DNA of 30,702 nt from a virus (Duplodnaviria > Heunggongvirae > Uroviricota > Caudoviricetes): positions 1 through 30,702 of the IMG/VR virus record IMGVR_UViG_3300022468_000539. One strand, written 5' to 3'. The notes under the pieces were generated by a model, which was given only the letters and a program-made list of their open reading frames with translations, did not search any database and was not told the origin of the DNA. Made by a program: the position numbers and the translations under genes. Positions 1-30,702 of the stretch are shown in pieces; position 1 is the stretch's first letter, and the number at the start of each line of letters is the position of its first letter.

Positions 1-15
1 ATATAAAGTTACTGA

Positions 16-2046
16 TTAAAATACCACGCGAACCACTCGCGAAAACTTACCATTTACCTTCACCAACACCGAGTTACGAATTGTACTCGAAAAACCGACT
101 CCAGACAATTGCTTTTCAGCTTTTTCTGTCTTTAGCTTAGAACCCACCATTTCCAAAGCCTTACGATGTGGTTTCAAGTCATCACGCAAGAATTCGTTAT
201 AGAATCCACGTGCTGTGTCTTCATTCGCACATCCTTCAATCATGAAGAAATAGTGTTTGTTACCAAAACTTTTTTCGTCCCAGAAGTTAGGTGAGTGCAT
301 CACCACATTCACAGGGACAAATGTGTTTGTCGCCACACCCCAAATTTGCTTGCTTGGGCCACCAGAAACGCTACTCTTCATGACAGGTTCGACACGAATA
401 CCGTTTTTGTCTTTGATGATCTTTGCAATTTCAACAGTGGAACCATGTCCAATCACGTTATTGGTTTCAAAGTGATGTACTTCACCAAAAAGGTCAATTT
501 CCACTTGGAAACCAGCACCTTTAGATCGGCGTGAAAAGTTATAAACCTTCAGCGAATATGTGCCATTTTTCATACGGGAAACACGTTCATAGAAAATGTT
601 TTCCACCGGATGATCCATCATTCCAGAACCACCGTTAGCATCCACATCCAATTTACCACCATTACTAGAAAGACTGTGGCGTGTCATGTAGTAGATGTGT
701 CCATCTGGTTCATACATATGGAAATCCAGATCGTCGGTATAATCCCAAGCCAAACGGCAGCACAATTCACCAGTCACGTTACCACCTGCAGCCTTGACTT
801 TTTCCTTGATGGAATCAGTCAGATCACCAGTGTAAGACCAAGAGAAATCATTACCCCACTTGAATAGAGGGTTTGCACTTGCGTTCTGTGGAGCAATCAA
901 GCTAACAAAGTTGCCAGCATGCTTGTTTTCCACCATGATTTCAATCGAATCTGCCTTTGGCAAAATGTCAGCAAGGAACTTTTCAATCCCGACTTCATCA
1001 ACCTTATCCAACTTCTTAGGGTTGGTCTGCACAGACGCTGCGAGTTGATCGAACACATCACCAGACATGACAGACTTTGCGTTACGGTTGGCGTACAGCA
1101 CGTTGTTGATGGTAATGTCATCCAGAACCGCATATCGACGTTCCAGAGCAGAAGTCAATCCCAATTCAGTAATACTCTTCTTTGCATTTTCAATCATCTG
1201 CTTTGTCACCAAAGCAGTAGAGCGTCGATAGTTTATAGGTGCAACCATCAATTCATAGCTGCGAACTGCACTTTCCAGTTCTTCATCTTTTGATAGTGCA
1301 TCCACCAGTTTACCAATGGATGTGTTGCGGAAGCCGCTAACGGAGCCCGGAATAGTTGCAATATTTTCCCAAACATATGTAGCTTTCTTTGCAGCCGACA
1401 ACTTATCCCACTTCTTCTTCATCTTCAAGAATTCGGTGACTTGGAACTTCATTTCGTCGCCACGATACAGAGAACCGTTTGCAATCAAATCCAAAACAGT
1501 ATCTGCCGCATCTTCTGTCAATTCATTCAATGCACGAGTAGTGGTTTGTACAGATGTACGCACTGCACCAAGCATGGTTCCAATCTGGTCGCTACGCACA
1601 ACATATTGGGCAGGAATCATCACGTGGAAGTGATCCCACTGAGCAGCACCACCACCGACCATGGCAGAGAAATTCTTTTCTGTACCCGCAGAACGTTCGT
1701 AATGCAAGAATTTGTCGGTGACTGGTTTGCTCTTCACGTAAGATGCCAATGCATCTGCTACGACTTGGTAAGCAGGTTCACCGGCTACAACACAATCCCA
1801 GATGGTTTCAACAACACCGTCTTTAACGGTTACTACGTTACCCACAGCACGAATGAACTGCTTGCAGCAATTGCAATCATGTTCGGTGCGATTTTTGTAG
1901 ATTGGGTTGGTACCGTCTGGGAATGCGCCCAAATAGGTATCCCAGATTTCAGTTTTATCTGTGGCGGTGACAAACAAGTTGCCTGTCTTAGCCATCTTGT
2001 CAAATTGCTTTTGTACCGCATTGCGGAACTTTTTAAAATCCATCAT
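16..2046 (-). CDS. Large conserved phage protein (676 aa) with N-terminal HDCNCC motif and C-terminal YfaP/DUF2135-like segment
   Basis: Long ORF with AAAGGT RBS upstream. HDCNCCKQF possible metal site. LAWDYTDDLDFHMYEP...LDVDANGG...ENI resembles the YfaP/DUF2135 DLDLH-x-EP signature. Function unknown. Confidence 0.75.
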   Translation of the reverse strand: MMDFKKFRNAVQKQFDKMAKTGNLFVTATDKTEIWDTYLGAFPDGTNPIYKNRTEHDCNCCKQFIRAVGNVVTVKDGVVETIWDCVVAGEPAYQVVADALASYVKSKPVTDKFLHYERSAGTEKNFSAMVGGGAAQWDHFHVMIPAQYVVRSDQIGTMLGAVRTSVQTTTRALNELTEDAADTVLDLIANGSLYRGDEMKFQVTEFLKMKKKWDKLSAAKKATYVWENIATIPGSVSGFRNTSIGKLVDALSKDEELESAVRSYELMVAPINYRRSTALVTKQMIENAKKSITELGLTSALERRYAVLDDITINNVLYANRNAKSVMSGDVFDQLAASVQTNPKKLDKVDEVGIEKFLADILPKADSIEIMVENKHAGNFVSLIAPQNASANPLFKWGNDFSWSYTGDLTDSIKEKVKAAGGNVTGELCCRLAWDYTDDLDFHMYEPDGHIYYMTRHSLSSNGGKLDVDANGGSGMMDHPVENIFYERVSRMKNGTYSLKVYNFSRRSKGAGFQVEIDLFGEVHHFETNNVIGHGSTVEIAKIIKDKNGIRVEPVMKSSVSGGPSKQIWGVATNTFVPVNVVMHSPNFWDEKSFGNKHYFFMIEGCANEDTARGFYNEFLRDDLKPHRKALEMVGSKLKTEKAEKQLSGVGFSSTIRNSVLVKVNGKFSRVVRVVF

Positions 2047-2054
2047 AAAATTTA

Positions 2055-2086
2055 CCTTTCAAGTTTCGGAGATTTGTATTATATCA
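2055..2086 (-). promoter_or_regulatory. Extended -10 promoter (TGa-TATAAT) with downstream CGAAAC element
   Basis: Minus strand reads tgaTATAATacaaatctcCGAAACttgaaaggt upstream of the 676-aa ORF; -10 at 2083-2078. Confidence 0.55.
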
Positions 2087-2122
2087 TGGCTTAGTAACCA
2101 CGAATCTAATTTTTAAAGACTG

Positions 2123-2929
2123 TCAAATAAAAAGAAACTTCACACGCTGCTCTTCAGTCACTGCTTCCAGCTTTTCTGCAGCCAGTTCCACGTTTTCAAC
2201 ACGTGTGCGTACCGTCATATTGTTTGGATCGGGCCGAAATTTCTCTGGAATGTTTGCCAATTCTGCATCAGACAATTTTACCATAGAAGTGACACGCCGA
2301 GCAAAAATACCTTGCTTAAAGTGAGTTGGATAGTCATTCCACTCGATATCTTTTTCTCTCAGCATCTTCAGCTTTGTGTTATGCCCTTTACCCTGCAGTT
2401 CTTTGTGACTGTAGTATGTACTTGCAGCCATAGTCACCGAATTGCGGATTGCGTCTGTTTCTCGCCACATCAAATTTTCTGCAGCCAGTTCTAATGACTC
2501 GTATTGCATTACACGTGCGTCAAATGTGGGCGTTAGTTCCCACTTGTCTTCAGGCAAATTGCGCACCGATTGTTTGAAAAATTCAACAGATGCAAATGCT
2601 GCAAAGCTGGACAAAATCTTGGAGACTTTGCCACCAAAGATCATTTGTGTGTTTGTGTCGAGTGTTTGGTTGGCAAACGCCAGCGTAATTTCATCGGATT
2701 GGGTATAGCCCACAGTTGGATGGAATTCTTTCACCAGCGCCTTCATAGTGGCTTCCATGGCGCGACTCATACCCGCATCATATGGTCGAGCAAGACCACG
2801 TGTATATGTGTGAAACGAGCGACCATCAAGGCGCACGACAAATGGTAAACCCTCTTTCAGAGTCTCCTGAAAGAGTTTTTCAAATGCCTTGTGCTTATCG
2901 CCAAGGGCTTCAAAATCAGTTGGATTCAT
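2123..2929 (-). CDS. thg1: tRNA-His guanylyltransferase-like protein (Thg1/TLP, 3'-5' polymerase)
   Basis: VVRLDGRSFH, YTQSDEIT (catalytic D, D-E), FDARV, WRETDAIRNS and FKQG motifs of the Thg1 family. Confidence 0.92.
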   Translation of the reverse strand: MNPTDFEALGDKHKAFEKLFQETLKEGLPFVVRLDGRSFHTYTRGLARPYDAGMSRAMEATMKALVKEFHPTVGYTQSDEITLAFANQTLDTNTQMIFGGKVSKILSSFAAFASVEFFKQSVRNLPEDKWELTPTFDARVMQYESLELAAENLMWRETDAIRNSVTMAASTYYSHKELQGKGHNTKLKMLREKDIEWNDYPTHFKQGIFARRVTSMVKLSDAELANIPEKFRPDPNNMTVRTRVENVELAAEKLEAVTEEQRVKFLFI

Positions 2930-3418
2930 TTACTTTACCTTTACAAGAACACGAAGGTGCAGAGCTTGAATGTTGTAGCCACCTGCACGGATGGTTTCGA
3001 TTGTAACACACTTATTACCCGCATCGGTGTGAACAATGAAAATACCGTTGAAACCGTCGCGACTGTGGGTGAATTCTTCGCTGATCACTTCTTTGACACC
3101 AGCTTTTGCCAACTTTGTAGCAATGCTTGCGTTACGCTTATCAGCGATTGCCTTGCAGTTCTTTACAACAAACTCTTCGATTTGTGTAGCACTGCTGCGG
3201 GAAAAGAGGGTGTACCAAGTCTTGCCACCGGCAATGGCAAAGAGTTTGTCGTAAACACCACCCCATGCACCTTTCTTGTTTAGCTCTGTGTACTCTTCTG
3301 TTTGCTTGAATTCCTTCAGAGCCTGTACACGACCAATAGCCCACTGCTTAGAGGATTGCAGAACTTCAGCATCCAGATCAGCAAAGAGTTCATTCAGTTT
3401 TGCGGAGAGTTGAATCAT
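2930..3418 (-). CDS. Hypothetical phage protein (~162 aa)
   Basis: Start reassigned to ATG at 3418 (MIQLSAK) because it follows a GAGG RBS and the promoter lies inside the longer called ORF. Its stop abuts the thg1 start. Confidence 0.75.
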   Translation of the reverse strand: MIQLSAKLNELFADLDAEVLQSSKQWAIGRVQALKEFKQTEEYTELNKKGAWGGVYDKLFAIAGGKTWYTLFSRSSATQIEEFVVKNCKAIADKRNASIATKLAKAGVKEVISEEFTHSRDGFNGIFIVHTDAGNKCVTIETIRAGGYNIQALHLRVLVKVK

Positions 3419-3433
3419 TTGGAGCCTCTTTTG

Positions 3434-3459
3434 TGTTTCGATGGATGAATTATAACACA
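3434..3459 (-). promoter_or_regulatory. Early-type promoter TGTGT-TATAAT-TCATCCATCGAAACA
   Basis: Extended -10. The 21 nt TATAATTCATCCATCGAAACA are identical to 24096-24116 (+). Confidence 0.7.
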
Positions 3460-3467
3460 ACTTTCCA

Positions 3468-3474
3468 TTAAATA
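3468..3474 (+). promoter_or_regulatory. T4-type late promoter-like TTAAATA
   Basis: Variant of the T4 late consensus TATAAATA, 22 nt upstream of the ATG at 3497, followed by a GAGG RBS. Confidence 0.55.
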
Positions 3475-3496
3475 GAGAAAGTTTAGAGGAAAAAAT

Positions 3497-4114
3497 ATGA
3501 ATGTCACAGAAGCAGTTGTTTTAGTTGTAGAACAAGAAAATTTTAAAAAGTGGTTTGGTAAATCTACATTACACCAAGATGGTAAACCACACACTTTTTA
3601 TCACGGAACATCATCCGATTTCTCAGAATTTAAATCTGGCACAGGTAATCAGTGGGGTAAAGGTCTATATTTTATTCGATCCCCAAAAATTGCCAGTGAT
3701 TATGCATCTGGTACAACCTCTGGGTCGCATGCACGTATAGCACCTTCTGGAAATGCTGCTCCTAATGTAGTTCCCGTGCATCTAAGAATGGAAAAACCTT
3801 TCGTAATGGATGCACCATTAGAGGCATCGACTGTTACGAAAGTAAAAAAACACTTAGGTGATGGTGGTAAAGATTTAAAAGATCATCTATGGCAGGGTAT
3901 GAAGAATAGGGATTTACACCAAGTTTTACACCAGCAGTTTCTACCCAATGTAGATGCTGCTAATGACGTTATACAAAAATCTGGCTTTGATGGTATTAAA
4001 GAAAAACATGATGACTCTATTCATATGGTTTTTCACCCAAATCAAGTCAAATCAGCAATTGGAAATAATGGCAACTATTCAAAAACATCAAACAACATTA
4101 ATGAGTCTATCTAA
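3497..4114 (+). CDS. Stand-alone ADP-ribosyltransferase-like domain (ART-PolyVal type)
   Basis: ENFKKWFGKS...DGKPHTFYHGT, GKGLYF, VVPVHL...P, GFDG, MVFHPNQVKSAIGNNG: the pattern of the ART-PolyVal domain. Confidence 0.75.
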   Translation: MNVTEAVVLVVEQENFKKWFGKSTLHQDGKPHTFYHGTSSDFSEFKSGTGNQWGKGLYFIRSPKIASDYASGTTSGSHARIAPSGNAAPNVVPVHLRMEKPFVMDAPLEASTVTKVKKHLGDGGKDLKDHLWQGMKNRDLHQVLHQQFLPNVDAANDVIQKSGFDGIKEKHDDSIHMVFHPNQVKSAIGNNGNYSKTSNNINESI

Positions 4115-4614
4115 TGTCAATTCAACAAGATTACAACTCACTAAAAACGAATGCGTTTAACTTTGTGTTGTCTCGCATACCAGAGACTGCATTTAGGGTT
4201 CAGGCATGCAATTTGCCTTCTGTGTACATTCCGACACCGGAGGAAAATCCGCCCGGCATCCTGCAATCGTGGTCTGGTACCGACAGTCGATTTGAGGAAC
4301 TTACCATCAAATTCATTGTTGATGAAAATTTACGCAACTATCGTGAACTTTACAACTGGATAACCATGCAGCGATATGCAGCACGTACCAACGAAGTTGC
4401 TCCCCAATTTCTGGAATCAGAACTGTATAGTGACGGTGCTTTGATTACTCTGACGAATGCAAGTAATCCAAACATTGTATTTTCATTCAAAAACCTTTTT
4501 CCAATTAGCATCAGCGAATTATCTTTTGACACTACAACACCGGTATCTCAAATAACGTGTCAAGTCGTTTTCAGATACTCATATTTCACCATGGGTGAAG
4601 AAGTTGCTGGTTAA
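4114..4614 (+). CDS. gp3: Tail completion / tail tube terminator protein (T4 gp3-like)
   Basis: N-x-F, VQACNLPSVYIP, FEELTIKFIVDENLRNYRELYNW, FKNLFPISISELSF and F-x-YSYF match T4 gp3; adjacent to gp2. Confidence 0.85.
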   Translation: MSIQQDYNSLKTNAFNFVLSRIPETAFRVQACNLPSVYIPTPEENPPGILQSWSGTDSRFEELTIKFIVDENLRNYRELYNWITMQRYAARTNEVAPQFLESELYSDGALITLTNASNPNIVFSFKNLFPISISELSFDTTTPVSQITCQVVFRYSYFTMGEEVAG

Positions 4615-4617
4615 ATA
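4611..4617 (+). promoter_or_regulatory. Late promoter-like TTAAATA overlapping the gp3 stop codon
   Basis: TTAAATA just upstream of the gp2 start. Confidence 0.5.
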
Positions 4618-4622
4618 CCTTA

Positions 4623-5246
4623 ATGATTAAACAAAAAGTTAAAGCCCAACCACATTCAATTTTAGACCTAGTTCGTCAAGACCCTAGGTTTAATCAGACA
4701 CGTTCTGTGGATTGGTTTAAGCAGAAAATTACACAATTGGGTGGTAACTCACCATCCGCAAAAACTGATCTGTTGGCAGAGACAAAGCATTTGCAGACGC
4801 AGATGTTTTTGCCGGGCGCGATGCACATGTTCGCCTACGATCCAAAATACAAAGAAGAATTACCTTTCTACGATAAGTTTCCTTTGGCCCTGATTTTCAG
4901 CGTCGAAGGTGATTTAGTTCGCGGTATTAACTTTCACTATCTACCCTACGTTCTGAGAGCTAGACTTTTTGACAAGATGTGGCAGATCGCATCGAAGTAT
5001 CACAACAACAAACAACAGGTCATGCGTCTTAACTGGAAACTGCTTGGTAATATTTCCAAGTTCCCAGAGGTTCAACCTGCTGTTAAAAGCTACCTGTATA
5101 GTCATGTTCGCTCACGGATTATTAAGGTACCAGTCGAAGATTGGAAAACTGCAATCTTCTTACCTACAGAGACTTTTGCTAAAAAATCGCAGGCTTATGT
5201 TGCACGTGATTCTGGTCAGCAAATTCGCAGACTCACTAACCGTTAA
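4623..5246 (+). CDS. gp2: DNA end protector protein (T4 gp2-like)
   Basis: PGAMHMFAYDPKYKEELPFYDKFPL, GINFHYLP, VKSYLYSHVRS and W-x-x-AIFLP match T4 gp2. Confidence 0.92.
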   Translation: MIKQKVKAQPHSILDLVRQDPRFNQTRSVDWFKQKITQLGGNSPSAKTDLLAETKHLQTQMFLPGAMHMFAYDPKYKEELPFYDKFPLALIFSVEGDLVRGINFHYLPYVLRARLFDKMWQIASKYHNNKQQVMRLNWKLLGNISKFPEVQPAVKSYLYSHVRSRIIKVPVEDWKTAIFLPTETFAKKSQAYVARDSGQQIRRLTNR

Positions 5247-5249
5247 ATA
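5243..5249 (+). promoter_or_regulatory. Late promoter-like TTAAATA overlapping the gp2 stop codon
   Basis: Lies upstream of the 232-aa ORF, followed by the leader cagggaacaaataaaATG. Confidence 0.55.
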
Positions 5250-5272
5250 TAGACTTTCAGGGAACAAATAAA

Positions 5273-5971
5273 ATGGGAACAGCATACCTAACAGAACTCA
5301 ATTCACTCATTTCAGGTGAAGATCAAGTAAACAACTGGCTTCAAGTAGCCAACGGTGCATCAGCGTATCAATACGTGCGCGGCGCTGTTTTGGGTGATAC
5401 CACTACATATGGTGCTATTAACGGCTCCAATGGCGTTTTAATCGGTACTGCAGGTGCTGCCGGTGACTATCTTGCCCAACTGACTGCTATCGTCGCTACG
5501 TCTGCACAATCACGAATTGCACTTCAGGATGTTGCTTCAGTGTCTTACACATCGTCAGGTACAGGAACTGCATTTACTTCGGCAACTGCAATCAACTTTG
5601 GTGTTACCGCAGCACAAACAACTGCTCAACTGGCTGCTATGGTTGGGCAATTTTTGATCTGCACTGCAACAGTTTCTGGTGTGAGTGTTTTGGTTGCACG
5701 GAAAATTACTGCCGCAGTTGCGGGGCCAGGTACAACTCCCAACTTTAACGTGACACTGACTGTTGATACTCTTACCGTTAATGGTGTTGCTGCTACCGCA
5801 ATCGACACAACTGCAGGTAGAGCATTTATCAGCCCATTGATTGAAATTCTGCCAGCGTCTGCACCAGTCGGGCCTATCACCATCCCACTAAACATCAAAT
5901 CCAAATATGCTGGTTTCCGTGTTTTTGCTGACTCTGGCGTGTCTGTTATCGCAACTGGAAGATTCGCCTAA
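5273..5971 (+). CDS. Probable virion structural/tail-associated beta-rich protein (232 aa)
   Basis: Ala/Thr/Gly/Val-rich with a late promoter, translationally coupled (TAATG) to the next gene. GAAGDYL...VSVIATGRF resembles a small phage beta-sandwich family (from recall). Confidence 0.6.
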   Translation: MGTAYLTELNSLISGEDQVNNWLQVANGASAYQYVRGAVLGDTTTYGAINGSNGVLIGTAGAAGDYLAQLTAIVATSAQSRIALQDVASVSYTSSGTGTAFTSATAINFGVTAAQTTAQLAAMVGQFLICTATVSGVSVLVARKITAAVAGPGTTPNFNVTLTVDTLTVNGVAATAIDTTAGRAFISPLIEILPASAPVGPITIPLNIKSKYAGFRVFADSGVSVIATGRFA

Positions 5972-8181
5972 TGCCTAAATTAACAGCAGCTAACGGGATT
6001 TTATATCTCGATGGTGATGTATGTGATCATATTGGTTTCAACTACTATTCCGCAATGGAAAAGGAGTGGTCTAATCTCGCATATGACAATGGATACAGAT
6101 ATAAGGAAGATTTTCCAATTCTGAAAAATCGCGGAATCAAGATCGTCAAAACCATGATGACGCCATTTGATTCCAGTACATATACCAGTGTTGTTGGTAA
6201 CTCACTTACTGCTGTTAATGCTAACTATTACTTAGGAACAGTAAATGGTTCCTATCCTGCATACAGTTACTACAATGGTGTTGATAAATTTTTAGAAACT
6301 GCACTTGATAATGATGTTGGTGTCATTCTGACGTTCAACTGGTTCTATAAAACTATTGCTGACATTTTCGATGCCGGTAATTATTCTAAGTGGAATGATC
6401 CAAATTCTAATTCACGAATTCATTTCAGAATGTTCATGAATGATTTTGTGACTCGTTACACAACAGGTTCAAAGGCAAACTTGGGTGAAGCAATTGCTGG
6501 ATGGTCATTCACCAATGAAGCAGAAGTTATTTTTAATAATTCATCGACATCATCAACTTCATCAGATATCAACTTAGAAGGTTATCTTGGTATATTGTCT
6601 GATGCCAAGAAAATTGTAAAATCACTCGATCCATATGCCCGTATTGTTTGTGCGCAAACAACTGCGCCTATTGTAAATGCTCGTCAAAAAGATGTTAATT
6701 CTGTAAGTTCAATTTTGGCTCGTTATTATGGAAGAATCCATGAAGTTGCAGATGTTGTAGAATTACATACATACCCTGATAATAAGTTCATGGGTGTGAC
6801 TGATTTTGTTGAAAACAAGTACCCCTACAGAATGGGCGCTGTTGCTGGTTTTGAAAGTTTCTTAAAAGAAGCAGTTCGATATGCAGCTAGTATCAGGAAA
6901 CCACTATTCCTTGGTGAATTTGGTGTGTCTCAAAGATTCAATGCAGAAAATTCAGATGTATCTCCACTAGCGGTTACTGTTTCCAGTGTTGCTTCAGGAG
7001 TTTCTGTAATACCTTGCTCGAACACTACTGGAATTTCAGTAGGTATGATTGTTTCATCGTCAAACACTACAAATGGTACTGCTGTGTCTGGTGGAACAGT
7101 TATCACTGCCGTTGTTCCTAACACATCATTCACGATAGCACCCGCAGCAAAAACAACCACACCGACAACACTTTATGTCTATCAAAGTTCGGATACAGAA
7201 GAAAGAATGTTTTCTTCCATGGTGGATTCAATAAAGAAAGCTGGTGTTCAACTTTCCCTTTGCTGGAATTGGAATGAGAGCAAATATGTCTCTTCTCAGA
7301 ACGTTTGGTCAGTATATCCAAATATTGATAGTGCTAGAAACTATCCGACTGGCAATGCATATCACAACACACGATATAAACAGATCGACATTATTGAGCA
7401 AGCAAACAAAACTTCACTGATTGGATCACCATACTCAAATCGGCTGCCTTCGCCACCTAATAGCTTTTTGAGACTTCGTAGGCAAAGCGGATTTTTCCCA
7501 TGTGTCGGTTTGACTGATGTGGCTAAACTACCAAACTTTTGGTCTAGGTTTTCTGCAAATGGTGGAGACTTCACAATCAGTTTTTGGTTCAGACCTAATT
7601 CAATTTCAACCAGTTTCCCAACAATTTGGAGATATGGTAATGATGGTATCAATCAAATAATACTTGCTCAACAACCATTAACAGGTTCTGTTTTACCTAA
7701 TATCTATGCTGAAGGTAAAACTGCTAGTTCTACAACATTATCGACTGCCGGTATGAACAGAGGATTGGTTCAGTATGAGTGGCAGCACATGATCATTTCT
7801 GTTAAGACACATGCTGTAAATAAAAAGCAAACTAAGGTTTATTCACAGGGTGTTTTAGTTTCTCACTCACCATTGGGGAATTACACATTTGGACAACCAA
7901 ATTCATCATCTACACAGGTATGGACAATTGGTACAGGTGGAAACATTGCTAGTAGCATTGCTGATACAAACTTTGATATGGCTAACTTAAATATTTTTGG
8001 TCGAGCAGTCACAGAAAGTGAAGCATATGACATTTATAACGGAGTCGTCCCGACTGATGTTATTGCGAGTTATCCTTTTGACGATACCAATACATATAAT
8101 GATATTTCTGGGAATCAATTCCATTTAGCAACAGGCGCAAATTCTCAGATCGTTACTGCACCAATTAAGACACAAAGATGA
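5971..8181 (+). CDS. GH5-like (clan GH-A) glycoside hydrolase with C-terminal LamG/ConA-like domain
   Basis: LYLDG...IGFNYY; WSFTNE (acid/base E, 6517-6519); HTYP; PLFLGEFG (nucleophile E, 6916-6918); LCWNW. C-terminal FTISFWFRP...WQHMII...VYSQG...IFGRAVTESE is LamG-like. Confidence 0.8.
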   Translation: MPKLTAANGILYLDGDVCDHIGFNYYSAMEKEWSNLAYDNGYRYKEDFPILKNRGIKIVKTMMTPFDSSTYTSVVGNSLTAVNANYYLGTVNGSYPAYSYYNGVDKFLETALDNDVGVILTFNWFYKTIADIFDAGNYSKWNDPNSNSRIHFRMFMNDFVTRYTTGSKANLGEAIAGWSFTNEAEVIFNNSSTSSTSSDINLEGYLGILSDAKKIVKSLDPYARIVCAQTTAPIVNARQKDVNSVSSILARYYGRIHEVADVVELHTYPDNKFMGVTDFVENKYPYRMGAVAGFESFLKEAVRYAASIRKPLFLGEFGVSQRFNAENSDVSPLAVTVSSVASGVSVIPCSNTTGISVGMIVSSSNTTNGTAVSGGTVITAVVPNTSFTIAPAAKTTTPTTLYVYQSSDTEERMFSSMVDSIKKAGVQLSLCWNWNESKYVSSQNVWSVYPNIDSARNYPTGNAYHNTRYKQIDIIEQANKTSLIGSPYSNRLPSPPNSFLRLRRQSGFFPCVGLTDVAKLPNFWSRFSANGGDFTISFWFRPNSISTSFPTIWRYGNDGINQIILAQQPLTGSVLPNIYAEGKTASSTTLSTAGMNRGLVQYEWQHMIISVKTHAVNKKQTKVYSQGVLVSHSPLGNYTFGQPNSSSTQVWTIGTGGNIASSIADTNFDMANLNIFGRAVTESEAYDIYNGVVPTDVIASYPFDDTNTYNDISGNQFHLATGANSQIVTAPIKTQR

Positions 8182-10469
8182 CAAGTTACTATATCGATGC
8201 TATCAACGGAAATAACTCAAATGATGGGTTAACTACAGCAACACCCAAAAAAGGTATTGGTCGCAGTATTGGAGATGACTACTATGAATATAGAAATGGT
8301 GGGTGGGAACTTACACCCACCATTTCGCGAGAAACAAATATGTTGACAGTTTCGGAGAAAAAGAACTCACCATATACTGTAATCTCATTATATTATTCTG
8401 AGTGGCAAACACCAGGCCAGAGCTATAACAAAACACCTTGGAATTGGTTTACTCGGGATGATCTTGATGAAAGATACCCTCTGTTTGCTAAGACAAAAGA
8501 CTATAAACCATTTTTGTATGACTTTTCTAATGAAAGAATCAGAAATTATGCCACAACAAGTAGTTCTACACTAACATCAACTGGTAGAACATTGATTCAA
8601 ACTGCAACTGGTGCAGACCCTATTTTCTATCCAAATTTTCCTGTTTTTGACGGATCACAATTTAGATATGTTCGTATATCTTTGCGACGTATTGCTGGTT
8701 CAGCTTGGGATGGTGCAGTTTATTACACTACATCTGGACATAGTTGGTCTGCATCATACATGAAAACCAATTCGCAGCCAGTGTGGAATGCTAATGGTAT
8801 GACCACATTTACTGCCGATATGCATTCTCTTACTGCAGGTGGTACAGATTGGGCAACAAACAAAATTACTGGATTGCGATTAGACTTTGGTGCAAGTGTA
8901 TCAGATGTTTTTGAAATTGCATCTGTTGAACTACTCACACCAACCGGTCAATCATATGTAGTTGAAATGACCGAACATGATCCTAATCAAGCTGGTTCTT
9001 TTGCACGTGAACAAAAAGTCGCATATAGCTATGGTATTGATGTATTTTCTTCTTGCTACTATTGGGATGGCACAAAAAACTTCGCTGATTCATCGTTCAA
9101 AATGTTTGCAAACCACCCAGAGCGAAATCGACCAAAATTCTGTATTATGTGGGCAATCACATCATCCGCAAATCCTATTTCTGGGCCATTTGGTACTGTG
9201 AACAATGTACCAAATTTGACTGGATGGTATTCTTTGTTGGATGATTGGTATGAAATTTGGAAATCAGACAAATACTGGTTCAAAGGTGGTAAGCCTGTTG
9301 TTATGGCCTTTACTGCTGGTAACATTAGAGTCTCTGCCGCATGTAACTATGGATTTTTGACATCTAAAGTTGTGTCAACACATACCGCAGGAACAAATAT
9401 TGTTTCCTTACCTGATGTGACTGGTGTTACTGTGAACAACCGGGTTACAGGTACTGGTATTAACACTGTTGGTGATGATATCTTTATCACTGCTATCAAT
9501 GGTAATAACATAACGCTATCCAAGTCGATTTCTACCAGTCTCACAGGGGTAACTATCTCCATCAGAAATGCAGCTACTGTGTCGGCAACCACACAGCTTT
9601 TAGCTGCTTTGGATGCATATGTAATTGCAAAACCAAATAGTATTGCTCCAAATGGTATTCACTGGACAGCTATGAATGATAACACAGATCATCCAGATTA
9701 TTTTGGTAAGGTTTCTGGAAACACTGAGGCATATCTGAAGACAATTGGTTTTAGTTCCACTGGAACATATAACTTCTTTGATGGTTATGTAGGCCAAATA
9801 CAATTCGGAACTGGTGGTCGGTCATCTGGTACAACTGCTGGATATAACTTCAAAGCCAATTATATTGCTGCCGGTAAAGACCCAAATACATATGCATATC
9901 AAATGGATTTGTATGATAGCACACTCACTTATGCAGCAAACTCAGGAACTACAATTCCTTATTTTGCATCTGTTATGGCGGGTTGGGAAAAGACACCTTG
10001 GACATTCTATGCATCAATTGTTTACATATCAAATGTAACTTGGTTGAATGGTGTGGCAACAGTGTCAACATCAACCTCACATGGTTTTGTTACCGGTGAC
10101 AAAGTAAGTCTAAAAGACATTTTGACAAATGGCTATACAGTTGACAACGGTTACAATAAAAAGCGTGTTTCTGTTACTGTATTAAATACTACACAGTTCA
10201 CCTTCACATGCGAAAATTTTGGTGATTATGTTAGTGGTGGTGTATGTGTCAAAGACCCAGATTCTTCACACAGAGCAGCAACCATTAAAGAATTCAGGGA
10301 ACACTTGGTTCGCACCAAAACAATCATGGATGCAGCACCAGCAACAGGTACAGACAAGACCATCATGATCTATGCTTGGAATGAATTTGGTGAAGGTGGA
10401 TTTATATGTCCAACTCGTAAGTACGGATATAAGATGCTTGAAGCTATCAAGACAACATTTAATAAATAA
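8178..10469 (+). CDS. GH99-like / WbsX-family glycoside hydrolase with inserted CBM-like and beta modules
   Basis: AYSYGIDVF..CYYW, KFCIMWA, YWFKGGKPV, GWEKTPW, IMIYAWNEFGEGGFICPT (E-x-x-E pair at 10383 and 10392). N-terminal YYIDAINGNNSNDG is a motif seen in virion proteins. Confidence 0.75.
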   Translation: MTSYYIDAINGNNSNDGLTTATPKKGIGRSIGDDYYEYRNGGWELTPTISRETNMLTVSEKKNSPYTVISLYYSEWQTPGQSYNKTPWNWFTRDDLDERYPLFAKTKDYKPFLYDFSNERIRNYATTSSSTLTSTGRTLIQTATGADPIFYPNFPVFDGSQFRYVRISLRRIAGSAWDGAVYYTTSGHSWSASYMKTNSQPVWNANGMTTFTADMHSLTAGGTDWATNKITGLRLDFGASVSDVFEIASVELLTPTGQSYVVEMTEHDPNQAGSFAREQKVAYSYGIDVFSSCYYWDGTKNFADSSFKMFANHPERNRPKFCIMWAITSSANPISGPFGTVNNVPNLTGWYSLLDDWYEIWKSDKYWFKGGKPVVMAFTAGNIRVSAACNYGFLTSKVVSTHTAGTNIVSLPDVTGVTVNNRVTGTGINTVGDDIFITAINGNNITLSKSISTSLTGVTISIRNAATVSATTQLLAALDAYVIAKPNSIAPNGIHWTAMNDNTDHPDYFGKVSGNTEAYLKTIGFSSTGTYNFFDGYVGQIQFGTGGRSSGTTAGYNFKANYIAAGKDPNTYAYQMDLYDSTLTYAANSGTTIPYFASVMAGWEKTPWTFYASIVYISNVTWLNGVATVSTSTSHGFVTGDKVSLKDILTNGYTVDNGYNKKRVSVTVLNTTQFTFTCENFGDYVSGGVCVKDPDSSHRAATIKEFREHLVRTKTIMDAAPATGTDKTIMIYAWNEFGEGGFICPTRKYGYKMLEAIKTTFNK

Positions 10470-10487
10470 CAGGGAACAAATAAAATG
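10462..10487 (+). promoter_or_regulatory. Late promoter-like ATAAATA plus 18-nt leader shared with 5258-5275
   Basis: ATAAATA at 10462-10468. cagggaacaaataaaatg occurs at 10470-10487 and identically at 5258-5275. Confidence 0.6.
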
Positions 10488-11852
10488 CCAATCGAAGACA
10501 CATCAAACTCGTATGAATATAAACTAAAACAAGCTGGCCTAGCAGAGCCGCTATCTACATACTTGGCTGACCCGTATGATGAAGATCGATTGGCTGCAGG
10601 GTTTCCTGCATTTAACTTTGATTCTAATGGTGGTGTTTCTGGTTTAAGATCGGTAGATGATACTTCCATTAGATTCAATTCAATTTTTGGTAGTGGTTGG
10701 AATAGAGTTTTTAGTGGCCCACCCGCTGCAGCAACTGCGTATTCTTTCTGCAATCAAATCCCATCACGACCAAAATTTGTTGGTGTCCAACTCGGGTTTT
10801 TAAATTTGGGGGCTACACCATATACCGTATCTGGATGTAAAGTTGCTGCCACCCCTACCGATGGTAATACTGGTCAGACATTAACATGGTCTGATGCTAC
10901 ATTTGATAGCGGAGTTTCGTCAAGCACTACACCTAAAGTAATTTCTGCAGGTTCTGGTGCTACAGTTAATGCAATTCCCGGTGGTTTGACTGCAACTGAT
11001 GTAATTGCAGTCAATTCAGTGGAACGTACTGATATTGTTGGAAATCCATATTTGCTTCAAGTGAGAACATACATCAGTACGTCATCAAACTTGCATGCAT
11101 CACAAGCAGGTGGTATCTCTGCATTTAGAACTGCAACTGGTCTTGAGTATGGCTCCACAATTTTAGCAGGTGATCAAGTCACTAACCCAACTACAAACGC
11201 TATGACTCCAACTGGCGCTGGAACGTGGATTTGCCCAAGTGTAGTTAAATTCTACTATGAGGCACCAACAATTAATGTTGCAGGAATTGGCGATTCTCTT
11301 ATGCGGGGCCAAGGTTCAAATTCTGGACACACAAGTGCTGAAGAAATTGCATGTCGCCAACTTTCAAGTGCATCAAAAATGTATGCATATTCAAATTTTG
11401 GTGTTTCTGGTCAAGGTCTAGCAGCAAGTTTTGCAACAGCACAAGCAGTTTTGAATTCTGATGTATTCCGACCACAAGTTTTAGTTTGGAAAGCATTCTC
11501 ACCAAACGATGCATATACTCAATCAAATTTTGATGCGGCATATCTATACCTATTGAGATTGATGGATTTATGCAATCAGAAGGGTGTTAAGTTAATTGTT
11601 CGGAATGCACAGCGTTGGAATCAGTCAGTAGGTGTAACAGCTTCTATTGAAGTATTCAATGCACGAGTTGCTAAATTAGCTGGTCTGAATATCAATGATG
11701 ATTATGGTATTCTTTCTGCTGGTTCTTCCGATCCAACAAAAAATCTTTTGGCATATAGCGTGAGTGGTGCAGATGCTCACTTGTCTGATGCAGGGTATAC
11801 TGCACTATCCCAAAGTATTAGAACATTGATTCAGTCTGTATATCCTGTATAA
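10485..11852 (+). CDS. SGNH/GDSL esterase, probably virion-associated
   Basis: All four blocks are present: GDSL (11289-11300), NFGVSG, FSPND and D-A-H. The N-terminal half is beta-rich and non-catalytic. Confidence 0.85.
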   Translation: MPIEDTSNSYEYKLKQAGLAEPLSTYLADPYDEDRLAAGFPAFNFDSNGGVSGLRSVDDTSIRFNSIFGSGWNRVFSGPPAAATAYSFCNQIPSRPKFVGVQLGFLNLGATPYTVSGCKVAATPTDGNTGQTLTWSDATFDSGVSSSTTPKVISAGSGATVNAIPGGLTATDVIAVNSVERTDIVGNPYLLQVRTYISTSSNLHASQAGGISAFRTATGLEYGSTILAGDQVTNPTTNAMTPTGAGTWICPSVVKFYYEAPTINVAGIGDSLMRGQGSNSGHTSAEEIACRQLSSASKMYAYSNFGVSGQGLAASFATAQAVLNSDVFRPQVLVWKAFSPNDAYTQSNFDAAYLYLLRLMDLCNQKGVKLIVRNAQRWNQSVGVTASIEVFNARVAKLAGLNINDDYGILSAGSSDPTKNLLAYSVSGADAHLSDAGYTALSQSIRTLIQSVYPV

Positions 11853-11855
11853 ATA

Positions 11856-12400
11856 ACCCATGACGCAACCCGCAGCATGATAAATCAAAAGAATTAAAGA
11901 ATAAGGAAAAGAGTACAGGCGTAGCCTTGCCGTAGGCACTTTCTAAGTGTTTCTACTACAATGGTTATTACGTCTTGCTAACTTCTACCTATTCTTTAAT
12001 TCCTGTTTATGTTATGCTGCTTCGAAGAGAGGGTTAGTCTCTAGCTCTTATGATGTTCCGTATCTCTTGGTGAGCCGTACTGGTCATTCAATCTTATCCA
12101 ATTATCGACCGAGTTTTTATCGTTAGATTGCTCTAACGCTCAGACTCCATATGTGGTAGTGCGCTCCACACAACTGAGTTAAAATCATGCCTTTCGGTGG
12201 GTCGTGTCTTGTATGCCCAGATGAGACATACTTCCTGCGGGTTGCTAGTGAACAGGTGGTTGCTTGCTTACCTTCGTTATAATGGATCGCTAATCCATGT
12301 TCTTTTACGTCTAACTGAAACAGCAAGTAAAGACGACGACTTTTTTGGTACGCTCCCATCGTGAGGATAAATAGCAGATTGAGTACCACGAAACCCGCTA
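11856..12400 (-). ncRNA. Candidate large structured non-coding RNA (~550 nt), family unassigned
   Basis: No credible ORF. Multiple hairpins, including a 7-bp stem with GCAA tetraloop (12121-12138) and a stem needing G-U pairs on the minus strand (12211-12231); long imperfect inverted repeat 11872-11906/11988-12020; 11-bp long-range pair 11865-11875/12235-12245; leftward TTGACA at 12434-12429. Confidence 0.5.
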
Positions 12401-12406
12401 AGTTGT

Positions 12407-12434
12407 ATTATTTACTGCAACTATTTTTTGTCAA
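12407..12434 (-). promoter_or_regulatory. Leftward promoter candidate (TTGACA-16-AATAAT, overlapping TAAATA)
   Basis: Perfect -35 at 12434-12429, imperfect -10 at 12412-12407; points into the structured non-coding region. Confidence 0.45.
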
Positions 12435-12440
12435 GAAGTC

Positions 12441-12469
12441 TTGCGTTTGTCTGTAAGATGCTATACAAT
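12441..12469 (+). promoter_or_regulatory. Sigma70-type promoter for uvsY (TTGCGT-17-TACAAT)
   Basis: 17-nt spacing; ends 23 nt before the uvsY ATG. Confidence 0.6.
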
Positions 12470-12492
12470 GGTCTATTTATCATGAAATTCCT

Positions 12493-12933
12493 ATGCTGAA
12501 CCACGAACAACTGATGGCTGAATGGGCCAAAGACTCTACTATCGATGAAACCAATCTGATGAACGAAATGTATCGTCATCCGATGAAACATAGCAAGTAT
12601 CTCACGCATCTACAAACTTACAAGGTGAAGCTGCGCCAGATGACCGCTAAATATATGAGTCTGCGCAGTGACAAGGTTCGGTACTACAACGGTGAAATGC
12701 CGAAGTCGGAATTGGCAGAACGGGGATGGCAGCAATATTTGTTTGCTAAACCGTTGAAGGCTCAGATGGAAGCGTTGCTTGAAGGTGACGCTGATCTGCA
12801 AAAGCTGCAGGAACAAACTTTGTATATTGAGACATTGGCACAGTCATGTGAGTCTATTTTGAAAGACCTTGGGAATCGGTACTACCTATTCAAGAGCATG
12901 GTCGAATACCAGAAATTTTTAAGTGGTGCATAA
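12493..12933 (+). CDS. uvsY: Recombination mediator protein UvsY
   Basis: EWAKDSTIDETNL, P-x-x-HSKYL, YYNG and LEGD-x-D match UvsY; directly upstream of uvsW. Confidence 0.88.
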   Translation: MLNHEQLMAEWAKDSTIDETNLMNEMYRHPMKHSKYLTHLQTYKVKLRQMTAKYMSLRSDKVRYYNGEMPKSELAERGWQQYLFAKPLKAQMEALLEGDADLQKLQEQTLYIETLAQSCESILKDLGNRYYLFKSMVEYQKFLSGA

Positions 12934-12935
12934 TT

Positions 12936-14465
12936 ATGAGTGTTTTGGAGTATGGTGAAAACGAGATAGTTGTATTCAAGCAAGATGAAAGCATGTTGAA
13001 GATTTTGTGCTTTCAATCTATTGCTATGGAAATCAATGAAGCATACAGCTTTCTTATGGATGGCTATAAGTATTCGCCACTCTACAAACAGGGTCGGTGG
13101 GATGGATACATTCGTATTTTCAGCCTTGGGAAACGTACTCTACCTTCTGGTCTTTACTCCAATCTTCAAGCCATGTGCGAAGATAGAGGCTGGACACTTC
13201 GCACTGTTTTAAATCCACATAATGAATCTTACGGTCTTCCAAATCAGAAACTGGAATTATCCAAAGAAGAATGTCAGGAGTATGTTGAAAGCCTGAACAT
13301 TCATGCAGGTGGAAATAAGCTGATTGTAGACGATTTTCAGCATCATGGTATCTATCAGGCACTGATGAATCGTCAGTGCATCCTACACGCTGCTACGAGT
13401 GCTGGTAAGTCATTGATGGTCTATTCGATTGCGCGATACATCACTGAAGAACTTGATGGTCGAGTGCTTGTACTGGTACCTACTGTTGGTTTGACTACGC
13501 AGTTTAAATCTGACTTTAAAGACTACTCCAGCGAGAACAAATGGGATACCGAATCCAACGTACATTTGATCAGCGCAGGTGTCGATAAGAAGACCAAGAA
13601 ACGCATCACGATATCTACCTACCAATCACTGTCTAAAGAACCTGCAGAATACTTCAATTCATTCACGTGTATTCTGACCGATGAAGGCCATAAGATTACT
13701 GCAGACACGTTCAAAAACATCTATGGTAAGGCAACCGAAGTACCTTATCGTTTGGCCTGTACAGGTACGTTACAGGAACTGAAATGTAATCTGTTGCAGA
13801 TGATTGGTCTGACAGGGCCAGTGATCCATGTGATCAGTGCTGCTGAGTTGATAGAACGTGGTCGTGCTGTGCCACTAAAGATTCGTGGTATTCAGTTGAA
13901 CTACAGTGAAGATTGGTGTGCTGCTATGAAAAAAGCAGACTATGACCAAGAAATCACGTGGTTAACAATGAACCCACGGCGCAATACCTTTGCAGCAAAA
14001 TTAGCATCGAAGTTGAAAGGTACGACTTTGGTGATGTTCAATTACTCTGACCATGGAAAAATACTGTATGACAAAATTAAAGAATATGTTGGTGACACTC
14101 GCCCTGTCTATCTCATTGATGGTAACGTCAAGAAAGACCGTCGCGAAGAAATACGACTTCTGGCAGGGCTAGAAGACTGTATCATCGTCGCATCGCTTAA
14201 AACGATGGCTGCTGGTGTCAACATGCCAGCGATTGAAAACATCGTCTATACACACCCCACCAAGGGCAAAATCCAGTACCTACAAACGCTTGGTCGTGGC
14301 ATTCGACTCAAGAAAGGTAAGACTCATTGCAATCTTTACGATCTAGGTGATAATCTAACCTATAAACGGAAACCAAACAACACGTTTAAACATTTTGGTA
14401 TTCGTATGGAAACTCTTTCTCAGGAGGGTCATGAGTTTGAGATTGTGATGGTAGATTTTAAATAA
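12936..14465 (+). CDS. uvsW: SF2 DNA helicase UvsW
   Basis: YSPLYKQGRWDGYIR, ATSAGKSL (Walker A), TYQSL, DEGH, TGT, GVNMP and QTLGRGIR. Confidence 0.95.
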   Translation: MSVLEYGENEIVVFKQDESMLKILCFQSIAMEINEAYSFLMDGYKYSPLYKQGRWDGYIRIFSLGKRTLPSGLYSNLQAMCEDRGWTLRTVLNPHNESYGLPNQKLELSKEECQEYVESLNIHAGGNKLIVDDFQHHGIYQALMNRQCILHAATSAGKSLMVYSIARYITEELDGRVLVLVPTVGLTTQFKSDFKDYSSENKWDTESNVHLISAGVDKKTKKRITISTYQSLSKEPAEYFNSFTCILTDEGHKITADTFKNIYGKATEVPYRLACTGTLQELKCNLLQMIGLTGPVIHVISAAELIERGRAVPLKIRGIQLNYSEDWCAAMKKADYDQEITWLTMNPRRNTFAAKLASKLKGTTLVMFNYSDHGKILYDKIKEYVGDTRPVYLIDGNVKKDRREEIRLLAGLEDCIIVASLKTMAAGVNMPAIENIVYTHPTKGKIQYLQTLGRGIRLKKGKTHCNLYDLGDNLTYKRKPNNTFKHFGIRMETLSQEGHEFEIVMVDFK

Positions 14466-14472
14466 GGTATAA

Positions 14473-15474
14473 ATGCTTTTCATTGACATAAAATTTGCCA
14501 AGATGGTTGGGCAAAGAGTGGAGAGAGGTAGGATCAAAAACGATAACCCTTTTCACTTTCAAGGCAGGTGTGGAGTCTGCGGAGACTCCAAAGAATCCAA
14601 AAGTAAGATGCGGTTCCATATGCGAACACTTGATGATACCGTCATGTGTTCGTGTTTCAATTGTGGCCTAGCATTACCGATTGGTGCATACATGAAGTTG
14701 TATGAACCGGATTTGTTTGCGGATTACAAGTTTGAAAAATATCGGATCAATGGTGATGGTGGCGCAGTCATTACAACCAAAGAGGAACCCGTTAAACCGC
14801 CACCAGAATCGATTTGTACGCTTGACCTTGAACTGGTATCAGAAATGCCAGAAGACAGCATGGTGGCCCAATACGTGGCCTCACGACAGCTTCCTAAGTA
14901 CCCCTTTTACTATGCAGAGAAATTCAGCGAGTTCTCTGCGCAATTCAATCCAGAAATGGCAAAGGCTCCAGAGGGGCCTAGACTTGTTATTCCATTTTTT
15001 GACAAGCGGGGTAACATATACGCATATCAAGGTCGTGATCTAACAGGTGAGTCAAGTCATAAATATCTCACCGTGAACATCGATAAGAAGATGCCAACAA
15101 TTTTTGGTATCAATAGGGTCACGCGAAAGAAAAATATTCTGTTGGTCGAAGGGCCTTTGGATTCGTTATTTTTACCGAACTGTCTTGCTTCGGTTAATGC
15201 GGGTCTTCTATCAACAGCAAAAAAACTCGGTGTTGACAAGAACAACATAACTTTGATATTTGATTGTGAACCAAGAAACAAGGATATTGTTTCTATGTAT
15301 AAAAAGGCACTTGAAGAGGGCTACAAGGTTGTTATATGGCCCAACACAACTGCCAAAAAGGTTGATATTAATGACTTGGTTAGAGCAGGTAAAGACCCTG
15401 TGAAAATAATCAATGACAACACATATCAGGGGCTTATGGGAATGATGAAATTTAACGAATGGAAGAGAGTATAG
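14473..15474 (+). CDS. gp61: DNA primase (T4 gp61-like)
   Basis: CGVCGDS...CFNC zinc-binding domain, RLVIPF, QGR, VEGPLDS (TOPRIM), DCEPRN and KVDINDL. Confidence 0.93.
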   Translation: MLFIDIKFAKMVGQRVERGRIKNDNPFHFQGRCGVCGDSKESKSKMRFHMRTLDDTVMCSCFNCGLALPIGAYMKLYEPDLFADYKFEKYRINGDGGAVITTKEEPVKPPPESICTLDLELVSEMPEDSMVAQYVASRQLPKYPFYYAEKFSEFSAQFNPEMAKAPEGPRLVIPFFDKRGNIYAYQGRDLTGESSHKYLTVNIDKKMPTIFGINRVTRKKNILLVEGPLDSLFLPNCLASVNAGLLSTAKKLGVDKNNITLIFDCEPRNKDIVSMYKKALEEGYKVVIWPNTTAKKVDINDLVRAGKDPVKIINDNTYQGLMGMMKFNEWKRV

Positions 15475-17760
15475 ATGCTAAAAACGTTGATTAAGAGAGA
15501 TGGTACAGTTCAAGAATATGATGCAAACAAAGCCAATGGTTGGGGTGAGTTTGCTGCGAAGACTTTAGGTAGCTATGTTGATTGGAGTTCTATTGTTCTG
15601 GAGACTGTTTCCAGATTGGGTGATCAATGCACTACGTTGGATTTTCAGAAGGGTCTGATCTACTCATGCTTGAATCGTAAGACATGGGAATACAACCGTA
15701 TGGCTGGACGCTTGTATGCACCACAACTGGTTCGTGAGTTCTATGGTGACAAGCATCCTACCGTGCAACAACTGCATGCGGAATTGTTTAGCGTTGGATT
15801 GATGGTTTACCTGAATTACTCTAGCGAAGAGTATGCACAGGTTGAAGACATGATCAACCACAATCAGGATTTGAAGTACGCACACTTCCAGATTCATCAG
15901 ATTCGCACTAAGTACGCACTGCGTAACAAGGTGTTGAAGAAAGAGTATGAAACTCCACAATTCGTTTTCATGCGTATGGCAATGGCTTTGGCAGAAAACG
16001 AGCCAAAAGAGCAGCGTATGGAGCATGTTAAGAAGTGGTACACATACCTCTCTAAGAACAAGATCAATGCGCCTACACCTAACTATGTGAATCTTGGCAC
16101 ACGCCTGAATGGTTATGCGTCTTGCTGTGTCTACACTACACATGATACTGCTGCTTCATTGGCTGCTGGTGATCATATCGCTTACATGATGACATGCATG
16201 TCTGCTGGTATCGGCTCACACATCAAGACTCGTTCCTTGGGTGATCCTATTCGTGGTGGATTGATTGAACATCAAGGTAAGCTGCCTTACTACCGTGCCA
16301 TGGTTGGTGCTATCGGCGCTAACTTGCAAAATGGTCGTGGTGGTGCATCGACAGTTCACTACACTGCATTTGATCCTGAAGTTAAGACAATCCAGAAACT
16401 ACGTCACCCGATGACTCCTGCAGCTAAACGTATTGCAGGCGCACACTACTCATTTGGCTCTAACAAACTGTTCGCACGTAAGGTTGCACGTGACGAAATG
16501 TATGCACCATTTTCTTACCACTCTAATCCTGAATTGTATAACGCTCAATATGCAAAAGATCAAAGCATTTTCGAACGTCTGTACATGGAGTATGAAAAGA
16601 CTGCAACGTTCAAACTAAGCGCTCGTGAAGTGCTTGTAGATGCTCTGCGTCAGGCTTATGAAACTGGTGTGCAGTATGACCATCGCACCGATGAATTGAA
16701 TAAGCACACACCTTTTATTGACCCAATTTGGTCATCTAATTTGTGTCAAGAAATTGGTCTTCCAAGTAAAGGCTATCAATCAGTCAAAGAACTGTATGAA
16801 GAGTACAAAGAGGGTGATGGTGAAATTGGTCTTTGCTCTTTGGGTGGTGTGGTTGTTGGTAACATCGACTCCGATGAAGAGTACGCTGATGTCGCATACT
16901 ACACGCTGAAAATGATCGATGTTTGTATCCACAAAGCAGACTATGTTTTCCCAAGTTTGGAACACACTGCTAAGTCTCGTATGAGTGCTGGTGTGGGTGT
17001 TATTGGTCTTGCACACTTGATGGCTAAGAAACATTTGAAGTTCGATACACAGGAAGGTCGTAACTTCATCCACGAGACATTTGAAACCCACTACTGGCAC
17101 TTGCTGAATGCGTCTTTGCGCCTCGGTAAAGAGTTGGGTAATGCTCCATGGATGCACAAGACTTTGTGGCCTAAAGGATGGTTACCTCTCGATACATACA
17201 ACAAGAATGTTGATAGCCTCGTCACTGTAGAGAACAAGCGTGATTGGGAATGGATACGCAAAGAAATCATTGCAAATGGTGGTATTCGTAACTCGGTTAT
17301 TGCTGCCCATATGCCTGCTGAATCTTCGGCATCCGCATCAGGCACAACTAATGGTGGATATGCTATTCGTTCATTGTCTATCATGAAGACAAACGATACA
17401 GCAACTACATATTGGGAAGCACCTGATGCTGGTAAACTTGGTAAGTGGTATCAACTTGCATGGGATATTTCAAACACGGATCACATCAAGAATTATGCTG
17501 TGATGCAGAAGTGGACAGATCAAGGTATCTCTGCTGATCTTTATGCAGATGTGTCGGGTAACACCACTATTTCTTCGTCTGAGATCATTCAGGATTATTT
17601 GTCAATCGCTAAGTATGGTTTGAAGAGTCGCTACTACGTTGTTTCTAAGACTTCTGATGGTGTGGATTTGACTTCAACAGAGAATGCAGTATCATTAAAT
17701 ACTGTCCCGACTGCAGAAGTCGAGGAAGATGATTCGGTCTGCGAATCATGCACTTTGTAA
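15475..17760 (+). CDS. nrdA: Ribonucleotide reductase class Ia alpha subunit
   Basis: N-terminal IKRDG (ATP-cone-like), PTP, ASCC, SNLCQEI, LCSLG, MPAESS, QKWTDQGIS, SRYY and C-terminal CESC. Confidence 0.95.
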   Translation: MLKTLIKRDGTVQEYDANKANGWGEFAAKTLGSYVDWSSIVLETVSRLGDQCTTLDFQKGLIYSCLNRKTWEYNRMAGRLYAPQLVREFYGDKHPTVQQLHAELFSVGLMVYLNYSSEEYAQVEDMINHNQDLKYAHFQIHQIRTKYALRNKVLKKEYETPQFVFMRMAMALAENEPKEQRMEHVKKWYTYLSKNKINAPTPNYVNLGTRLNGYASCCVYTTHDTAASLAAGDHIAYMMTCMSAGIGSHIKTRSLGDPIRGGLIEHQGKLPYYRAMVGAIGANLQNGRGGASTVHYTAFDPEVKTIQKLRHPMTPAAKRIAGAHYSFGSNKLFARKVARDEMYAPFSYHSNPELYNAQYAKDQSIFERLYMEYEKTATFKLSAREVLVDALRQAYETGVQYDHRTDELNKHTPFIDPIWSSNLCQEIGLPSKGYQSVKELYEEYKEGDGEIGLCSLGGVVVGNIDSDEEYADVAYYTLKMIDVCIHKADYVFPSLEHTAKSRMSAGVGVIGLAHLMAKKHLKFDTQEGRNFIHETFETHYWHLLNASLRLGKELGNAPWMHKTLWPKGWLPLDTYNKNVDSLVTVENKRDWEWIRKEIIANGGIRNSVIAAHMPAESSASASGTTNGGYAIRSLSIMKTNDTATTYWEAPDAGKLGKWYQLAWDISNTDHIKNYAVMQKWTDQGISADLYADVSGNTTISSSEIIQDYLSIAKYGLKSRYYVVSKTSDGVDLTSTENAVSLNTVPTAEVEEDDSVCESCTL

Positions 17761-17767
17761 AGGAAAT

Positions 17768-18868
17768 ATGAGTAAAGTTTTTAACACAGGAAAAACGATT
17801 GAGGAATACATGGAAAAGGGTACGCCCCTTTTCCTTGGAGTAGAGCCTGGTCTTTTTAACACTATCAACAAACAGTACCCAAAACTCTGGGATTTGTACA
17901 AGGAAATGAAGAGTTTGGATTGGGATGAAGTCGAGTTTGACTACTCTCAATGTAACCAAGAATTCAAGACATGTGACAGATCAACATACCAAATGATGTT
18001 GATTAACCTTGCATGGCAATGGGGTGGTGATTCTGCCGCAACATCCATCACTGCCATTCTTGGTAGCGTCATCACAGACTCTTCTTTGTGGGCACTGACA
18101 GGTCGAATCTCTGACAACGAAGTCGTACATGCATCCACATATTCTGAGATTGTGCGGATGTCTTTTGATAATCCAGAATTGGCTCTGCGGGAAGTTCTGG
18201 ATGCGAAAGAATCTATCAATCGACTGACTCATGTTGTTGCTGTTTTTGAAAACGCAAAACGACTTTGTAGTCTGTATGGTGCGGGTGAAGAGGTTGATAA
18301 GCAAGAGTTGTACGATGCAATCTTTTTGATGTATTGCGCACTGCTGATGTTGGAGCGAGTTCAGTTTACAGGTTCATTCGGTGTGACGTTTACGATCTGT
18401 GCTACAGGTCTGTTTCAGGCTATCGGTAAAGCGATCCAAAAAATTTGCCAAGATGAATTGGAAGTACATGCCATGGCAGATAAAGAAGTGTTGCGCATCG
18501 AACTCAAAACTCAGCGTGGACAAGACTCTTACAACCGTCAATTGCCAAAGATCAAACAACTCTTCAATGAAGTGATTGGTGCAGAATTCAGCTTCATCGA
18601 TTACATGTTTTCTGAAGGTCGTTCTTTGACTGGTGCTACGGCAAATACCATGAAGCAATGGGTTTTGTTTAACGCACGTGATGTGGACAAGTTTTTGGAT
18701 TTGAATAGTGAATTCACATTCCCCACCAAAAACCCATGCCCTCACTTGGAAGATTGGGTAAATATTGGCAATGTACAGGCTGCTCCACAGGAAGAAGTCA
18801 ACAATGCATACAAGGTCAACACTATTGTGAATGACGATTCTGGTAAAACTTTTGAGGTAGATTTCTAA
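17768..18868 (+). CDS. nrdB: Ribonucleotide reductase class Ia beta subunit
   Basis: Start moved to ATG 17768 after an AGGA RBS. Di-iron ligands DS, NEVVH, LE and DELEVH; radical Tyr (STY); C-terminal APQE...Y. Confidence 0.95.
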   Translation: MSKVFNTGKTIEEYMEKGTPLFLGVEPGLFNTINKQYPKLWDLYKEMKSLDWDEVEFDYSQCNQEFKTCDRSTYQMMLINLAWQWGGDSAATSITAILGSVITDSSLWALTGRISDNEVVHASTYSEIVRMSFDNPELALREVLDAKESINRLTHVVAVFENAKRLCSLYGAGEEVDKQELYDAIFLMYCALLMLERVQFTGSFGVTFTICATGLFQAIGKAIQKICQDELEVHAMADKEVLRIELKTQRGQDSYNRQLPKIKQLFNEVIGAEFSFIDYMFSEGRSLTGATANTMKQWVLFNARDVDKFLDLNSEFTFPTKNPCPHLEDWVNIGNVQAAPQEEVNNAYKVNTIVNDDSGKTFEVDF

Positions 18869-19122
18869 TGGGTGATTTTGTAGTTTATTCCAAACCGGCT
18901 TGCGTTCAATGTGATCAGGCAAAGGCTTTGATCAAGGCAAAAGGTAAGACTTATATTGAAAAACAAATTGATGTTGGTCAGGATAAGAAGCCAGATGTTG
19001 AATATGTTGAACTGCAGACTTTGAAGCAACAATATTCGAACATTCGTATGGCTCCTGTCATTACTGATATCAACGGAAACTTTATTGGTTCATTACCCGA
19101 GTTGCGCAAACTGTTGAGTTGA
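18868..19122 (+). CDS. nrdC: Glutaredoxin (NrdC-like)
   Basis: YSKPACVQC active site, cis-Pro (MAP) and FIGS; follows nrdB. Confidence 0.85.
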   Translation: MGDFVVYSKPACVQCDQAKALIKAKGKTYIEKQIDVGQDKKPDVEYVELQTLKQQYSNIRMAPVITDINGNFIGSLPELRKLLS

Positions 19123-19148
19123 TAAATACTGACTTATGGGAGAAAACT

Positions 19149-19598
19149 ATGAGTCAGTGGACATACAATGGTGTTATAATGGCATCACAGGATCAGTTTC
19201 CTAGTGATGCCTTTTCATTTGTGTATAAGATTACACGAATATCCGATGGGAAGTTCTATATCGGTAAAAAATTAGCATTCTTTCAGAAGACAACCCAGAA
19301 AACGGTTAAACTGAAGAATGGAACAAAAAAAGTCAAAAAAATTAAGAGTCTGGTACCTTCCGACTGGCTCACGTATTGGAGTTCATCTGCTGAACTTATC
19401 AAGGATGTAGAAACCCTTGGTGAAGATGCTTTCACACGTGAAATACTCTGCTTTTGTCTCAGTAAATCACACGCATCATATCTCGAAGCCAAATATCAGT
19501 TTGATCATAAAGTTCTTGAAATTGATAAGGAAAAGACATATAACGGCATCATAAACTGTCGAATACATCATTCTCATGTGAGAAAGTTTTTTAATTGA
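19149..19598 (+). CDS. Short GIY-YIG-like nuclease (catalytic domain only)
   Basis: FVYKIT...FYIGKK, YWSSS, REIL, E and YNG. Start moved to ATG 19149 because ATAAATA (19122-19128) lies inside the TTG-started call. Confidence 0.65.
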   Translation: MSQWTYNGVIMASQDQFPSDAFSFVYKITRISDGKFYIGKKLAFFQKTTQKTVKLKNGTKKVKKIKSLVPSDWLTYWSSSAELIKDVETLGEDAFTREILCFCLSKSHASYLEAKYQFDHKVLEIDKEKTYNGIINCRIHHSHVRKFFN

Positions 19599-19608
19599 TC
19601 TAAACTTG

Positions 19609-19617
19609 TGTTATAAT
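19609..19617 (+). promoter_or_regulatory. Extended -10 promoter TGt-TATAAT
   Basis: ctaaacttgtgttataatt, nearly identical to ctaaactgtgttataatt at 21149-21166; AGGA RBS follows. Confidence 0.6.
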
Positions 19618-19639
19618 TGATGTAACAAAGGAAAATAAG

Positions 19640-20155
19640 ATGAAAACTTTTTACATTCACGGTTACGGCTCTTCTCCCAAGTCACAGACTTTCTTGGATA
19701 TGCAAGCAGCTATTCCTGATATCGAATGCTTGACATATGATAGTAATTCGCCAATCAGTTCTATTTTTCTATTTGTCGGCCAAGTTTTAAAGGTTGATGA
19801 ACCGATCCATATCATTGCATCGTCATTGGGCGGTTGGTATGCAGAACAGATTGCATCCATCATTCCAGTGTCTTTGACCCTATATAACCCTTCACTGAAT
19901 CCACGTGAATCTTTGAAGAAGTATGGGTTGCCTGAAAGCGTTACAAATTTGTATCGTGACGTTTTGATCAACCCAAATGTTGATCGCACTGTTGTCCTTT
20001 CAAAGGATGACACTGTGGTTTCTCCTGATAACGCAATGGTTAAATATGCAGACATTGCAAATATGGTCATCACAGAAGGTGGTCATAGAATGACCCCAAC
20101 AAACTTAGGTATTATCGTAGATGACTGGAAATTTAGATCAAATCAACTTGGATGA
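19640..20155 (+). CDS. YqiA/YcfP-like alpha/beta hydrolase (esterase)
   Basis: YIHGYGSS, ASSLGGWYA nucleophile elbow, NPS, D-x-VV and GGH triad. Confidence 0.85.
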   Translation: MKTFYIHGYGSSPKSQTFLDMQAAIPDIECLTYDSNSPISSIFLFVGQVLKVDEPIHIIASSLGGWYAEQIASIIPVSLTLYNPSLNPRESLKKYGLPESVTNLYRDVLINPNVDRTVVLSKDDTVVSPDNAMVKYADIANMVITEGGHRMTPTNLGIIVDDWKFRSNQLG

Positions 20156-21152
20156 AGTAATTTTCGAAAATGTTACTGTGAATTTTAGATTCTCAGATTT
20201 TCGAAAGCTAAATGAAGGGTTTAAGAACTTTTTACCATCTGATGTAGAAAAGAAACGTGCCCATGCCGATGAAATCCATGCAATGCTTACAAAGGCATAT
20301 GCTGATCAAGGTGGTATAAAAGGTACCGGTTTTGAATCACCTGAAAGTATGGTTCATAACATTCCTATGTGGAAAATCCATAAACAAGATGGAAAGATTC
20401 GCAGTGTGGCTATGTATAAAGATTCGGATGGTCGTAAACGTGTTGCTATTGCTACCGATGGTACTCCAGAAGGAAAGGCATCTGCAGCCAAAGTTGTTGA
20501 TGCTGATTTAAGAAAGCATCGTGCCCACATGGAAGTTTCTGGTAAATCACTTTCTGTTTTAAAGAAAATGGTTCCTATCAAAGACTTTGCACGTAGTTTT
20601 GAGGATGCTGAAAAATTTCATGCTTCACGTGGCGATAAAATTGAGCGACCAACAGATGATGATCCAGAGGCTGTTCGTCATCCAGAACTGAAGCATCTGA
20701 TGTACACTCGCGAACTCGGTGGTGAGAAAAAGACCAAGATTATGCTTGGTAAGCAGGGTTTGAAGATCACCGAAGCCACTGCCGAAGACCACTTCAAGGC
20801 ATCTAAGTCACGATTCAACCGTAGCCACTATTCGACAGGTGGTTGGACAGTTGTTCCTAACACACACCCTGCAGCACAAGCTGCTGATCGTCGGCCTGAG
20901 TTTTCAACCGATGACTGGAATAAGTTGCATGACAAGTCTATCGCTGCTATCCATAAGCATAAAGTGCCTTCAGGCTATCATGTCATGTTTAGTCGGCATA
21001 TGGATCAGGGTTATGTCACTCACGTTGATCATGACTCGAAGAAGTTAAATATTGTCACAGTTTTGCCACGTGGGAAGTATCGACCAACAAAAGAAGGTGA
21101 TGGTCGAGTTATTTTTGAATCTATTTCAGAAAATTTTGTTGACATAGACTAA
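20121..21152 (+). CDS. Two-domain phage protein, possible internal head protein (343 aa; start uncertain, alternative GTG at 20178)
   Basis: Long ORF with good codon usage; FSDFRKLNE near the N terminus and an internal KITEAT junction. Function unknown. Confidence 0.65.
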   Translation: MTGNLDQINLDEVIFENVTVNFRFSDFRKLNEGFKNFLPSDVEKKRAHADEIHAMLTKAYADQGGIKGTGFESPESMVHNIPMWKIHKQDGKIRSVAMYKDSDGRKRVAIATDGTPEGKASAAKVVDADLRKHRAHMEVSGKSLSVLKKMVPIKDFARSFEDAEKFHASRGDKIERPTDDDPEAVRHPELKHLMYTRELGGEKKTKIMLGKQGLKITEATAEDHFKASKSRFNRSHYSTGGWTVVPNTHPAAQAADRRPEFSTDDWNKLHDKSIAAIHKHKVPSGYHVMFSRHMDQGYVTHVDHDSKKLNIVTVLPRGKYRPTKEGDGRVIFESISENFVDID

Positions 21153-21156
21153 ACTG

Positions 21157-21165
21157 TGTTATAAT
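21157..21165 (+). promoter_or_regulatory. Extended -10 promoter TGt-TATAAT
   Basis: TTGACA at 21139-21144 is only 15 nt away, so the TG extension probably matters. Only 6 nt separate it from the ATG at 21172, so the mRNA may be leaderless. Confidence 0.55.
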
Positions 21166-21171
21166 TCGGGT

Positions 21172-21435
21172 ATGACACAGACACATACCCAAATCCGCGA
21201 AGCTAACATTCTTTCCCTGCTGCGTAAACACGATCCAGCAGGCGTTGGCATTTTTCCAGAATCAGAAATCAACTACATTGAGTATGCTCATGAAGCATCG
21301 CTCTTGGTTACCGTTTCTGACGAAAATTTCATCACTGCAGCATGTAAATTTCTAGAATCAACATATGGCCGTGTGGTTGATTCTTATATGGTCAATCGTG
21401 TTACTTTAGTTGCTGCTGAACTACGAAAGATGTAA
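21172..21435 (+). CDS. Hypothetical protein (87 aa)
   Basis: ORF fills the gap between flanking genes and follows a promoter. Confidence 0.6.
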   Translation: MTQTHTQIREANILSLLRKHDPAGVGIFPESEINYIEYAHEASLLVTVSDENFITAACKFLESTYGRVVDSYMVNRVTLVAAELRKM

Positions 21436-21441
21436 ATCTTT

Positions 21442-22122
21442 ATGCTCAAGAAAAATAAACTACCAACTCTAAAAATCACCAATGCTTTTGGTGATGCTGT
21501 CATCAAAGTGAAGAAAAACCGCTGGATTCAAGGTGCCAAGTGGTTTATTGCTATCGTAATTATAGCAATTGCTTCCGCAACTTACACTGTGGGTAAATCG
21601 ACGTATCAAGAATATGTTGCAAAACAAAACTATGTTGCTGAAGAAACCAAGAAAGCACTCTCTGGTGAAGATTCTATAGTCATTCAAGCTACTGCAGACA
21701 TCATCAAGCGTGATGCTAAGGTGCCTACTTCTAACGAAATTGCCAAGAAATATGCAATGTGGGTCTATCAGGCTGCGTCTAAGTATTCCGTTGATCCAGT
21801 GCTGGTATTGTCCGTGATGCGTAACGAATCACAGTTTGACTACAAGGCAACTTCTCCTACTGGCGCACGTGGTTTGATGCAAGTGATTGCGTCTTGGCAT
21901 CGTGAAAAAACAAGTGAAGTGGCACTGTATGATCCTAAAAATGCTATCTTTGTAGGAACACAAATTCTTGCGGAATATGGTGCTAGGTCTAAGACTGAAG
22001 CGGAAACGTTGCTTCGATACAACGGTTCTTTGAATCAAGCACCTGTGTATGCTACAAAGGTGCTACTGACCAAGCGTAAATATGATGATGAAATCTATAA
22101 AGCAATCATCAATGATGTATAA
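21442..22122 (+). CDS. Lytic transglycosylase (SLT domain) with N-terminal membrane anchor
   Basis: PVLVLSVMRNESQF (catalytic E), GARGLMQV, LLRYNG and YATKV; hydrophobic WFIAIVIIAIASATYTVG. Confidence 0.88.
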   Translation: MLKKNKLPTLKITNAFGDAVIKVKKNRWIQGAKWFIAIVIIAIASATYTVGKSTYQEYVAKQNYVAEETKKALSGEDSIVIQATADIIKRDAKVPTSNEIAKKYAMWVYQAASKYSVDPVLVLSVMRNESQFDYKATSPTGARGLMQVIASWHREKTSEVALYDPKNAIFVGTQILAEYGARSKTEAETLLRYNGSLNQAPVYATKVLLTKRKYDDEIYKAIINDV

Positions 22123-22130
22123 GGAAAATA

Positions 22131-22301
22131 ATGGCAACTGCGCACAATGACATTACTAACGACAAGATCGCTTCTAAGGTACCTTCTCAGGATTACCTTA
22201 GTAATTTCGACTTGATTTTTCGTAAAAACAAGCCTGTTGAGGCACCAAAAGTTGAAGACGATAAATATGTAATCGAATCTCAACAACCAACAGGAAATTA
22301 A
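22131..22301 (+). CDS. Small conserved-type phage protein (56 aa), missed by the ORF track
   Basis: AAGGA RBS. MATAHNDITNDKIASKVPSQDYLSNFDLIFRK... exactly fills the gap and resembles a small phage family with the NDITxD...Y..N.D.IF pattern (from recall). Confidence 0.7.
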   Translation: MATAHNDITNDKIASKVPSQDYLSNFDLIFRKNKPVEAPKVEDDKYVIESQQPTGN

Positions 22302-22303
22302 TA

Positions 22304-24046
22304 ATGCAAACTTTCAAGGAATTTAGAGCAGAGCGGATGAATCCGACTGAGGCTCATGTTCAAGCCAAACACTTTGACACTCAAGAATATGATGTGCTGA
22401 CTGGTAAAGAAGCAACAAACGAATCAGTTTCTCCTGATCCAGAAAATGCAAAGCGCATCATCATGCGTCACGATGGCGAAGGTGCGCCTAAAGGTGTTTC
22501 TGGCTTGAGCGTTCCACGCCACATGTGGGAAGGTTCTAAGACCATGACTGGTATGGCAGAGCGTAATAAAGCACGTGCTGAAGTATATGGCTCCGAACAT
22601 CGCGAACCCCTCTCGGTTTCCGAAATGGAAGAAAGCCATAAATCTGTTTTGGATGAACACTTTGCAAAGCCAAAAGCACTGCAAATCGCTCATGAAAAAG
22701 AAGCTATTGGTCGTCTGAAGGCTGCTAAACATTTGGATTCCGGTAGTACAACCGACGAATCTGAAAAAACCGATACCATCCTGCATGAAAAGGATAAATC
22801 TGGTCGTGGCTACATTGCTGCAGCGTGTAAAGGTGTGGCTGGTCATGCTGTTTACACTTCTGGTGGTGGTGAGCATGCGCAGCATCGGGTGGTGAATACC
22901 TGCCCGGGTCAGACTCGTGGTTGTGGTGGTGGTGTTGATGCCCATGGCGTTGCGAACACGACTAAGGGTACATGTTTTGCACCTAATGCCGAGGCACAGT
23001 ATCCGGGCGCTTCGATCCGTCGCGCATACCTTGATCAGTCAAAACATGATCCTAAGATGACCAAAGACTACATCTTGGCTCATACTCACTCTATCCGTAT
23101 GGGTGCTGAAAAGGCTGACAAGAAAGACAAGAATTTCGTTATTCGACCAAACACTTTGAATGAGAATGATCGTTCGACAAAGCACGTTGTGCGCCAACTG
23201 AATGCACAACGTGCTACAGAAGGTAAGTCTAAGATCATTAGCTACCAGTACAGCAAGACTAACGAATTGAACGATCCAGAAAACGGTACTCACGTTACCC
23301 ACTCCAACATTGGCCCAAAGGTGATCAATGGTAAGATGGTGCGTGAAAACGTTAATCGTGACTCACATCGCGTTAACAACACTGTGACTGCAACTAAGTC
23401 TTCTGGTGAAGATTTGCGAAACGTGCAAGGCAACAAGACCCCTGCTATGCACTCTTACTTGGTTACCAATTTACCACGTGGTGGTGCTATGGACAAAGAG
23501 TACCAGAAGCATGCAAAGACCATTAAGTATTGGGATCGTGGTACAAAGCTGTCTGAAGACGAATTGAAGTCTAGCCCTCGTGAAGGTCACTTTGACGGTG
23601 CTGGTAAGCCTACAACCGAAGATAAGGCACACCATGGATTTAAGGTGGTTGGTGAGCGTAAGTATGAGTATCAGAATCAACACATCTTGCATCCACGGAT
23701 GACCAGTGTAAACGGGCATGATATTCCTTCTGACTCACGTTTCAAAGACGACGAACATATGCCCTCTGAGGCTACCCGTTTCAAGTCTAAAAACGGTAAG
23801 TCTGCCGGTGGTGTGGTTGTGACTTCTGCAACGACTTCTACCAGTGGTGAGCGTAGCAATTCTTCCTTCACGCATCGTATTGATCAACACAAACTTGATA
23901 AAATCAAGCAGACTGGAGTTCATGAAATCGATGCGCCTGAAGAGCAAGAGGCAGCACGTGGTAAAGACTACAATGGTGAAGAACATGCAGTTCCATTGAG
24001 CAAAATTGGTGGTCTGAAGAAAACTCTCAAAGAGTCTGAAGAATAA
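22304..24046 (+). CDS. GP88-like Cys-motif protein with T4 internal-protein-like N terminus (580 aa)
   Basis: MQTFKEFRAE N terminus; TCPGQTRGC...CF (C200, C207, C224); VIRPN, YQYSK, HVTHS and SDSRF-x-D; ATAAATA at 22261-22267 upstream. Confidence 0.6.
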   Translation: MQTFKEFRAERMNPTEAHVQAKHFDTQEYDVLTGKEATNESVSPDPENAKRIIMRHDGEGAPKGVSGLSVPRHMWEGSKTMTGMAERNKARAEVYGSEHREPLSVSEMEESHKSVLDEHFAKPKALQIAHEKEAIGRLKAAKHLDSGSTTDESEKTDTILHEKDKSGRGYIAAACKGVAGHAVYTSGGGEHAQHRVVNTCPGQTRGCGGGVDAHGVANTTKGTCFAPNAEAQYPGASIRRAYLDQSKHDPKMTKDYILAHTHSIRMGAEKADKKDKNFVIRPNTLNENDRSTKHVVRQLNAQRATEGKSKIISYQYSKTNELNDPENGTHVTHSNIGPKVINGKMVRENVNRDSHRVNNTVTATKSSGEDLRNVQGNKTPAMHSYLVTNLPRGGAMDKEYQKHAKTIKYWDRGTKLSEDELKSSPREGHFDGAGKPTTEDKAHHGFKVVGERKYEYQNQHILHPRMTSVNGHDIPSDSRFKDDEHMPSEATRFKSKNGKSAGGVVVTSATTSTSGERSNSSFTHRIDQHKLDKIKQTGVHEIDAPEEQEAARGKDYNGEEHAVPLSKIGGLKKTLKESEE

Positions 24047-24066
24047 ATTATTTTCAAAAATAATTC

Positions 24067-24091
24067 AAAAAGGCCCCTAGGGGCCTTTTTT
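24067..24091. terminator. Bidirectional rho-independent terminator
   Basis: Perfect palindrome aaaaaggccc-ctag-gggccttttt with A-run and T-run flanks. Confidence 0.85.
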
Positions 24092-24095
24092 ATTG

Positions 24096-24116
24096 TATAA
24101 TTCATCCATCGAAACA
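24096..24116 (+). promoter_or_regulatory. Early-type promoter TATAATTCATCCATCGAAACA
   Basis: Identical to 3454-3434 (-); AAAGGT RBS before ATG 24136. Confidence 0.7.
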
Positions 24117-24135
24117 AAACTTCAAAAGGTACGAT

Positions 24136-24645
24136 ATGAAACAAGTAATTAACAAATCCATCGCTCAAATCTTCTCTGCTGTGAACGGCAACACCATCAT
24201 CAGCATGGACACTGAAACAGTTCCTGTTCTGAAGGGTGGCAAGAGCAATCCTCTGCAAGGTCGCGTTACCAAAGTCATGCGCGGTGCGTCGGTGATGGTT
24301 TTCCAGAACAAGAACAGCAACGGCTACGAAAACATGGTTCGTCGTCGCCTTGAAAAAGAAGGTAAAGATGTAGATTTCCAAGTTGGCCCTCGTGCATGGG
24401 GTACTCGTGTCGAAGGTACTCCTATCGTTGAACACAAGGGCAAGACCTACCTCGAAGTCATCTTCCTCCGCGCTGGTGAAGTCGAATATCGACTGGATGG
24501 TAAAGCAATTGATGCTGAACTGGTTGGTGAACAAACTTCCAGCAACGGTCAACAAGCAGGTCTGGATAACAAAGTTGTTATTCGCACTTTTGCTGAAGAC
24601 TCCATCAAGCGACTCAAAGTTGGTGGCATCACCTTCGAAGCATAA
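24136..24645 (+). CDS. Conserved hypothetical phage protein (169 aa)
   Basis: Own promoter, RBS and terminator; strongly biased codon usage; GGKSNP...YENMV...WG pattern. Confidence 0.8.
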   Translation: MKQVINKSIAQIFSAVNGNTIISMDTETVPVLKGGKSNPLQGRVTKVMRGASVMVFQNKNSNGYENMVRRRLEKEGKDVDFQVGPRAWGTRVEGTPIVEHKGKTYLEVIFLRAGEVEYRLDGKAIDAELVGEQTSSNGQQAGLDNKVVIRTFAEDSIKRLKVGGITFEA

Positions 24646-24646
24646 G

Positions 24647-24670
24647 AAAAGACCCTTCTGGGTCTTTTTT
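24647..24670 (+). terminator. Rho-independent terminator
   Basis: aaaagaccc-ttct-gggtctttttt directly after the stop codon. Confidence 0.85.
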
Positions 24671-24671
24671 G

Positions 24672-24700
24672 TTGACAATATAAAAATCTTGGTGTATATT
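24672..24700 (+). promoter_or_regulatory. Sigma70 promoter TTGACA-17-TATATT
   Basis: Perfect -35 and 17-nt spacer; AAGGA RBS follows. Confidence 0.75.
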
Positions 24701-24718
24701 ACCGAAAAAGGATTTATT

Positions 24719-25084
24719 ATGAAACTACTTACAAAACTGCGTCTGAAGACGATCTTTACAACTATCATGTTTGCTTTTGTACTGGCAAACTGCGCTCCAA
24801 AGCCTGCACATGCTCAATTGACTGATGGGCAGTCTGCAGTGCTTGGTGGCATCATTGGATATGCTCTTGGCAAGGATAAACGTGAAATTCAATACGTTCC
24901 TGTCTATCCTACATACGTTCCGCAGGCTCCAGTCTTTATCCACCCTTCTCAGGTACAGGGATACAACTCAACCGACCATGGATACTGCGCACCCTACTTG
25001 AATGAAGCGTATTATCAGTGCCTTGGTAACCTGCAGCGCCAACGAAATGAGGCTGCTTACCAGCGAGGATTGCGCGGTTATTGA
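24719..25084 (+). CDS. Exported/membrane glycine-zipper protein (121 aa)
   Basis: True start is MKLLTKLRL at 24719. Basic plus hydrophobic signal peptide, AVLGGIIGYALGK glycine zipper and Pro/Tyr-rich linker. Confidence 0.7.
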   Translation: MKLLTKLRLKTIFTTIMFAFVLANCAPKPAHAQLTDGQSAVLGGIIGYALGKDKREIQYVPVYPTYVPQAPVFIHPSQVQGYNSTDHGYCAPYLNEAYYQCLGNLQRQRNEAAYQRGLRGY

Positions 25085-25109
25085 CGAACTAACAAACGTA
25101 GGTTATGAT
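25081..25109 (+). promoter_or_regulatory. Sigma70 promoter TTGACG-17-TATGAT for thyX
   Basis: Near-consensus hexamers with 17-nt spacing; AAGGA RBS before ATG 25159. Confidence 0.7.
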
Positions 25110-25158
25110 TTCAATAGAACTAAGTTCGAAAACGGTTTTTATTTTATAAAGGATTAAA

Positions 25159-26094
25159 ATGGTAAAAGTGAGTGGAAAGAATGGTATTACCGTAACAGTC
25201 ATTGCAGACTCGGTAAATATCTTAGGCAATCGAATGACAACTTTGGAATTGGAATATCCACGGTTTATCCATTCTGAGGTTATGACACATCGCATGTTGT
25301 CGAAAAATGCAGCCAGTTCTCGCGCTATCCCCATTAAAACCACAATTGAGCATGTAAAAAAATTTCCTGCTACACCTGTGCATTGGGGTAAAAATCAAGC
25401 CGGTATGCAGGCAAAGGAAGAGTTAGATGCTCCATCGATTGCTCGTGTGGAACATCTTTGGCATTCAGCTAAAGAGTCTGCTATTCATTACCTTGAAGAG
25501 TTGCAAAGTGCCGGATTGCATAAGCAAATTGCGTCAAGAATTATTGAGCCATGGTTTATGATGAAGACCGTAATTTCCGGTACTGAATGGAACAACTTGA
25601 TCTGGTTGCGTGACCATGAAGATGCACAACCTGAATTTGCTGAACTAGCTAAGTGTATTGTTGATGCAGTAAACAAGTCTACACCGATTCTCTTGCATGC
25701 CGGTGAATGGCATCTACCTTATGTCACAACTGCTTTTTCTATCAGTGAAGATGGTCTAGACGAAAATATTGTTTACCTCGATACCGATGGTAATAAAATC
25801 GACTTGGATACTGCACGTAAGGTTTCCGCATCATGCTGCGCACAGGTATCTTACCGTAAGCTGGATGACAGTGTAGAAAAGGCTATTGATATTTTCAACA
25901 AGCTGTTTAGCGGTAGTCGAGTACATGCATCTCCTGTTGAGCATCAAGCCACTCCGATGATTGAAGAGCAGGGTGATCCCTTGGATTGGGAAGCAGGCGT
26001 TACTCACGTGGATCGCAACGGTAAATACTGGTCTGGTAATCTTTGTGGATGGATTCAGTACCGTAAGTTGATTGCTAATGAGGCAGTTTGGTAA
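25159..26094 (+). CDS. thyX: Flavin-dependent thymidylate synthase (ThyX/Thy1, phage type)
   Basis: RFIHSEVMTHRMLSKNAASSRAIP, R-x-x-EP, LRDHEDAQPE, SASCCAQVSY and HASPVEHQA. Confidence 0.9.
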   Translation: MVKVSGKNGITVTVIADSVNILGNRMTTLELEYPRFIHSEVMTHRMLSKNAASSRAIPIKTTIEHVKKFPATPVHWGKNQAGMQAKEELDAPSIARVEHLWHSAKESAIHYLEELQSAGLHKQIASRIIEPWFMMKTVISGTEWNNLIWLRDHEDAQPEFAELAKCIVDAVNKSTPILLHAGEWHLPYVTTAFSISEDGLDENIVYLDTDGNKIDLDTARKVSASCCAQVSYRKLDDSVEKAIDIFNKLFSGSRVHASPVEHQATPMIEEQGDPLDWEAGVTHVDRNGKYWSGNLCGWIQYRKLIANEAVW

Positions 26095-26291
26095 TGTTTC
26101 ATTGGTTATCACACTTAACAGGACAAAATCTTGGTAAGGTGGTAACTTACCGAGAAAACGGCTACATTTATGTGGGCTTTGAATGTAGCAAGTGTAAGAA
26201 AATAGACCCGAAAACCCTTGAAAAAATTGAAGAAAGTGAAATTATACATGACAACACAAGACCTGACCCAGACTACGACGACTCAGATTGA
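26094..26291 (+). CDS. Small protein with CxxC (65 aa)
   Basis: TAATG coupling to the thyX stop; GFECSKC. Confidence 0.55.
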   Translation: MFHWLSHLTGQNLGKVVTYRENGYIYVGFECSKCKKIDPKTLEKIEESEIIHDNTRPDPDYDDSD

Positions 26292-26589
26292 CTCAGATGT
26301 GATGCTTATCGGCCTCCCTTCCGGTGAAAAAGTGGTCGCTGATGTGACCTTTGATGGTGGCTCACTGATCCTACGGAATGTGCTTGAAATTCTGACCATG
26401 GCGGATGGCGCGGGTAACTACAAGTTCAGTCTTGCACCGTTTATGGTTTATGCTGATCCTGAAGCTGGTATTTCTGTGCCGGTGACTCAAGTGCTGATGT
26501 CGATTCCGGGCGGCGAGTTGCGCGAAGCCCATAAGCGTCAATTCAGCAAAATCATTCTGCCTGAATCCAACTTGGTTCTTTCTAGCTAA
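26248..26589 (+). CDS. Sm-like-fold hypothetical protein (start uncertain: 26248, 26299 or 26302)
   Basis: L-x-SGE-x-V-x-A, L-x-PFM and C-terminal SKIILP resemble small Sm-like proteins of T4-like phages (from recall). Confidence 0.5.
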   Translation: MTTQDLTQTTTTQIDSDVMLIGLPSGEKVVADVTFDGGSLILRNVLEILTMADGAGNYKFSLAPFMVYADPEAGISVPVTQVLMSIPGGELREAHKRQFSKIILPESNLVLSS

Positions 26590-26594
26590 TCCAG

Positions 26595-26879
26595 ATGCCA
26601 ACATACGATTATCACTGTAAAGCCTGTAGCAGCACGTTTGAGGCTGTTAAAAAAATTGCAGACAGGGACAATACTACTGATCTAGTTTGTCCAGAATGCG
26701 CTGGACACGGTTCTATTGAGCGGCAGGTAGGTGCGCCTATGTTTGCCTACACAGTCGTCACCAAGGGCGGTTATGGCTCGAATTTGGGCGGTTTTAAAGA
26801 TGTGTTGGCTAAGGTTCACTCAAGAACTGTAGGTTCAAACCTCGACAAACTAAGTAGCTACGAAGTTGGGAAGTATTAA
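26595..26879 (+). CDS. FmdB-family zinc-ribbon protein
   Basis: MPTYDYHCKAC...CPEC; typical neighbour of phage phoH. Confidence 0.85.
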   Translation: MPTYDYHCKACSSTFEAVKKIADRDNTTDLVCPECAGHGSIERQVGAPMFAYTVVTKGGYGSNLGGFKDVLAKVHSRTVGSNLDKLSSYEVGKY

Positions 26880-26951
26880 CTGCTTCCATTAAATCGATTT
26901 GAGGGCGCGTGAGTACCCTCAAATTTTGATTAACAACTATGGAGTTTTAAC

Positions 26952-27776
26952 TTGGCACGATCTGCTACTAAAAAATCTACACTCACTTCCGCACCACCTG
27001 CTTTGCAACGTCAAGCCAAACGGCTCACACGACAGCAGAAACGCCTTGAACAGGAACTTATGGCGGCAGCGCCATTGACCACTACAAGTGCAACAACTAG
27101 AAGTCGCGGCATTACTTTAAAAGACCTGAAAGTGATTGAACCAATCACTGAAACTCAGGAAGATTTTTTTGATAATTATGTTGACAATGATGCAATCGTA
27201 CTGGCTGGTTCCGCAGGTACTGGAAAATCTTACATTGCCATTTATCAGGCATTGCTCGATGTTCTGGAACCAGAATCACAGTATCATAAAATCGCTATCA
27301 TTCGTTCGACAGCGCAGGTTCGGGATATGGGTTTCTTGCCCGGCACTGATGAAGAAAAAATTGCTCCCTTCGAGGAACCATACAAAGAAATTTGTGCCAA
27401 TCTTTTGAAGCGCAAAGACGCATACGACAAGCTGAAAGATATGGGTAAAATTGAGTTTGCATCCACTTCCTTTTTGCGCGGCATGACCTTCGATAATACG
27501 ATTGTTATCTTTGATGAATGCCAGAATGAAACCTTTGCTGCTATAAATACAGTAGCAACCCGCATTGGTAAAAACTCTAAGTTGCTCATGATTGGTGATG
27601 GTGCGCAAACCGATATCTCTAAGAACAAATCAGACATGTCTGGTTTTGCCGATTTTATGAGAGTGGCGCGTACTATCCCTGACTTCCGTATTCACACATT
27701 TACTAGCAACGACATTGTTCGCAGCGGTTTTGTAAAACAGTGGATCATAGCTTGCGAAAAATTAGGCTTACTGTAA
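26952..27776 (+). CDS. phoH: PhoH-like ATPase
   Basis: TTG start after GGAG; GSAGTGKS, GFLPG, FLRGMTFDN, DECQN, GD-x-x-Q-x-D and DIVRSG. Confidence 0.93.
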   Translation: MARSATKKSTLTSAPPALQRQAKRLTRQQKRLEQELMAAAPLTTTSATTRSRGITLKDLKVIEPITETQEDFFDNYVDNDAIVLAGSAGTGKSYIAIYQALLDVLEPESQYHKIAIIRSTAQVRDMGFLPGTDEEKIAPFEEPYKEICANLLKRKDAYDKLKDMGKIEFASTSFLRGMTFDNTIVIFDECQNETFAAINTVATRIGKNSKLLMIGDGAQTDISKNKSDMSGFADFMRVARTIPDFRIHTFTSNDIVRSGFVKQWIIACEKLGLL

Positions 27777-27800
27777 AATAAAAAGGGGCTTCGGCCCCTT
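27777..27800. terminator. Terminator-like hairpin with cUUCGg loop
   Basis: aaggggc-ttcg-gcccctt. The U-tract is weak on + but the A-run on the left gives one for leftward transcripts. Confidence 0.7.
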
Positions 27801-27824
27801 GTTAACTTTTAGGATAAAACAAAT

Positions 27825-29357
27825 ATGGTTTCATGCACACACTGTAATTCTACTGATGTAAAATATAAACGTGATCGCGTTAACTCTGATGGGTCTATAT
27901 CTAATCGGTACGTTTGTGGCTCTTGCGACAAGTGGTTTTCTGTGAGATGCGACAAGGCCGAGCCTAGTGAAGGTGACTTATCCGCACTGACTTCATCCAC
28001 CAAATTTGTTATTACTTCATGCCAGAATAACACTCCGGTTCATGAAGAGTTTTTGTATGCTCTGGAAAACTATTGCAATTACCACAAAGCACAGTTGCTC
28101 ATTGTTCCTATCAACTATCGTGCTAACGATTTTGACGAACTGACATACGAAATACCAGTAGATATTCGACACACTCTGGTAACGACGAAACTGCAGATTC
28201 ACCCTGAAGTGTTTGTCATGGGTAAGTTCAACTTTATCCCCACGACAGTAAACCCTTTGGCTGGTCTGGAATCACTTTCACGTGGTGATACGTTGATTGT
28301 ACCTTCTCCACAATTGCGCATGAAAGCCAGTGCTGTAAGTGCTTCTAGACACCCTGCTATCTTGCATACGACTGGTGCGATTAGTCATCCACAATACGCA
28401 AATAACAAGGTCGGTGAAAAAGCATTGTTTAATCATTCTTACTCTGCCGTTCTGGTTGATATCGATAGCGACAATGATTTTCATATTCGAGTTCTTTCCT
28501 GTGATCAAGAAAACCGTTTCCGTGATCTTGGTGAAGTCTGGTCTGCAAACAGCATCCATGGCCCAGACGGTTTCGATGCGCCTACTGCTTTGGTGACAGG
28601 CGACGAACATGCTATTTTTGCCTCACCAAGTGTTAAAGAAGCCACTTATACCAATTCTGATTCTATTGTTCGTGTTTTGAAACCGACATTTGTAGTTCGT
28701 CATGATGTGCTGGATATGTACTCAGGTAGCCACCATCATAAGGGTGATGCTATTAAAACAGTAGCTAAACATACCTTTGGTATGGATAAAGTTGAAGATG
28801 AATTAGAAAAAACTGTCGAATATATCAAAGAAACCACTATTGGTGATTATTTCAATATTATTGTTCCATCTAATCATAGTGATCATTTGACAAAGTGGTT
28901 ATCCACTGTTGATATCAAACAAGAGCCATGGAATGCTTTGTTCTATCACAAAATGATGTATAATATCCTTAGCACTTTGAAACAAACCGAAAGTGGTGTT
29001 TCTTATGCTGATCCGTTTAAGTTATACTGTGAGTCTGTTGGCGCACCTAATACACGCTTCTTAGCCCATGGTGAATCTTTTAGTGTTGCTGGTGTTGAGT
29101 TGGGTTCCCATGGTCATGAAGGTAAGAATGGCGCACGTGGATCGATTAACCAGTATGCAGACCTATCACAGCGATATGTGATTGGGCATAGCCATACGCC
29201 GGGAATTATCTACGGGGCTTACCAAGTCGGCACTTCCAGCAATCTCAAGCTGGAATATTCTCGCGGCCCATCAAGCTGGATCGCTTGCCATTGCGTTGTA
29301 TATAGCAATGGCAAGCGCCAGTTAATTAATGTCATCAATGGTAAATGGAGAGCCTAA
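27825..29357 (+). CDS. Zinc-ribbon plus calcineurin-like metallophosphoesterase protein
   Basis: CTHC...CGSC at the N terminus; GDEH, HDVLD, SNHSDH, HGH and GHSH metal-binding motifs. Confidence 0.7.
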   Translation: MVSCTHCNSTDVKYKRDRVNSDGSISNRYVCGSCDKWFSVRCDKAEPSEGDLSALTSSTKFVITSCQNNTPVHEEFLYALENYCNYHKAQLLIVPINYRANDFDELTYEIPVDIRHTLVTTKLQIHPEVFVMGKFNFIPTTVNPLAGLESLSRGDTLIVPSPQLRMKASAVSASRHPAILHTTGAISHPQYANNKVGEKALFNHSYSAVLVDIDSDNDFHIRVLSCDQENRFRDLGEVWSANSIHGPDGFDAPTALVTGDEHAIFASPSVKEATYTNSDSIVRVLKPTFVVRHDVLDMYSGSHHHKGDAIKTVAKHTFGMDKVEDELEKTVEYIKETTIGDYFNIIVPSNHSDHLTKWLSTVDIKQEPWNALFYHKMMYNILSTLKQTESGVSYADPFKLYCESVGAPNTRFLAHGESFSVAGVELGSHGHEGKNGARGSINQYADLSQRYVIGHSHTPGIIYGAYQVGTSSNLKLEYSRGPSSWIACHCVVYSNGKRQLINVINGKWRA

Positions 29358-30146
29358 ACTTTCAAAATCTTCTAGACTATATGCTTTAAAACCTTTATGT
29401 GATTTAGTTCTTCCATGGATTACATCACAAACAGATGAATACTTTAAATCGTTATCTCTACAAAACTGCGCAAGACCTCTTATTGTTTCTTGTTTTCCGC
29501 AAGGATGAATAATAACGTAAGATTTTTTACGGTTTTCTGTTCTTTTAGCGACATGATCTTGAGATTGTTTTCTACCTTTTCCTGCATCACTCATTTTTTG
29601 TTTTGCTTCATCGGATGGTTTTCTATTTCTATTTTTTAAATTTGGTTTACCCTTTCTCATTTTAGATTGGGCTTCGCAAAATTCCTTTGACATCTTTGCA
29701 CCTTTTCTATTTGAGACTCTACCTTTTAGCTTTTTGGAAATAGCTGCTCTATGCTCTTCTGTGATCGTTTTGCCACTATGTATTTTTGAAAGTTTGTCCT
29801 TTGTTTCCTGACTACGCTGTAAACCCTTTTGTGACATTCCAAAAAACCCGTTCACACTTGCATTTGACATGTTTATGTAAAGGGGAGATTTTACAACGTT
29901 CAGTGACTTTTGAACTCTGAATTCTGCTTCAATAGCCTCTTTTCTACTTTCATATGTTTTTATAATTTGGGTCTTGAATAGATGCTTGTTATTTTTTAGT
30001 TCTGATAGCCATATCTCTTTGTACTTTTTCGACACAACAGTTCCATGATATCCATCCTTGATTCGACTCACTGACGAAGAACCGATATAAAACATAGGCA
30101 TTTTATTACCCATGTATGTTGTCAAATAGATTGCATATGTTTTCAT
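29322..30146 (-). mobile_element. Free-standing GIY-YIG homing endonuclease with NUMOD3 repeats (Seg-like)
   Basis: AIY...FYIGSS, E-x-x-E-x-E, LYIN; repeated S-x-E-x-K-x-K-(L/M/I)-S-x-x-x-x-G units; C-terminal HTH-like segment; AT-rich; GGAG RBS and ATAAATA (30180-30174). Confidence 0.88.
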
Positions 30147-30243
30147 TTTTACTCCTATATTTTTCCTATTCTTTATTTATTGTTTTTCAACACTCATTGA
30201 GTCGTTTATAATGATGGAAATTCAATTTTAATGTCGATTAGAG

Positions 30244-30271
30244 TTGACTCTCTAATTTTTCATGTTATACT
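30244..30271 (+). promoter_or_regulatory. Promoter TTGACT-16-(TGt)TATACT
   Basis: Near-consensus hexamers upstream of an AAGGA RBS and ATG 30300. Confidence 0.6.
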
Positions 30272-30299
30272 GGTCATTTTTGATCAATAAAGGAATGAA

Positions 30300-30530
30300 A
30301 TGAGTGAAGAAACAAAAGATACAGAACAAGAAATTATTGATGTAATCGAAGATCAAGGTCGGCCTCGTGTGTTCAGTTATAAGTTCACTGCTCCCGATGG
30401 GGATTCTAAGGTTGTGGCTGTTATTGCAATGTGCGCAACTGATGCTAAAATAGCTTTACTCTCCCAATTACCGGAAGGTTCTACGCTTTTAAAAGTCGGC
30501 GTCATTGCCGATTTTGTTTTGCAAGCGTAA
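30300..30530 (+). CDS. Hypothetical protein (76 aa)
   Basis: RBS and promoter present; acidic N terminus. Confidence 0.65.
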   Translation: MSEETKDTEQEIIDVIEDQGRPRVFSYKFTAPDGDSKVVAVIAMCATDAKIALLSQLPEGSTLLKVGVIADFVLQA

Positions 30531-30576
30531 CTGTCGCTGAATCAGATATTCAGTATTTTTATGAAAGAAGTGTTAT

Positions 30577-30702
30577 ATGATTGTTAAAACTGGTGAAAAA
30601 TTTGCTTCTCGTGCATCTGGTCAAAAAATTCGCGTTGTGGGTACTTTGGGTACTGAAACAGCGATTATTGTTAACCTGAAGGGTAATGGTCATCGTGATG
30701 CA
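30577..30702 (+). CDS. Partial hypothetical protein (runs off the window)
   Basis: ATG 30577 opens MIVKTGEKFASRASGQKIRVVG... with no stop before the window end. Confidence 0.55.
   Translation, partial: MIVKTGEKFASRASGQKIRVVGTLGTETAIIVNLKGNGHRDA

Follow-up and report, generated by a model that had tools for sequence, protein, structure and literature searches.

A candidate large RNA gene with a four-pseudoknot fold at the junction of late and replication genes in uncultivated T4-like phages

Large RNAs with complex folds are rare, and to our knowledge nearly all of those with a known function are ribozymes, cores of ribonucleoproteins or self-assembling particles. In phages or prophages, the large RNAs GOLLD and ROOL typically adjoin tRNA genes. 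Non-coding transcripts are also found in the initiation of replication. ColE1 RNA II is about 550 nt long, and a T4-type R-loop origin is made up of a promoter, a DNA-unwinding element and a persistent RNA-DNA hybrid; in T4 the origin oriF lies directly upstream of uvsY. Early genes of T4-like phages are served by sigma-70-type promoters. The T4-like phages are among the best-understood phage groups, and we know of no RNA in them of the kind described below.

The window analysed here is the whole stretch of DNA under study, 30,702 nt long (30.7 kb), and part of a 41-kb IMG/VR contig of a T4-like phage. In it, gp2-type and glycan-degrading late genes lie upstream of a gap, and uvsY, uvsW, primase and NrdA lie downstream of it (Table 1). 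An earlier note, made from the sequence of the window, had taken this gap to be non-coding and had proposed for 11856-12400 a structured RNA of some 550 nt that had not been described before and would be read from the minus strand. We found no credible ORF in the 640 nt, and the extent given for the RNA turned out to be essentially exact, as a covarying pseudoknot (PK4) fixes the outer bounds. It is likely, with a probability of roughly 0.85, that the stretch from 12400 to about 11857 is a self-contained gene whose product, a non-coding RNA of about 545 nt, functions by way of its fold. That there is a real structured RNA gene on the minus strand appears, from the comparison of related phages, very likely. 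The longest open frame in the element has 91 codons in the window, at most 66 in the close relative L001 and at most 44 in L087, and the indels among family members do not come in multiples of three. Judged from these sequences the element is non-coding, with an open frame that is not conserved and a conserved part that overlaps no ORF.

Table 1. Positions of the predicted RNA gene, its helices and the surrounding features in the window.
Feature	Window position	Strand	RNA position	Description
GDSL-like ORF, 455 aa	10485-11852	+		stop codon at 11852
Non-coding gap, 640 nt	11853-12492			between GDSL-like ORF and uvsY
uvsY	12493-12933	+
Putative uvsY promoter	12441-12469	+		TTGCGT-17-TACAAT; read from the sequence
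Predicted sigma-70-type promoter	12407-12434	-		-35 TTGACA 12434-12429, 16-nt spacer, -10 AATAAT 12412-12407
Predicted RNA gene, ~545 nt	11857-12400	-		RNA position i = window 12401 - i
PK1	12347-12400	-		P1, P2 and small hairpin
P1 (PK1)	12400-12392 / 12380-12372	-	1-9 / 21-29
P2 (PK1)	GGUAC 12387-12383 / GUACC 12351-12347	-	14-18 / 50-54	5' strand inside P1 loop
Small hairpin in PK1	12367-12354	-	34-47
PK2	12263-12335	-		P3 and P4, hairpin P5 inside
P3 (PK2)	CGUCU 12335-12331 / AGACG 12312-12308	-	66-70 / 89-93
P4 (PK2)	CUUGCU 12327-12322 / AGCAAG 12268-12263	-	74-79 / 133-138	crosses P3, encloses P5
P5 hairpin (atggat/atccat)	12298-12282	-	103-119
P6 hairpin (CCUGU/GCAGG)	12234-12256	-	145-149 / 163-167
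P6 loop GCAACCCGCAG	12245-12235	-		5' partner of PK4
P7 hairpin (gtatgtct/gggcatac)	12211-12231	-	170-190	conserved U-G pairs
Central domain	12106-12204	-		closed by P8; holds P9, P10, P11 and PK3
P8	CGACC 12204-12200 / GGUCG 12110-12106	-	197-201 / 291-295	encloses P9, P10, P11
P9	12197-12190	-	204-211	GAAA loop
P10	12178-12139	-	223-262	two-tier (outer and inner) helix
P11	12138-12121	-	263-280	GCAA loop
PK3	GAGU 12147-12144 / ACUC 12114-12111	-	254-257 / 287-290
P12	12050-12087	-	314-351	AGUA...GAA internal loop, C-G flanks, small terminal hairpin
Conserved AAGAGCU	12049-12043	-	352-358
P13 hairpin	12042-12026	-	359-375	covarying
UCGAAGCAGCA	12025-12015	-		directly after P13
Variable insert domain	11884-12014	-	to ~517	long imperfect hairpin around two small hairpins
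3' closing segment	11857-11883	-		UUAUCA, PK4 3' strand, GUCAUGGG
UUAUCA	11883-11878	-		precedes PK4 3' strand
PK4 3' strand CUGCGGGUUGC	11875-11865	-	526-536	pairs with P6 loop, RNA 156-166
GUCAUGGG	to 11857	-		after PK4 3' strand

The leftward TTGACA that had been pointed out just outside the 5' end is followed at 16 nt by a -10 element, and the predicted promoter matches 11 of 12 consensus positions with a start expected at about 12400/12399. Both hexamers are kept in L001, where the spacer has diverged. When the 60 nt ahead of the RNA were scored in 14 members, the highest promoter score had a mean of 9.3/12; it was 6.4 +/- 1.7 for random windows and 7.4 for the opposite strand/end. A score of at least 10 was reached by 7 of the 14 versus 0.8% of controls. 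Sigma-70-type promoters stand on the minus strand 6-30 nt upstream of P1. The 5' end is placed at about 12400 by the promoter together with the first helix, and the 3' end at about 11857 by the covarying distal strand of PK4 together with the (C)UAUGG-like motif after it; no intrinsic terminator was found at the RNA 3' end. The conserved sequence core spans 12043-12392. The left 185 nt can be aligned at the sequence level with L001 only and for that reason at first seemed lineage-specific, but since the loop at 12235-12245 forms pairs with their end (11865-11875) that covary in 11 lineages, they would belong to the RNA.

The reading from the minus strand is supported by the G-U pairs, the tetraloops and the promoters. 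Hairpin loops are GCAA, GAAA, GUAA and UUCG on the minus strand and UUGC, UUUC and similar on the plus strand, and the AGUA/GAA loop of P12 reads properly on the minus strand only. Conserved G-U pairs in P7, P1 and P6 would become A-C mismatches if the plus strand were transcribed. Summed over all helices and members, the helix energy is -1293 kcal/mol on the minus strand versus -1157 kcal/mol on the plus strand, with 111 versus 75 G-U pairs; for P7 taken separately the sums are -112.7 versus -73.2. Single-sequence folding of the window did not by itself decide the matter: the minimum free energy is modestly better than that of shuffled sequences (20 shuffles per strand; z = -2.35 for the minus strand, -3.36 for the plus strand), and the strands are not separated by it, nor by the mismatch counts without G-U pairing on single-sequence folds (6 versus 5 and 25 versus 26).

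The family is small and, as far as the sequences collected go, comprises homologues in about 15 distinct lineages of uncultivated T4-like phages, all metagenomic. A blastn search with the gap against 50,697 phage records gave no match, and two exact words of 21-24 nt searched in IMG/VR matched only the near-identical L001 contig. UvsY relatives were gathered from IMG/VR, JGI metagenomes and Logan assemblies and gave approximately 100 loci. With nhmmer, the gap of the window matched distant loci weakly and in collinear order upstream of uvsY and, after one iteration, gave full-length matches to the 350-nt core (window 12043-12392) in many more; L017 together with six near-identical contigs was matched at E = 2e-23, with the element inverted with respect to uvsY. 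When a covariance model was made for the central 159 nt, with the window and L001 as its only seeds, it recovered all members at full length (E from 3e-29 to 1e-8) and matched no non-members in the approximately 100 uvsY loci (462 kb). Members away from uvsY were added by a scan of IMG/VR for a conserved 19-mer, with the matches checked against the model. In L104/L106, a complete 178-kb genome, the element lies between gp2 and gp55-gp47-gp46, and in L105 between gp4 and gp55-gp47; L107 was the third addition.

The UvsY proteins of the carrier phages are only 50-60% identical, and across this divergence selection has kept the fold; the size of the element ranges from 530 to 720 nt. Among the uvsY loci of the data set, all gaps above 650 nt upstream of uvsY are family members, and in loci that lack the element the gap does not exceed about 180 nt. 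About 45 further related loci are without the element at the uvsY site, and it was found at neither site in G002, a complete related genome of 192 kb, nor in the cultured Kyanoviridae BUCT-ZZ01 and C48C1. In every carrier it stands at the junction of late virion genes with recombination/replication genes: on the upstream side of uvsY, where both orientations occur, or in the interval from gp2/gp4 to gp55-gp47-gp46. Being patchy at two neighbouring sites and absent from the relatives checked, it seems therefore to be an accessory gene. A 12-bp AGCAACCCGCAG repeat is seen in L001. A pattern scan of 185,579 prokaryote genomes returned 27 chance matches, none of which was accepted as a carrier, and one partial match to the covariance model in a prokaryote (E = 0.007) was treated as noise. 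A second scan with a motif pair gave, besides contigs that were known carriers, 10 new loci, which were chance matches without a covariance-model match even with filters off. A loose first-pass genome search missed the known members G001 and G004, and its negatives are given little weight.

The fold is predicted to contain about 18 helices kept by compensatory changes, and four pseudoknots. In the alignment, short invariant blocks alternate with hairpins that differ in sequence and still pair, and the core hairpins listed in the earlier note recur in this manner among the related phages: cgttaga-GCAA-tctaacg is P11, gtatgtct/gggcatac is P7 (with two U-G pairs that exist on the minus strand only), atggat/atccat is P5, and the nested ctcag/ctgag and tgtgg/ccaca stems make up P10. 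Covariation, which the earlier note had suggested testing in the uvsY-upstream regions of related phages, is strong by the strand-swap test, by RNAalifold and in the model alignments. RNAalifold on a 12-sequence MAFFT alignment predicted 21 pairs, 19 of them with compensatory changes and among them the long-range helix CGACC/GGUCG; run on three subgroups apart, it gave the same helices on the minus strand with 29, 33 and 26 compensatory pairs. The helix layout itself was derived by reading the sequences between conserved anchors. In the strand-swap test, which needs no alignment, the duplex energy of a phage's own strands was compared with that of strands taken from different phages, and 14 helices stood at 0/5000 permutations. 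MAFFT alignments shift several hairpins by 1-3 columns, and the models were for this reason seeded with the window, either by itself or together with L001. Pair counts for the central and 5' domains come from model-fitted alignments and thus favour the modelled structure, while P2, PK4 and the strand-swap test were not fitted to a model. An automatic helix finder applied to small MAFFT alignments was dominated by spurious helices, and two-layer RNAalifold did not recover the pseudoknots. For a closing helix, formed by the 5' end or by GUUUA with AAGAGCU, the predictions differ among the subgroups.

In the 5' domain, two pseudoknots are predicted. All 9 pairs of P1 have changed on both sides. 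P2 is paired in 92%, with the sole failures coming from one false match in the alignment, and 3 of its 5 pairs are doubly changed; it is absent from the covariance model and hence could not have been fitted, and its strands occur in six different complementary versions among the phages. P1 and P2 each stand at 0/5000 permutations in the strand-swap test, and the same holds for each of P3, P4 and P5, in which cognate strands pair far better than swapped ones. All six pairs are doubly changed in both P4 and P5. With P2 counted in, the 5' domain is 96.0% paired and 26 of 30 pairs are doubly changed (model-fitted alignment). A 5'-domain model built from a single sequence missed the three most distant lineages (L008, L100 and L017) and gave two chance matches. 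A pairing of 12392-12398 with 12237-12243 was rejected as chance, as it is lost in L001.

P6 and P7 lead to the central domain. The stem of P6 is near-invariant, with one compensatory change from U-A to A-U, and P7 is 100% paired with 8/8 pairs doubly changed. In the central domain the doubly changed pairs amount to 5/5 in P8, 5/5 in the inner helix of P10 and 7/7 in P11. PK3 is paired in 97.7% and has a single pair that differs on both sides, and variants of it are GGGC/GCCC in L009 and GAGC/GCUC in L017; support for this predicted pairing is modest. As a whole, the central domain is 98.0% paired with 30 of 37 pairs doubly changed in the model-derived alignment, and its covariation score is 0.716 versus 0.204 +/- 0.019 after shuffling (0/500). 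When the partner strand is slid by 1-3 columns, pairing is 33-40%.

The 3' half begins with P12, in which AGUACGG and AUACGGAA are kept in nearly all members and the outer helix covaries; its internal loop resembles, by sequence, a loop-E/sarcin-ricin motif. P13 again stands at 0/5000 permutations in the strand-swap test. In the insert that follows, the earlier note had described a pair of imperfect arms of about 33 nt enclosing smaller hairpins. The arms and the hairpins are present (21-nt arms at 11891-11911 / 11982-12002 with 86% complementarity, outer arms at 11872-78 / 12014-20, and two small hairpins with UACG/UAC-type loops), but the arms are common to the window and L001 only. Inserts in other lineages are 126-311 nt long; by eye, most of those inspected carry a small UUCG- or UACG-capped hairpin and several have a GCUACGC-like hairpin adjacent.

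PK4 connects the far end of the insert with the central part of the RNA. In the window its strands are complementary at 11/11 positions, with the partner strand 370 nt downstream of the central hairpin loop. Among the lineages with enough downstream sequence, to which this comparison was confined, a segment 126-311 nt past AAGAGCU pairs with the phage's own P6 loop over 8-10 bp, and the pairing covaries in 11 lineages with 10 sequence variants. The P6 loop and the distal strand read, for example, GCAACCCGC and GCGGGUUGC in the window, GACAAGCAG and CUGCUUGUC in L017, CGCGAGCCCG and CGGGCUCGCG in L032, GGAAAGCAG and CUGCUUUCC in L104, and GAACGCCCCG and CGGGGCGUUC in L107. Cognate strands have a pairing energy of -18.6 versus -9.4 kcal/mol for swapped strands (0/10000 permutations). 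UUAUCA stands before the distal strand and (C)UAUGG after it in most lineages. In the predicted fold PK4 closes the whole 3' half of the RNA.

It seems that such an RNA would be made early in infection by the host RNA polymerase, as its sigma-70-type promoter is of the kind that T4-like phages use early. The RNA may then act in trans as a compact folded molecule, either as a scaffold for a particle (RNA-protein or RNA-only) or as a ribozyme, and less probably as a message, a leader or an antisense RNA. A combination of four pseudoknots, tetraloops and a loop-E-like motif is what one typically finds in ribozymes and RNA scaffolds and not in primers, leaders or antisense RNAs. For a trans-acting role of the scaffold or ribozyme-like kind we consider the chances evenly balanced. 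More tentatively, and with the odds rather against it, the family could be a new large RNA class (530-720 nt, four pseudoknots) of ribozyme or 'ornate RNA' grade that is catalytic or forms particles early in infection. If this were true, the RNA could for example counter host defence or organise recombination-dependent replication, and the class would take its place alongside GOLLD, ROOL and OLE.

The main rival to a trans-acting RNA is a replication-origin RNA, in which a persistent R-loop near uvsY would prime or organise initiation and the fold would control the hybrid. The location directly upstream of uvsY, as for oriF of T4, and always at the boundary of the late and the replication/recombination modules is what would be expected of an origin, as are the strong promoter with no terminator found and the length close to that of RNA II. 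In addition, the P6 loop could equally pair with displaced non-template DNA at the distal site, and the covariation would be the same either way. However, no primer RNA is known to require four pseudoknots, GNRA/UUCG loops and a loop-E-like motif, the orientation relative to the neighbouring genes varies, and both sites are empty in the complete related genome and the cultured relatives. GC skew has no feature at the position of the RNA gene and no AT-rich unwinding element was identified, and we regard an origin RNA as unlikely. Somewhat less probable still is a self-processing ribozyme or a mobile intron-like remnant. Its pseudoknotted, GNRA-rich architecture is of ribozyme grade, the patchiness among close relatives with two insertion sites and both orientations could reflect mobility, and as no terminator is found the 3' end might arise by cleavage. 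Against this, group I, group II, RNase P and small-ribozyme models found no match on either strand of the window and eight other members, the element is intergenic with its own promoter and without flanking exons, no homing endonuclease or reverse transcriptase is adjacent, and target-site duplications were not seen.

A transcript acting in cis, as a long 5' leader or riboswitch or through antisense or interference on uvsY or on the convergent late gene, is improbable. The arrangement invites the idea, as the promoters of the RNA and of uvsY stand back to back (L001 has TTGACT-17-TACAAT at the position of the uvsY promoter), 4 nt separate the RNA 3' end at about 11857 from the convergent gene's stop codon, and a co-directional gene follows in L104/L105 and in the L017 group. 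Most loci, however, lack a co-directional downstream gene: the next gene past the 3' end runs towards the RNA in the window, L001, L009, L011, L008 and L100, and in L104 and L105 the co-directional gp55 has its own promoter after the RNA, on which grounds a leader or riboswitch was rejected. The RNA also occurs beside unrelated neighbours in both orientations, and its conserved part lies outside ORFs. That the signal is not RNA at all is very hard to maintain. Watson-Crick covariation is symmetric between the strands and would fit DNA hairpins too, so that cruciforms or protein-binding sites could be imagined, but the G-U pairs of P7 and P1 are strand-specific, the tetraloops are proper on one strand and promoters stand at the predicted 5' end; a decayed protein gene is at odds with the lack of a conserved open frame and with indels that are not multiples of three.

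Taking the element as an RNA gene, its length of about 545 nt, its well-defined four-pseudoknot architecture and its clear bounds would make it compact enough for cryo-EM. The fixed position at a junction beside uvsY or gp55-gp47-gp46 suggests ideas on how replication starts and on early takeover of the host. More generally, gaps of 0.6-1 kb that look 'empty' when metagenomic phage genomes are annotated for proteins can turn out to be RNA genes overlooked by that approach.

Comparison with known RNA classes agrees with the earlier view that the RNA is undescribed and cannot be assigned to a family. Rfam 15 at gathering thresholds gave 0 matches in the whole window. At E <= 10, the region 11700-12600 matched on both strands only a plant miRNA by chance (19.6 bits versus a gathering threshold of 75), and at E <= 5 the eight other divergent members gave one chance miRNA match outside the element. 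The OLE, HEARO and raiA models did not match the window or these eight members. The literature searched, which did not extend to the roughly 10,000 candidate phage RNAs listed in the supplement of PMC10690425, holds no description of this RNA. By these searches the family is in neither Rfam nor the searched literature and is a new RNA family.

With tmRNA and RNase P RNA the element shares a size class of about 350-550 nt and several pseudoknots. The signatures of tRNA, tmRNA, RNase P and group I introns, which had been noted as lacking, were not recovered: ARAGORN found 0 tRNA/tmRNA genes in the 30.7-kb window, the Rfam models were without match, and by eye there is no tRNA-like end domain, tag ORF or conserved RNase P block. 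The group I introns of T4-like phages (td, nrdB, psbA) are likewise pseudoknotted, several hundred nt long and GNRA-capped. Unlike them, the element is intergenic, has its own promoter and lies without exons between complete ORFs; the two 5' strands of PK2 are only UUUA apart where P4-P6 would sit, and the group I model gave no match at E <= 10 on either strand, nor in the eight other members.

T4 ori(uvsY)/oriF and ColE1 RNA II are similar in being promoter-driven non-coding transcripts, the points of likeness being a place next to uvsY where two modules adjoin and the lack of a terminator, and RNA II also in size. The element differs from them in its conserved fold of tertiary grade, its variable orientation and its second site at gp55, and in being missing from close relatives. 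From GOLLD and ROOL it is set apart by the Rfam models, which match neither the window nor the eight other members on either strand and so reject membership in either family, by its neighbours, which are uvsY or gp2/gp4 and gp55 instead of tRNA genes, and by its carriers, which are T4-like phages from metagenomes. Cryo-EM has shown that GOLLD and ROOL form multimers (bioRxiv 10.1101/2024.12.08.627333). The likening in size to ROOL and GOLLD was nevertheless a fair one, and the resemblance goes further: like them, the element is a stand-alone phage-borne gene of at least 500 nt, with multiple predicted pseudoknots and without an ORF, that came to light from the comparison of metagenomes.

The loop of hairpin P6 and the 3' end of the RNA form a covarying pairing, unlike the P6 loop and the 5' end, the complementarity of which was found in the window phage only. 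Since it is not conserved in L001, the close relative of the window, the pairing with the 5' end was rejected as probably a chance match. A partial tandem duplication of the RNA gene, affecting its 3' part, is found in the clade whose RNA has the reverse orientation with respect to uvsY. The duplicated stretch runs in the order GAUACGGAAC, AAGAGCU, hairpin, insert, distal strand and CUAUGG, so that the strand pairing with the P6 loop is present twice, with approximately 160 nt between the copies.

Locations of the features in the window and in the compared metagenomic loci (L numbers)
Feature	Location	Strand	Remarks
Possible pairing of RNA 5' end (GCGGGUU) with P6 loop (AACCCGC)	window 12392-12398 with 12237-12243		
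uvsY promoter, sigma-70-type, TTGCGT-17-TACAAT	window 12441-12469	+	read from sequence
ORF-free stretch, ~580 nt	L002:2072-2653		same in L003, L043 and L044; complete phage G001
Partial tandem duplication, 3' part of RNA gene	L017:1883-2225		also L018, L024, L046-L048 and L050
RNA at second insertion site	L104:3926-4555; L105:2121-2717		

In the complete phage genome G001 the RNA is located at the gp2/gp55 junction, and the ORF-free stretch is separate from it, lying upstream of a 96-aa ORF that adjoins uvsY. No match to this stretch was obtained with the RNA models; it contains two copies of a direct repeat of ~35 nt (...CAGTAGTTTTAAGTGGTACTCGTCAC...).

Many short uvsY-bearing contigs from Logan/JGI (L087, L089, L090, L093, L033, L095 and L094) terminate within or right beside the RNA gene, either because the region, with its variable insert and strain variation, breaks the assembly or by chance.

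The predicted uvsY promoter is situated back to back with that of the RNA and, as only 6 nt separate their -35 boxes, each of these two early units could interfere with the other or co-activate it. Where the RNA occupies the second insertion site, gp55 (the late sigma factor gene) and then gp47/gp46 lie co-directionally behind it, and gp55 has a promoter-like site of its own immediately past the 3' motif of the RNA.

Follow-up and report, generated by a model that had tools for sequence, protein, structure and literature searches.

A GP88-superfamily barrel protein with a T4-type capsid-targeting leader, a putative injected effector of a T4-type phage

The window, a 30,702-nucleotide stretch of phage DNA, encodes on the plus strand a protein of 580 aa (ORF P0001, 22304..24046). 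The reading frame is genuine, as an earlier note on this DNA had taken it to be. The Shine-Dalgarno-like sequence AGGAAA (22292..22297, +) lies 6 nt upstream of the ATG, and a strong intrinsic terminator with a 10-bp stem, five GC pairs and a T-run (24067..24090, +) closes the transcription unit downstream of the gene. The protein shares 94% amino acid identity with its orthologue in an 86-kb relative and is among the best-conserved gene products of the region. Its reported richness in His and Lys was borne out by the composition (His 5.9%, Lys 9.5%). A late-type promoter, which had also been claimed, was not recovered. The window contains two copies of the T4 late promoter sequence TATAAATA, as many as chance would give, neither of them upstream of the 580-aa gene; the relaxed 7-mer ATAAATA, present at 22261, has 9 copies in the window, where about 11 are expected. 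Both forms of the motif were therefore at or under the chance level. The LKE tail was found at aa 575–577 within the sequence TLKESEE (aa 574–580, 24023..24043, +), in which a comparison of C-termini revealed a junction motif of the form [LIV]-K-E. Long-form homologues carry an extra domain of approximately 100 aa beyond this junction, and a clean indel of approximately 309 bp relative to a contig of about 95% identity (L118) is located exactly at TLKESEE.

The gene lies amid genes for replication and nucleotide metabolism (RNR, ThyX and PhoH). Just upstream, with one small ORF between, is a gene for a membrane-anchored SLT transglycosylase; this linkage is not conserved, the genes being ordered differently in L103. 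The phage itself encodes UvsY (78.9 bits), a gp41-type helicase, a gp61-type primase and a gp2-like end protector, and its close relatives additionally have UvsW and SegE. The same window contains a stand-alone ART-PolyVal gene (3497..4114, +; PF18760, 88 bits versus a cutoff of 31.2), whose PF18760 match falls at 6209–6709 of the 41-kb fragment of this phage. Head, scaffold or protease genes were found neither in this 41-kb fragment nor in the 86-kb relative, which are 25% and 47% complete, respectively, and with the helicase as marker only the 86-kb relative and small fragments turned up as relatives of the window's phage. For this reason we infer the packaging machinery from more distant relatives. 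One of them, a complete 168-kb T4-type genome (G2), encodes Gp23 (461 bits), a T4 portal protein (580 bits) and a Peptidase_S77 prohead protease (127 bits).

Database searches with the gene and its product gave few matches. No family was assigned in PHROGs, NCBIfam returned no match for the GP88-like family, the PDB sequence-profile search remained without a match (best E 0.93), and megablast of the gene region against named phages gave none; by tblastn, MW202545 was the sole match among named phages.

[quoted passage not shown] According to the T4 record NC_000866, the leader reads MKTYQEFIAE in IPII and IPIII and MKTFKEFTST in IPI. Six of ten residues are identical to each of the three T4 leaders and six of seven over the first seven residues of IPI, in agreement with the likeness described in the earlier note. 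In T4, the aromatic residues at positions 4 and 7 are the targeting determinants of the leader, and its processing follows the I/L-x-E rule of gp21, for which residue 8 has to be Ile or Leu and residue 10 Glu (PMC9026906). Both targeting residues (F4 and F7) are there in the 580-aa protein. As regards processing, E10 is there, but residue 8 is Arg instead of Ile or Leu, and cleavage after E10, which had been suggested as a check, is doubtful for this reason.

Residues 1–40 (22304..22423, +) look like a propeptide. In the AF2 model they form helices at residues 4–25, followed by a disordered linker at 25–38, with pLDDT values of 63–70 and then below 50, and the folded core is predicted to begin at about residue 41. 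This region differs among homologues, and the conserved core starts at about aa 45. A second candidate protease site, TNESV (aa 38–42, 22415..22429, +), is situated at the propeptide/core boundary and is non-canonical, having Thr at P3. A site of the form [LIVM]-x-E-[SA]-[VI] occurs at this boundary in 39 of the 46 leader-bearing homologues, and [LIVM]-x-E at positions 8–10 in only 21 of them. Close relatives carry L8 and I38, and the orthologue of the 86-kb relative has INESV at the second site. With R8 and T38, neither candidate site of the 580-aa protein obeys the I/L-x-E rule of T4.

The leader is kept in the homologues of T4-type phages, and most homologues from siphoviruses and within polyvalent proteins begin with other N-termini. 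It is also found on unrelated proteins. In the complete 168-kb relative at least six unrelated ORFs carry it, namely the GP88-like orthologue, a NUDIX, a GNAT, an ART-like and a DUF6321 protein and one unknown. A strict form of the pattern matched 5 of the 363 ORF N-termini of this genome and none of its 1317 internal Met positions, and when residues 2–40 of each ORF were permuted, preserving the N-terminal composition, a mean of 0.03 matches was obtained. Another locus (L102) encodes a bona fide Acb1 (59.3 bits) beginning with MQNFKEYIAE and a further tagged ORF directly upstream of its GP88-like homologue; including the homologue, three leader-bearing ORFs lie within 20 kb. Two more were found in a further locus (L015). 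The 41-kb fragment of the window's own phage and the 86-kb relative each have the leader on one ORF only, the GP88-like one. On sequence grounds, residues 1–10 are a T4-type capsid-targeting leader, which supports the earlier proposal and extends it to several unrelated enzymes.

The leader is followed by a conserved module of approximately 510 aa (aa 45–560, 22436..23983, +), which a deep phmmer search also detected in siphovirus proteins and giant polyvalent proteins and which is about 50% identical across the family. Its alpha/beta-barrel core (aa 147–548, 22742..23947, +) is homologous to GP88, and GP88 clusters of AFDB align at aa 147–529. Immediately after the strand 193–198 lies a loop with three Cys residues (aa 200–230, 22901..22993, +), in which C200, C207 and C224 are spaced by 6 and 16 residues and F-A-P-N-A-E follows; this is a putative metal or Fe–S site. 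The motif C-P-x5-C...C of the earlier note corresponds to C200-P-x5-C207-x16-C224, and its three Cys recur without exception in 66 homologues; a fourth, C175, is not conserved. The other motifs that had been recognized, IRPN (280–283), YQYSK (314–318), HVTHS (330–334) and DSRFKD (477–482), are all present and include the invariant residues R281, Y316, S334, D477 and R479. Nearly invariant are H181, H260, H443, H460, H463 and D255. In the predicted structure, approximately 20 invariant polar residues, among them Arg, Asp, Glu, Tyr and Ser, are located at or just past the ends of the beta-strands of the barrel.

The only Pfam match of the 580-aa protein is GP88 (PF17338; 17.9 bits, E 0.0029, aa 193–283, profile positions 32–105 of 230), and this score is below the gathering cutoff of 24.4 bits. 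Relatives exceed the cutoff, for example the orthologue of the complete 168-kb genome with 29.2 bits (profile positions 31–221 of 230) and P0122 and P0187 with 27.3 and 27.0 bits. Across the family, the GP88 model matches 62 of the 66 members (best E 2.7e-10). Structure searches of AFDB, BFVD and the ESM Atlas placed GP88 proteins on top with a probability of 1.0 and TM values by hit of 0.5–0.65 (0.50/0.65 for the Atlas GP88 cluster). The GP88 pattern read from the motifs was thus corroborated, as was the observation that the core is longer than GP88, since a module of about 510 aa compares with a domain of about 230 positions. We conclude that aa 45–560 are a very conserved GP88-superfamily alpha/beta-barrel module with an invariant Cys triad and that the family represents an expanded form distantly related to Pfam GP88. 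Literature searches brought up no mention of PF17338 or DUF7227, nor any of GP88 in papers on polyvalent proteins and jumbo phages.

The relation to radical-SAM enzymes is less direct. The profile comparison that the earlier note had proposed gave a divided answer: GP88 was recovered, and the Radical_SAM profile PF04055 matched none of the 66 members at E ≤ 1. Moreover, the Cys spacing of x6/x16 is not the CX3CX2C of radical-SAM enzymes. When the core-only model (pLDDT 88.5) was compared with the PDB by an aligner independent of Foldseek, radical-SAM enzymes occupied the top 17 rows (Z 5.9–4.8), led by anSME (Z 5.9, rmsd 4.2, 186 aa); all Z values are below 8, those of radical-SAM enzymes are below 6, and they exceed the generic TIM barrels that follow at 4.7 by only about one unit. 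The predicted full-length and core structures both ranked radical-SAM enzymes above TIM-barrel hydrolases. By Foldseek, only non-significant TIM-barrel and chitinase rows were found in the PDB (full and core model) and in Swiss-Prot, and one DUF5131-type viral protein matched the model (E 1.4e-3, probability 1.0). The GP88 model cross-matches DUF5131, and most DUF5131 proteins match it; RadicalSAM.org assigns DUF5131 to the radical-SAM superfamily (PMC9477430). Direct homology between our family and DUF5131 is not claimed, as hhalign and hmmsearch with shallow and with 125-sequence alignments gave a probability of 0.03 and no matches; the two are linked only transitively.

The GP88-like module, which is contained in more than 370 protein clusters, occurs in three settings. 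It is leader-tagged in T4-like phages; in a group of siphoviruses it is found in the terminase–portal region, between TerL and portal in 53 of 80 IMG/VR loci; and according to the deep phmmer search it is embedded, mostly near the C-terminal end, in polyvalent proteins of 900–2163 aa. There, its fusion partners are ART-PolyVal, ASCH and PcfJ (P0122, P0124, P0139, P0141, P0144, P0087 and P0065). ART-PolyVal is the domain encoded separately in our window, and the window's ART-PolyVal protein matches the polyvalent protein P0139 (BLASTP E 2e-12). Only five MAG contigs with the module were found among species representatives of bacterial genomes, so that it does not belong to the prophages or ICEs of cultured bacteria. 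Injection along with the DNA has been predicted for polyvalent proteins (Iyer et al. 2017, PMC5512222); a term search of that paper found the GP88-like module unnamed.

Taken together, these data make it rather probable that the 580-aa protein is a head-packaged, injected effector enzyme of a T4-type phage. Because it begins with a T4 head-loading tag, it probably enters the host by injection together with the phage DNA, and such delivery, already suggested by the leader, is also backed by the fusions to polyvalent domains and by the siphovirus position between terminase and portal. In our model, the leader would dock the protein onto the scaffolding core while the prohead assembles. The prohead protease might then trim the N-terminal propeptide, in most relatives at [LIVM]-x-E near residues 10 and 40, and the mature enzyme of about 60 kDa would leave the head together with the DNA. 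Once ejected, it might act at the very start of infection, as an effector that takes over the host or counters its defences. This explanation is weakest where the chemistry and the target are concerned.

The protein might instead be an ordinary, unpackaged phage enzyme of the cytoplasm, and its leader might merely reflect AT-rich, weakly structured early codons (Lys, Thr, Phe, Glu) or a mobile gene cassette that is shared at the 5′ end. The location of the gene among RNR, ThyX and PhoH, outside a head module, would fit this, as would the missing late promoter, the non-canonical residues R8 and T38 at both candidate cleavage sites and the single such leader in the 41 and 86 kb of the phage and its relative. 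However, the ip genes of T4 sit in accessory regions too, and the composition-keeping shuffles gave 0.03 matches against the five observed in the complete genome. Furthermore, most non-T4 phages swap the leader for other N-terminal modules, with the gene between terminase and portal, the module is fused into polyvalent proteins, and the boundary of the fold is exactly where the second conserved x-E site lies. We therefore regard a purely cytoplasmic enzyme as unlikely. Still less likely, in our judgement, is a packaged but non-catalytic virion component, either a DNA-binding or DNA-condensing internal protein or an ejection ("pilot") protein, in which the Cys triad would hold structural zinc. 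T4 IPII and IPIII are basic, DNA-associated proteins, and the Lys/His richness of the 580-aa protein, its gene just downstream of that for the membrane-anchored SLT transglycosylase and the siphovirus gene directly before the portal gene, the usual spot for minor head and ejection proteins, would all be in line with such a role. Against it, about 50% identity is retained over 510 residues in unrelated phage types together with the approximately 20 invariant polar residues, which have the look of an active site; the fusion partners in the giant proteins are enzymes, and the SLT linkage is not conserved.

Most likely, the Cys triad holds a metal centre, and an Fe–S cluster in a radical-SAM-like barrel is the leading guess for its nature. 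Since no radical-SAM profile matched, Fe–S chemistry can only be inferred. A protein delivered in the same way might have a core that is a zinc- or other metal-dependent TIM-barrel hydrolase or transferase of the amidohydrolase or glycosidase kind rather than an Fe–S or radical enzyme, which we consider possible but doubtful. The best Foldseek matches, weak as they are, are GH18 and GH26 barrels and amidohydrolases, many His and Asp residues are nearly invariant, and the non-canonical Cys spacing and the lack of any radical-SAM profile match speak for this alternative as well. In addition, a zinc site would withstand oxygen in virions, whereas an oxygen-labile [4Fe-4S] cluster is hard to keep intact in free virions in oxic water. 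On the other hand, every hydrolase match was non-significant, and with the non-Foldseek aligner radical-SAM enzymes outranked TIM-barrel hydrolases for the full model and the core. In radical-SAM enzymes the cluster-binding loop lies immediately past a core beta-strand, and the three Cys of our protein come right after strand 193–198 in the same manner; the cross-match of the GP88 model with DUF5131, a member of the radical-SAM superfamily, points in the same direction. A nucleic acid or a nucleotide is the probable substrate. In its boldest form, our reading would be that the GP88-like module is a virion-delivered Fe–S radical-type enzyme, pre-loaded by phages of at least three architectures, which acts within seconds of infection by chemically altering a universal target in the host, the incoming DNA, or nucleotides. 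We put this forward tentatively and, taken as a whole, think it rather unlikely; if true, it would mean a new class of injected counter-defence chemistry and an Fe–S enzyme that can be stored inside a capsid.

If the reading as a head-packaged, injected effector enzyme is right, the module would be among the most conserved candidate injected effectors in environmental phages. It would be put into the virion in three ways, by a T4 leader, by a portal-adjacent gene and by polyvalent fusion, and the convergence of these three routes speaks for an important role early on, directed at a conserved feature of the host. With the T4 capsid-targeting tag as a guide, the virion cargo of uncultured T4-type phages may become predictable from sequence alone, and the enzymes that it heads in relatives (Acb1, NUDIX, GNAT, ART-like) are of the kinds bundled in polyvalent proteins. 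Solving the chemistry would assign a function to the GP88 family, possibly also to DUF5131, and could yield a new tool enzyme.

Among known systems, the T4 internal proteins are the obvious counterpart, and one of them, IPI*, is an injected anti-restriction factor (PMC9026906, PMC3012670). The 580-aa protein shares with them a ten-residue leader of the type M-K/Q-T-F/Y-x-E-F-x-A-E, in which residues 4 and 7 are aromatic and residue 10 is Glu, the position of the gene in a variable accessory region, as for the T4 ip genes, and the diversity of cargo behind one conserved tag. It differs in having Arg at residue 8, where T4 has Ile as a processing determinant, and in its size and nature: the T4 internal proteins comprise 95–193 aa and are not enzyme-like, whereas here 580 aa contain a conserved, enzyme-like barrel. 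The delivery of so large an enzyme had been regarded as unusual in the earlier note, but T4 Alt is a precedent, a gp21-processed ADP-ribosyltransferase of 682 aa which its record describes as a capsid component that passes into the host together with the DNA. The activity of Alt is experimentally established; Alt begins with a different propeptide (MELITELFDE), and its fold and chemistry differ from those of the 580-aa protein. With Pfam GP88 (PF17338) the module has in common the Cys triad and the order in which the motifs downstream of it follow one another. Unlike this domain of approximately 230 positions, it spans about 510 aa and has an additional N-terminal subdomain (aa 45–146), approximately 150 aa of insertions and 16 residues separating the second from the third Cys. 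The DUF5131/phage Gp37-Gp68 proteins (PF07505, Megacluster-5-2 in RadicalSAM.org) likewise have an N-terminal three-Cys motif ending in Cys-aromatic-Ala, with the spacing C-x7-C-x2-C-Y-A-E compared with C-x6-C-x16-C-F-A in the GP88-like family. Finally, the same module of about 510 aa occurs in polyvalent proteins (PMC5512222) together with ART-PolyVal, ASCH and PcfJ, whereas the 580-aa protein is not multidomain and consists of this single module behind a T4-type leader.

The open reading frame at positions 22304–24046 (+) encodes a protein of 580 amino acids. A ribosome binding site (AGGAAA) is located 6 nt upstream of the ATG and a strong intrinsic terminator (24067–24090) follows the gene, whose GC content is 46.3% compared with 41.4% for the window. 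All features described for this gene in the earlier note were found except the promoter. These comprise the three-cysteine motif C200-P-x5-C207-x16-C224, the sequences IRPN (amino acids 280–283), YQYSK (314–318), HVTHS (330–334) and DSRFKD (477–482), an LKE tail (575–577) and a composition rich in His (5.9%) and Lys (9.5%). A late-type promoter had also been claimed, which our scan did not support: TATAAATA occurs twice in 30.7 kb, as expected by chance, and scanning of this entire window revealed no copy upstream of the gene. ATAAATA occurs nine times in the window (about 11 expected), with one copy lying 43 nt before the ATG.

With 17.9 bits, the protein itself stays below the cutoff of Pfam GP88 (24.4 bits). 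At the family level the GP88-like reading was borne out, as 62 of 66 relatives match GP88 (best E-value 2.7e-10). The orthologue in G2, a complete 168-kb T4-type relative (128460–130187, −), reaches 29.2 bits over profile positions 31–221 of 230. The AF2 models are confident, both for the full protein (pLDDT 89.9, pTM 0.86) and for the core alone (pLDDT 88.5, pTM 0.87). The best fold matches are GP88 proteins in the AFDB clusters (probability 1.0, TM by hit 0.5–0.6), in BFVD (several, probability 1.0, together with a distant full-length homologue, E 2e-30) and in the ESM Atlas (TM 0.50/0.65 across 335 residues). Based on these profile and fold matches, we regard the protein as an expanded member of the GP88 superfamily. 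Compared with GP88 it carries an additional N-terminal subdomain, insertions totalling ~150 aa and a 16-residue spacing between the second and third cysteine. Residues K155, C200, C207, C224, R240, D255, R281, E287, N300, Y316, S334, D477 and R479 are invariant in the family; in the AF2 model R281, Y316 and S334 lie at the ends of predicted beta-strands, and C200 and D477 two residues past one.

The N-terminus was compared with the leaders of the T4 internal proteins, taken directly from the T4 record. The proposed parallel held: MQTFKEFRAE shares six of ten residues with IPII/IPIII (MKTYQEFIAE) and six of ten with IPI (MKTFKEFTST), including six of the first seven in the latter case. For IPIII the first ten residues suffice for packaging, and in the T4 leader residues 4 and 7 govern targeting while residues 8 and 10 govern processing (PMC9026906). 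F4, F7 and E10 of these determinants are shared by our protein, whose position 8 is Arg. Homologues from T4-type phages start with M-x-x-F-x-x-[FY], about half of them continuing with [LIVM]-x-E (e.g. MRSFKEYLAE, MLSFKTFLKE), whereas most homologues from other phage types have quite different, longer N-termini.

G2, which has terminal repeats and encodes Gp23 (461 bits), a T4 portal (580 bits) and Peptidase_S77 (127 bits), carries the leader on the 54%-identical orthologue and on at least five further ORFs. The strict pattern occurs at five of 363 ORF N-termini and at none of 1317 internal Met positions, and N-terminal shuffles gave a mean of 0.03 matches compared with the five observed. The six leader-bearing ORFs (L083–L091, all −) start at 7129 (NUDIX), 13265 (DUF6321), 117824 (unknown), 130187 (GP88-like orthologue), 136608 (ART-like, with a weak ADP-ribosyltransferase match) and 136979 (GNAT); the ART-like and GNAT genes adjoin each other. 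The GNAT and DUF6321 proteins align to internal or C-terminal parts of PHROG families that are much longer, in one case 3925 positions. As a whole, the six ORFs resemble a polyvalent protein that has been unbundled. The 202-kb T4-type contig L102 encodes an Acb1 anti-CBASS enzyme (3447–3923, +; 59.3 bits) whose start, MQNFKEYIAE, is identical to T4 IPIII at six of ten positions, which suggests that this enzyme may be packaged into the head. A second tagged ORF (7762–8235, +; 158 aa) lies directly upstream of the GP88-like homologue, and two more leader-tagged ORFs were found on another viral contig (L015). This comparative evidence supports the idea that the leader is a real tag, and targeting of our protein to the capsid is well supported by analogy.

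A second candidate protease site, [LIVM]-x-E-[SA]-[VI], is found in 39 of 46 leader-bearing homologues, roughly 30 residues ahead of the core anchor. In the AF2 model it marks the transition from a disordered linker (aa 25–38) to the folded core; it reads T-N-E-S-V in our protein and I-N-E-S-V in G1, an 86-kb IMG/VR relative. Cleavage of our protein at E10 or E40 is uncertain. At the other end, close homologues occur in a short form (~580–600 aa), ending just past G-G-L-K-K, and a long form (680–724 aa) in which an [LIV]-K-E junction is followed by a helical domain of ~100 aa. The window and the ~95% identical contig L118 differ by a single clean indel of ~309 bp exactly at this junction (window 24039–24045, L118 3695–4005, after (L/I)-K-E-S), which adds or removes the helical domain; G1 also lacks it. 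The LKE tail thus marks where an optional module attaches, and its fit to the I/L-x-E rule is consistent with modules that might be separable by a protease.

The core module (residues ~45–560) is conserved at ~50% identity across more than 370 metagenomic protein clusters. A search without word index also detected it inside proteins of 1000–2163 aa, mostly toward the C-terminal end. ART-PolyVal, ASCH and PcfJ domains occur in these giants and in two fusions of ~900 aa. This is the polyvalent-protein architecture of Iyer et al. (PMC5512222), who predicted that such proteins enter with phage or plasmid DNA; term searches of that text did not find the GP88-like module named. The 57-kb siphovirus MW202545 has an 890-aa homologue flanked by the large terminase and portal genes. 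The order TerL, homologue, portal was found in 53 of 80 IMG/VR loci, and in 46 of these the start of the portal gene is no more than 200 nt away. About 55 loci (L009–L081) belong to a widespread siphovirus group with major capsid proteins 92–100% identical to that of MW202545; here the homologue between TerL and portal has a variable N-terminal extension and follows a gap after TerL that varies from 0 to 4 kb. In a head module that is conserved elsewhere, this interval stands out as a variation hot spot. A search of ~185,000 species genomes of bacteria and archaea detected only five loci, every one on MAG contigs; the gene belongs essentially to environmental phages.

The 41-kb contig containing the window (estimated completeness 25%) has no close named relative that we could find. 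It encodes UvsY (78.9 bits), a gp41-type helicase, a gp61-type primase, RNR, ThyX, PhoH, a gp2-like DNA end protector and a weak match to a gp19-like tail tube, and is collinear with G1 at ~85–90% amino acid identity. In relatives at 60–73% identity the neighbours are UvsY, UvsW, SegE, Mom, an Rnl1-like gene and Acb1. The phage therefore belongs to a divergent T4-type lineage. Head genes were found neither in the 41-kb contig nor in G1, both of which are fragments. The gene lies in an accessory region, as do the ip genes of T4. It is preceded by a block (19640–22301, +) encoding a UPF0227-type esterase (171 aa), a phrog_17629 protein (343 aa), an 87-aa ORF, a membrane-anchored SLT transglycosylase (226 aa) and a 56-aa ORF; in another viral locus (L103) this block is located downstream of the GP88-like gene, and its linkage is thus loose. 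Compared with G2, our protein is 54% identical, whereas the shared helicase, primase, gp2-like and tail tube proteins reach only ~30%. This, together with the GC difference, would fit unusually strong constraint, horizontal exchange, or both.

The protein is quite likely a metal-binding enzyme of some kind. An Fe–S or radical-type centre is a tentative assignment, at somewhat less than even odds. No significant Foldseek match was obtained among solved structures. A Foldseek-independent aligner placed the radical-SAM enzymes NifB, SPL, SuiB and QueE at the head of the list for the full model. With the core-only model the first 17 ranks went exclusively to radical-SAM enzymes, with anSME at the top (Z 5.9, rmsd 4.2, 186 aa) and PFL-AE at the lower end (Z 4.8); all have Z below 6, and chitinase barrels come next at Z 4.7. 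In the ESM Atlas, HxsB and PA0069 radical-SAM clusters rank behind GP88 (TM 0.28–0.45). Furthermore, the GP88 model matches most DUF5131 (Gp37/Gp68) proteins. These (G014:C27:25980–26672, L115/L117, and proteins P0203–P0322) routinely exceed GP88's own cutoff; for one ORF the scores are 336 bits (DUF5131) and 37 bits (GP88). The two Pfam families thus appear to be related and overlapping, for which we found no published statement. A DUF5131-type viral protein matches our model (Foldseek probability 1.0), and the DUF5131 motif C-x7-C-x2-C-Y-A-E resembles C-x6-C...C-F-A of our protein. In RadicalSAM.org, DUF5131 is entered within the radical-SAM superfamily as Megacluster-5-2, beside spore photoproduct lyase (PMC9477430). 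The resulting sequence link via GP88 and DUF5131 is transitive. Against it, direct HMM and profile–profile comparisons of the family with DUF5131 were negative, no member matches the Radical_SAM Pfam family, and the cysteine spacing is non-canonical. An oxygen-labile cluster would also be awkward within a free virion, which weighs against an Fe–S centre. A hydrolase-type centre with zinc or another metal is less probable still, and rather unlikely.

The window also contains a stand-alone ART-PolyVal ADP-ribosyltransferase gene (3497–4114, +; PF18760, 88 bits, cutoff 31.2), followed directly by the tail-tube-like gene and located two genes ahead of the gp2-like gene. Its product resembles the ART domains of a giant protein ending in a GP88-like module (E 2e-12); the MxxFxxF leader is absent from its N-terminus. 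Two domains known from polyvalent proteins are thus encoded by separate genes in this phage. The reading of a GP88-like three-cysteine protein with a T4-type leader and probable co-delivery is supported comparatively by three independent delivery architectures, and the protein is probably delivered with the DNA. It would combine two known kinds, the cargo of the T4 capsid-targeting sequence and the effector domains of polyvalent proteins.
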